From Macrostomum lignano (lineage: Eukaryota): 64,000 nt of DNA. A program made the position numbers and the translations under genes. The stretch lies in the NCBI GenBank assembly GCA_002269645.1, contig NIVC01000012.1, positions 1,364,001 through 1,428,000 of the forward strand, written 5' to 3'. Of this stretch, positions 1-64,000 are shown in pieces. The notes beneath the pieces are model-generated. The model worked only from the letters and a program-made list of their open reading frames with translations. It did no database searches and was not told where the DNA came from. How positions within the stretch are numbered: the stretch's first letter is position 1; the number at the start of each line of letters is the position of its first letter.

Positions 1-2440
1 TCTGAAATGACAGCAATTTCTTCACCGGAAGTGGAGAAAATATCTAATTAAATTGCGCAAAATCACGTCAACTTTTTTTCGAGAATCGGAGATGGCAAGC
101 AAGATTTCATTGCCAAACAGAATTCACCAATAGCTCATCTTTGGAAATTTCTGATCATTTTTCTATTATCTAAATTTACCTAGCTTTTTTGCTATTCCAT
201 TTAGAATTTAACATTCAGTCCAATTATTTTTGGTTGAAGTGCTTCATTCTCTCTCCCACTGTCTCCCTGCTTCCAGTTTCCCTCTCTTCCTTCTGCCCTT
301 CATCTATCAAAATAGTGCCTGTGCCCTCAATCCCTTTGCTTCGTTCGGGCCAAGCCAGTTCCTCGTGTTTTTCTGGCAGAGTCTATCAGTCGAGTTTTAG
401 GACAGGACAGGTTCAACCGGGGAGCCCCGCTGCCCTAAGGAGGCAGACAAACACCCGCTTGTGTATAACGGATGTCGCAAAAAAAGTTTTTTTTTGCACT
501 TTTTGCGCTTCCAGCCGCGTCCTAGCCTTACCCTTCAACCCGGTGCAACAGGTATAAATATGCTGCTGCTAAGCCTAATAAAAAGGGAGTTAATATTTGA
601 ACTCTTATTCCACATACAGAATTTGATGGACTGGGGTTCCCTACTATCTTATCGGCATGAATCTCATTCGTGACATTTGAAATCTGCAATCTGTAAGACT
701 ACATGGAGTTTCTGCTTAGAGAGACTTTATTGACCTAGCAAAGTCTCTAGTGTCGAAGTTTCTTTATAGGTTAGCTAGATAATTTGCCAAATTCTTGACA
801 AGAATCAATCTTAGCGAACACTGTTTGGATAGATCGATAGATACCTTCAGTTTCAAGCTTCAAAAGTACAAGGATTTAGAATCTTAAGAATCTTCTGAAG
901 CTTCGGTTTTTAAAAATTCTGTCTTGATCTTGTGCATGGATGCGCGCTCCTGTATTTAAACTAATAAAATATTTGAACTGGATTTGCGAAAACAGTTCAA
1001 TGGACCTCAGACCCTCGGCCACTATCAGGCTATTTTCTAAATGATCCCGCGCTCAAGTCAAGCAAAAATCCTTTAAACAGAGATTAGCAAACCGACTCCA
1101 GTTCGGTATTAGTCAAATAACTGACTCAAACTGGCTCAAAGTCCGATTTGTCAAACTGGATTATCGTTGTAAAACGCACTGGATTCAAAAGCAAGTCCAA
1201 AGCAAGGCTGAGTCAAATTAAACAAGATAATTTTTACATTAAAAAACGTTTCTAAACACGCGTCAGTAGCTTCACAGCAGACAAACTGAAGCTCGACTAG
1301 CTCCAAGTCTTGAGCTACACAAACATTAAAAGAGTCCCAAGCCTGACTATGATCTGATGGTGGCTGACAAAGTCGCATCACCCCTATTCACCGGACCCCT
1401 CTGGGTAACTCTACCATTTACTGTATGCAAGGCAACTGGTGGGTAAACTTTGATACACTGACTTGTTGCGAAGGCATACTAAAAAAAGTTTTGCATTATG
1501 AAAATAACAATAACTATGAATTAGTTCAGATCCGAAAAAAGAAGCTAGAAAGTAGGTTGCGCAAAGTTGATTAACGTAGTCGGATAATTTTTTATTGGAA
1601 AAGTTCCGATTTGAACTGTAGGATAAACTTTCTGGCAATAAAACTGATGTCTCTGCATTTCGAATAAGAATTAGGACTGCACAATGCGTGGGGAACTGCA
1701 GTGGGTAGAGGATGGGAAAGAATTAGAGAAGGGAGTGGGAGATAGAAGGTAGGGAGAGAGATTTGGGTGAGAAAGAGATAGAGATTAGTGAGAGGGAGAC
1801 AGAGATCAGGTGAAAAGAACAGTAGCTGCGGGTCTAGAACACTAGTTGGTGTTGCAGAAATGCAACAAGTGCTGCTATTTCAGCAGGATGAATTTGCGCA
1901 GCTGCTGTAACCAGCAACTACGGATTACGCAGAAAAACCTACATAGGTGTAAACATTAGTTTTTTTCTCATAGCGAAAACTTAACCGGTACACTGAAATA
2001 AAAATGCAAGCTTCAATTCGACTGGGCGCGAGACTTTGCTGTCCAGCACTGAGAATCAGTCAGCCGGGCTTTTAACTCGTCAGAACCCCGGATCAAGAAA
2101 GGCCGAAGCAAAGCAGGCTAGCAGACCAGTTCGATTGAGCAAATAAACTTGAAAATCCGCCTTTGCTTTTAACTGCACTTTGAGAAGCCCCCCCCCCAGC
2201 TCTGCGTGAGAGTCTCGCCACTCTCTGACCCTTCAAATCTGGATGTGATTCTTTTTACTTGAGCTTTCCAAACGTCTTGTCGTCAACTCTTCGTGAAGCT
2301 TAAGGAGACGACCTTCTGTCCAGCTCAGTTGGCAAAATACTCTCAGTTGTCTTCTTCTTCTGCTACCGTCCCCAGCCCCACAGAACCTTGGGAATTTGAG
2401 TCGGTCCGTCTGCGTGCGTGTCTCCCCCGTCTTGTCTGTT

Positions 2441-2577
<137 letters not shown>

Positions 2578-3589
2578 GACTTTCAAGACGAGAATGAATG
2601 CCAAAATGAAAATGGGTCCGCAAGACAGTCTTGTCAAGTCGCTAGAACACACTGCACACACATTTACTGACTTGACGACGTAGACCTTCTGAATATGTCA
2701 CCCACCATTGCGCTCCTATGGGGATTAGCGTTGCATAGTGCAGTCGCCCCTGTTGAGTACTGACTGAGTCGCTAAATTAGAACCAGCTGTGGGCCCGAGA
2801 TCGACCAAGATAGGAGAGAGGGAGGGTTTGGCAGGGCTAAAAGAGTATGTGGTAAAAATTTTCGAACTAATAATACGACCCTCGCTCGTTCGTTCATCCA
2901 TCTCTCTCCTCATTGCTGCGTCATGGAACCCAAGGTTCTATAGAGAGAGAGCCAGAGAGAGCCAGTCAGTGGGACCTCATATTTGCCCCTGTTAGCCTCT
3001 CTCTCCCTCGCTCCAGGGCGTTTGGATCTCGGTGACTCCCTGAATTTCCACATCGAGCTCATGAGAGTCAGTTAGGCAATCTTGTCTCATATTCCAGTGG
3101 TGACGCCTGCCTCTAGCCAAAAAGTGTCGAGTGACTGTTTGATCGTATACAGCAGATATTCTTGCTGGTGCGGATCTGTTTTGTACTTGCTTTTAGCCGA
3201 TGCCCAGCTGAGTTAGAGCAGCGCGTGCTCACAGTCAGTCACCTGCATTACTATATGCTTTATATGCAATGATATAAGAAGATGATACTTAAGCTAGTTT
3301 GTTCTTTAAGATGTGATAAAGTCTGTTCTCATATTTAACGGTAAAGCGTCTGACCTCAGTTAAAACTATTAGGCATCTGTCTTACCTGAAACCACTAAGC
3401 ATCTGGCCTCACCTGGAACTATTAAGCGTCTTGAGTCACCTGGAAGTGTTAATCATCTGGTCTGCATCTGGCCTTACCTGGAACCTTTGGGGCATCAAAG
3501 GAAAAATAAATTTTAGAATCCCACGACTTCCCTTGAGACAACGGAGACCGTGTTTCAATTTGAGGCACCCTGTCATTCTCCGATCACAG

Positions 3590-5706
3590 GTAGAGCCCTG
3601 CTGCTGGATGACTTACACAACGCACCGCGAGACTCAAGAGACTCTAACAATCCTTGACCGGCTGGATCTTGACACGGACAAATTAGCACCGGAGGATCTA
3701 TACAAGAAATTCGGCCTGGAGGACGAATACGAAAATAATGAACTGAATCTTTGGCAGAAGGTGAAGCCAAAGTTGTGGGCACTGTTTGACGAGCCCTATT
3801 CGTCGGTAGCAGCGAAGGTGAGCACAGAGTGCACGGACTGAGGTTGGTAGAGTGCACTAATTAAAGTTGGTGAAGTGCAAGACTTGAGGTGGGGAGAGAA
3901 CACGAATCGAGGTGGGTAGAGTGCACAAATTGAAGTGGGTAGAGTGCACAAATTGAAGTGGGTAGAATGCACGAGTTGAAGTGGGTAGAATGCACGATTT
4001 GAGGTGGGTAGAGTGCACAAATTGTGGTGGGTAGAGTGCACGAATTGAGGTGGGTGAGTTAAAAATACCCAATTTATTGCAAGATCCGACAATAAGGAGT
4101 CTGCTGCACATATACTCTCAAACTATATACTTCTCACAGATAGTCGCAGTCGTATCCGTGTTCTTCATCGTCATCAGCATCCTGTCCTTCTGCCTGAAGA
4201 CATTCCCGGGCCTTCGAGTTCCAATAATCACCAATGTGACAGTTGTTGTGGACAACAATGACACAATGTCCTATGCTCTGTACAAAACCCGCTCCGAGCC
4301 GCACTCGGCCTTTTTCTACATTGAATGCGTCTGCAACTCCTGGTTCACATTCGAGATTGTCACTCGGTTCTCTGTGACGCCGGACAAATTCGAGTTTCTC
4401 AAATCGCCAGTTAACATTATCGATTTTATTGCCACGCTGTCATTCTACATGGACCTGGTGCTGAATCAGGTCCTGTCTGAGGCTGAAGCCAGCTACGAAG
4501 TTCTGGAATTCTTTTCTATTATTCGAATTATGCGGTTATTTAAGCTCACCAGGTAAGTCATTGAGATTGCTTGCGAGGATCCTGGCGACATTGTCCATTT
4601 TGCATAGTTTTGACAAGTTGAACGCAGGGTCAAGAAATAAATATTATGCCCTGCACCACTGAGACCCCAATTTACAAATTTTAGCTTATTTACAGTACGT
4701 AGAATAATTTTACTGCAGCTCAACTAACCCGTCATTTTTCGCAGACATATCGCCGGCCTGAAGATACTCATCCACACGTTCAAGGCCTCGGCCAAGGAGC
4801 TGTTGCTGCTAGTCTTTTTCCTAATAGTCTTCATAGTGGTATTCGCGGCGCTAATCTACTACGCGGAGAGAATACATTACAATCCGGAAAATTCATTCGA
4901 TTCTATTCCTATCGGCTTGTGGTGGGCCATTGTCACCATGACAACGGTTGGCTACGGAGATATGGCGCCAAAGACTTACGCGGGTAAGTTGTGTGTGCCT
5001 GGCTGAAATTTACAATAGTAGCTCGTGTCATTATCTTCACGTAATTTAAGAAGGTTCAGGTGCGTAGTAAAGAGCACAAGAACTAGTGTGCAAATCTGGG
5101 ACTTTGAGGTGATTGTAAGCCACACAATCTTGCGCACAGAGATACGTACGTGCTGGAGCGCACACTCACACGGATTTACTCATACTCGGGAGATGCATAC
5201 ACAAACACTTCGAAATGGGATTGGTTTCCTTGAGCGTGTGAATCATACGTCAAGCACCACGTCGATTTTCTTGCACGAGCCTCAAAATTGGAAAGAATTG
5301 TGCCGCGCAGTCTACGCGCAATTTAGTTAGTATTTGTATGCCTTCATCGAAAGCGTTCGAAACAATACTGTAATAATTTATTACACTTCAAAAACACCTT
5401 CCAATCTCCATCTAGGTATGTTCGTCGGAGCTCTGTGCGCGCTCACTGGTGTGCTCACCATCGCTCTGCCAGTCCCGGTGATCGTGTCCAACTTCTCCAT
5501 GTTCTACTCGCACACCCAGGCCCGGAGCAAGCTGCCAAAGAAGCGCCGTCGAGTGCTACCAGTCGAAGCTGTCAGGCCGAAAGTCGCCGGAACGGTACCC
5601 GGCAGCGGCCTGCTGAAAGGTGCCGGCGGTGCCGGCGGCAACGCGAGACGATTCAACGCCATGAAGTCTGGCCCAGGGTTGTTGGACTCCAAGCTCAATC
5701 GGCTTG
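3590..5706 (+). CDS. Shaw: Shaw/Kv3 voltage-gated K+ channel, core exons 3590-3817, 4140-4552, 4745-4983, 5416-5706 (5'-partial; T1 domain exon not found in window)
   Basis: VEPCCWMTY end of T1, [11 protein letters not shown] pre-S1, S4 [12 protein letters not shown], pore TMTTVGYGD and S6 [14 protein letters not shown] boundaries have consistent phases (0, 2, 1). Confidence 0.96.
3845..4055. repeat. ~24-bp degenerate minisatellite (GGGTAGAGTGCACAAATTGAAGTG) in Shaw intron
   Basis: About 8 tandem units inside intron 3818-4139. Confidence 0.9.
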
Positions 5707-8700
5707 GTAAGCAGTTATTGCTGCGGATCAACGTGGAAGATTCGCTTTTTGTACTCGTAGTAATGAGTTTTTGCCCCCTCTTGAGACCGAGTTTCTATGT
5801 TTCTAAAATGTTATAAATTCATTGTTTTAGTAGTCGTATAAATAATTTTTATATCCCAAACATTCGTCTGCAAGAGTCCCCAAATGTTAAAATTGGCGAT
5901 TAGAACTTTTTTACAACGGAAATACTCGGAATGATAGTATAGAAATTTGGCTTCTTTATACTATCTTAAACGTAGAGAGATATTTTTTAGTCCATCAATT
6001 GCCTGGTCCGGTTGTCAGGCCACCGCCTTTTTTCTTAGCCTGTCTCAGCAAGCCCAACCCTACCAAAGCGATCCATGCATATTGCATGTTTTCCGAAACC
6101 CCGGTTGGGTGACAGAAGACGAGCGATCCGCCTGCTCCTGAGAGTGATAAAGCAATCTCTTCTTGCTTGATCCACTCGCCAACTCTTCCAAACTAAGAAG
6201 GATCTGTTCGCCACGACGTCACCCCAGGACTGAACTGGGGCTTGTCTCTGGCAATCAATGCTCCCAGAAGGACGGCTTGTTCGATTTCCAACCCTATCTT
6301 TCCCACCACCATCTCCCCTATTTTTTTGCTCAAAAGCGGCGGGACTCAAAGCGGAGGGTGGAGGGTGTTTCCGGGGAGGCAAGCTTAAGGAGGGAGAGCA
6401 AGATGTGGGACGCGCTGTTCGAGACCAATTTTTCTGGTCTAGCTCAGCTATGGGCTTGTCTCTATTGCATCTAATAGACTGGAACTGGGTAAATAACATC
6501 CCTGTATTCAGGGAATTAATTAATTTCTTTATTTCTCCCAAGCAAACAACGCCACCTTACGTTAATAGTAGGAATTCCGGTAGAAATGGACTCATCTTGT
6601 TACCCAATTTTACAACTTTGAATTTAACTTTTCGTGCCTGGTTTTTTCGAGTGGTTGCAATTTGTTTTTTTCTTCCGATTTTAACGAACTGTAAAATGTA
6701 CTTACTTGACATTAAATTGAATGCACAATAGATAGGTACAAACGTGCACTACAAGAATCCCTTGCACTACAAGATGTTGTGTAGTTCATTTCTAGAATAT
6801 ACTGCCGTGCTCATTCAAGGTGAATCTGAACTGATAGAATTTGTGAATTTTTAAACGTGAATTTGCAGGTGCCACCACTCTACAATCAATGATGACACCA
6901 TTTAGTAAGTTGCTCCACTTCGAATTTGATTTGAGTCGGCCGAGGTGTGGCAACGAATGGCAGTTTAGTCATGATTTTTGCCCTCGATTTTCCAAATTAC
7001 TCACCTAAATAATTTTCATTTTTTGTTTAAATTTCAACCTACTGATGCCGCAGAATAACTGATTCACTTGTGTTTCATTATTTGTGTTGTTAAGAATTCT
7101 TCCTATGATAATGCATAACTTGATGATTAGTGATACTCAGAAGGTTTGAATCAATATTAACAATGGCCATGAACTCGTAATTTCATTGTTGTGACTGGCT
7201 TGTTAGCTACTAGAAAATTAGCTAAGGATATAAAATTGGCGTGCTTAACAAGCGCTGATTTGTTTGACTGCTCTGAGTTCACCAGCTACTAACCATAGGG
7301 GCCGGTGTAATAACTAATAATAATAATAATAATAGCACTTACTACAAAAGAATAACACTTTAAACAAATTGAAGTACCCAGAATTCTTTATTATTTTAAC
7401 ATATTATAATTTTTCTTCAAACTCGCAACGTTACCTTTGCTATTTAACTCGCAATGATTTATTGTCATATTCTAGTTAACCTTACCGCACAACTTATGCC
7501 AGGATTTTACCCGTCTAGCCTGAACTTCGTATCATATCACGAAGGTAATAAGACACATTATGTAAGACAGTTTAGAAAAAAACAATTGTTATAAGTTGCC
7601 GTGCTGACAATATCGGCTCCGTATCATTTATTGCCATAAAGTTTTCGTGAAACTTTATACTCGTACATATACTACTTTTGAAGTTATCAGTAGTCTGCAA
7701 AATACTGACTTACTTACTGAGTTTTAATGATTGTCTACGCTTTTAAATTTTATCCCCGTGCCACCGAATCCACATCCACCGAATTTCTCGACGTACTTGA
7801 TGTACCTGATATCGATTGGGGCGGCTGGAGAATGAGGTTGTTGTACGGGCTCTTTAGTAGCATCAGCAAAGTTTTGCAAAAATAAAGCTTTGTGTTTACT
7901 GCATAAATGCATGGCTAAATGATTTTAAATATTTTATTGTTTGGATAATGTATGCCAGAAAGTAATAGAATTTTTTACTACAACTTCTATAGGTTACGGC
8001 GTATAATGGTATATTGTAGCCTAAAAGTCAATGATGCAACTGATTAAAATTAAATAAGCTTCTCCACCTGTGCTATAGCTGCTGAAAGGTTTAAAAGTGC
8101 ATCCTTGTCCACCTAAAGTAATTAGAGTTTTGCATGCCTGATGTTCACTGGCTTGTACGTAGAATACCGCTATAATTCTTCGGCTAAACGCACCGATGTT
8201 TTTAGGATTTGAGTAAGCAACCTATCCGCAATCGCTCTGACTAAAACGGAGTTGGACAAAAATTTTCAATTTTTCAGATCCCCAAAATTTTATACAACTG
8301 ACTCAAATGACTCAATCCACACCTCAACCGAGTGATACGCAGTCCAGTAAGTTATTTTTTTAAGTTTCCTTGGTCCGTGACGCATTTTAATTGACTGAAA
8401 ATCTCACGGAATGAATGCAGAACGAATCTGAGACAGTGGAGCACTGCTTAATGAGGAATAGCAAGCTTCCATACCTCAGTTGCTTTGAGCATGCTTCTCA
8501 GCCAACTTGCAGCGGCCTGAAAGATGCACTCATTTTTTCATATTTTCACCGATCGAAATGAAGGCTTCCTAATCATTTGGCGGCCTTATCAGGGAGGCAT
8601 GAAGAGTTTGATGTTGATGAATGCGGGGAGAAAGCTAACGATATGTTTCGACAGCCTTTTTTGTTTATTAGAAGCGAGCTTTTGAGCAGTGGAGCAAATT

Positions 8701-9148
8701 GATTTTTGTTTTGTATACTGTTTATCCGCAATAAAAATGCAATAGATTTTACCTTGGCTTTTAAAATTTGCAACTAATCTCACGCAGGTTTCAGTTAAGA
8801 AATCAAAAAAATATTAATATTTTCTACTATTTTTTAACACTGATTCTCCAACTTTTTTTACTGATTGATGATTTACTAACCATAAAATGTTGAACAAACA
8901 AGCACACATAGGGGTCGATCCATATGTGCAAGAAAATTTAGACCTACATTTTCATTTTTCAAGTTTTTGGGTTAAAAGACGGTCACCATCCTCGCTATCC
9001 ACTCTATCAGATTGTGTCAAATAATCCATCTCTATATTCCGACATTGAATTTCATTTTGATTGCTTATTAACTTTTCCTGGGTGTCGGTCACTATCCCGT
9101 GAAAATGCATGCCAAGAACCCCCCCTATTTAATACCCAACTTGCGCAG

Positions 9149-11182
9149 GTCTGAAAGAGGAGCAATTGCCCATGCTGCTGGTGAACAGTAGCACTGGGCA
9201 GGTGGAGCAGCAGAGCACAGGTACACAGCAGCAGCCATACCAGCTGCATGCCAGGCGAGCAGCTGTTATTCAGCTAGACGAGCCAATTCTTACCTCTGTT
9301 GAGCAGCCAAAGGTGCTCGTTGAGGCCTCCGAGGAGCAGAGACGGCACCAAATCGCACAGCCTGATCACTGTTTGAGCAGCACTGGCACTGATTCGCAGA
9401 TCATTTCCTCATCACAGTCCGCACAGCAGGGTGTCACCGGTATAAAATTATCTCAGATTCAGAGAGCATCTGAAATTTTAATTCTGGTTGATGTTAAAAG
9501 TTATTCTGCTGTGTGTGCTTTTGCAGTCGATAATGCACGTCATTTTAATTGAACCTTCCCTACATTGGGCCGTATGCAGAAAGCCTAGTCCAGACTAGCT
9601 AGTCCGGACTTGGGTAGTTCAGTCTATAGTCTATGGTCTAGCTAGCCTAGTTCTGCTATAGTAGACTGGTCTAACTTTGTGTTTCTGCATACCAAATCCA
9701 AGTCCAGACTAGCTTTTCAAGACCGAACTACCCTAGACAGAGCTTTCTGCATACGGCCCATTGTCTTACTGATTATGGCTCTGTCAGTTTCTTAACGCTT
9801 TCGTCATATAGCTACTGTTTGTGGAAAATCTGGGCTGTGCCTACTATATCACCAAGCTTCACTTTGATGTACTCTTGCACGATAGTAAACTTTATTGCTT
9901 AAGCAGTTGCGCGTCATGGTATTTAATTTGCGACATGCCGTGCGAGCTGTTTGATCGAATTCCGTAGATGAAAAACCTTTCGGATAAGCTGGGGAAATCT
10001 TATTAAAAGGCCAAAGGTGCATTGTTAGGCTTAAAACGCATTTTTAAGTAGAATTGATTTATCAAAATGCATGTAACTAATCTGCCGTAACTATCCTAAG
10101 TCTTTCTAAAGGCAGTCTAAGCTCAAAGTTACATTGAGCTGAGCTTCTCATTGTGGTTCATGTACGCAACGAATACCCCGTTTTGGAAATGTGGTGCCGT
10201 TAATCTTCGATAATCAATTGTAAAGTTGTAAGAAGCTCATAAGTAACGCTATTCGTTGGAGGTAACTTTATTGCTTGGAGCTATAGGTCTTTGGTTGAAT
10301 TACTGCTCAATTTTGAACATAGAAAGCCCAGCACAGAAACCAGCAGTCGCTTCGAATTCGATACCAACCGCAGGGGGCAACGCCAGCGAGGAAAACCACT
10401 CGGGCTCGGCCGGGGAGCAGCTGACTCAGCCGGAGGATATGCGAGCAATTATTCATCATTCTAGACTGCCAGGTAAGAAGCTGAATTGGTGTCTAAGCTG
10501 GAGCCACAGATCGATGGATGACGACGATTTACGTCGGTTTGATTTCAAAATTAACATTTCCAGCGGCGTCGAAAAATGTTGCAATTTTTGACAATGTCGC
10601 CGACATCGCATCACTGTACGGATTAGGAAGATGCACAAAATTTATTTGGCGATCCAATTTTTCTCCTTTATTCAAGATGTATTCTTACTTTTGCATCCGG
10701 ACAACTGAAGACCAAAAGGTCAAAACACACTTCTCGATCGCCAATAGTGAACTTTTAGCCTCCAAAAACGCATAAATAACTCAATTGTCAATTAATTGTC
10801 AATGCAGCGCTTTAATCTTGCGAAACAGGGTGTTGCAAGAAAATCCCACTAACTACAAAGAGTTAGGTCTTCTTTATGCTGACACGTTTGTAAAGTCTAG
10901 CTCTAGTATTGATTTTAAATGAAACATGAACGAACAACTCGAATTAAAGCCTATAGTGTAAAAGTGAATCAAAGCAGACATTCGTTTATTATAAACAGCA
11001 GTTTGACTTCAACAGATGCCCCCCCCCCTGAACTGACCCTCTCGCAGGCGTCAACGGTGTTGAGAGTCGCTCGGCGAGTCCAGTCGACGCAACGCCTCAC
11101 AAAGGCACCGCTGACACTAAGTTCGTCTGAAACCGAGGCCCCGACGCAGTCAGCTGGTCAATTTGATACAGCGATTCCTTAG
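9149..11182 (+). CDS. Shaw: Probable Shaw C-terminal exons 9149-9439, 10323-10472, 11016-11182 (stop TAG)
   Basis: Each has an AG acceptor in phase 1, matching the phase-1 donor at 5707. The internal exons are 291 and 150 nt (frame-preserving) with low-complexity S/Q/A/T coding. There is no conserved motif, and the donor at 9440 is weak (alternative at 9431). Confidence 0.55.
9567..9759. mobile_element. 193-bp MITE, PIF/Harbinger-like
   Basis: Perfect 18-bp TIRs GGGCCGTATGCAGAAAGC (9567-9584) and GCTTTCTGCATACGGCCC (9742-9759), with a 3-bp ATT duplication on both sides. Confidence 0.85.
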
Positions 11183-11714
11183 AAACTGAACCAAGTAAGA
11201 CTCTGTCGAAACTGTATTATCAATCTGATCTCAAAAATGCCCATCAGTCTGTTCTTTTTCTGATTTTTCATTTCCGCTTTTGTCTTGTGATATGGTTAAG
11301 TCTATAGGAGACTCGTAAGCGTACAGCAGATTGAGTATCTCCATCCTTGTAATTATCATCTACACTGAACCCCTCTAGAAGCTAACCAGCTTTACAGCAT
11401 TGTAAACTAATTTTCAAGATTTGTACGCCTTTGTGAGTTTCTGAAATTGGATTGCCATGTTTACTTCATGGATCTCTCTAAGATGCAATATGGAACCGTG
11501 CCTATACATGTGAACCTAAAGTTTTTACCCATGGGGGACTCACAACCGAGAACGCTTTTAACCGATGCCAGTGGCGTACTCGGGTGCCGACAACCACCCA
11601 TTTAGCCCCTCCAAAAAGATAAGAAAAGGTCTACAATCTGAATGTATCACATGAGCTGCAACACTTAAATACTTCTTGGACAGGGCATATGTATGCCTAG
11701 TAAGGTTAGGAGAC

Positions 11715-12045
11715 GCATACCAAGAGACAGGGTGCCAACCATGAGACAGCCCCCACCAAGAGACAGGGGCACCCACCAAGAGACAGGCCGGGCACCCACC
11801 AAGAGACAGGGGCACCCACCAAGAGACGGGGGGCGCCCACTAAGAGACAGGTGCGCCCACCAAGAGACAGGTGCGCCCACCAAGAGACAGGGGCACCCAC
11901 CAAGAGACGGGGGGCGCCCACTAAGAGACAGGGGGCGCCCACCAAGAGACAGGTGCGCCCACCAAGAGACAGATGCGCCCACCAAGAGACAGGGGCGCCC
12001 ACCAAGAGACAGGTGCGCCCACCAAGAGACATGGGCGCCCATCAA
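11715..12045. repeat. 20-22-bp GC-rich minisatellite (CCCACCAAGAGACAGGGGCGC)
   Basis: About 15 tandem variant units. Confidence 0.95.
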
Positions 12046-14404
12046 CCAAGGAAAATAATATACTCATACGTGCATTCGGGTGCACATATTAATAAAATTT
12101 GTCCCTTATTGTAAAGCTTGTAAATGACTTGGAAAAAACTTTTTACTGCCTATCCAATTCTAGTGACAGGATGTCAAGGGTAACTCTGGGTCAATCAATG
12201 TCCAAAATTTATATCAGTTCAATTTACAAAAACCAAACAATCGGTTGTGCCACTCGCCGATCATTCTGATTCCCTGTGTGTTGCTCCGTGAACTTTTCTG
12301 TTTATAGTTACTTTCTTTCGTTCTTTTACCTGCTGTTATGTAAGCGTCTGTTGAAATACCGAACCCTGTTTGCTTTGTGTTTGCCTTCTGTGCTAATTAA
12401 GCAAGAACTGTTCATCAGCTATACTGCTTCTGTTCGCTTTGTGAGCTGTGCTACTAACAGTACCACCAAATACGTAAAATATGGCATCATTGTAAAATAG
12501 AATTTTTTGAGCGCGAAATACGGCGTGTGAGATAGAGAGAATTTGTTATTTTTATCATTTAGTCAACTATGCTACCTGTTTGGATGAATGTTGTCAAGTT
12601 GGATGTACATACATTAAATAAAGCCAGTTGCAAGTTTTAATGTCTCATATTTGCCAGTCCTGTACCACGTTGTTATTCAAAGTCCCTTTGCTCTGCTGCC
12701 TGGCAATCAGTCGGTCTTTTACCTGCCAATTTTTAGCTTAATTAAAGGGGCGCCGGCCTTAGCTGAATTAAAATAATATTCAACCGACAACAGCAATCGT
12801 AAACAAGTTTTTTTAAACTCTTTGGTCAGCTGAGGCAATTTATCAAAATCTGTCATACGCATGGGCTTGAAGATGTCTTTTACAGGGTTTACTGAGAGAT
12901 CGCTTATTCCAGGCTGTGATTAAAACTATTTTAAGTCCTTAACAAATTTATTTGGACATGAAATTAATCTTTAAGACTAATGATGGGGTATACAATAGCC
13001 ATTTTTGCAGTAGGTCAGAGCATTTTCCGCCAGCACCATTCTGCAAGTTAAGCAGATTTGGTCGCGGTTAGTAGAATTTGAGCGGCAAGTGATGAAAAAG
13101 TTCAGCTCTGCAAAACCACCCCAGTTGAGATGGGTGCAGCTCGGAGATCAGTCAGTGAGCTCATGCATTACATGTGCATCGCACGTAACGGTTTATTACA
13201 GTCCTGATATATTAACAATACAAGCCCAGTTAGCAGTTGGCAATCAGCATGCCCAAGGAAACTCCTGCTCAAGTAACTTAAGGCTGTTCCCCAACAATGT
13301 CCACAATCAATTTTCTCTTGTACCCAACCTGTGGAGCTTTGTTAACTAGGAATGCATGCTATTTGTTAGCTAGGTCCGCTTTCAGTACGTGCGCAATGAA
13401 CCGTTCCAACACAAAACTATGTGACTTCTGTGTCGGCAAACTGTTTGGTGAGCAAGCATTGCGACTGCTGTTGGCTTCAGAGTTGAACTAACAAGGGCCG
13501 GGGGAAGTTCCCACCCCCTGACAATTTTTTTTCTGCACCGGGACGGAACAGCGCAGGCACACGAAATGAAAAAATTAGACTAACTTTTGTTGCACACCTT
13601 CTCAAACAAGAGTCAAGTCGAATGCACTACGGATCGTCGAGATTTTTAAAAATTCTGCCAGAAGGTCGGATTTTTCCCTTAAACGCTAGTGTAATCGGTG
13701 CATCAACTTCTGTTCTAATCAGCACTGCGCCTCAGCGCGGCCTTGCCAAGCCTCCAAATTTCATCAGCACGTCGACCACAAGTGTCTGCGTCATCTCTGA
13801 CTGCTTCAGGAATTGCTTCAGTGCGCTGGGTGTAAGACGATGTCGCTGAAGCTTTGCGCCAACTGAGCCGACAACCCTGCTGCGAATATAATTATTTTTA
13901 TTGTCATTATTATTAATAACAACTAATTAATAAGTAGTTAGTGCCACAGGGTCCCTAAATCTAATTAAATGCTCACTGTGGCGACGAAAGAGAAAAGATG
14001 GACTGTCTTTTGTTCCGGTTTCCAGTTACGATCTTGTGTCTGACAAGATCACCGAATCATTTCTTATAACTATTGCAATAATTAAAAGAAAATCATTGCA
14101 TTGGCTACTGGGATCGGATTATATAAAACTTAGATTGTCATTTGGACTACTGCTAATTGCTCGCGCTGATCAAAGCGCTGATCAGGGATTGTTTGTCGGA
14201 TTGCCTGATTGTTAGTGTTTGTGAAGTGATGCGTTTTTGTGAGGCTGCAATTTCCACTAACTGGGGAGCTGGGACACACCGGCTATCGCTATTGGCTCGC
14301 TCTATACTTTGTTACTCAGGACTATTTCTAAAAGCCAGATGCGGGAAGCTGGAGGAGCAAGAGCTCTTCTCCTAGAGCACCAATTCTGAATCAGTTGATC
14401 CACG

Positions 14405-17400
14405 ATGGAGCTGAGCACCAAATCAATTAGCGAGTTCATCTCATCCACAACAGCTCATGGCTTCAGTCGACTGCATCCTTCGCAGTCATTCCCGATCAAA
14501 TGCATGTGGTTGGCCTTTCTATTGACCAGCGTTGGCGGATTCAGCTACCACATCACACTGCTGATCACTAACTACCTCAGCACGCCGGTGTCCGCCAACA
14601 TCAGCCCCGGAGCGATACCGTTCGATACCCCGGACATCACCGTCTGCAATGTTAGTCCCATATCGTCAACAAACTATTATGAAACGGTCACTAAGCACTA
14701 CGATGTGTACATGCGACTGCTATCGGAGGCCTATTCGACTCAGAGCGTAGTTGAAAGTCACGGATTTGGCTACAACACCGACATCCTCATGCAGGTGTCT
14801 CGGGACATGTTCGATTCTTCCCTGCTGCTGCGGTACCTCGGCCATCGACGCGAATACTTCATTGTCCGGTGCCGCTACAAGGGCCAAGAATGCAGCTACG
14901 CCAACTTTCAGAATTTCTGGGACAGCCAGTTTGGCAATTGTTTCCGATTTCAACCGTCTGAGGCGCTGTTGAATGCGACCAGAGATGTGGCTGAGTTTCA
15001 ACTTGAGCTGGTGAGGTTCCCGTCAAAGTCTATTCTTGGGAACAATTCTAACATTTTAATATTTTAGACACTGAAGCTCGGAGGTATTTACTTCGGGCTG
15101 CATTCTGACGTTTAAAATCATACTCCACTTCAATTTGTCGGATTTTTTCCACAAGGTTCTGTTCACGGACACCAACCCAGTCGTGACGCATCCGTACAGC
15201 ATGGAGGTCTACCGCATGCTGACTGCTGGCGTCACATTTGAAGGCGAATACGACGTGTCGAAATCTGGCGGAGCTATTCTATTCTACGGCGATAAGGACC
15301 ACTATCCCAGGGACTATATCAATCTGTCGCCCGGTGTCCATTCCTATGTGGACTTTCAAATGGTTGAGCACAGGTGAGTTATCACGTCTGTTTATTTTTC
15401 ACGTTAATTATAGCATTTTAAGACTTATAGGCTAAAGTGTCTGACTCTGGCACCACGACTCTAAGTTTGGTTATACGTATGAGCGTAGGTACACGGCTAT
15501 ATTAATTTGGGTATTGCGCTCGAGCGGTTATCGTTAGACTCACACTCATCAGGGCCAACACCCAGGTCACATAGGGGTCGTACTATAAAGCTGTCGTAGC
15601 GTAAGTTCGATCGTACGTCGGAACTATTACACTAGGGAGATGGGAGCTAAGAACGATCTTATCTTACGATGGCTTTAAACGGGTCCATAGAACGGGTCCA
15701 TAGAATTAGAACGGGTCCATAGTGTACATGCTTGATTGCGTACCTGCATACAGTTACCGCGCGCTTGCAAGTGCTCAGTAGTCAGCAGAATGGGCAGAAT
15801 TGCCTCGGCGCTGGTTCAGTTGAGCAATGTGGCCAAAGCCGTAGCGCGAGGGCTCCCGCAATATCATTTACTATAAGTCACATTTTACATGTAAAAGTCC
15901 TTTAGAAAAACGTGCCCTTCTTTCTTTAGCTCGAAGGAGATCATTTTATTGTACTTAGATAGCACAAATATCGAAGCGTGAGTTGGCCGGCTGGCTTGAG
16001 GTCATTTGCACTCGTATATTGCGCAAATCGGTAGTTATTTAAGAAGAAAATGTTCCGTCACAAATGCAGTCGTTTTCTTTTGTTTAAAATGGGTTATGAA
16101 ATAAAACTCGTCTCCAAACGCTAAAAGCAACTGTAGCAAACGAATCAAATTTCACAAAATATAGATTGACAGTTTTAATTTTATTTGCTTCACTGACGAC
16201 AATAGCCGGCTAAAGTTTCAATCCAGAGTCAGCCAGTGGGCATCTTTTATAAGCTTGCAGTCTTGCACAGGATTCAAAGTTTACCATGGAAACGGGCTAT
16301 TAGTGATTTTGTGAGTTGTTGAAAGTTGAAGGGATTCATTAATCCATGAATTTTCTTTAGAAAAATTACACTTCTATTCAGTTTCCGATAGACTCACAAA
16401 TGTATTTGAATTCAAAAGGCATCTACGATTCCAAGCATTTGTTAAACGTGAACTGTAAGATAAAACTTCTTTGAACTAAAACTTGATTGAATTTTGCGAT
16501 CGAAATCAAACGATAATCCGTTGTCATGACTCATTTTAAAGCCAAAAGCCAAAGTTGCAGAGGATCGTTTCAATAACTGAGTAATTTACAGTATTTTGCC
16601 TTTTAAGCTAGCATAGAATGAAATGGATTAGATCAACTTCATGTAAAACTTTGCGATTTATACTTTAACACTTTATTCTTTATAAAAATCTTTTATGGCA
16701 AAAAACGGTCCTTATCGTCACCACGCCAACAAATACAGGTACGTCAGTCGCAACTCAAAGGTCTGTATAGAAGACAGCGGAATCGCCTACTACGAAGACT
16801 CGGACAGGAATCGAATAAAGTTTCGAAAAAACCGGATTGACTGTCAGTACCGGACACTTTTGGAGAAAATAATGGCCGACTGCGACTGTTTCTCGACCAG
16901 AATAGCGCCGCCGTACGTCAACCTCACTGAGACGTTTACTAAAACGCGTTGTCAGTACTTTGTTGCTGAAACTAGTACGGCCGATTTCTTGAAGCGACGC
17001 AACTGCGAACGCGACGCCATCCTGAAGAAGAGCAGCTACTTTAACACCATGACAAAATGCTTACCCAACTGCGCTGAGCGAATCTACACCCCGGTCATAT
17101 CCATGACCTCCTGGCCGCTAAACAGCTTGGCCGTCAGTTGCAAGAACAGCATAATGAACCAGACTATTGGTAATCTATTGGCTCACAACGTTACTCCACC
17201 GGATACGTTTTATTACTTTTTACGCAACATAACAACGCCACCGGAGGTGCAGAGAGATTTTTCAACAAATTTCGCGCAAGTAAGCCTCGGCGAGTACACA
17301 GACTTCAGCACACTGATGGAGGAGGTGCCGTCTTACCTGATCTTTGACCTGTTCTCCAGCATTGGTGGCATCCTGGGTCTTTATCTGGGAATGTCGCTAC

Positions 17401-17780
17401 TGACTGTTTGCGAACTGTTTGAGCTGCTCTTCGTGTTGATTGGTGAGCTCCGCACAGCGGCCAGGGGCCTTCGGACTCGACGCCAGTGGCGCAGCCATCA
17501 GGCGCCCGGCAGCTTCAATAGCAGCGACGCCGGCAGCGCTGTCATGAGCGTCAGCTCGGAGCACACTGTGGTGGCAGCCGTAGCTATCAAGACGGACATC
17601 ACTGCCAGCAATGGACAAGCAAAGCAGAAGGACCCGAAGCAAACATCAAATTTCGCACCGGGTCGTCCAGCGCGAGTGGCTCCTGTCACTCCAGCCACGA
17701 CCGGACCGAAGAGAACTATAACGGTGCCTCGGCCGCCCCTGACAGTATCGTCAGCGCACCGCGGTGGCAAAGCCTGGTGA
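14405..17780 (+). CDS. DEG/ENaC (amiloride-sensitive Na+ channel family) subunit A; join(14405..15010,15156..15373,16739..17780), 621 aa
   Basis: TTAHG pre-TM1 motif, PDITVCN, FGNCFRF, Cys-rich thumb (DCDC, CLPNC), TM2 FSSIGGILGLYLGMSLLT. Splice phases 0 and 2 give a continuous ORF of 1866 nt. Confidence 0.94.
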
Positions 17781-18770
17781 CCGACCGATGGACTTTATCG
17801 AAACTTCAACTATTAATTAAAAACTCAACTCTGTATGGCCATTAACCACAGAAAGTTTTTATAGCAGAATATTGATGCCCAAACCCACCCGGTTGCTCCC
17901 TAGCTGGGGACTGTTCAATTGATTGATTGCCACCAACATACTTGAGCGTGAGCATATCAACAAGGTTCCTAATTCATTACTGTTTGGCTCCCTTGTGTAA
18001 GGAAAGTACAAGTACATGCATGTTATACTAAAAGGCACATGCTTGATGCAGTCGCATCTCTGCATTAATTTGTACACAAAACAATTATATAATCAAAAAA
18101 GTTGCAAAACGTCAAATTATGGCGAGTCCGACAGTACTTTACGACAAGGACTATCAATTCTGCAATTAAATTAAGGAACAACTAAGTCTTAAAATAAGTG
18201 ATCGCATGATAAAACGATATTGGATAGTGCTCGACGTCTCGGACTGACTGCGACTATTGCAAAAGTGCATACTCGAATTGCAAAAGTCGGAAAGCATTGC
18301 AAAAGCATACTCGAATTTTCTATCTTCGCGTATTTTTAAAAAATTGCAGTTGTAAAAATGATATGCCTAGCATATTTAACTTAACCTATCTGCTGACATT
18401 TCGCTGAACCAAACGTACTTAGAGTAAGTGAACGACAAATATGTTTTATTTATAATGAAGCCTCCAAACTAGGCTCATAAACTTGATGAAAAAAGACCAA
18501 AGGCTAAAAAGAAAACAAAACTTAGTAATTATTTGCTACTGTCAGTAGAAAGATAGCGTTTTTTTCTTATTTTCATGTATGTACAGAGAATTCATACACA
18601 GTGAGCGAAGAAGAGAGCTTGCCACCAGTTATTAGTTGGGAGAGAATATATAATCTATTTTCAACTGTTCCATATTTAAAGTACGACAGTCAAATAGTAT
18701 ATTCAAGTTTTTAGCGTATCTTAAGATACACCGCATCAAAATGTGGTCTGTATTGGCTAAGACATCTGTT

Positions 18771-20480
18771 TTACGAACCATCGGCTTGTACGGTAGCAGG
18801 CCTGCGTCCTAGGACCATATAGACGCATAGCTCAATGATTTCCAGCTGAGATAGCAGGCTGGCGCCAATAAACAAACTAATTAGGCCGCCAACTTCCACT
18901 GTCAAATCGAATAATTTATAACTAACAGACTGCTCAACCTCGGTAGAGGACAACTCTCCGGCTTGAATCTGAACTCGCAAAAAATTCTCCGATACTGCGC
19001 GAATCATTGCGTCTTCGGCCGCAGCCGAACCGGAAGCACTCTCATTGAACAGTTGAATCATCCAGTCCCGGCCGGGGGTGGACTGGTTCCCACCCGACAG
19101 CCTGACAGAGGATGCCGATAGCAGCTGGCTGAACTCGGATTGAAGTGATTTCTTCAAAGGAGACTTAATCGAAGACAATTTCGCTTTGTAGACTGCCTCT
19201 TTGCAGGAGTACTTGTTTTGGCAAATAGTCTGAACTTCCTGCATAAACTGGCTTGTTTCCTTGGTTAGCTGGCCATTGGTTATCTTTTTCATGAATACTA
19301 ATATCTTTAAAATCTCCGAGTCGCTTGCATTAGGTCCGATTTGGCTGAAGTTGTAAATATTTGGCAGATCCTTTTGCGAATATGGGATTGGCAGCATTCC
19401 TGGCAGATTAGCTTCCAGGTTGGTCGCATAGATGTTGGCTAGTTCCTTAGCGTAGCAGGCTGAAAATTAAATAGAATACTTGCGTATTTTGACTTTCAAT
19501 TTCAAATTCTACTATTGAGCATTCTTTGTCTCACCATACAGATTGTACCGATAGCTTCCTGGCTCTGCTTTCGCCAGATCAACGTATTGAACATTTGGCT
19601 GATCGCTGAGACATTGTCCCTTCTTCTCCGCCCAGTTTGTCACCTGCATGCTCAGCTTGATGTAGTGCGTGTACCCTGGAGCTATCGTCACCGAAGGCGA
19701 GAACTCATCCGGATAACCGTGCTTCGGAGTAAAGTACACCCGGAATCCAGATCCCAACAGGTTTTCGTAGCCAGTGAATGACAGTCCACGGGATTCGATG
19801 TGGCCGTCGTAAAATTTTACGGACTGGTTGTAGGTTGCGTCAGCGTACAGAAAGATATCCATATAAGCTAACACATTACCCAGCATTCTTTGTATATCAT
19901 TCTGCTTCGGTCTGACTCTAAAACAATTAAGGTATTTATAATGCCCAAAGCTCTCAATGTCTTTATCAAATTCAAGCTCAACGTTCATCGGCATGACAGT
20001 CGCCTTCACTATCGACTGCTCCTTTCGCATTCCGAAATTCTCGCTCAGAAAGCTTGTGGGAAGCGTGTTCACCAGGGCTACGGCTACGAAATATGGGTGG
20101 GACGCGTTGAATCTGTCCAACAGCTGAACAATCTTGGCCGTCTGCGCATCTGTGAAGTTTCTGGCTTCTGCTCCCATTGTTGAGGGATAGCTGGCAGAGA
20201 TCATCGGTTGCGAGCAAAAGTGAACGTCGGGGAACTCGAAGGTGGCAGAATTCGGCTCAATAGAAGTAGACACTGGTAGGCTGCGCAGTTTTATCACGGC
20301 CATGACAAACTGCCGGGTCAAGAAGCCAACAAAGGCTATGAATGCCAGGAGCCAGAGCGCCTTCACTGCCGGATGTCTGTCGCCAACTGTGCGCGGAATG
20401 CCGTGAATGGTGGTGTCGGACGCGCTCTCTTCCAAAATCTGCTTGCGCTGGCTGCGGTCTGTGTCTTTTGATGACGTCAT
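18771..20480 (-). CDS. DEG/ENaC subunit B; complement(join(18771..19459,19535..20480)), 544 aa
   Basis: TTIHG motif, FPDVHFC, YLNCFRV, TM2 VEVGGLISLFIGASLLS. A 75-nt phase-1 GT-AG intron joins the two ORFs (1635 nt). First ATG at 20480. Confidence 0.93.
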
Positions 20481-21224
20481 TCTAGTGTATTTTTTCAATG
20501 ACAAATTTTAGGTGCATATTACACTCGTAGTTTACTGAATGAAAATGGGCCTCGATTCTAAGCTGGTTCCAGCTAATTATATGGGCCGCCGTTTGCTGAG
20601 GTTATCGATGCCCAATCGGGCAGGAGAGTCGAGAGAGGGCGACGTAGGTTGGTAGAGAGTCCGGCAGGCAGTTTCCAATAATGGTTTCCAATAGTAACTG
20701 CACCTGAGCTAACTTCTCCTTTGTTGACACAAGGCTCACTAGAGGCTTAGCGGACACAGCTCTGCGAAACCTATAGGCAAACAGAGCTGATTTTTTTCTC
20801 CCAAAAATCCAAACCAACCACTTAATAGGATTATGGGAAACAGTCGCCACTCTCTGCAAAGGACTGTTGTGATAATTGGATTAACTTGCTGATTAACTGC
20901 GCTAAGGTTATGGCTTTGCCAACTCATCTGATCGCAGTTGCAGCGTTGCTACTGCATATACGTAGTTCTGATTTGGTAATAATCAATGAAAAAGACGATT
21001 GTGATTTGTGATGCCTATCAACGTAATATTTCCGACTAGCTCAACCTACCTGTACGAAGCTACATATAAGTAGTATGAATCGATTTTATTGCACTAATAA
21101 CGAGAATGATTGAAATTGAACTTAGGTAGATTTCCTTCCGAGTTTATTTTCCTAATTACATAAATAAAAAGCCAATCGATAATGGACTAAAGGAAGTATT
21201 ACAGAAATATATTAGAGGAAGGGG

Positions 21225-21600
21225 ACTGTGCGCACATTGGCGCACTTTAAGCGAAATTGTCACACAACCGGCGAAAGGCATTACTGCCCATTCCGCCAAC
21301 TCCTCTAAGCAGGTTCGCAGGTACGGATCGTATGCGGATACCTACGCAGTCATACACACAGGCTCTTGCTAATACAGGAGTGCACAGCGGCCCTAACTTT
21401 ATTTATCGTTCGTTAGGCATGTACACTTCACTGTTCCTTGGGGGTTGGTCCTTAAGCTGGGCGTTAATTGCACGAGCAGAGTCACAGCACCGAGATTGCA
21501 ATTTAGCCCCAAATTAATGTGATTGCACTTGAAATCGAGCCTGGGCCGCTGGCAAACCAGAGCGCCGCGCTTGACAGACCACTAGGCCACGCCCCCCGCC
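21225..21600 (+). mobile_element. Unclassified interspersed repeat, copy 1
   Basis: Clearly alignable to 50660-50700 plus 51035-51325 (e.g. GGCATTACTGCCCATT, CAGCGGCCCTAACTT, GCTGGGCGTTAATTGCACGAGCAGA). Confidence 0.75.
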
Positions 21601-22260
21601 GTTATATACTAATATAGCTGTTTAATGAAACATTGCAGAAGTTTTCAGGACGTTTCTATCACCACCACGGACATAAACGAACCAAAAGAGTTTTTTAAAG
21701 ATATCAGCGATTACGAAAAAGTTAGTCTACTTATTTTTGGTTTTAGCTTGAACATTTTCCATAGAAGCACAATCGCAGAGCTCTCGTGGTTTGCCTAGAC
21801 AGACCTTTCTGTAATGAGATCTACTGGGCCTCACATTTTTGTGACAACTATAAAGGAAAACAAAATTTTAATTACGTACTTACTTATAATCATGAGTCCA
21901 TCACTTTTCGACTGCCGCACCATCAAAGTAAGAATCAAAACACTCTAGGTTCACACAACATTTCCTACCAGTTCCAATGACCAATTGCATCCAATATATG
22001 TACCCGTCTGGAAACTTTACCGTGACAAGAATCGATAAATATTCATTACATTTCAGAGTCGAAAACCTATAGAGCCACTTAGACCCTTAGAGTCTCAGGC
22101 AATAAAACGCTTTAATTTGACTCTTGGGCGACTCATCTAAAGTCACTTCTTTCCTATGTTGCATGGACCGACTCCGAAACGACTCCAGGGCGACGCAAAG
22201 TGACTCTGTTACGCTTCTTGAGTTAGGAAACGCTTTCATCGGTGTAAAATTTTATAATTC

Positions 22261-23190
22261 CACTTAACAGTGCTGGCTCTGGATTGGGTTCTGAGGACCA
22301 ACCTGCCCAACACGGATGACGGCTTTCTGCTGCCAAGACGCACGATTCGGCGGCACCCGGAGAAGCGGCTCTCCGTTCTCGGCTACGCGGACGACCTTGC
22401 GCTGCTGTCATCGTCGGCTGAAGGCGCTCAGCGGCTGCTGGATGACCTGACGGCAGCAGAATTGCGAGTCGCCTCATGCTGAACGCGCGGAAGATGGTAG
22501 TCTTCACGATGCCCTCCGACCTGCTTGCCGAGATCAACTACCGAGACGCTGCCGGGAGGCAGTCATGCCTACCCGTTGCCAGCGGTTCCTGTACCTCGGC
22601 GGCCTTGTGTCGGACGTTGCCGACGACCAGGTGAGACGACGAGGACTGGCCTGGGCCGCGTTTCGTTCTGTGCGCTTCGTGCTCCATTCTGAGGCCCTGG
22701 ATGGGACGGGCTCATGGCTCGGCTGTTTCAGGCAGTCGTTCAGACTGTCTTGTTGTACAACGCCGAGACCTGGACCTTGACGGACACTTCGGAGAGGCAG
22801 CTGGACGCCGCGCATGCGGCCATGCTGCGTGTGGCGTTCGGAGTGCGCAGCGGTCCAGGCAGCGAGACCAACGCCGCGCTCTACACGAGGGTACGCCTGA
22901 TGCGGCCTTCTGACCTGCTGCGCGGGCGACGACTTCGACTGGCAGGCCACGTCATCCGGTCGGAGGCTCGCTGCCCTGAGCCGCTCACGAGGTGCTGCTG
23001 CTCAAGCTGCAGGGACCGCGCAGGCGAGGCCAAGGGCGAACGGCGAGATAACCTGACAGGCTTTTGACCGATACTGGTGCCCCGGACCAACCTAGGGGGT
23101 GTCGCTTTCTGAGGGCTATGGCCCAGAGACGTGTTCTCTGATTTCTCCCTCCCCTTTCTAGCCACTGCGTGGCTGGCGGGTTAAGTACTT
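22261..23190 (+). mobile_element. 5'-truncated, frameshifted non-LTR retrotransposon (RTE-like) RT C-terminal fragment
   Basis: LGYADDLALL RT motif, then FLYLGG, LLYNAETW and RRLRLAGHVIR spread across three frames. Confidence 0.88.
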
Positions 23191-23374
23191 TTTTGTTGTT
23201 GTATTTTAAAATAAAAATGACCCTGCGATCATTACAATGAATTATGCTTTACCAAAATAAGACCAAGATTAAAGCTTCGCAGCTTATATTTCGAGTTTTC
23301 TGGATTATCATCATTATATTTCTTTTCAAATATCATTTCAGCGATTCCAACGGCATTGTATTCCTTCGACTGCG

Positions 23375-24130
23375 CTAAAACACCACGAGACACTCGCAAA
23401 TAAACTTAGTCTGGCGGTCGAAATAGTAATCATTTATTCCAATTCGATGAGAGTGGTAAATGTTTACATAGGCCTGATTGCCATTCTGATTGTTTGGCTG
23501 TTGCGGCTCCCAAACGTCGGCTCGGATGCTCTCGTTGCATGCGTCCCAGATCCAGCCTGCTGTGCTGATTCCCGAGCCTGGGATCTGGTGGCCTCCAAGG
23601 TATAAGCCATTACCTACTTCCGACACGTTCTTGATCCACACCAGATGGCGAGACTCATCGGTGTCTAGAGCGTCCGCGAACTTCGACAGTCCAGCCTCCT
23701 GACCGCACTTCTCCTTGGCGTCCAACCAGTTAGCCGCGGCCGAGGCTGACACCTTGTAGGCGGTGCCGAACCGAGCGAACTCGTATCCGGGAGGACACAA
23801 GCGACCCGCCGCTACTCCGGTCATTGATCTCACGTACACAGTTACTAGGTGAGCACAGTTAGGCACTGACTGTACTCGGTGACTGCACTTGTCGAACAGG
23901 AACAGCTTGCAGACACAGTCGCCAGCGGGCAGCGTGAAGGCCTGGCACTTGGGAGTCTTGGCGCAGAGAAGGCTGCAGGACAGCTGTTTGCATAACCCCC
24001 GCACAATCTTAGTGAACTCAGGGCGAACGCAGTCAGCGCCAGAGACCGGTTTGAATTCAGCTCTAGGAGAATCGCAAGATACAACGTTGTCAGCGGATAG
24101 AGTTAGCAATAGAAACAGCGCTGGCAGCAT
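23375..24130 (-). CDS. Secreted PAN/Apple + C-type lectin domain protein, copy 1 (intact, single exon, 251 aa)
   Basis: Signal peptide MLPALFLLLTLS; PAN-like CSLLCAKTPKCQAFT...CKLF; CTLD CPPGY, W..AKEKC, YLGG, WIW, QPN, IND, FICE. Confidence 0.88.
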   Translation of the reverse strand: MLPALFLLLTLSADNVVSCDSPRAEFKPVSGADCVRPEFTKIVRGLCKQLSCSLLCAKTPKCQAFTLPAGDCVCKLFLFDKCSHRVQSVPNCAHLVTVYVRSMTGVAAGRLCPPGYEFARFGTAYKVSASAAANWLDAKEKCGQEAGLSKFADALDTDESRHLVWIKNVSEVGNGLYLGGHQIPGSGISTAGWIWDACNESIRADVWEPQQPNNQNGNQAYVNIYHSHRIGINDYYFDRQTKFICECLVVF

Positions 24131-24187
24131 TGGGTGGTAGAGTTATCAAACTTAGCAAAATGTTGGAAAGAGGAGACATTAGTCTCA

Positions 24188-24194
24188 ATTTATA
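24188..24194 (-). promoter_or_regulatory. Candidate TATA box (TATAAAT) for lectin copy 1
   Basis: 58 bp upstream of the ATG on the coding strand. Confidence 0.4.
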
Positions 24195-25148
24195 TCGCCT
24201 TTTATGCATGGAGGCTGTCTGAAAATCCGTATTGACATCATTATCCATCCTCATTGACAACTGTCATTTGTTGCTTCAGAGCCACGCCAAAAGCATCTGA
24301 GTTTTATCCCACTATTCTGAAAATAACCAGGTGTCGCTGTGAAATGTTGATTTTTTAGTCTCATTAAAAACTCTTTTCACTGCATATGCCTAGCTAGATC
24401 CGTGAATTTGGGTGGAAAACTTTAAAGAGTTGCGTTAAACTATATAAAAGATGTAACTATATCAGATAGCTAGTTGGAAACAGCTCGTCTTTTTTACTTC
24501 CTAGAATATTCAACCAATTCAGAAAGTTGTCTTTGAGTACATTGTGATGCTAAGCTACGAGCTATAGATAATGAGCGACAAAAATGGGACTGAAAGACAG
24601 AAAGAGGATTTGTCACGGCTGCGATATTAGAGCCGCAGTGAGTGAACGGGTGTAAAGACAAGCACCCGCACAAGCTAGTTTTATTTTAATTTTTGAGCTG
24701 CTGCGTTTCTCAATATCCCACTTCCCAATAGTCCAAAAATGCATTGAGGCCCTTAACAACGCATGTCTGTGTGAGCCGAAAAATCGTCTCATTAAAGCGC
24801 TGAGCTGCGTCACTGAGGAAAAGAATAGTCTATATTTCAAATCCGCTTCCAATTATAAAAAAATGCGTTAAAGCAAGTTTATCACGAAGCAAGTATAGAA
24901 GGCCTTCCCAAGAAAGTAGCAGGACGCCATAACTTTGTAGTTCTTATTTAAATTAACTCGCTCAAAAGTTTTGTTGATTATTAAAAAGGATTTTTATGAA
25001 AAGATTCGATTCATTGCACTCACGCATCAGACGTTTCCCAAGCGATATTTTTTCGTTAATATTGAGCTAACTATCGTGCGACTGCAACTTGCTCGATTTC
25101 GAACCTTCGACCTTCGACTCGTTAAAAGGTTGCGTTCAATACGAAATT

Positions 25149-25520
25149 ACCAAGACCATGTGTGGCGCCTGCGACCCGCTGTCCTGGAGCTTTCTCTGCG
25201 CCAAGACACCCAACTGCTAGGCCTTCACGCTGCCCGCTGGCGACTGTGTCTGCAAGCTGTTCCTGTTCGACAAGTGCAGTCACCGAGTACAGTCAGTGCC
25301 TAACTGTGCTCACCTAGTAACTGTGTACGTGAGATCAATGGCCGTAGTAGCGGCGCGTCGCTTGTGTCCTCCCGGATACGAGTTCGCTTGGTTCAGCGCC
25401 GCCTACAAGGTGTCAGCCTCGGCCGCGGCTAACTGGTTGGACGCCAAGGAGAAGTGCGGTAAGGAGGCTGGACTGTCGAAGTTCGCGGACGCTCTGGACA
25501 CCGACGAGTCTCGGTACCTC
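25149..25520 (+). pseudogene. Inverted partial lectin copy 2 (no signal peptide seen, premature TAG, 3' truncated)
   Basis: Near-identical to the PAN/CTLD junction of copy 1. CAG->TAG at 25218-25220; homology ends after DTDES. Confidence 0.88.
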
Positions 25521-26184
25521 GATTTAAATGCGAGTTTTTAAATAGAAAAAAAATTCTTTGATAATCTTAAGCTTAGGACCCACGAGATTGATACAAATAG
25601 CTCCCTGGTCCAGTCTGCGTTTGATTTACATGAAACAGTTACTAACAGCAATAAAATAATGCCCCTTAGAACTCACAGTGTTAAGGAGCTCGTTTCCTCT
25701 GCAAAGTATCTCGAGAAGAACGAGCATAGCTCAAAAGTTTTTCTGAAAAGTCCAAGTACTTTTGCAGATATTGAGAACATCTTCAACTCAACAAACTCAA
25801 ATTCAAACTCAACAACCTATGTTACTAACGTATGGACAGTAAAATATCAATAAGAAATCTTTCTGACACTTTCTTGCTTTCGCTTTTCTGCTCGTTTATT
25901 ACGCTGTCACCTATAAAGCCAATTTTAGGGTGGACACTGGGCTTCTGAAGATAATTACGCCGCTTGGTACATCTGTTTTAGCTAAAAAAACTTTTTTGAT
26001 AGCGGTTTTCACAAGGTCTTAAGTCTGTGGCTCGCGTGGTAAAAGGCGTGAATAAAATTGAAAAAACTACACATACTTAAACCAAAGGAAACTGTCTGTA
26101 AGAAAAATATCCGTTGCACAATAAACATCTTTTTATAGAGGAACTGATTGATTTACGAGAACGTATCAGAATCATGCAGCAGCA

Positions 26185-26900
26185 CTAAAACACCACGAGG
26201 CACTCGCAAATGTACTTCGTCTGTTCACCGCATTCCGAATCATTTATTCCAATTCGATGAGAGCGGTAAATATTTACACAGTCCTGATTGCCATTCTGAT
26301 TGTTTGGCTGTTTCGGCTCCCAAACGTCGGCTCGGATGCTCTCGTTGCATGCGTCCCAGATCCAGCCTGCTGTGCTGATTCCCGAGCCTGGGATCAGGTG
26401 GCCTCCAAGGTATAAGCCATTACCTACTTCCGACACGTTCTTGATCCACACCAGATGGCGAGACTCGTCGGTGTCTAGAGTGTCCGCGAACTTCGACAGT
26501 CCAGCCTCCTGACCGCACTTCTCCTTGGCGTCCAACCAGTTAGCCGCGGCCGAGGCTGACACCTTGTAGGCGGTGCCGAATCGAGCGAACTCGTATCCGG
26601 GAGGACACAAGCGACCCGCCGCTACTCCGGCCATTGATCTCACGTACACGGTCACCAGGTGAGCACAGTTAGGCACTGACTGTACTCGGTGACTGCACTT
26701 GTCGAACAGGCAGCGTGAAGGCCTGGCACTTGGGAGTCTTGGCGCAGAGAAAGCTGCAGGACAGCTGTTTGCATAACCCCAGCACAATCTTAGTGAACTC
26801 AGGGCGAACGCAGTCAGCTCCTGACGTTTTTCTGAACGATACTTTTGCATTCGGGCATGTGCTAGACTGTTTCGAAGGCGTAACTATCAGCTGCTGCAGC
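26185..26900 (-). pseudogene. Lectin copy 3 with a 29-bp frameshifting deletion and a divergent N-terminus
   Basis: Relative to copy 1, AACAGCTTGCAGACACAGTCGCCAGCGGG is missing at 26710/26711. The CTLD is intact to CECLVVF*. The N-terminus of the 221-aa ORF in the track is out of frame. Confidence 0.82.
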
Positions 26901-28193
26901 AGGAAAGTCAGCGTTTGGAAACGAAGTAAGTTGTAAATTTTTAGGGCTCTAAAAATATGAGGAGATAAGGAAGTTTTTTGAATGAACGAATATAAAATAT
27001 TAAGATATACCGATTAACTTTAGAAAGCTTAGCCTTTCCTGCCAAATGCTTACCTATGCTTTCGTTTATGCATTTTCGGACGATCAAGCGATGCAAAATG
27101 TTGGCTTTTTAGCACTCAACGTTTCATTTGCTTTGGAACTAGCTACGTACTTCTTTTCAAAAGGCTTTGCTTGTTTCGTATACAAGCAAGTGGCAGGAGA
27201 GGATTTCCTCATGCGCTAGCTTTCTCCTATTTATCAACTGGCAATTTTCACCTATACTGAACTACTTCAGAAATTGTCAGGCCAGAGAGAGAGCAAGTTC
27301 CTGGCCGGTCTACAGAAAGGGTTTGCAAGGGTTGAGCCGGTACCAGGGTAACCGCAGGTTGAAGTCCGAGTGGGCCAAAAACACCGGTTTAAATAGCCGC
27401 CAATTGGACCGCAGTTTGTTATAATGGAACACGTCGATTCTGATTGGCTGAGCCGATTTGTTTAAATAAGCGTCGAATTTTCTGATTGGCTGAGCTTTTT
27501 GCCACCCAAAGTCACGTGACCGGGAGATCCTATCAGTTCCCTCGGGGTCGTAAAAATGACAGGTGCGGCCATAAATCAATCAAAATCGCAACAAAACGAT
27601 TTATGACTTTTCGCGTAGAATTGACAAACATTAATGAAAAAATATACATTAGAAAGCTCTTATTAAGCAGAAAGTGAAGATAATGAAGAGAAATCGCTAA
27701 TCGCTAATCCCAACGTACTTGTAGGGGTAAAATTCATAGCTGTCAAAGCTGTCAAACGCCTGAGTGAAAACGAACAATAGGCCCTGACCTCATAAATCTT
27801 GATGGCCTGTCAAAATGATGAGAAAAAAGCTACCGCCCGCATCCTCTCAGACCATCTGGCGCCAGCCTCCGCATTGAGTGAGGCGCAGGTGGCTGTCAGA
27901 CCAGCTCAGACGCAATGATTTATGACCCAAAAGCAAAAAAAAAATTCGCACCTATGTTATTATAACTACAAGTATGGTAGATTAATATAGCTACAAAAGT
28001 CCTACTAGTATGAATTCTAGAAAAATTACAAGAGAAGGAGAAAAACGCCCATAACCTGCTGTTAGTAGGCTAGCAAGTTTAGACCCCATGTGCTAGCGTG
28101 GAATTTGGGAAAAAGTGCGTCCTCATCAACAACATAATTCGCGAAACATTAGTTGTAATTTTTTTCTAAATGGCCAGATTACTAAAAACTTCT

Positions 28194-28859
28194 ACATAGA
28201 TTATAATAAATTCTTTCTTCCGACGCGTTTCGGTCCAACAATGACCATCTTTAGAAACTCAGTAGACTGAAATCCCATGTTCCTCTTGCTCTGGCGGCAG
28301 GTGTTGTGTATAAGTTCTCTTGTTCTGTTGACCAGAACATTACCTATATAGGTAAAACTAAAAGGCACCTGTACACCAGAGTCAGAGAGCATTGGTTAAA
28401 AAGGTCGGCTATCCAAGACCACCTGCTCTGTTGCAACAGTTGTTGCGAAATTGAGCAAACTCAGCAGTTTAAAATTATTGATCGGTGTAGAACTGATTTT
28501 AGGCTCAACATACTTGAATCCATGTACATTAAAGACCAAAAACCTAATCTGAATATTCAGCTCTCCCATAGTGGTGCGGGCCATTTGCTCAAGGTATTCT
28601 AAGTAAAGGCACTAGTCTGAACAATGTACTTGCAATCTATGCTTAACATTTTTTGGAAAATTCTGCCCATGACATGCCCTTTAGACTGTACAGTTAACAT
28701 TTGTTCACTTATAAAGTTGTTGTGTGAGTTAAAAATACACCAGACCCTGAAGATGGTCATTGTTGGACCGAAACGCGTCGGAAGAAAGAATTTATTATAA
28801 TCTATGTTGATTTTAACTTTTGTATTTCTCTGCCTGCTAAAGCGTGCTACCTTACCTCA
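28194..28859 (+). mobile_element. Truncated Penelope-like element (GIY-YIG endonuclease C-terminus, inverted pLTR segments, 13-bp TSD)
   Basis: ORF 28306-28602 YIGKTKRHLYTRVREH...LNILESMYI...PNLN; perfect 58-bp inverted repeat 28194-28251 / 28750-28807; ACTAAAAACTTCT at 28181-28193 and 28860-28872. Confidence 0.9.
28741..28785 (+). ncRNA. Minimal type I hammerhead ribozyme-like motif in the Penelope pLTR
   Basis: CTGAAGA (28747-28753), stem II GGTC/GACC, GAAAC (28770-28774), palindromic ACGCGT helix III and GTC cleavage triplet (28777-28779). Stem I is only about 2 bp. Confidence 0.55.
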
Positions 28860-29966
28860 ACTAAAAACTTCTCTTTGTCGAAAATTTTTTAGCGTATTAA
28901 AAACTTGAGTTATTTTTAACTCCCCGAATCAGTTCCGCAAGTTTTAGCAAACGCTTTCTAACAAATACTGACAGTAGTTTCTTGTGCCCTCTCTGCGGGT
29001 TCTACTTTTGAAGAAACAGTAATAGGCGCTTTTTTCTTTTGAAAAGTCGAGTTTGGCAGGTGCAAGAGTTACTCCTCCTACCTTGAAGTGTCGCACTGCA
29101 GCAACGAATTGAAGAGCTTTAATGTTGTTCTTAGAAGTGGGAAACTAAAATAGATGAGGAAGACTCTGTTTACGTGTACCGTTTATATGTGCCGTAGCGT
29201 TGGTGTGTTACTTTACCGCAGCCAATAAGTCTCAGTGGAAAATAATGTTATGAGTATATTAAAAATTCGGATGTACGTTGCATAAGCAAGGTTTGGAACC
29301 GATGAAAACGTACTAATATGTATATTTAGCTTCACTATGCAAAAAATCTGTTGTTAAGCGCAATTTTATTGCACAAAAGAACTATCCAAGGACTCCTAAA
29401 TGAAAGTAGTTATTTGAAAAACCAATCTTAATTTATATTCCACGAGCTATATGTTATTTAACAAATGATAGACACATGTAATTTGGCATACGATATAAGA
29501 AGAACATCACAATATTGTTTAGCAAATCGTTTTTACTCCGTTTTTACTCGGGTGGCGTATGCAGTCAATAGAGAAGAGCTAAACAAAACTTAGCTATAGG
29601 AAAGCTCGGGGTCCACACGTTGCAATAATCTTCTTACTCTGCGACTGATGCTACACACATTTCGTGCATCTCCACCGTACTTCGAGAATTTAATACAATA
29701 CGAGTGACAATGGCATAAAAGGTCTAATGCGTACGGTCGTATAGTCGTTCTTTCATTGTATTTCGCACACCGAATAACCTCAAGTTGAGCTAACCTGTAC
29801 ATTCTATATAGAAACTTCAACAATCAATAGCTGCGGGTCGTGTGTTATTAGAAAAGACCTTAGCGAGAGCTGGCAATCTAGGCTCGGAAACACACTCACC
29901 AGACATTTTAGCATTAAACTAAATTAAGCAGCTTCAGTTGCTTAACAAAAGCGACAAACGCACAGT

Positions 29967-31965
29967 ATGGCTTCAAATCTGCTTGTCAGATTCGTCAGCG
30001 TTATTATGCTGCTATTCTGCGGCATTCTAATCGGCAGGTGGTTCTTCCCGATCTCTGATATACATTTATACAACAGCAATGACAAAATTAGACACGAGAC
30101 ACTCGGCGAAAGCGGCATTCCCTGTATCGTTCATCAGACGTGGAAGAGTCACCGACTGCTCAGCGCCAGGGCTCAACGATGGCGAAACAGCTGGGCTCGC
30201 TGTCTAACCGACTGCAAGCACATGCTCTGGACTGACGAAGATAATCGCCGGCATATTGGGATGCACTTTCCTTGGCTGTTACCTACCTACGAGTGTTTGA
30301 ATTCTGGAGTGCAAAAGTAAGCTGATTTGTAAGCAATCACGAAAGTGCAAAGCCTAGCAATATATGTATATTTACTCTGTTTTCTGTTTGAATTCAAAAG
30401 CTTCAGTTCCGCAGCTTGCATCACTCCAAATAATAAAAATAATAATTTATTACACCTGCCTCAATTGGGCCAGAAGCGCTACCGACAGCTAGCTCAGCCG
30501 CAGATACTGCTCGAGCTCACTCAGCTGTGAAATACGTACTTAATCCACGTCTTGTGTTAAGTTTGTCTTAAGCTTGTCTTAAGCTAGCTTAAGAAGTCCC
30601 TGTCTGGGGGATACTTGCTACCTTGGGGGAGGGGGTGCTTGCTACCGGAGGATGCTTGCTATCTAGGGGGGCGTTGCTTGCTACCGTCGAATGCTTGCTA
30701 TTTGGGGGGATGCTTGCGGTCTGGGGGATACATTCTATTTAGACAAATTCGCGTTATCTTTGTGAAGGCTTTTTTGTTGTATTTTTGTTACTTTTACAAA
30801 AAAAGAGATTCTTAGCAAACATCATTGTTCGTGACAATTTTACTCGAATAAGGTGATTTATAAAACTGAAGAACGAATTGGTTCTTAAGAAAATGTGCTT
30901 TATAATGGATTTGCATCAATATATAATTTTTGCTCCTTGCTTATTGCGCGCCTTGAGGGAGGCGCTAGATTGCTAGTTAACCCTAAACCTAAACCCTAAT
31001 CTACTTACTTAACCCTAACACTACCAAACCTAACCTACCCTTATCTACCAAACTGTAAACACTACCTTACCTACGAGCTACCCACCTAACCACAGCCTTA
31101 ACAGCTAGCTCGTAACTCGTTGGCAGGCAAAAAGTTGCTGTTAGTGAAAAGTCAACACTCGAACTAGTGTAGCTGTGCATCGTTTTCCTTTTGAAACAAG
31201 CAAAAAAATAGTTGCATTCCATTATTGCTTAATAAAACTATAGGGTCATATATTATACTCGTAACTTATTGCATAGTGTATGAGTCGAAAGCTTATAAAT
31301 TTATAATTGCAGGTCAGACTTAGCCAAGTACACATACTTGCTGCACTACGGTGGTATCTATGCAGATATAGACACTGTCTGCCTTCGAGACTTCCGTAGC
31401 CTGCTGAGCAAATCAGCGTTAGTATTTGCCAATATGGACGGACGCTGGCTTCGCAGTGTTAACGGTAGCTACGTGCAAAACTCATTGATGGCTTCAAGGC
31501 CGGAGCACCGGTTCTGGATGGCTCTACTAAAACGAATTGTTGCTAAGCGCAGGTAAAGTTGAGAATTTACTTTGTTGAATGTTTGCAACAACAAGAATGA
31601 CAAACACCGTCCATATTATCAGTTGGTGGTTAATAAAAGGGACTCTTCTATAAAGCCATTCCACTTTCAGAATGAACAAGGCGGTGGGATCCACGCCACC
31701 AGAGCAGACCACTGGCTCCGTAGTTCTCATGGAGGAGTTACAGCAGTATTTGGACGATGGTCGCACCGATGTCAGAGTATTTCCTTCGCGGTACTTCAAT
31801 CCATTCAGCTGGATCACCGCGGGCAACCAAGGGAACCCTAAGGCAGCCAGTTGTCTGACGATGGGCAACATGAACGAGGACCAGGAGGCAGCCTGCGTAG
31901 CCGCTTTCCCGGAAGCCTACGTAGTGCACATGCACAGCAAAAGCTGGGGCGGCGGAAAATTATGA
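29967..31965 (+). CDS. GT32-type glycosyltransferase with DXD motif; join(29967..30316,31313..31552,31671..31965), 294 aa
   Basis: N-terminal TM anchor, IPCIVHQTWK, LWTDED, SDLAKY..L.HYGGIYADID, NSLMAS.PEH.FW, FNPFSW, HMHSKSW. Phase-2 introns give an 885-nt ORF. Confidence 0.92.
30440..30530 (-). mobile_element. Diverged 3' tail of the SINE family, or of its partner LINE, in GT intron 1
   Basis: TTACACCTGCC...ACCGACA.CT..CAGCCGCAG resembles 32230-32280. Confidence 0.5.
30595..30730. repeat. Degenerate ~22-25-bp G-rich tandem repeat (TGCTTGCTA...GGGGG)
   Basis: About 6 units. Confidence 0.7.
30975..31100. repeat. Degenerate telomere-like (CCCTAA-like) tract
   Basis: TAACCCTAAACCTAAACCCTAA... 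variants. Confidence 0.6.
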
Positions 31966-32210
31966 TTGAAATTGCGTATTTAAAAAATCGGCATCAAATG
32001 TTGTGCTAGATGTGACTTCTAGTGGAATCGAAACTGATTTCTTAAGGCATAGACTTATTTCATGATTATTTAAATTAATTTAAGATGTCTATATTAGCTA
32101 TTATGTTATTGCATTAAACACGCTTATACCCTTTACACGGATACCGGCATTTTCGCTGCCAGCCATTTGACTGCCGATGATTTAGGTTTTGATCAACAAT
32201 TGAGAGTTTA

Positions 32211-32530
32211 TAATAATAATTAATAATTGATTACACCTGCCCTAATGGGCAGATGTGCAACCGACACTCAGCCGCAGCCATTGCGCGACGCATCTGAAGG
32301 GGTCGCCACCATAGATCTTATATCTAAATCTATATATATGATCTTTGGTCGCCACACACCCTCGATTACCCCAGCTAATGCTGGCACCCATTTTACAGCT
32401 GGGTGAACTGAAGCAATGCAGAGTTAAGTGTCTTGCTCAAAGACACAAATTGTTCGAGTGGGATTTGGGAATCGAACCCCCGACCTTCAAATCGTAAGTC
32501 CGACTCTCTGACCACTAGAGCTACAACCCT
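32211..32530 (-). mobile_element. tRNA-derived SINE with CORE-like domain, copy A (full length)
   Basis: A box TAGCTCTAGTGG and B box GGTTCGATTCCC; central TGTGTCTTTGAGCAAGACACTTAAC...CAGCTGTAAAATGGG resembles the MIR/CORE consensus; (TAA)n-like tail; second copy at 61555. Confidence 0.85.
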
Positions 32531-35120
32531 AGTTCATGTTAGGGTTAAAGTTAAGGTCAGGACTTAGGTAGGGCTTAGGGTTATTGTTAGGCGGGGCAGT
32601 CAATTTTTCGACTTCAGTCGAGGCTGAGAATTCCTGTTTCCTGACGGTCAAATGTCACTAACTCACTGGCAGTCAAATTGCGGCAGAAGCTTTACAGTTC
32701 TTAGGGGATATAGGGGGGTAGTTATCGATTTTCTTGTAGGAAAGGACCTATTTTTAGTGGACGGAAACTGATCTCTAAAACGCTCTTTGATGATCATGTG
32801 AAGCGTATTGATTTTTCTCTTTCGTCAACCGTACAAGTGTATCTACAGTCCCCCTAAACCCACACCGTTAGTAAGCTTCCCTTTGCTCCACTGCGCTCAG
32901 TTAAAGGGTTAAAGTTTATCGATTTTCTAGTCGCCCGATTATCAGCCCAGAGCCCTATCCACACTACCCTGCTAACTCTCCGCGCTGCTCTTTCCTAAGG
33001 GGTGGGTGAAGCCCAGCCTATCGATCGATTTTTTGGCCGTCTGCTCGTCGGCATTTTATATTCCGCTAGCCGCCATTGTTTGGTAGCCATTAGCCAACCG
33101 TTTCTCTCGCTGTGTTGTTTAGTGGGAGGTGATTAAGGCGCTCGTCTGCTCGATGTTTTCGTTGTTGCTTTGTTCGTCGTTGTTTGTTCCCCTCGCTCCA
33201 AACCTTATAATTTCTCGGCGCTGCTCTCTTAAACAGCCTTGTAGTTTATCGATTTTCTAGCGGCTTTCTTATCACCGTTTCACCCAACAGCTAAAAACCT
33301 CATTTTTTAGCGGTCCAACCCTCTCCAGAACGCTCTTGATTGTGTGAATCTTAAATTATAGATTTTCTGGTCACCCTACCGGTACATGGTATATTATTTT
33401 ATAGTTTGTTTTAAATGCTAGTACACTATAAATGTATAGTCTTCAAGCACTGGTGTCTGTTTAAAAAACATTAACAATACAAAAGACACGATTAAACTTA
33501 AAATTATATTCAAATCGCGAATTATCGGAGTGAATTAAATCGCAATTAATTTCAGCGTGTCACTTCAGTAGGGTAGGACATGGCGGCTTTTAATAATTTA
33601 AATGGCGCAATTACTGCAAATCGAAGAATGAACCGAACAAACATAGAGAAATGGAAGCAATATAAACGCTCTATGTACGTGGAAACTGATCGCAAAATAA
33701 ACTAAATATGATAGGAAATAAGCTAAAAATTAGTTTTAAGAATTTTCCGTGTTGCGTTGATATAGAGACAAAGGAATAAGAATCAGTGAAAAAATATATT
33801 CTGTGAAAATAAAAAGTTGCCAAATTTTCAATACAGCTTAAAAGTAAAAACGAGGTCGCAATTGAGAAAGTTGAACAAACAACTAAAAATAAGGAAAACA
33901 ATTAATATCCAATGACAATAACAATCCCTTTAGAAAATTAAACGATTACACTGAAAGATGAAAAGCAATTTCAATGCATTAAAGTTATTCAATATGTCAA
34001 TATGTATATTAAAAATGTATGATTTATATTAAAAATATGAATAATCAGATTTCTACATCATATATGCCAGATTAACGAACTCGACAGTGACTTTCCAGGC
34101 AGCGTCACAGCTGTTGAGCAAGCTCGATAAATATTTGTTATTTATAAAGATAGATTAATAACTTGCGAAATGAATAATTTCGCATAATTTTAACAACTAT
34201 TTAAAATCGTAATTTGCGTTAAAATGAGCAGAGACTTACGTGATAGATAATATCTACATTTGATGATAATACTGACACTTGACAGGTTAAATGGACTGTA
34301 TATAGATTCAGAAGTACATATATAGCTATTATTAATTCCAAAGCAAATATTTTCACAGTTACTAAAATAATGAACTTACCTATGTCAAAAATATTAACTT
34401 TCGAAAATATTGAACAGATACTTATTAATATCTTACAGAAAAACAAATTAGAATGAACGAATATGTAGAATCTACAACGAAGTGCATGTAGTTAAATGAG
34501 CTGTCGGGCTTAAAAAAATAGTATATACCAGCTAGATAGAAAAACAAACTTGAAGACATCAAATAATAGACATAAAAAATAAGACAAAATATTTCCAAGC
34601 TAGACTAGAGCTATAATTTTACTATACTGCTACTGACTGCGTATCTGAACAGTAGTCTACAAAGTGCATTTAGGTGAGCGATTCTCAGAAGCGTATAAAT
34701 TTAACTCGCTAAGTATGACGGCTTAGAAATCAAATTTAGGGAGTTCAGTTTTTCGGGCGCTTCTAAGACAACATTCGCAATTAGGGAACGACTTTAAATT
34801 GTAAAGACAACAAAGCTAAAAGTCGTTGCGAGTGGCAAGCTTATATAGTCCTCCAATAAAAACTTCGATAGTTTATAAATTAAGCTAATCTGTTAGCCTA
34901 TTGCGGTCAACGAAGCCAGAGAAGTTTCCTTGAAAACGATAGAATGCGTGAGCAAAAAGAGCCGGAAAAAAGCTTCCGAATAAAAAAATAACGCTATGCG
35001 CGTACATCGCCTACAACACCAAGACACTCAGAATTATGCGCTATAGTTTGCTCAAGTAAGTACATGTAAGAGGCGATCATATCCTGGACAAAATTTACAT
35101 AAATTGTAATTAATAGAAGG

Positions 35121-38100
35121 TTAAGCGTCAGTGACGCCTTGCATCCAACGGCCCCGTGATAGTGTGGCGAACATCGCTGCTCCACTGCTAGCATCAACTG
35201 AAGCTTGTTGCTGCTGCTGCTGCTGCTGCTGCCAAGGTGCGTTCGACGAGCCAACTCTGCCGCCAGAGCCAGAAGAGTTGGCAACACCGCTGCCACTACC
35301 GGTGCCACCGCCGCCGCCGCTGCCGCTGCCGCTGCCGCCAGTGTTGGCGGGCGACTCCGAGCTGTCTAACTTGATGGCCAATGGGCGAGGACTGCCGCCC
35401 TGTTGAGACTTGGATCGCGGGCGTAGCCTGCGCGAGTTTGGAAAGTGCTCACAGTCAGAGTTTTTTGCGGCGCATTGTTGTGCCAATAGAAACCAAGACT
35501 TGCCATAGCAGTGACGTCATTTTTTATTATTAGAAAAAGCAGTTGACAAAGCAGTGACGTCATTTTCTAGTATTAGAAAAAGCACTTGACAAAGCAGTGA
35601 CGTCATTTTCTATTATTAGAAACTAGAATCAACTTCTATAATTAGAAAGTACTGTTTCATTTTGACATCTAATTGATGGCTAACTACGAGCTAGCAGAAT
35701 ATAGCAGTTATATTTTCTCATAATATAATAGGTACATGATTTTTCGTTCAGAATTTAACTATAGCAACTTTAAAGTAGCCGTTGTTAAACATTTTCGATT
35801 TTCGGGATAAATTTGCTATATATTAGCAACAATTAAAGGATAAGTATAGCTATTTACATGTAACATACAGTAAGTTGTAATTGTGAAGGCAGTGATTCCT
35901 CGTGATGCACAGGCGATAGTAACGGCATAAATATTGTACACGAACCAGAATCATTTCAAGGCATCGGCACATCAAGGCACATTTAGATAAATTATATAAA
36001 AATTTAAACCAATTCCATTGGTTGTTGAATAAAGTCTGTTAAAATCGGAATTTCTACGTAACAAATATTAGCTATTAATATGTAAACGTGCAAATGGCAC
36101 ACAGAGTAGTCTATTATATGATCCACGTACCTGGCACGAACGCTGATTGATCTGGATGATTTAGCATTTAGTAATTAGTAGCCAGTTAGTTGACAATGTC
36201 AATAATATTAGCTATTCATATACATAACGCTATAAGTGCAAACAGTTGGGACGAAAAATAACAAAAACGAATTAAAGTTCAACTAATTTAAACAAATAAT
36301 TAAGGGTAATAAACTATGGAATAGAAGATTTTCGAAGGAAATAATTTATGCAACTTGAACAATACTAGTTTAGTCTCTTTCGGTTGACTTCTATTCTTTA
36401 GATGTTGACTCGCAGTTAGTAAAATTTGACACAAAAATTAAGAGGTTGACCCAAATGTCGAAGATGTTGACCCAAATGTAAGAGAGGTTGACCCAAATTT
36501 AGAAGATGTTGACCCAAATGTAGGAGAGGTTGACCCAAAGTTAGCAGAAGTTGACCCAAAGTCAGCAGAGGTTGACCCAAAGTCAGCAGAAGTTGACCCA
36601 AAGTCAGCAGAAGTTGACCCAAAGTCAGTAGAGGTTGACCCAAAGTCAGCAGAAGTTGACCCAAAGTCAGCAGAGGTTGACCCAAAGTTAGCAGAAGTTG
36701 ACCCAAAGTCAGCAGAAGTTAACCCAAAGTCAGCAGAGGTTGACCCAAAGTTAGCAGAAGTTGACCCAAAGTCAGCAGAAGTTGACCCAAAGTCAGCAGA
36801 GGTTGACCCAAAGTTAGCAGAAGTTGACCCAAAGTCAGCAGAAGTTGACCCAAAGTCAGCAGAGGTTGACCCAAAGTCAGCAGAAGTTGACCCAAAGTCA
36901 GCAGAGGTTGACCCTAAGTCAGCAGAGGTTGACCCAAAGTCAGCAGAAGTTGACCCAAAGTCAGCAGAGGTTGTGACCCAAAGTCAGTATAGAAACCTTA
37001 TCATCATTTATTGTCAACGCAGGTCTCAATAAAGCAATTATAGTCCGATCTTTGTTTCATTCAAATTCTAACTTACCTAAAAAGACCCTTAAGGAAACTT
37101 TTTCGACTGCCGCCGCTTTGTTTCGCAGTCGACGACGCGCTCGAGGGTCCAGCGGCGGTGGCGGAGGCGGCGGTGGCTGGCTGCGACAAAGGTTGACCAA
37201 CTGAGGCTGTCGTTGAGGCACCAGATGCGTGCCCTAAAGATTGTTTCTGTTGTTGCATCTTCTGTTGCTGCTGCTGCTGCTGCTGTTGTTGTAGCTGGCG
37301 ATGCCGAGGCGGTGCCACCACAATGGCGCGTTCGTAGTCGCCACTGCCGCAGCTGTCGGAATCATTATCGGCGTCGGCGTCTTCAATAGACGAGACAATG
37401 GACGGAGAAGAAGTGGAGGCGGCCGGCGGTGGAGCGTTGTGAGACCGGCGTGAGGGGCCACCTGCGGGGCAAGTGTGAGAGTTGAAGAGGGGAGATGTTG
37501 GAAATTTATGTCAATCACATTCCAGATTCGTTATTAAAGAGAATATGAGAGGAAAATCTATGCGAATCTCTCTGTCTGAGATGAGATATCTATGAAGATC
37601 TCTGCCTGGGATGAGATATCTATGAGGATCTCTGCCTGGGATGAGATATCTATGAGGATCTCTCTGTCTGGGATGAGATATCTATGAGGATCTCTCTGTC
37701 TGGGATGAGATATCTATGAGGATCTCTCTGTCTGGGATGAGATATCTATGAGGATCTCTCTGTCTGGGATGAGATATCTATGAGGATCTCTATCTGAGAT
37801 GAGATATCTATGAGGATCTCTCTGTCTGGGATGAGATATCTATGAGGATCTCTCTGTCTGGGATGAGATATCTATGAAGATCTCTGCCTGGGATGAGATA
37901 TCTATGAGAATCTCTCTGTCTGGGGTGAGATATCTACATAATCTTAATCTCATAAAAGTAGATACACGAGAATCTTAATCTCATAGAAATAGACACATGA
38001 GAATCTTAATCTCATGGAAATAGACACATGAGAATCTTAATCTCATGGAAATAGACACATGAGAATCTTAATCTCATAGAAATAGACACACGAGAATCTT

Positions 38101-41100
38101 AATCTCATGGAAATAGACACATGAGAATATTAATCTCATAGAAATAGACACACGAGAATCTTAATCTCATGGAAATAGACACATGAGAATATTAATCTCA
38201 TAGAAATAGACACATGAGAATCTTAATCTCATAGAAATAGACACATGAGAATATTAATCTCATAGAAATAGACACATGAGAATCTTAATCTCATGGAAAT
38301 AGACACATGAGAATCTTAATCTCATGGAAATAGACACATGAGAATCTTAATCTCATGGAAATAGACACATGAGAATATTAATCTCATGGAAATAGACACA
38401 TGAGAATATTAATCTCATGGAAATAGACACATGAGAATCTTAATCTCATGGAAATAGACACATGAGAATCACACCTCAATGGATCAGGCTTAATGGAAAT
38501 TAAAGTTCCAGCTAAAAAATCATAAATAATGAATTAATTAATAAGTGAGAATCTGACCAAAGCAGAGCAAACAGGAAAAGTTCCGAAAGCCCGTACCGCC
38601 ACCAATAGATAAACAATTGACCGGAAATCCGGCAGAACCCGGCGTCGAATCGAACATGTCAGTCGGCTTACGTCGCTCGCGTAAAGATCTCTGGCCAAAA
38701 CTTCGACGACCAAGTACGCCTGCTACTGGCTTGGACGTCGCCGCTAGGTTGAAGCAGCCTCCTTCGACATCGTTTGTTGCTAACCAGGGTTGGCCAGCGA
38801 CTCCTTGGCTGTAATGACATGAAATTCATGTAATTAATTATATAAATTTTTAGGCAATTGTTGATTGTTATAATTTGATACTTGCTAAGTTCAGAGCTAT
38901 AATGCAAATAGATGAGAGATGGGTGAGATTTCCAATCCAAAACTCTATGGGTCAGATTCGCAGCTCATCTAAGTCTATGGATGAGATTCCCAGCTCACCT
39001 AAAATCTAGAGGGGTGAGATTCCCAGCTCCCCTAAATATATGGGTGAGATTCCCTACCCTTAAATCTATGGGCGAGATGGATTATGATTAGATAAGAGAT
39101 TACAGTTGAAAAATTAAATAGATCCGAGTACTTATATCTAAACAGGTAGATGAAAGCTAGATTAAAAGTACATTCGGTAAAGAAATCTGGATAAGTACAT
39201 CAATCAGTTAGACTAAAATTGCGGAGCTAAAATTGTCTACTAATAAATTTTCTGTCTCAATAAGCTAATTAGCTAACTGAAAGTCTAAAACAGTTTGGGG
39301 CATCAAAGAAAAGTACATCTGCGCTAGTTAAAGTCTGGGCGGCAATCCGCTAAACCCCGTTACAGTTTCGAGACAAAAAGCTGGTTTCGATCGAAGCTAA
39401 ACGTCGCCTTAAACTCCCGGATTGGCAGAAGGCTTTACAAGGAGGGGTTGGGGTGGCACAGAAGCAGAACGCTTGCAGCGGCAAAAGAAGAAGAAAAAGA
39501 GAAAAAATGCAACAAGAAGCCACTAGCGCAGACAAATAAAGGCTTAGGGGAACAAAAATAAATGGGGATATTGGGGGGGGGGGCCTCGAGCTAGCTAAAT
39601 ACTGTTTGACAGAAAAATTCGGACAGTTGGCATTCAGCCGTCCTTGGCAACAACTTTGTAACCTTCCTCAAGCCGAAGCCTTGATATTCCTGTATACAGA
39701 TGGTATTCCCCACTTGCCCCGGGCGAACGTCTATGGTCTTAGTGTAAATTTCATATATACTATAGCTTGGCCATAGACTATCGCTGCCTATTTAACACAC
39801 TCAGCTAAAAAAGTAATTACGAATTAATTACCCCTGCTGCTGATGTTGCAGTTTTTGCATTAGCAATTGTTGCAGGTTGTCCACTGAGCAGGAGCCTCGA
39901 TGGCTGAGCTGGGCAGGGCCGACTCCAGATGAAGTCTTTGCTGACGTCTTTGTTGGAGACTGGAAAGACTGAAATGTGCTGAGCGGCCAGCCACTGTTGT
40001 TCGGCTGCAATGCGAGAGGGGAGGGCAGGCCTTTGAAAACGCTATAAAAATGCATGCAGTCTTCACCCTGGCAGTGGGTTCTGTTACTCCCGATAAATAT
40101 TTGGCGGTACCCAGCTACTGACACTCTGAGAGACTGGCGGTACCCAGCAACTGAGGATCTTAAAGGGTGGCCCAGCAACTGAGGATCTTAGAGGCTGGCC
40201 CAGCAACTGAGGATCTTAGAGGCTGGCCCAGCAACTGAGGATCTGAGAGGCTGGCCCAGCAACTGAGAGGCTGGCCCAGCAACTGAGGATCTTAAAGGGT
40301 GGCCCAGCAACCGAGGATCTTAGAGGCTGGCCCAGCAACCGAGGATCTTAGAGGCTGGCCCAGCAACTGAGGATCTGGGAGGCTGGCCCAGCAACTGAGA
40401 ACCTGGGAGGCTGGCCCAGCAACTGACACTCTGGGAGGCTGGCCCAAAAACGGAGGATTTGGAAGGTCGGTGGTTGAAGAGGCGGAGACAATGGTCAGGC
40501 GGAGTCGAAACGAAGTTGCAACAACAAGCAAACAACTTTGACAGTCTTCAACAGCTGCAAAAATACTCCCGAGGGAAGAACAGCCGCCTACAGTAGTAGC
40601 AATATATAATTTTTATCTGTCGCGCTTGCTTATTGACAGCCAGCCAGTAATGACTGTCTCTCTCTCTCTCTCACTGTCTCTACCCTTCGCCATCTCAATC
40701 TACACAGCTACAGAGCCCCTATTTACTGTGCCGAAATTCCCTACCCAGTGGACTTGACTGCGGGGCCTGTTTGGGCGAGTCCAGTTGCTCGAACTCCACC
40801 CTGCGCTCCTTAATTTGATAATGGAGCACCGCCTCACGCGCCGAGATTTCTGCACTGGCCAACCTAGCCAGTATATCCCCTTATTCAAGCATATATATGT
40901 ACTCGTATGATCTAGCAATGCGGAGTCCAATGCCAATATATATGAATATACAAGTCAACAAAAGTCCTATCTAAATCCTACATTAAGAAACCATCGTATC
41001 CGCAATAATAATTGATTGATCAGGCGAGGTCGCGACCTCAATAAATTAACAGTTCCGTGTCTGTATCGTGCCCTAACCTGAGAAGATATTTGGTTATTTT

Positions 41101-44100
41101 TAGTCTAGCATCAGCTATATGAGTTAAAACCCTTCCCATGGCTTTACATATGTTTTAAAAGTCTTCAAAAGCACACACACAAGTATATGTGGTTCATGAT
41201 AATCATGATAAGGTGAGTCATGATCCACCTCACAGGATCTATAGCTGTGACTCATGACCTACTTCACTACTAACCGTGAGTCATGACCAGCCTCACAACA
41301 AACCGTGAGTCATGACCCGCCTCACAACAAACTGTGAGTCATGACCACCCGCCTCACAACAAACTGTGAGTCATGACCACCCGCCTCACAACAAACCGTG
41401 AGTCATGACCCGCCTCACAACAAACCGTGAGTCATGACCATCATCACAACTAACCGTGAGTCATGACCCGCTTCACAACAAACCGTGAGTCATGACCCGC
41501 CTCACAACAAACCGTGAGTCATGACCAGCCTCACAACTAACCGTGAGTCATGACCCGCCTCACAACAAACCGTGAGTCATGACCAGCCTCACAACTAACC
41601 GTGAGTCATGACCCGCCTCACAACTAACCGTGAGTCATGACCCGCCTCACAACAAACCGTGAGTCATGACCCGCCTCACAACAAACCGTGAGTCATGACC
41701 CGCCTCACAACAAACCGTGAGTCATGACCCGCCTCACAACAAACCGTGAGTCATGACCAGCCTCACAACAAACCGTGAGTCATGACCCGCCTCACAACTA
41801 ACCGTGAGTCATGACCCGCCTCACAACAAACCGTGAGTCATGACCCGCCTCACAACTAACCGTGAGTCATGACCCGCCTCACAACTAACCGTGAGTCATG
41901 ACCCGCCTCACAACTAACCGTGAGTCATGACCCGCCTCACAACTAACCGTGAGTCATGACCCGCCTCACAACTAACCGTGAGTCATGACCAGCCTCACAA
42001 CTAACCGGGAGTCATGACACTCCAGCAGGTGGCCACATACCGATATCAGCATCCCGTGACCCTGCTGGACGTTCTCGTCCGGTGAACCGCCAGGCCCGCT
42101 AGCGGCGATGTTCAAGCGGCCAAATCCGTCCTCTGACACGGTAGACATTGCCGCAGCTTCAGCTGGTGGATTCAACGAAGCAGGCAGCTGGTGTACATCT
42201 GCGCTAACTGTCACACTACCGCTGCTGCTGATACTGTCGGCTGCTGGCTGATGTTGATGCTGATGCATAGCCTGATTCCGTGGATGAGGCAGTTGCCTAG
42301 CAACCACTAGACGAACTCGACCACCTGTGGACCCGTGTCGAATAGCTCGCCTAAGCGTTGCCATGGCCTCGGCTCCGGCGATGCCTTCCAGCGAGCAGCC
42401 ATTCACTGACAGCAGCTGGTCCGACTCGCGGAGTCGGCCGTCCTGGTTTTGGGGAGTAGGGTGAACCGGGGAAGTTACCAGATTAACAGATGAAGTGACC
42501 AGCATACGGGTGTTTATAAGGCTAAATGGCAACATGGGAGAGGATACTGACTAGCAGGGGTAAGACACAAGGTAGCAGGTTAGAGACGCAGGGTAACAGG
42601 AAAGATACAGGGGAACAGGGAAGACACAGGGGAACAGGGGAAGACACAGGATAGCAGGGGAGGACACAGGGGAACAGGGGAAGACACGGGGGAACAATGG
42701 AAGGCACAGGGGAACAGAGGAAGACACAGGGGAACAGGGGAAGACACAGGGAACAGGGGAAGACACGGGGGAACAGGGGAAGACACAGGGGAACAGGGGA
42801 AGACACAGGAGACAGGGGAAGACACAGGAGAACAGGAGAAGACGCAGGGGAACAGGGGAGGACACATGGGGAACAGGGGAAGACACGGGGGAACAGGGGA
42901 AGACAGGGTAAAAAGAGAAGACACAGGAGAACAGGAGAAGACGCAGGGGAACAGGGGAAGACACGGGGGAACAGGGGAAGGAACAGGGAAAAGAATTTCT
43001 TATACCCTATGGGCGGCTCCGCCAGAAATGACAGTCCGCACAAAAACGCCCGCCCCATTGCAGCCGGCCATTTTGTCCGCGCCGCCGCCGCCGCCGCCGC
43101 CGCCGTCTTGGCCGACTTCATCGCCCGTGCGGATGCTGACGCCGAGACCTCCGCCGCCGCCTCCACCTCCGCCTCCGCCGCCCCCGGCTTCAACAGCCAG
43201 CGGAATGTCCAGCTCCAGAAGACAGCGGTCCACAGAAAGAAATTTCGACGCTCCGGTGGCAGCAGCTGCCGTTGATGAAGATCGCGGATCGCCAGAATTG
43301 TCAGAGTTGGCCGAATTTGGCTGCAAAAAGTCAGATGAGTTGAATCTGTTCAACCCACTGTCCGCCCCATGACTGTGCGTTGAACAGGAACCCAGGATCG
43401 ACAGGAACGCAGGAATTTCGATCCCAAATTCAGGGGCTTAAATGATCCCGAATCCAGGGATTTTGATGATCCCGAATCCAGGGATTCTGATGATCCCGAA
43501 TCCAGGGATTTTTATGATCCCGAATCCAGGGATTTCGATGATCCCGAATCCAGGGATTTCGATGATCCCGAATCCAGGGATTTCGATGATCCCGAATCCG
43601 GGGATTTTGATGATCCTGAATCTAGGGATTTGGTGATCCCGAATCCAGGGATTTCGATGATCCCGAATCCAGGGATTTCGATGATCCCGAATCCAGGGAT
43701 TTCGATGATCCCGAATCCAGGGATTTCGATGATCCCGAATCCAGGGATTTCAGTGATCCCGAATCCAAGGATTTCGGTGATCCCGAATCCAGGGATTTCG
43801 GTGATCCCGAATCTATCCGAATCCAAAGATTTTGATGATTCCGAATCCATGGACTTCAATCTCAAATCCTTGGACTTCAATCCCAAATCCATGGACTTCA
43901 ATCCCGAATCCATGGACTTCAATCCCAAATGGACTTCAATCCCGAATCCATGGACTTCAATCCCAAATGGACTTCAATCCCGAATCCATGGACTTCAATC
44001 CCGAATCCAGGGACTTCAATGTCGAATCCATGGACTTCAATCCCAAATGGACTTCAATTCCGAATCCAGGGACTTCAATCCCAAATGGACTTCAATTCCG

Positions 44101-47100
44101 AATCCAGGGACTTCAATCCCGAATCAACCGATAGACAGGAAGTTATTTTAAGAACTCCGCCGTCCCATTTGTGTATGTATCTTTCTAGATATTTCTCGGA
44201 AGATATTGAAAGGAAAAAATCCTCCCCCCACAACTCGTGTGGGCGTCTTACGGCATAGAGCTGGTCCATGCATATTATTCCATATTTAATATGTTATATA
44301 TATATATACGGATAGATTTACAAGCGCAGACTCCAGCCAGAGTCCCAGCTTAAACTGCCCAGAGACTAGGCTCAGAAGTATAGGGGGGGGGGGGTTGCGG
44401 GGGATGGCGCTTCTGCCTCAAAACATCTGCCGCAGTTCCCTGGAGAGCTGCTCTGTCCCTATGGGTATAGTGCTATTCAGTCTAAACTAACTCCTTGCTC
44501 AGCCTTTGCATTAATGATTGTCCATGATGACGTATATAAATAAATATGACGTAAGTGAAGTGAAACACTTTTTGTGATGTGAGAGCTATAGATATAGCGA
44601 ATTCGTGCAGTAAATGGTTCTAAAGTTATGACGCTAGAATCATGTAAATGACGCTAGAATCATGTAAATGACGCTAGAATCATGTAAATGACGCTAGAAT
44701 CATGTAAATGACGCTAGAATCATGTAAATGACGCTAGAATCATGTAAATGACGCTAGAATCATGTAAATGACGCTAGAATCATGTAAATGACGCTAGAAT
44801 CATGTAAATGACGCTAGAATCATGTAAATGACGCTAGAATCATGTAAATGACGCTAGAATCATGTAAATGACGCTGGAACCATGTAAATGACTCTACAAT
44901 AATGTATATGATTCTAAAGTCATGTAAACGATGCTAAAATCATGTGAATGATGCTACGGTCATGTAAATGACGGTAAAATTATGTATATTACTCTAGAAT
45001 AATGTAAATAACTCGAAAATCATTTAAATGACGCTAGAATCATGTAAATGACGCTAGAATCATGTAAATGATTTTAGAATCATGTAAATGACGCTAGAAT
45101 CATGTAAATGACGTTAGAATTATGTATATTACTCTAGAATAATGTAAATAACACGAAAATAATGTAAATAATGCTAAAGTCATGTATTTGGTTCTAAAAT
45201 CATGTAAATTATTCTAAGTTCATGTAAATAATGTTCAAATTATGTAACTGATACTGAAACATATAACTATAGCCTTAAGACTATGCCAATGACCGCCTAA
45301 AAAATTAAACGAATTTAGAATATCGGCTATTCGTATCCGATTTGGGTGGGGACTGGGGGATCAGAACGCAGTGTGGGAAGTACATTGGCTTAGACCAACT
45401 AGCTGGAGTCGATTAACGGGCATCCAGCGCTTATATTTTTTGCTTTCTCCACTATCAATGAGTATCAATGGGTTGCAGTATTGGGACTGCAATTTCCCTG
45501 TGTCGTTCACTTCGAGAGCCTATAGCTATACACTATGGATCATCCTAGTGAACCTCGGCTACTAACTAGCTAACCAGAACAAGAGACGCTAATAGGGGAG
45601 AGGAACAGGAAGGAAGCGGAGTAGCTCGTAGGCAGTGGCTTATAAGCAGAGAAAATGAGAGCAGTTTTAGGGCTACGATAGGGGGTGACTTCTGCTTGAT
45701 TATTTCTGGCACGAGACTGCGATTCCCATTAGACCGCCAGCTATCTGCGTGTAGTCAAACTGAGTCTGCACTTTACTGTCCTTTGTGCAGTACTCTAGTG
45801 CCGACACACTCACTGTGTCAGAGGCGTTTGCGTATAATGATCACTCCTTTGTTTTACAATCAATGCCAACTGGAACTTAATGAGGCAACAAATGAAAATA
45901 GTTCTTGACAAAGACAATGATATCAAATTGTTTTCTAAGCTTGCAGTTTTAAGGGCAGTTTGGAGAGGAGAGGAGAGGAGAGGAGAGAATAGGAGAGGAG
46001 AGGAGAGGAGAGGAGAGGAGAGGAGAGGAGAGGACAGGAGAGGGGAGGAGAGGAGAGGAGAGGAGAGGAGTGGAGAGAAGAGGAGAGGAGAGGAGAGGAG
46101 AGGAGAGGAGAGGAGAGGAGAGGAGAGGAGAGGAGAGGAGAGGACAGGAGTGGAGAGGAGAGGAGAGGAGAGGAGAGGAGAGGAGAGGAGAGGAGAGGAG
46201 AGGAGAGGAGAGGACAGGAGAGGACAGGAGAGGGAGAGGAGAGGAGAGGAGAGGAGAGGAGTGGAGAGGAGAGGAGAGGAGAGGAGAGGAGAGGAGAGGA
46301 GAGGAGAGGAGAGGATAGGACAGGATAGGATAGGATAGGATAGGAGAGGAGAGGAGAGGAGAGGAGAGGAGAGGAGAGGAGAGGAGAGGAGAGGACAGGA
46401 GAGGGGAGAGGAGAGGAGAGGAGAGGAGAGGAGTGGAGAGGAGAGGAGAGGAGAGGAGAGGAGAGGAGAGGAGAGGAGAGGAGAGGAGAGGAGAGGACAG
46501 GAGTGGAGAGGAGAGGAGAGGAGAGGAGAGGAGAGGAGAGGAGAGGAGAGGAGAGGAGAGGAGAGGACAGGAGAGGACAGGAGAGGGAGAGGAGAGGAGA
46601 GGAGAGGAGAGGAGTGGAGAGGAGAGGAGAGGAGAGGAGAGGAGAGGAGTGGAGAGGAGAGGAGAGGAGAGGAGAGGAGAGGAGAGAGAGGAGAGGAGAG
46701 GAGAGGAGAGGAGAGGAGAGGAGAGGAGAGGATAGGACAGGATAGGATAGGATAGGATAGGAGAGGAGAGGAGAGGATAGGATAGGATAGGAGAGGAGAG
46801 GAGAGGAGAGGAGAGGAGAGGAGAGGAGAGGAGAGGAGAGGAGAGGACAGGAGAGGGGAGAGGAGAGGAGAGGAGAGGAGAGGAGTGGAGAGGACAGGAC
46901 AGGATAGGATAGGATAGGAGAGGAGAGGAGAGGAGAGGAGAGGAGAGGAGAGGAGAGGAGAGGAGAGGAGAGGAGAGGAGAGGACAGGAGAGGGGAGAGG
47001 AGAGGAGAGGAGAGGAGAGGAGTGGAGAGGACAGGACAGGATAGGATAGGATAGGAGAGGAGAGGAGAGGAGAGGAGAGGAGAGGAGAGGAGAGGAGAGG

Positions 47101-50100
47101 AGAGGAGAGGAGAGGAGAGGAGAGGAGAGGAGAGGAGAGGAGAGGAGAGGAGAGGAGAGGAGAGGAGAGGAGAGGAGAGGAGAGGAGATGAGAGGAGAGG
47201 AGAGGAGAGGAGAGGAGAGGAGAGGATAGGATAGGAAAGGAGAGGAGAGGAGAGGAGAGGAGAGGAGAGGAGAGGAGAGGAGAGGAGAGGACAGGAGAGG
47301 GGAGAGGAGAGGAGAGGAGAGGAGAGGAGTGGAGAGGACAGGACAGGATAGGATAGGATAGGATAGGATAGGATAGGATAGGATAGGATAGGAGAGGAGA
47401 GGAGAGGAGAGGAGAGGAGAGGAGAGGAGAGGAGAGGAGAGGAGAGGAGAGGAGAGGATAAGATAGGATAGGACAGGATAGGATAGGACAGGATAGGACA
47501 GGATAGGATAGGATAGGACAGGATAGGATAGGATAGGACAGGATAGGATAGGATAGGACAGGATAGGACAGGATAGGATAGGACAGGACAGGACAGGACA
47601 GGATAGGAGAGGAGAGGAGAGGAGAGGAGAGGAGAAGAGAGGAGAGGAGAGGAGAGGAGAGGAGAGGAGAGAAGAGGAGAGGAGAGGAGAGGAGAGGAGA
47701 GGAGAGGAGAGGAGAGGAGAGGAGAGGAGAGGAGAGGAGAGGAGAGGAGAGGAGAGGAGAGGAGAGGAGAGGAGAGGAGAGGAGAGGAGAGGAGAGGAGA
47801 GGAGAGGAGAAGAGAGGAGAGGAGAGGAGAGGAGAGGAGAGGAGAGGAGAGGAGAGGAGAGGAGAGGAGAGGAGAGGAGAGGAGAGGAGAGGAGTGGAGA
47901 GAAGAGGAGAGGAGAGGAGAGGAGAGAAGAGGAGAGGAGAGGAGAGGAGAGGAGAGGAGAGGAGAGGAGAGGAGAGGAGAGGAGAGGAGAGGAGAGGAGA
48001 GGAGAGGAGAGGAGAGGAGAGGAGAGGAGAGGAGAGGAGAGGAGAGGAGAGGAGAGGAGAGGAGAGGAGAGGAGAGGAGAGGAGAGGAGATGAGAGGAGA
48101 GGAGAGGAGAGGAGAGGAGAGGAGAGGAGATGAGAGGAGATGAGAGGAGAGGAGAGGAGAGGAGAGGAGAGGAGAGGAGAGGAGAGGATAGGACAGGATA
48201 GGATAGGACAGGATAGGATAGGATAGGACAGGATAGGATAGGAGAGGAGAGGAGAGGATAGGATAGGATAGGAGAGGAGAGGAGTGGAGAGAAGAGGAGA
48301 GGAGAGGAGAGGAGAGGAGAGGAGAGGAGAGGAGAGGAGAGGAGAGGAGAGGAGAGGAGAGGAGAGGAGAGGAGAGGAGAGGAGAGGAGAGGACAGGAAA
48401 GGAAAGGACAGGCGTGGCGAGGTGACCAGTAGAGAGAGTTGCTACAAAATAAACCAGAGGGAATCCAGAGACAAACGCCAACCGAAAGAAGCGGGGCTTA
48501 GGCCGTAGAACGAGTCAGACTGAGGAAAAGCAGTACATGGGAAAGTATCGAGAGCAGATAAAGTGCATGGCTACTCAATCTGCAGTCAGTAAGCATCTGT
48601 TAGCCCAGCATTGGCAGCTCTGCAGCCCCTGGGAAGGCGAGAGACACCAACCAGTCGACAGGCAAGCAGCCTAGAAAATTCTTGGTCAATAAGATCGATG
48701 CTTAGCCAGACACTCGAACGGATAGAGTATCGCTATGGATGTGTGCGGTGAGTGCTTAACGCTTCAACGCCTGTAGCTATTGGCAAATGCAGTGTGTAGC
48801 CATCTAAGTGCTGTTATTTATTAGTTTTTTGCTGCTGTGAGGCGAGATTTTTATCTTAATAGCTTTACTATTCATACGAGCGTACGTGTGTACTTAGCCA
48901 TCCAAAATTAATTTGAGCGCTAAAGTTGTACGTTCTCAGGATGAAACATATCAGAGTGACACAATTGACAGTGAAATATTTGCACAGAGTGAAGCATCTT
49001 TTAAGGTTGAAAACTCACGTCAAGGAATCCGAGACGCGAAGCTCCCTGGCCAAGATGATTAAGTGCGGCGCTTGCGGCCACCGCGCCAGACGAAGTGGTC
49101 GCCAGTAGACCGCCGCCAGCGGCAACTTCGACAATGGCGCTGTCGCAAACATCGTCAACGTCCGGTACGTCGTCTTGGCCCTCGGTCAGACGGCGGGACA
49201 CGAGTATTTTAACGGTGGCACCGACTGGGATCGCCCTCAACAGACTGACAGCATCAGCCTGGCTCTGTCCAGTCAGCCTGTAGCCGTCGACCTCCAGGAT
49301 TCGATCCCCGGCCTTCAGTCGGCCGTCGCGAACGGCTGAACCGCGACCGAGCACGGCTTTGACGTAGATTCGATTCTGATGGCGACGACGCGGCTTGTGA
49401 TTGCTGGCGTCGTTGCCATGGCTACCAGTATCATTGTCGTCATTATTGGCAGTAGTACTATTAGCTCCAACGTCTCTATCGCCACCGCCGCCGCTGTTGT
49501 TATTATTGTTGTCGTTAACCGACATCGACGAGGTTGGACGCGATTCGTCAGCTGACGACAATTCAGAAGATGATGACGAAGGTGAACCAGCAACGGCGGA
49601 GGCCGCGCTGTCTGTGACGGAGAAGCCCAGTCCTTCTGCTGATTTGCAAATGTCGACGGCTAACACTTTGCGGCGTCGGCGACGTCGTCCGCTTGCGAAT
49701 GCTCGCTGATGTGGCCGCTGCTGCGGTTGAGCAACCTGCTGCTGAGGCGAGAGCGGGCGAGCTGCAGAGCAACTGGAGGCGTCTGCAGCTTCAGCAGCGG
49801 CGGGGGCGGCAGCGACAGCAGCGGAAGAAGAATCTTGATCGAAGCCCTCGGCCGAGACGGTAGGGGACGTCGCTGATACAGTTGGCGACTGAGCAGCGTT
49901 GGCTTGTTGGCCGCTTCTGCTGTTGCTACTAGAAGCAGGATTTCGCGGCAATAGACGCAACGTTATCATTGGAAAACGCGGCTGTTCCGCGTCTGTTGCC
50001 AGCATCTTTGATTTCATTTGCTGCTGCATCGCAGTCTGCTTTTGCTGCTGCCGACGCAGGGCTTCTCGAAGAACCTGTTGGGCTCTGAGGTTGGAAGTGC

Positions 50101-53100
50101 AGCTATCTGAGGGAGACTGCGGCGACTCTGTGGCGTATTTTGCAAGATATACTCAAGACGTATACTCAAAAACATTAAAAAGTCGTCACCTTTGAGAGAG
50201 CGCAGTAAATTGTAGCTCAGTATTGACTTTTGAGTGACGCAACTTGCGCCACGCGACGCAGAGTTGGGCTGGGTGAGGAGGGATTGGGATTGGGAAGAGC
50301 GGAGGGCGAAGATTGGATGCATTGAAGCTGCCGCCCGGTTTTCATTTTTTGTTCAAACATTTCTTAATATCAAAATGGTTGGCCAAGTGATAGACGCTGA
50401 TCGAAAGACACTGCTCACTGGGGCAAAGGGTGGCGACTCTTCAATGTTGCTGAGTACATCTACAGACGACTGTTTAAAGGTGATCTAGAGACACTATTCT
50501 CAATCATGTATCTATAGAAACACTATTCTCAATCAAGTATCTAGAGACACTCTTCTCAATCAAGTATCTAGAGACACTATTTCCAACAAGATATCGAGCT
50601 ATGATTGCAAGCCTACGTCTAGACATTATTGGTAAGACAATTATTATTTCTCATTATTGGAGGCTGTGTGCACCCTGGCGCACTTAAAGCGACATTGTAA
50701 AAAAACTTTTACCCAGGCACAATCACAAGTTAAAACGGCCATTTTTACACACCATTCAGCGGCTACACCAACAGATTTTTTTCAATTGATAAGAGCAGGC
50801 ATAATGCTATGATTTTATTAAACTAATTAAAATTTTGATAAAGTTTTAGACTCACTGATTATCTTATCTGATTGTTAATTCATCTGTCCCTCGCCACGCG
50901 CAATCAATGCACATCATACTCTCTGCCCAAGTGACCAACCAGTTCACCCTTCACATCTCTCGTCCAATCAAATCAAATTTGAAAGTGTGAAATGATTGGC
51001 TGCTCAAAATTGTGTTAAATTGACCGGTGTGCTGTGGGGGCATTACTGCCCATTTCGCAGAGGCACACAAGCGCGCGGATACGTACGCAGTCATACGCAC
51101 AGGCACACACTCACACAGGAGTGTACAGCGGCCCTAACTTATTTATCGTTAGGCATGTACACTTCACTGTGCCTTGGGGGGTTGGCCCTCAAGCTGGGCG
51201 TTAATTGCACGAGCAGAGCCAAGCCGAGATGCCAATTTAGTCTCAAAATTAATGTGACTGCACTTTGACTCAAGTCTGGGCCGCTGGCACATCAGAACGC
51301 CGCGGCACTGGGCTACGGCCCCCTTTGTTAAGAGCCGAAATCTCTGGATTAAACTTCCCAATGGCTAATCCACATCTACAAGCAGATGAGCAACTCACTG
51401 TTGAAATGACACTCCCAGCAACGAGCTGCCATCAATGGCCACAACTCGGTCGCCCGGCCGAACCAGAGCCGCCCAGGCCGGTTCGGACACGGACAGAATT
51501 TCCAACCCAGCTGACTGCTGCCTGCCGTCCAAAAACGGTTTAGTCGTTAACGGCCCAACGCATCGACTTGTGTTGGCCGACTTCAATGTATAGGAAACGG
51601 TCGGATCGATTGGCGGCAGTTTCACCGACAGGTAGCTGACCGTCTCAGCGGTGTCATCATTCTCAGTCGCCGCCGGGTAGTCCAGCTCGTCGTCTTCGCC
51701 ACGGTCCAGGTCATCGTCGGTGGCGGCAGAGGCGGTGGCGGCGGCTGTCTCCGACAATTGTCGAAGATATTCCGCCGGAGGAGGCGGCGGCAGCATCAAT
51801 GATTCGCGTCGACTGTCGGGTTTACTACTACTGTTATTATTATCAATATTATTGTTATCTTTATTATTTTCTTCGGAATTCGTTGTAACTGACGTCTTAG
51901 TTGATTTGACTGCGTTAACGGAGCCAGCTACTGACGACGTTCGAGGAGGGGGTGGCGGCGGCGGTGGCGGTGGCAGATGTGGAGGCGGCGGTGGAGGCGG
52001 CGGTGGAGGCGGCGGGGTGGCGGGGGCGGCGGTGGGGGCGGCAGATCAAAAGCGGTCGCCGACGAGACGCTGCAGGTTTCAGCTATTATCTAAAATATTT
52101 AGGCGAAGAGGACTGTAAACCACTGAGTAGACTTTCGGATTCAGCAATCTTAATTAACCTCAAGGCTTAATCCTCCTCAACAAGGTAAAAATCACCAAAA
52201 TGAAACCCTTATCGAGGCATAAATAATAAAAGTTTTCCCTTGGAGCGTAAATTCCTAAGTGTTTAACCCTTAAAGCCTAAATCTCAAAATCTCACCCATA
52301 GGAGCTTAAATCTCAGAATCTCACCCATAGGAGTTTATATCTCAGAATCTCACCCATAGAAGCTTATATCTCAGAATCTCACCCATAGAAGCTTATATCT
52401 CAGAATCTCACCCATATGAGCTTATATCTCAGAATCTCACCCATAGAAGCTTATATCTAAAATCCCACCCATATGAGCTTATATCTCAGAATCTCACCCA
52501 TAGAAGCTTATATCTCAGAATCTCACCCATAGAAGCTTAAATCTCAGAATCTCACCCATATGAGCTTATATCTCAGAATCTCACCCATAGAAGCTTATAT
52601 CTCAGAATCTCACCCATAGAAGCTTAAATCTCAGAATCTCACCCATATGAGCTTATATCTCAGAATCTCACCCATATGAGCTTATATCTCAGAATCTCAC
52701 CCATAGAAGCTTATATCTAAAATCCCACCCATAGGAGCTTATATCTCAGAATCTCACCCATCAGCGCCTAAATCTCAGAATCTCACCCATAGGGGCTTGT
52801 ATCTCAGAATCTCACCCATAGAAGCTTATATCTCAGAATCTCACCCATAGGAGCTTAAATCACAGAATTTCACCCATAACAGCTTAAATCTCAGAATCTC
52901 ACACATAGGAGCTTAAATCACATATCTCACCCATAGGATCTTAATCAAACTCTCCTCCCCTGAATTGAAGCCAAGGCTTCAACATCTTATCCCGTTAGAG
53001 TCTTTTAAATTAAGTAAATCCCATCGGATCAAGCACAGCCACAAACAGTCGCTAACCAGCTCCCTGTCGTCCACAACGTCCGCCACTCGATCGTTCCAAT

Positions 53101-53296
53101 CCAGAATGCCGCCATCCCTAGCCAAAGTTAGGCACGTGACTGTCACCTCGGATGCTTTGGTGGCGGCCACAGCTGCGGCGGCGGCGGCTGAACTGAACCT
53201 GCTGGCAGCTTTCTGAGCGAGATCGCGCACTGTGAGATCGCCTGTTCCGCAAGGTACAACTAGTTTAGTTGGGCCAAAACTGACTGTCACCTTCAT
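35121..53296 (-). CDS. par-3: Par-3/Bazooka polarity scaffold; exons 53296-53057, 52089-51399 (1-nt frame break), 50084-49019, 43320-43006, 42442-42041, 40004-39832, 38808-38672, 37461-37077, 35427-35121; ~1238 aa if one base is restored
   Basis: N-terminal MKVTVSFG.TK.VVPCG...DGGILD..D.V.DV.DDRE (CR1); three PDZ domains (GPL...RPGDRVVAIDG; GLGFSV...IYVK...DGRLKAGDRILEVDG; GLGVSI...VFVR...DGRL...DQLLSVNG); aPKC-site-like FGQRSLRERR; FLKGLFR. All splice phases fit except exon 2, which is 1 nt short. Confidence 0.92.
35508..35622. repeat. 43-bp tandem repeat x3, each with TGACGTCA
   Basis: TGACGTCA at 35512, 35555 and 35598. Confidence 0.85.
36440..36985. repeat. 21-bp minisatellite (GTTGACCCAAAGTCAGCAGAA/G)
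   Basis: About 26 units in a par-3 intron. Confidence 0.97.
37565..37935. repeat. ~27-32-bp minisatellite (GGGATGAGATATCTATGAGGATCTCTCTGTCT)
   Basis: About 12 units. Confidence 0.95.
37945..38470. repeat. 31-bp minisatellite (GAGAATCTTAATCTCATGGAAATAGACACAT)
   Basis: About 17 units, abutting the previous array. Confidence 0.97.
40125..40445. repeat. 28-bp minisatellite (GGCTGGCCCAGCAACTGAGGATCTTAGA)
   Basis: About 11 units; reverse complement of the array at 62720-63062. Confidence 0.95.
41270..42020. repeat. 29-bp minisatellite (ACCGTGAGTCATGACCCGCCTCACAACAA)
   Basis: About 26 units. Confidence 0.98.
42595..42990. repeat. ~19-20-bp purine-rich minisatellite (CACAGGGGAACAGGGGAAGA)
   Basis: Fills most of par-3 intron 42443-43005. 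Confidence 0.93.
43440..44125. repeat. Compound minisatellite: 24-bp unit (ATGATCCCGAATCCAGGGATTTCG), then 21-bp unit (CCCGAATCCATGGACTTCAAT)
   Basis: Shared CCCGAATCCA core; the unit switches near 43815-43850. Confidence 0.95.
44628..45250. repeat. 20-bp minisatellite (ATGACGCTAGAATCATGTAA)
   Basis: About 12 perfect units, followed by degenerate units. Confidence 0.96.
45962..48400. repeat. ~2.4-kb pentanucleotide (GGAGA)n tract with GGATA/GGACA variants
   Basis: Almost pure purine on the + strand; it explains the 848-aa SSPLL ORF. Confidence 0.99.
50482..50585. repeat. 27-bp tandem repeat x~4
   Basis: TCTAGAGACACTATTCTCAATCAAGTA units. Confidence 0.8.
50660..51325 (+). mobile_element. 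Unclassified interspersed repeat, copy 2 (split by ~330 bp of unrelated sequence)
   Basis: Homologous to 21225-21600. Confidence 0.7.
52280..52940. repeat. 29-bp minisatellite (TATATCTCAGAATCTCACCCATAGAAGCT)
   Basis: About 22 units in par-3 intron 1. A degenerate inverted relative with core CTATGGGTGAGATTC lies at ~38925-39080. Confidence 0.96.
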
Positions 53297-54593
53297 TTTG
53301 TACGCGACTTAAACTTTGAAATAAGTCAAATAGCCTGATTTGACTTCAATGATCAGCGACTAGCCTGTGTAGCTGGTCCACTAAATTGTGGACCGCCGTT
53401 GCTCTGCAATTAAAACAAAAATGTGGCAGCAAATTTAGAAAATATTATTTAATAATTCTGTATAAAAAATTTTTCTGCAGTGTACAAAAATTTCAAGTGA
53501 GGAAAAATACTTTAATTTAGATTTAAGTTGGCAAACAATGTACTAAAATAATGTTTTAATATTTTTGTGCTTAAAAACTGAAATTCATTAAGCATGAAAA
53601 AAATCAATTTTTGAATCAAAGTTACATTCTAAATAAAAAGCCTAAAAGTATGTAATTTACAAACTAATAATTTAGCTTCCTTAGTATAGAATTTTAAAAG
53701 TTAAAAAGCCTGTCGCAAAAAGACTAGATTTATATTGCTTAAAATTTTAGCATGAGATGTATTTAAATTATTTTTACAATGATATCAATTCCTTCATAAA
53801 TTTAGGGATAACTATAAAAACACTCATTTTCGCTGTTCGAATTTATGGCAACAATATGGCTTTTTAGAAGACCAACAATGTAGCAACAAGTATAACTCAT
53901 TTATTCTGGTAAATATGAGTTTTAGTACATTAAGAAAACAGCTAATTTTTACTATACATTAGGATTTAATTGTTCAAATAATAACAGAGCAGTTTAAATA
54001 AAATGGAAAGATGTGACACGATAGCGAATCTATGTGAAAGTGAAAGAAGTTATAAAAGTTAAAATTATTGAATGTAGGCACAGAAAATTTTTGTGAAAAG
54101 CTGGAGCTTTGACTTTTGATTCACTGCTTTAATGAATTGAAACTTTATTAGTTACTTTCGAGAGTAGCATTTTACACCACCTATTCTCTGGTTCAACATT
54201 TAGGACAATAAAAAAATATATCGTCTTTCGCATTTCGAAAAATTACATTTTTGTAAGTTATCGTTTTTTCGCAGTATAATATTCAAACAAAGTTTACTAG
54301 CTGTATCATAGATTGATCATTTTATATTTCTTTTCTAGATTTAATTTCAAAGTTTTATGTATTTCAAAATTATTTAAAGTAGGTAAGAGCAAAATATGCT
54401 TTTAACTTCTCGACTATAGCATTGGCACCATTTTGACCTCCTCTCCTATATCGTAGTTTTCATTGAACTAAATTTTACATTTGTGATTAAGTAATAATTT
54501 CCGATACTCTAGCGGTGTTCGAAGCGCAGAGGGTCCTATTTAAACATCCGTATTTCCAAATGCCCCTGGGAGCGTTTTAGTCGCCTAACAGGC

Positions 54594-56125
54594 ATGATTC
54601 GCCTCGAAACTCGTTTGACACGTAACTCTGCTAATTTTTTAACAGAGGAGGATGTTCTTGTTGTAGAAATAGATAAACAGGATGAGACTATTCGTAACTG
54701 CGGCAAGGAAAGCATGTCGAACGATTCCGTTGCTAATGATTCTATTAATGAATCGCGAGACGAATCATCTGCAACCGCCAGCAATACCTGTGACCTCAAT
54801 GGCCCGATGACAATATCAAGCACTACTAACTGGTCCGACGGTACATATGATTCACTTCCAGACGGTCGAGCACGCAGGAGAGAGCAGAAGCAGCTTGAGT
54901 TGGAACGAATGCAAGAATTACTAGCCGCTTGCTCAGTCTTCAGGTCCGTTCATAGCCGCGTTGACGACTGCTACACAAGAAACGCGATGAAAGTCATTCT
55001 AAACTTTCAAGACATGTACACAGATTATTTCGACAATATGAAAGCAATACACGAACGAACCGCGCGATTAAGGCAGCGAATTCAAGATTTGGACGATAAA
55101 TTTGAACGCGCTGACATTCGAGATATGTTGGGTGAGTGCTATTTAGTTTTTCGTAGCAAAGACGCAAGCATAAGCTTATAGACATTAGGCCTAAACACGT
55201 AATACTTCATACGCTAGAGTCATAAATGGCGGCATGTTGTTAATAAGCTTTACTTTAAAGAATAGTCACTTGAAAGGGTAGACCAGGTCAATTAAATTGT
55301 TGACAGTCACAATTATCCTATCCAGCTCATAATATATAAATTGCAATGAACGCGTTAGCTTAGTACTGTAGAGAAAGCTTATAATTGTTGCTATGCATAT
55401 ACGAGTACATGCACAGCGAGTAAAAGGAGACTTCAACCAACATTACGAGCGGTAAAGAGATTTTGAGAAAAATGACTCCCACAGAAATTCTCATGCCGTT
55501 CCCACCACTGAGTCGCATGAGACTTCTGAGGCGAGTATTGCTCGCCCAGCAAACAAAATAAAATTGCTTTTCAAACTTGTTCACTTTTAAGCATGGGGTT
55601 TGGTTTGTTTAAGAAGGGGAATGAGTAATAGGAAATGGAGAGTTTAGGTGCAGAGTCGAGGGAGAATGGGATTAACCGGGCGGCAGTTATTCTAGTAAAA
55701 ATGCTAGCAGTTTATTTAATGCCCGGGCAGTAAAGTTAGCATAGCCAATCTCCTGTGATTTGGACAGCCTTGCTTTTAACGCTAGCGCACTGAGTTTCCA
55801 GCTGTTGCTTGGAAAACTCAATTCGAAAACGTTGCCTTACTCAAATTATTCTACTCTGTGGTGGCAGTTAAAAATAAACAAACAATAAGTATGCAAGCTT
55901 ACTTTATTATTTTACAAACTTACCGATGGCACGTCAAGTCACCTAGTATAGATTTTTGTTTTAATTAGTGTCAAAAACTAGACAGAAAGATAAAGATATA
56001 ACCGCAAAAGAAAATCAATATTAGTTTAGTAAATTATAAAAAATGGGAATTGTAAATGAGCTCGAGTTGCACTACTTCATCCCCAGCAGCCCGCCTCACA
56101 AACAGACAGACACTAAGACAGACAG

Positions 56126-56192
<67 letters not shown>

Positions 56193-56195
56193 CTA

Positions 56196-56240
<45 letters not shown>

Positions 56241-59200
56241 CTAAGACAGACAGACAGACACTAAGACAGACAGACAGACTAGTGAGCCTAAGAAACCAGT
56301 TATCTGCCAAATGCCTCTAACAGGCATTCCTGAGCTGCAGCTCACTGCTGAGCAGCTGGGAGACATAGCGGCAGAATCCGACATTTCGCCGCCGACTCGA
56401 TCAGCCTCCAACAGCGAGCTCGGCCAGCTCTCGGCCGCAACTCGCCCTCCGTTAGTCACTCGACTTCGAGCCGCCGCCGAGGAGCGACCGAACGCGGAGG
56501 CGACGTCGGCGGCCCTGGCCGGTCTGCTGGCTGAGGAGACCGCAAAGCTGGCGGCGGCTCGAGCGCTGATTGAGCGCGGTCTTGCGGCCTCGCCAGCCCG
56601 CCTGTTTCGCTTCGGCCAATCGGCCGGATCTGAAGAGTCGATCGAAGCCGAGTTGGAGCTGGAGTCCGATCACGGCCGGCTGGACGAGTGTGGAGGCAGC
56701 GGCGACGGAGACGTGAGAGCCGCAGCCTCGTCCACACTTTCTGCCGCCGCCGCTGGACTGGTGAGACAAGCTGTCTGGAACTTATCTAAGATTTTTTAAA
56801 GTCTTTGAATAATCATCCAAAACTTTAGAGAGCAGTGATCCTTAGCCCTACAGAGCAGTGATCCTTAGCCCTACAGAGCAGTGATCCTTAGCCCTACAGA
56901 GCAGTGATCCTTAGCCTTACAGAGCAGTGATCCTTAGCCCTACAGAGCAGTGATCCTTAGCCCTACAGAGCAGTGATCCTTAGCCCTACAGAGCAGTGAT
57001 CCTTAGCCCTACAGAGCAGTGATCCTTAGCCCTACAGAGCAGTGATCCTTAGCCCTACAGAGCAGTGATCCTTAGCCCTACAGAGCAGTGATCCTTAGCC
57101 CTACAGAGCAGTGATCCTTAGCCCTACAGAGCAGTGATCCTTAGCCCTACAGAGCAGTGATCCTTAGCCCTACAGAGCAGTGATCCTTAGCCCCCACATT
57201 TGATCTGTGCTAAATTCTCTAAAAAATCGATAAACCATCAAAATAATATTTAGTAAATCTTTAAAATGCTAATTAATTCTCAGACACATTAACTTAGCAA
57301 ATTAGTATTTATAAATGCACAACATATGAAAGACATATTCAGTCTGTTATTTTTGCTAACTTGAAGCAGTTGCAAAGAAAACTATTTTTAGGAACCCACT
57401 ATCAATCTACCTTTCTTCTACCTTAGGTCTAATTGAGTCAAAGGTAGTAAAATATACAATAAAACAATTTGCCCTGCAGTGAATCAGATAAACGAGGGCA
57501 ATACACCCTCTGAGACGTAAATCCCCGTGTTTGAAGTGTACGGCAATCAATTGCTATCAATGGCAATCAATCAATCGATTTCCGCTTTGATTGCTCAAAT
57601 GCGATCTCTGCAATTTGCTGTTTTCTCAATTTTTCTGTAAGCTAACACGGATTCAACTACTGCTCACTGTTCTCTCTCTCTCCAAGCGAGGGTGTTTGGG
57701 ATGACTAGCTCTTAGAAATCCAACCCACCCCTCCCCCCTGGGGAAGCGATAAAGGATTTCAGCTCATGATTAAACTAACGCTTCGTGTTGGACTTTTCAA
57801 ACGGGCGATAAAGGGATTTTGTTGACGGGGATTGTAAAGGAGACTAACATACGATTTTGCGTGTGGCGTTATAAAGAGGTTTGCCAGGGCCGTTCCAGCA
57901 GGGTTGCCAGGAACGCTAAATCAGGGTTGCCAGGGACGCTAAAACAGGGTTGCCAGGGACGCTAAAACAGGGTTGCCAGGGACGCTAAAACAGGGTTGCC
58001 AGGGACGCTAAAACAGGGTTGCCTGGGACGCTAAAACAGGGTTGCCAGGGACGCTAAAACAGGGTTGCCCGGGACGCTAACACAGGGTTGCCCGGGACGC
58101 TAAAACAGGGTTGTCATGGACTTTAAAAACCAATTACCCTGTATGCTATTAAAGACATTGCCAAGGCCGAAGAATTGTCATCCAGGATGGGGTTGGCACC
58201 TGGGAATTATTAAAAAGATCTTGTCAACTGTACAGCTCAAAGAGTTGTGAAGAGTTGCTAGGGACACTAAATATTAAAAGGGCTTGACAGAGATTCTATG
58301 AAAGGGGTTGCCACGATTGCTATAAGGCAGAGTCTGCTAGCCGCGCTAAATTGATCGTTAAGGGTAATAAACTGCATGGGTTACCAAGGTCATTATGAAA
58401 TTTATCCATGAATCTAAATTAGCAAAAAAACTACTCCATCATCAAATTTACTTCCCAGCTTAATCGAATTCCGAAACTTCTCGACCGTTCAACTTCTATG
58501 CGACAAACCGCGGCGACAAATGTCGGTTCCTACAACTCAGCGGGCGTCAACGTTGCGGCGCCTAGCGCGACAATCGATCCGCTGACTGGGCGCCGTTGGA
58601 TCTCGGAGGACTCTGAGACGCCGGTGCCACGGCACCGCCTTGCCAAATTGAAAAGCGGCAATAAGAGTGGCGGACGTCGGAGCCTCACGAGGTCCAAGTC
58701 GGCTAGCGAGGAGCGATCGAAATCGACTGACGGCACCGGCTCTGACAGATGTGAGTTGGTACATATGGAGCGAGGCGTAGTTTAAATTGCCATCGGGTGT
58801 AGTTTGAGGCGCAATCGGTGTAGTTTGAGGCGCCATCGGGTGTAGTTTGAGGCGCAATCGGTGTAGTTGGAGGCGCAATCGATGTAGTTTGAGGCGCTAT
58901 CGGTGTAGTTTGAGGTGCCATCGGGTGTAGTTTGAGGCGCAATCGGTGTAGTTTGAGGCGCCATCGGGTGTAGTTTGAGACGCAATCTGTGTAGTTTGAG
59001 GCGCTATCGGTGTAGTTTGAGGCGCCATCGGGTGTAGTTTGAGGCGCCATCGGGTGTAGCTTGAATCGCCATCGGGTGTAGTTTGAGGCGCAATCCATCG
59101 AGTGTAGTTTGAGGCGCCATTACTGCTTCACCATGCCTTTACAGATCAGCCAAGCCTTCGCCAGCGTGGACCAGCGGGCCCAGAGTCGTCTCAAGTCACC

Positions 59201-60575
59201 ATCAGAACTTCCGCCTCTTTGTCCGCTGCGTCGAATTCAACGGACGGCGCAACCGGTAGCGATGGTCGCTTCCTTGCCGCGGCGGCCGCCTCCTGGCGAC
59301 CCGGAAACGGCGGAAAATTCGACGACAACGAGGATACCGCCAATGACGTCGATGACAATGACAGTGTCGAGGACTTTGAAGAGCCCGGATACGCCTACAT
59401 CAAGGACGTCCTGCCGCAGCGGCAGAGCAACTCCACGGCCGGTGAGTCCGACACTGATCAGCCAAACGAAGCCGCCAACGGACCGCGCTCCGGCAGCGTC
59501 TGGGATTTTCGTCGACTAATTCGCGACCTTCGCGGCAATCGTCGACGACAAACTTCGACGGACGACGAATCGACAGCGGAACCGGTGAAGCGGCATCGAA
59601 GCGACGACTGCATGCTGAAGGACTCGCCGGGAAAGCAACAACAGCAGAAGAATAATAATCAGCAACAAACGGGCAAGCCGATCGACCAGAAAAAGAAGAA
59701 AAAACAGCATGACCAGCAGCAGCAGGCATCAACCAAGTCCAATCTGAGACGCAAGCTGTCCCGCTCGCTCAGCTTCTTTTCTGCTCCAGCCGCGAAGCTG
59801 CTTGGAGGCAGCGGTGGCGGCGGCGGCGGCGGCGTCAGCGGCTCGGCCAGTCAGTCAAAGCAGCTGAACGCCAGCAACCATCACCTGCGCACTGCGGCCG
59901 CGTCTGCGTCAGCAACTAACGACTCGATTGACTCCCAGTTCCAGATGCTGCCAACGCCTCCACCGGCTGCCCATCAACAGGTATCGGCCTCGATTCCTCA
60001 TCAGCAAGGATTGGAGCAGCAGCAGCAGCAGCAGCGGCAGTTACAGCAACAAAATTCGCCAGTAGCTCCCCGAGACCCTGCCTCGGTCATGTCCACCTGT
60101 CTTGATGCTGTCGGTGCTCTGTCCGCCGATCATCGGCGTCGGAGGAGTCGCCTAGCCGAGTTTTTGCTGAGCCCGCCGGCCCTGCCGCTGCACCGAGTTC
60201 CCGACTGGCTGCAGCGATGCTCGGCGTCAAAAACCTCGTCAGAGACGGCGGCTGCAGCCGCTTCATCCACCTCTGCATCAGTCACCTTTGCATCTCCGTT
60301 AACTACGTTTCCAACTGCGTCTTCAGTCTCAGCGAAAGCCAAGACGCTGACATCCGCTGGCCTGTCCGCGTGCGACAGCCTGTCTGGCAGCGTTGGGGAG
60401 CATCTGGACCTGCTGGCGCGGCGGTTCGCCGTTGGCGTCGCCTCCGATTTTGAGACGGCGGTGACCACGACGAAAACTACGAAGTCGACAACAACGACAG
60501 GATCGATGGCGGCGTCAGCGGCTCTGCTGAGGCAGGCGAAATCACCGGCTGGAGGCTTGGATAGACTGTCTAGCG
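54594..60575 (+). CDS. Large low-complexity protein with an N-terminal helical region resembling the WAVE/NHS homology domain; exons 54594-55131, 56324-56760, 58459-58750, 59145-60575 (3' end unresolved; read-through stop at 60673)
   Basis: Splice phases 1, 0, 1 link four ORFs in frame (~900 aa). The segment MKAIHERTARLRQRIQDL resembles the WHD 'R...LQ.RI..L' helix by eye only. Confidence 0.7.
56101..56280. repeat. (CAGA)n tetranucleotide microsatellite with CACTAAGA interruptions
   Basis: Direct reading. Confidence 0.98.
56828..57192. repeat. 23-bp minisatellite (AGAGCAGTGATCCTTAGCCCTAC)
   Basis: About 16 near-perfect units. Confidence 0.98.
57898..58112. repeat. 23-bp minisatellite (CAGGGTTGCCAGGGACGCTAAAA)
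   Basis: About 9 units. Confidence 0.95.
58790..59120. repeat. 21/22-bp minisatellite (GTGTAGTTTGAGGCGC(A/C)ATCG(G))
   Basis: About 15 units filling intron 58751-59144. Confidence 0.96.
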
Positions 60576-60614
60576 GTAAGTGGCGCTTTGGAATCCTGGA
60601 CGATTTTTCCGATG

Positions 60615-60900
60615 GCAGTCACGTGACTTTTATATTTATAGCCACGAGATCTATCCGACTTGAGTTCACGTGATTTGTTCTGTTTATAGCCACGAGATCC
60701 ATCCACAGATACTAAATACTAGTATCTGTGGATCCATCCGACTTGAGGTCACGTGATTTGTTCTATTTATAGCCACGAGATCTATCCGATTTGAAGTCAC
60801 GCGATTTATTCTATTTATAGCCACGAGATCTATCCGATTTGAAGTCACGTGATTTATTCTGTTTTATAGTGATTAATCCATTTTAAGTCACGTGAATTTT
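60615..60900. repeat. 48-bp tandem repeat containing TCACGTGA
   Basis: Period 48 (60640/60688 and 60771/60819). Confidence 0.88.
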
Positions 60901-61064
60901 CGGAATTGATTTGAAGTCGTTCGTTAGGAATTAGATCATGCAGACACCCACTAGCTTTTCGTGTACAAACTGTTGAGCGCAAATCGATCAAATTAAAGGT
61001 TGTATTTTCAATCGCAAAGCGAAAAAACGTTCGAATTAAAAAGGCACTTGAGCCATCAGTTCTG

Positions 61065-62464
61065 CTAGTCCTCCTCCGGCTTTGTAGTCCTGTCAAGGAC
61101 CTCGCGGTCCGTGGTCGGCTTCGGTTCTGTAGGCCGGTGCAGCACGAACTTCTTGAAGCAGGGCACGCACATCAGGTCGCCGTGTTTAAAGCTGAACGGC
61201 CGGCCCATGAGGTTGTCGTTGCATTTGAAGCAGCAGAAGTGCTCCGCGTGCCAGGTCTTGCCGTTGGAGGTGACCCATTTGCCGAGAATTGGCCGCTTGC
61301 ACTCGTGACACTTCGGGGCGCCTGTCTGCTCGTAGCAGGGCTCGCAGTAGTATTCACCATTCTGTACGTAGTACTTGATGGCTAGCAGAGGCTGTTCGCA
61401 CTCCTTGCAGCGTTTAACCTCTGGTGTTTTGGCAATTGTTAAATAGAAACTCATGCTGGCTGGCAAGAACCATTTCTAAGAATAATAATTGCGTTTGAAT
61501 TGGTGCCAAAGTAATCAAATTTCTTAATCATAATTCTAATTAGTCATGGTTTAAGGGGTTGAAGCCTAGCGGTCAGAGAGTCGGACTCATGACTGAAAGG
61601 TGTCCTTGTGTTTGTGTCCTTGAGCAAGATACTCAACTCTGTATTGCTTCAGTTCAACCAGCTGTGAAATGGGTGCCAGCATTAGCTGGGGTAATTGAGG
61701 GTGTGTGTGGTGACCCCTAATTGAGGCTGTGTGTGGCGACCCCTAATTGAGGGTGTGTGCGGCGACCCCCAGGGGTGATTGAGGCTGTGTGTGGCGACCC
61801 CTAATTGAGGGTGTGTGCGGCGACCCCCAGGGGTGATTGAGGCTGTGTGTGGCGACCCTTAATTGAGGGTGTGTGTGGCGACCCCTAATTGGGGGTGTGT
61901 GTGGCGACCCCTAATTGGGGGTGTGTGTGGCGACCCCTAATTGAGGGTGTGTGTGGCGAGGCGACCCCTCCCTATGGCGACCCCCCTCCCCAGCTCTTGA
62001 ACTGAACAGCCGTACGCAGCCTTCAGATGCGCCGCGCAATAGCAGCGGCTGAGCTGTCGGTTGCACATCTGCCTAGTAGGGCAGGTGTAATCAAATATTG
62101 GCAGCTATTTTTTATTACTAATTACAGTATATTAGGTAGTATAGGTAGTAAATATTAGGTAAAACTCACTCGCGCTAGCTGGTGGATTCTTGGAATTTTT
62201 GCACACGTTGCACACCGGCTGGTCCTCGAAGATTGCAAAGGTGTCGTCCTCGATCATCTTGTGACAGACGACGCACTTGAAGTGATCAGGGTGCCATTCC
62301 TTCTCCATGGCGCACAGCTTGTTGCCGAATATTGGTTTACCGCAGCCTCCGCACTTGCTAGAGGCCAGAATCTTGTAACAGCTCGGGCAATAAACTCGGC
62401 CTCGTTTAACAGCGTATCGGTCGGATTTTTTTAGCAACTTTTTGCACACTTGACATTTTTCCAT
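61065..62464 (-). CDS. LIM-only protein; complement(join(61065..61420,62170..62464)), 216 aa; half-LIM + LIM + half-LIM + LIM
   Basis: CX2C-X18-CX2C single fingers and full CX2C...WHxxHFxCxxC...CxxC LIM domains. Donor GTGAGT at 62169 and acceptor CAG at 61421 are both phase 1. Confidence 0.88.
61555..62099 (+). mobile_element. tRNA/CORE-like SINE copy B (B box deleted, internal segment tandemly amplified at 61695-61980)
   Basis: Colinear with copy A from the head GGTCAGAGAGTCGGACT to the tail GCAGGTGTAATCAA; lies in the LIM gene intron. Confidence 0.85.
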
Positions 62465-62719
62465 TTATGGCGAGTCTTTATCGTTTTGATTGCCGCATTT
62501 CCTATCCTTTCGGTTAGGGCTGGCCGGCTTGGGTGTTGGAGTTGTGTTTCTCACCTTCAATCCTGCTGCAGCAATACTCAGCTGGCTTCCAACTGTCTAT
62601 GGCTGAACTCTAAGGGCTCTAACGCGTCTGAGTTTCCAGCCCGGTCACGTGCTGCGATAATTGTCCTTGGGCTTGTCCTGAAATTTGCGTCCATGAGAAT
62701 GCCAGAGTTAACCACCAGA

Positions 62720-63062
62720 CCCTCAGATCCTCAGCTGCAGGGCCCGCCTCCCAGATCCTCAGTTGCTGGGCCAGCCTCCCAGATCCTCAGTTGCTGGGTC
62801 AGCCTCCCAGATCCTCAGTTGCTGGGCCAGCCTCCCAGATTCTCAGTTGCTGGGCCAGCCTCCCAGATTCTCAGTTGCTGGGCCAGCCTCCCAGAGTGTC
62901 AGTTGCAGGGCCTGCCTCCCAGATCCTCAGTTGCTGGGCCAGCCTCCCAGATCCTCAGTTGCTGGGCCAGCCTCCCAGATTCTCAGTTGCTGGGCCAGCC
63001 TCCCAGATTCTCAGTTGCTGGGCCAGCCTCCCAGATTCTCAGTTGCTGGGCCAGCCTTCCAG
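62720..63062. repeat. 28-bp minisatellite (TCCCAGATCCTCAGTTGCTGGGCCAGCC)
   Basis: About 12 units; same family as 40125-40445, in the opposite orientation. Confidence 0.96.
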
Positions 63063-63104
63063 ATCCTTAAAACGAGCGTTGCTCATTTAGAACTCGTTTT
63101 GGAG

Positions 63105-63560
63105 TCATAAGAGTCAGTCTATAGGGTCATAAGAGTCAGTCCAGGGTCATAAGACTCCAGTCTAGGCGTCATAAGAGTCATTCCAGGGTCAAGAAGAGAA
63201 AATAAAAAGAAAGGAGAGATAAAAGAGATAGAGAAAAGAGGAGAGAGAAATAGAAAGATAAGAGTCAGTCCAGGGGTCGTAAGAGTCAGTCCAGGGTCAT
63301 AAGAGTCAGTCCAGGGTCATAAGAGTCAGTCCAGGGTCATAAGAGTTAGTCCAGGGTCATAAGAGTTAGTCCAGGGTCATAAGAGTCAGTCCAGGGTCAT
63401 AAGAGTCAGTCCAGGGTCATAAGAGTCAGTCCAGGGTCATAAGAGTCAGTCCAGGGTCATAAGAGTCAGTCCAGGGTCATAAGAGTCAGTCCAGGGTCAT
63501 AAGAGTCAGTCCAGGGTCATAAGAGTCAGTCCAGGGTCATAAGAGTCAGTCCAGGGGTCA
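63105..63560. repeat. 20-bp minisatellite (AAGAGTCAGTCCAGGGTCAT) with a GA-rich interruption
   Basis: About 18 units. Confidence 0.96.
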
Positions 63561-64000
63561 TAAGAGTTAGCTTAGCGGTCAGAACTATAACACATTGGCA
63601 TATTGGATAATAATATATGTTTATTTCTCTTGTAGTCTGTTTTTAAGTTGCTGCGTCAGTTTGGGGTCACAAGGTCAATCGGGGTCAGAGAGTCAGACAG
63701 TCAACCCCTTCCCCAAACAATAAACTATTAAATATATTATCCATGCAATTTTGCACTACTCAAGACTTGTCTACCTTCTAGATTTAATCCGCTACCACAA
63801 AGCGCGCAAAAAAATGATTTGGCTAATTAATTGGCATTATAAATCATATCTATCAATTATGAATGCTCGTAACTGCTGCGTATTACGAGTATTTGAAGAA
63901 TAGAGAAGGGAGTTAAAGCTATGTGTAGCCTCACTCCCACTGACTCAGACTGGGCGGGTTGAAGGCTTTGGGTGGGCTTGGCCAAGGACGTCTTAAACAT

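What the first reader, a model, noticed from the sequence alone, without database searches (positions are those of the whole stretch)
18771..20480. Cysteine-depleted DEG/ENaC: only 6 extracellular Cys versus the usual 14
Seen: the spliced ectodomain has exactly six Cys (HFC, LNC, GQC, YAC, TIC, YSC). Known: ASIC/ENaC ectodomains carry 7 conserved disulfides, 5 of them in the thumb. By position the survivors form three complete pairs (94-195, 291-366 and 309-362 equivalents); the other four pairs are lost, and the thumb is replaced by Cys-free sequence. The HG motif, GAS filter and ORF are intact. Inference: a functional channel with a rebuilt ligand- or mechano-sensing thumb, potentially a distinct subfamily.
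Basis: partly seen in the sequence, partly recalled or inferred. Interest (0 to 1): 0.72.

Follow-up and report, generated by a model that had tools for sequence, protein, structure and literature searches.

The report
Flatworm sodium-channel gene with few disulfides
This is an intact two-exon gene of the flatworm Macrostomum lignano for a DEG/ENaC-type sodium-channel subunit that keeps only three of the family's seven stabilising disulfide bonds, the extreme end of a stepwise loss seen across a group of flatworm paralogues.

Summary
On the minus strand, 20480..18771 encodes a 544-aa DEG/ENaC subunit: two exons, a 75-nt GT..AG intron, and a full-length Pfam ASC match (E 1.7e-38). It has exactly six ectodomain Cys. 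The organism is Macrostomum lignano; two database copies are 98-99% identical and carry the same Cys.

Aligned to rat ASIC1a, the survivors are C93-C194, C290-C365 and one alpha4-to-beta10-linker bond. Whether that third bond is the 309-362 or the 313-360 equivalent cannot be decided. No exon is missing.

The gene is not a one-off. It sits in a clade of M. lignano paralogues with 6-10 ectodomain Cys, plus relatives from one unidentified transcriptome. The whole clade lacks the 172-179 bond and one alpha4 bond. A thumb-tip bond was lost at least three separate times within it.

The thumb is not replaced. AlphaFold2 predicts a helical thumb that is longer than in ASIC1a. The closest solved structures are FMRFamide-gated channels (FaNaC).

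An unflagged oddity is Val at the "degenerin" position, unique among 152 relatives, which all but four have S/A/G/C. It suggests a channel biased towards the open state.

Function, expression and selection remain untested. I rate it a new variant of a known kind, of moderate interest.

The parts
18771..20480 (-). Whole coding span of the DEG/ENaC gene (544 aa plus stop)
   Evidence: Pfam ASC PF00858 E 1.7e-38, covering profile positions 3-455 of 455.
19535..20480 (-). Exon 1 (946 nt; Met1 to the first base of codon 316)
   Evidence: ATG at 20480; donor TATG|GTGAGA. Junction peptide NLYACYAKE is also present in the independent models P0001 and P0164.
19460..19534 (-). Intron, 75 nt, GT..AG, phase 1
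   Evidence: Reading exon 1 on in frame into the intron meets a stop (ORF 19512..20504). The alignment to paralogues is colinear across the junction.
18771..19459 (-). Exon 2 (689 nt including TAA stop at 18771-18773)
   Evidence: Acceptor TTTTCAG|CC.
20400..20405 (-). HG motif (H26-G27) before TM1
   Evidence: Aligns with rat ASIC1a H28-G29.
20280..20372 (-). TM1 (about residues 37-67)
   Evidence: AlphaFold2 helix 37-67.
20214..20216 (-). Cys89 (FPDVHFC), equivalent to rat ASIC1a C93 / chicken C94
19923..19925 (-). Cys186 (YLNCF), equivalent to rat C194 / chicken C195; canonical partner of Cys89
   Evidence: invariant in clade alignment A1.
19203..19613 (-). Thumb module, Cys290 to Cys401 (interrupted by the intron). 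Contains Cys290, Cys317, Cys395 and Cys401 and no other Cys.
   Evidence: AlphaFold2 helices 314-330, 362-376 and 379-394, with pLDDT block means 70-94 over residues 311-400. Cys mapping; coordinates.
18897..18899 (-). Val503 (codon GTG) at the degenerin (DEG) position, equivalent to rat ASIC1a G431
   Evidence: It is the only Val among 152 aligned family members.
18858..18866 (-). G514-A515-S516 selectivity-filter motif in TM2
   Evidence: Aligns with rat G442-A443-S444.
18813..18914 (-). Pre-TM2 and TM2 helices (about residues 498-531)
   Evidence: AlphaFold2 helices 498-514 and 517-531.

Best explanation
The locus is a real, intact gene of Macrostomum lignano, or a very close relative. It encodes a DEG/ENaC channel subunit from a lineage-specific group of paralogues in which the ectodomain disulfide set has been pared down step by step.

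Shown:
- The whole clade lacks the finger/beta-ball bond (rat ASIC1a C172-C179) and one of the two alpha4-to-beta10-linker bonds.
- The two thumb-tip bonds (321-343 and 323-335 types) are kept in some members and lost in others. The 323-335-type bond was lost at least three independent times.
- This gene is the minimal state. It keeps the post-TM1 palm/beta-ball bond (C89-C186), the thumb-base/wrist bond (C290-C401) and one alpha4/alpha5 clamp (C317-C395).
- The thumb persists as a helical module enlarged by about 27 residues. Several lost Cys positions now hold aliphatic residues (A160, V167, L330, A332, I350). The ectodomain has seven N-glycosylation sequons.

Inferred:
- The subunit still folds and assembles into a trimeric Na+-permeable channel, because HG, FPxxxxC, the GAS filter and both TM helices are intact.
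- Packing and glycans substitute for the lost cross-links, giving a more mobile thumb.
- Val503 at the degenerin position is a bulky residue where 148 of 152 relatives have S/A/G/C. It would bias the channel towards the open state, giving leak-like behaviour, rather than strict ligand gating.

The natural stimulus is unknown.
For: - Gene model and Cys positions.
- Pfam ASC, full length.
- Organism and near-identical copies with the same Cys and the same splice junction: P0001 98% and P0164 99%, the latter with 4 of 4 differences conservative.
- Paralogue clade in M. lignano with 6-10 ectodomain Cys.
- The six Cys are invariant or nearly so in clade alignment A1.
- Mapping to rat ASIC1a, whose sequence was taken from the supplement of PMC9234716.
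- NJ tree: (query, P0003) 100%, (P0004, P0005, P0007, P0158) 99%, (P0006, P0010) 100%. The 323-335-type pair is present in P0003, P0004 and P0005 only.
- Cys are lost as partners. If six of fourteen Cys survived at random, three complete pairs would be left with p = 0.012.
- AlphaFold2 model, pLDDT 80, pTM 0.76, with a helical thumb.
- Foldseek top hits are FaNaC 7yvb, 7yvc and 8on7-8ona (TM-score normalised to the query 0.60-0.70, probability 1.0).
- Clade profile against the PDB: FaNaC E 6.7e-48 versus ASIC1 5e-27.
- DEG position census, S83/A36/G16/C13/T2/N1/V1.
[quoted passage not shown] Ten thumb Cys are more than 90% conserved in all 31 fly PPKs (PMC3583452). Bulky residues at the DEG site alter gating, e.g. 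ASIC2 G430V (PMC6827283; PMC2231819 abstract).
Against: - There is no expression or cDNA evidence for this gene. No exact product of either exon ORF is on record, and the spliced product could not be looked up.
- The 90% cluster holds only two predicted UniRef proteins and no NCBI or transcript-derived member, whereas several paralogues do have NCBI entries.
- No dN/dS could be computed for this gene. The one close pair of 6-Cys paralogue CDSs I retrieved has no substitutions.
- Disulfide connectivity is inferred from alignment only.
- Val503 differs from Ala (GCG) by a single CpG transition, so it could be a recent private mutation or a sign of relaxed constraint. The near-identical copies are truncated before this site.
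Confidence: 0.7

Rival explanations
1. The gene is a recently relaxed or dying duplicate. In a genome with many DEG/ENaC paralogues and near-identical extra copies, this copy would no longer be under selection, and the low Cys count plus the odd Val at the DEG site would be early decay rather than design.
For: - Val503 is unique among 152 relatives and is reachable by one CpG transition.
- No transcript-derived or NCBI-annotated protein exists for this gene or its sister P0003/P0002, unlike other paralogues.
- At least three near-identical copies exist.
- No dN/dS is available.
Against: - The 1635-nt ORF is intact, with canonical splice sites and all pore and gate motifs.
- The 6-Cys state is shared with the 98-99% copies, and also with distant, separately evolving paralogues (P0007 cluster, P0006/P0010), so Cys loss long predates this copy.
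- All 4 differences from P0164 over 461 aa are conservative.
- Cys were lost in partner pairs, leaving none unpaired.
Confidence: 0.17
2. The low Cys count is a gene-model artefact: a Cys-rich exon has been missed, so the true protein has the usual cysteines.
For: The model rests on sequence only. The intron falls right at the start of the thumb, just before Cys317.
Against: - The spliced protein aligns colinearly, without a gap at the junction, to 12 full-length relatives and to rat ASIC1a.
- The Pfam match runs end to end.
- Two independent database models use the same junction.
- The intron is only 75 nt, and the exon-1 frame read into it meets a stop.
- The thumb is already longer than in ASIC1a.
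Confidence: 0.02
3. The protein is an obligate heteromeric or modulatory subunit. It would form no channel alone and would tune channels built from Cys-richer subunits, perhaps other clade members or the adjacent gene.
For: - DEG/ENaCs commonly work as heterotrimers (established knowledge; ENaC alpha-beta-gamma, PMC10178586).
- Many paralogues coexist in M. lignano.
- A second DEG/ENaC gene lies tail-to-tail about 1 kb away.
- Three other M. lignano DEG/ENaCs gave no peptide-evoked currents in oocytes, alone or combined (PMC9234716).
Against: - Nothing in the sequence distinguishes an accessory subunit from a pore-forming one; the filter and both TM helices are canonical.
- The neighbour is only about 24% identical over the aligned parts and groups outside the clade, so adjacency may be coincidental.
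Confidence: 0.15

Closest known systems
FMRFamide-gated Na+ channels (FaNaC; Aplysia 7yvb/7yvc, Malacoceros FaNaC1 8on7-8ona)
   Same: These are the best sequence-profile and fold matches. The clade profile scores E 6.7e-48 over its full length. Foldseek gives E about 1e-22 to 1e-20 and query-normalised TM-score 0.60-0.70. The architecture is the same: HG, two TM helices, palm, thumb, finger and knuckle.
   Different: In the profile alignment, Aplysia FaNaC shows Cys at all the canonical thumb and finger positions: HCRFNREEC, FNCFTF, GNC, ACLQLC, ECKC and ECGCYQPC. This protein keeps six. Peptide gating is untested. Three other M. lignano relatives of the FaNaC branch did not respond to FMRFa-type peptides (PMC9234716). 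Identity to FaNaC is only 14-17%.
Acid-sensing ion channel 1 (chicken/rat/human ASIC1; 2qts, 6ave)
   Same: It shares the fold (Foldseek probability 1.0, query-normalised TM-score about 0.5). It also shares the GAS filter, the HG motif and the positions of three disulfides.
   Different: It lacks 4 of the 7 disulfides. It also lacks the proton-gating determinants: rat H73 aligns to P69, K211 to V203, Y71 to S67 and W287 to G288. The thumb is 27 residues longer.
Degenerin gain-of-function channels (C. elegans MEC-4(d) Ala713 to Val/Thr; ASIC2 G430V; ENaC DEG-site bulky substitutions)
   Same: A beta-branched bulky residue (Val503) sits at exactly the DEG position before TM2. In the known cases such substitutions hold the channel open (MEC-4 from my own knowledge; ASIC2 G430V from PMC6827283; ENaC from the PMC2231819 abstract).
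   Different: Here the Val is the wild-type residue of a genomic copy, not an induced mutation. Its effect in this background is untested, and whether it is fixed in the species is unknown.
M. lignano paralogues of the same clade (UniRef A0A1I8GGQ7 = P0003; PAA90405.1 = P0004; PAA81733.1 = P0005; A0A1I8GD92 = P0006; PAA58710.1 = P0007; PAA48052.1 = P0010)
   Same: They have the same six conserved Cys, the same absence of the 172-179 bond and of one alpha4 bond, and the same overall length and motifs. The P0007 cluster also has exactly six ectodomain Cys. P0010, which lacks its N-terminus including the post-TM1 Cys, counts six, and P0006 counts seven.
   Different: Identity to the query is only 19-41% in the clade alignment. 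P0003, P0004 and P0005 keep one more thumb bond. All have Ala or Ser at the DEG site. The intron position differs in P0007. The query and P0003 share an extra roughly 17-aa thumb insertion.
Drosophila pickpocket (PPK) family and ENaC cysteine-rich domains
   Same: They belong to the same superfamily, and both show large lineage-specific expansions.
   Different: All 31 PPKs keep ten thumb Cys at more than 90% conservation (PMC3583452). ENaC subunits have 8-9 disulfides (PMC10178586). This protein has two bonds in the thumb region and three in all.

Membership tests
DEG/ENaC superfamily (Pfam ASC, PF00858) | Full-length match to the ASC profile above the gathering score | tested here: met
   133.3 bits against a cut-off of 23.6; E 1.7e-38; residues 21-526 on profile positions 3-455 of 455.
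DEG/ENaC superfamily (Pfam ASC, PF00858) | Two transmembrane helices flanking a large ectodomain, with the fold of solved members | tested here: met
   AlphaFold2 helices 37-67 and 498-531; pLDDT 80, pTM 0.76. Foldseek probability 1.0 to FaNaC, ASIC and ENaC.
DEG/ENaC superfamily (Pfam ASC, PF00858) | HG motif before TM1 and FPxxxxC after TM1 | tested here: met
   H26-G27 align with rat H28-G29, and FPDVHFC ends at C89.
DEG/ENaC superfamily (Pfam ASC, PF00858) | G/S-x-S selectivity filter in TM2 | tested here: met
   G514-A515-S516 align with rat G442-A443-S444.
DEG/ENaC superfamily (Pfam ASC, PF00858) | Seven conserved ectodomain disulfides (14 Cys) | tested here: not met
   Only six of the canonical Cys columns are occupied. 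The 172, 179, 312, 321, 323, 335 and 343 columns and one of 359/361 are empty. This is a typical feature of the family rather than an obligatory one: 10-12-Cys members are common.
DEG/ENaC superfamily (Pfam ASC, PF00858) | Small residue (G/A/S/C) at the degenerin position | tested here: not met
   Val503; 148 of 152 aligned members have S, A, G or C.
DEG/ENaC superfamily (Pfam ASC, PF00858) | Trimeric, amiloride-sensitive, Na+-permeable channel | not testable with these tools
   This needs expression and electrophysiology; only a monomer model could be made.
FaNaC (peptide-gated branch) | Groups with FaNaCs and is gated by FMRFamide-type peptides | tested here: inconclusive
   FaNaC is the best solved match by profile and by fold. 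No phylogeny with FaNaC sequences was built, and peptide gating cannot be tested. Other M. lignano near-FaNaC genes were unresponsive (PMC9234716).
ASIC (proton-gated branch) | His73 and Lys211 proton-activation determinants and the Tyr71-Trp287 wrist-thumb pair (as listed in the bioRxiv version of the TadNaC2 paper) | tested here: not met
   The aligned residues are P69, V203, S67 and G288.

The most novel reading that the evidence does not exclude
This would be a naturally 'minimal-disulfide' DEG/ENaC that also carries a native degenerin-type Val at the gate. It would be a constitutively open Na+ leak channel whose thumb works without the disulfide ladder. The Macrostomum clade would then offer a graded natural series (10, 8 and 6 Cys, with repeated independent losses) for asking what the thumb disulfides are actually for.
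Probability: 0.15. Interest if true: 0.6.

Novelty: new variant of a known kind. Interest (0 to 1): 0.4.

Why it matters
Reviews treat the seven ectodomain disulfides as conserved throughout the DEG/ENaC family (PMC10178586). The ten thumb cysteines are more than 90% conserved across all fly PPKs (PMC3583452).

A clade that has shed four of the seven bonds, repeatedly and in partner pairs, while keeping every pore and gate motif, has two implications if the proteins are functional. First, only the post-TM1 bond, the thumb-base bond and one alpha4 clamp would be structurally indispensable. Second, the paralogue series is a ready-made natural mutagenesis set for thumb mechanics.

The wild-type Val at the degenerin position is a second testable oddity. 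If the gene turns out to be unexpressed or decaying, the finding reduces to ordinary divergence in a large, duplicated gene family.

Tried and rejected
- Missing Cys-rich exon: rejected, because the protein is colinear with 12 relatives and two independent models use the same junction.
- ASIC identity: rejected, because the proton-gating determinants are absent.
- The search for homologous proteins with the clade alignment returned only P0001, and with the C-terminal 144 aa returned nothing. I therefore could not check whether Val503 is shared by the near-identical copies.
- The look-up of encoding contigs failed for P0001 and for both exon ORFs, which are not on record. I therefore have no DNA of a close copy and no transcript evidence.
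- dN/dS on the 6-Cys paralogue pair P0007/P0156 was uninformative. The CDSs differ by one codon indel and no substitutions.
- The organism behind the five closest non-Macrostomum relatives could not be identified. The three traced, P0009, P0012 and P0016, all come from Logan run DRR639838, and no paper mentions that run. Further 8- to 12-Cys relatives come from unnamed Logan, ENA and JGI contigs.
- The three M. lignano channels tested by Dandamudi et al. are different genes from this one. By reading their cDNA sequences I judged them Cys-richer; I did not translate and count them.
- Literature searches for a described Cys-poor DEG/ENaC subgroup found none. The library is incomplete, so this is absence of evidence only.
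Full report
**What is at the coordinates.** The finding's span is exactly the coding span of a gene on the minus strand.
- The ATG is at 20480 and exon 1 runs to 19535.
- A 75-nt GT..AG intron follows (19534..19460, phase 1).
- Exon 2 runs from 19459 to the TAA stop at 18771-18773.
- The CDS is 1635 nt and encodes 544 aa.
- The protein matches Pfam ASC (amiloride-sensitive sodium channel, PF00858) end to end, with E 1.7e-38 and profile positions 3-455 of 455.

**The observation.** Cysteines lie at 89 (HFC), 186 (LNC), 290 (GQC), 317 (YAC), 395 (TIC) and 401 (YSC), with a seventh at 527 inside TM2. The count of six ectodomain Cys is therefore correct. The family motifs are present: HG (H26-G27), FPDVHFC after TM1, and G514-A515-S516 in TM2.

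**Is the gene model safe?**
- The junction peptide ...YRYNLY-A-CYAKEL... also appears in two independent database models from the same species. These are P0001 (98% identical, 373 aa) and P0164 (99%, 461 aa).
- The spliced protein aligns without a gap at the junction to 12 full-length relatives and to rat ASIC1a.
- The intron is short, and the exon-1 frame read into it meets a stop.
- A hidden Cys-rich exon is therefore very unlikely.

**Organism.** The best hits are UniRef proteins of the free-living flatworm Macrostomum lignano. All closest full-length relatives that carry a name are also M. lignano proteins.

**Which disulfides survive?** I took the rat ASIC1a sequence from the supplement of PMC9234716 and aligned it with the clade and with the neighbouring gene. 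I assumed the standard ASIC1 pairs, given here in rat numbering, which is chicken minus 1. The pairs are recalled from the chicken ASIC1 crystal-structure literature, not from a paper read here. They are 93-194, 172-179, 290-365, 308-361, 312-359, 321-343 and 323-335.

The mapping is C89 to C93, C186 to C194, C290 to C290, C317 to C308, C395 to C359 and C401 to C365.

Two pairs are clean: 93-194 and 290-365. The third is not. Both MAFFT and the HMMER profile alignment to chicken ASIC1 and to FaNaC put C395 on the 359/360 column rather than 361/362. Within the clade, the partner sits either 6 residues (most members) or 4 residues (P0007, and the neighbour gene) before the last Cys. The safe statement is that one alpha4-to-beta10-linker bond is kept. 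Which of the two ASIC1 bonds it corresponds to cannot be decided from sequence.

**Is six unusual?**
- Among 153 family members of at least 380 aa (the query, the neighbour, rat ASIC1a and the retrieved relatives), the ectodomain Cys count has a mode of 14 (52 proteins).
- Counts of 10-12 are common (38 proteins).
- Among full-length proteins, six is reached only by this gene, the M. lignano P0007 cluster and the N-truncated P0010. The one lower count, 4 in the 396-aa P0088, has no Cys in any thumb column and looks truncated.
- If six of fourteen Cys survived at random, three complete pairs would remain with p = 0.012. Across the clade, partners are present or absent together. Loss in pairs is what a protein that still has to fold oxidatively would show.

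**It is a clade, not a singleton.** An exhaustive HMMER search found 461 relatives at E up to 1e-3. The twelve closest full-length ones form alignment A1.
- In A1 the six Cys are invariant (186, 290, 317, 401) or nearly so (89, 395).
- Every member lacks the 172-179 bond and one alpha4 bond.
- A group of five proteins (P0009, P0011, P0012, P0013, P0016), at least three of them from one unidentified transcriptome (Logan run DRR639838), keeps both thumb-tip bonds, with about 10 canonical Cys.
- M. lignano P0002, P0003, P0004 and P0005 keep one thumb-tip bond (8 canonical Cys).
- The query, P0006/P0010, P0007 and P0158 keep none.
- In a bootstrapped NJ tree the query pairs with P0003 (100%), P0007/P0158 sit with P0004/P0005 (99%), and P0006 pairs with P0010 (100%). 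The 323-335-type bond was therefore lost at least three times independently.
- The tree is a simple distance tree. The deeper nodes are weak (49-66%), but the three relationships used here are strong.

**Structure.** AlphaFold2 with alignment A1 gives mean pLDDT 80 and pTM 0.76.
- It predicts TM1 (37-67), finger helices (98-148), palm and beta-ball strands, and a thumb made of helix 314-330 (starting at C317), a loop, and helices 362-376 and 379-394 (ending at C395).
- It then predicts beta10 (402-414), three knuckle-region helices, and TM2 (498-531).
- The thumb is thus retained and helical. It is 78 residues from C317 to C395, against 51 for the aligned rat span C308 to C359, partly through an insertion of about 17 residues shared only with P0003.
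- 'Replaced' or 'rebuilt' overstates this.
- Several lost Cys columns now hold aliphatic residues: A160, V167, L330, A332 and I350. The ectodomain has seven N-x-S/T sequons.

**Closest solved relatives.** Foldseek against the PDB ranks FMRFamide-gated channels first: Aplysia 7yvb/7yvc and Malacoceros 8on7-8ona, with TM-score normalised to the query 0.60-0.70. ASIC and ENaC follow at about 0.45-0.52. The clade profile agrees, with FaNaC at E 6.7e-48, ASIC1 at 5e-27 and beta-ENaC at 2e-26.

This fits Dandamudi et al. (PMC9234716), who placed M. lignano genes in a small branch next to the FaNaC branch. They found three of them unresponsive to FMRFa-type and W-amide peptides in oocytes. Those three (Mlig049925.g2, Mlig051885.g1, Mlig041003.g1) are different genes from this one, and from reading their cDNAs they look Cys-richer.

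The protein is not an ASIC. The positions of His73, Lys211, Tyr71 and Trp287 hold Pro, Val, Ser and Gly.

**An unflagged feature: the degenerin position.** The residue three before the GG that precedes TM2 (rat ASIC1a G431) is Val503 here. Among the 152 family members with a residue at this aligned position it is S (83), A (36), G (16) or C (13), with only T (2), N (1) and this single V as exceptions. All 12 clade relatives and the neighbour gene have A or S.

Bulky residues at this site are the classic gain-of-function 'd' mutations. Examples are MEC-4 Ala713 to Val/Thr (from my own knowledge), ASIC2 G430V (PMC6827283) and bulky side chains at the equivalent ENaC site (PMC2231819 abstract).

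The inference is that, if expressed, this subunit may favour an open, leak-like state.

There is a caveat. The codon is GTG, one CpG transition from GCG (Ala). The near-identical copies are truncated before this site. It may therefore be a recent private change.

**What could not be shown.**
- Expression: there is no transcript-derived protein for this gene in the searched collections. Its 90% cluster has only two predicted UniRef members, whereas several paralogues have NCBI entries. Exact look-ups of the exon ORFs failed.
- Selection: no DNA of a close copy was obtainable. The one close 6-Cys paralogue pair I could retrieve has no substitutions. The only hint of constraint is that all four differences from P0164 over 461 aa are conservative.
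- Channel activity, trimerisation and ligand are not testable here.

**Literature.** Reviews state that seven disulfides are conserved throughout ENaC/DEG. The two ENaC disease cysteines they discuss are C133 and C479 (bonded to C394). I equate these with the two clean bonds kept here, 93-194 and 290-365; that equivalence is my own reading of their described locations at the thumb/palm juncture, not a mapping made in the review (PMC10178586). All 31 Drosophila PPKs keep ten thumb Cys at more than 90% conservation (PMC3583452). In a Trichoplax-to-mammal alignment, 11 of 33 identical ectodomain positions are Cys (PMC6827283). I found no description of a Cys-poor subgroup. The searchable library is incomplete.

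**Verdict.** The gene belongs to an undescribed, Cys-reduced, FaNaC-related clade of flatworm DEG/ENaCs and represents its minimal state.

'Functional' and 'rebuilt sensing thumb' are not shown.

It is a new variant of a known kind, of moderate interest. Its value lies in the graded, repeatedly evolved loss of thumb disulfides and in the native Val at the degenerin site. Both can be tested directly by ordinary expression experiments.

Noticed in passing
window 18897-18899 (minus strand), codon 503 of the gene: Val (GTG) occupies the degenerin position, where 148 of 152 aligned family members have S, A, G or C and no other has Val. It is one CpG transition from Ala (GCG). It may mean a constitutively active channel or a recent private mutation.
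   Followed up: partly
window 14405-17780 (+): proposed exons 14405-15010, 15156-15373, 16739-17780: A second DEG/ENaC gene lies tail-to-tail with the focal gene, with about 1 kb between the stop codons. My provisional 621-aa model has 13 ectodomain Cys, including the 172-179 pair and four thumb bonds, Ser at the DEG site and a GMS filter. It is only about 24% identical to the focal gene over the aligned parts and groups outside its clade.
   Followed up: partly
window 45962-48412: A 2.45-kb pure (GGAGA)n microsatellite, about 488 copies at 93% match. It explains the extreme GC and AT skew in the composition profile and the spurious 848-aa 'ORF' on the minus strand.
   Followed up: yes
window 40143-45209: A field of at least six different minisatellite arrays, with periods 20, 20, 21, 24, 28 and 29 nt and up to 29 copies, lies just upstream of the microsatellite.
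   Followed up: no
window 4050-4556 (+), 26185-26850 (-), 49001-50029 (-): Other coding fragments in the window: an Ion_trans (voltage-gated-type cation channel) exon (E 1.8e-15), a C-type lectin domain (E 2.5e-5) and a PDZ domain (E 3.6e-9).
   Followed up: no
L004 6001-7807 and L005 6001-7804 (M. lignano GCA_002269645.1 contigs NIVC01002341.1 and NIVC01001696.1): The 6-Cys paralogue P0007 and its copy P0156 each have a single 88-nt intron after codon 456. That position differs from the focal gene's intron after codon 315. The two copies differ by one codon indel and no substitutions, and each is flanked by the same VWA-domain gene, so they look like very recent duplicates or haplotypes.
   Followed up: partly
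L001, L002, L003 (Logan run DRR639838): The closest non-Macrostomum relatives are five paralogues with about 10 canonical Cys. The three traced come from a single transcriptome-like run of unidentified organism. Further 8- to 12-Cys relatives come from unnamed Logan, ENA and JGI environmental contigs. The Cys-reduced lineage is therefore wider than M. lignano.
   Followed up: partly
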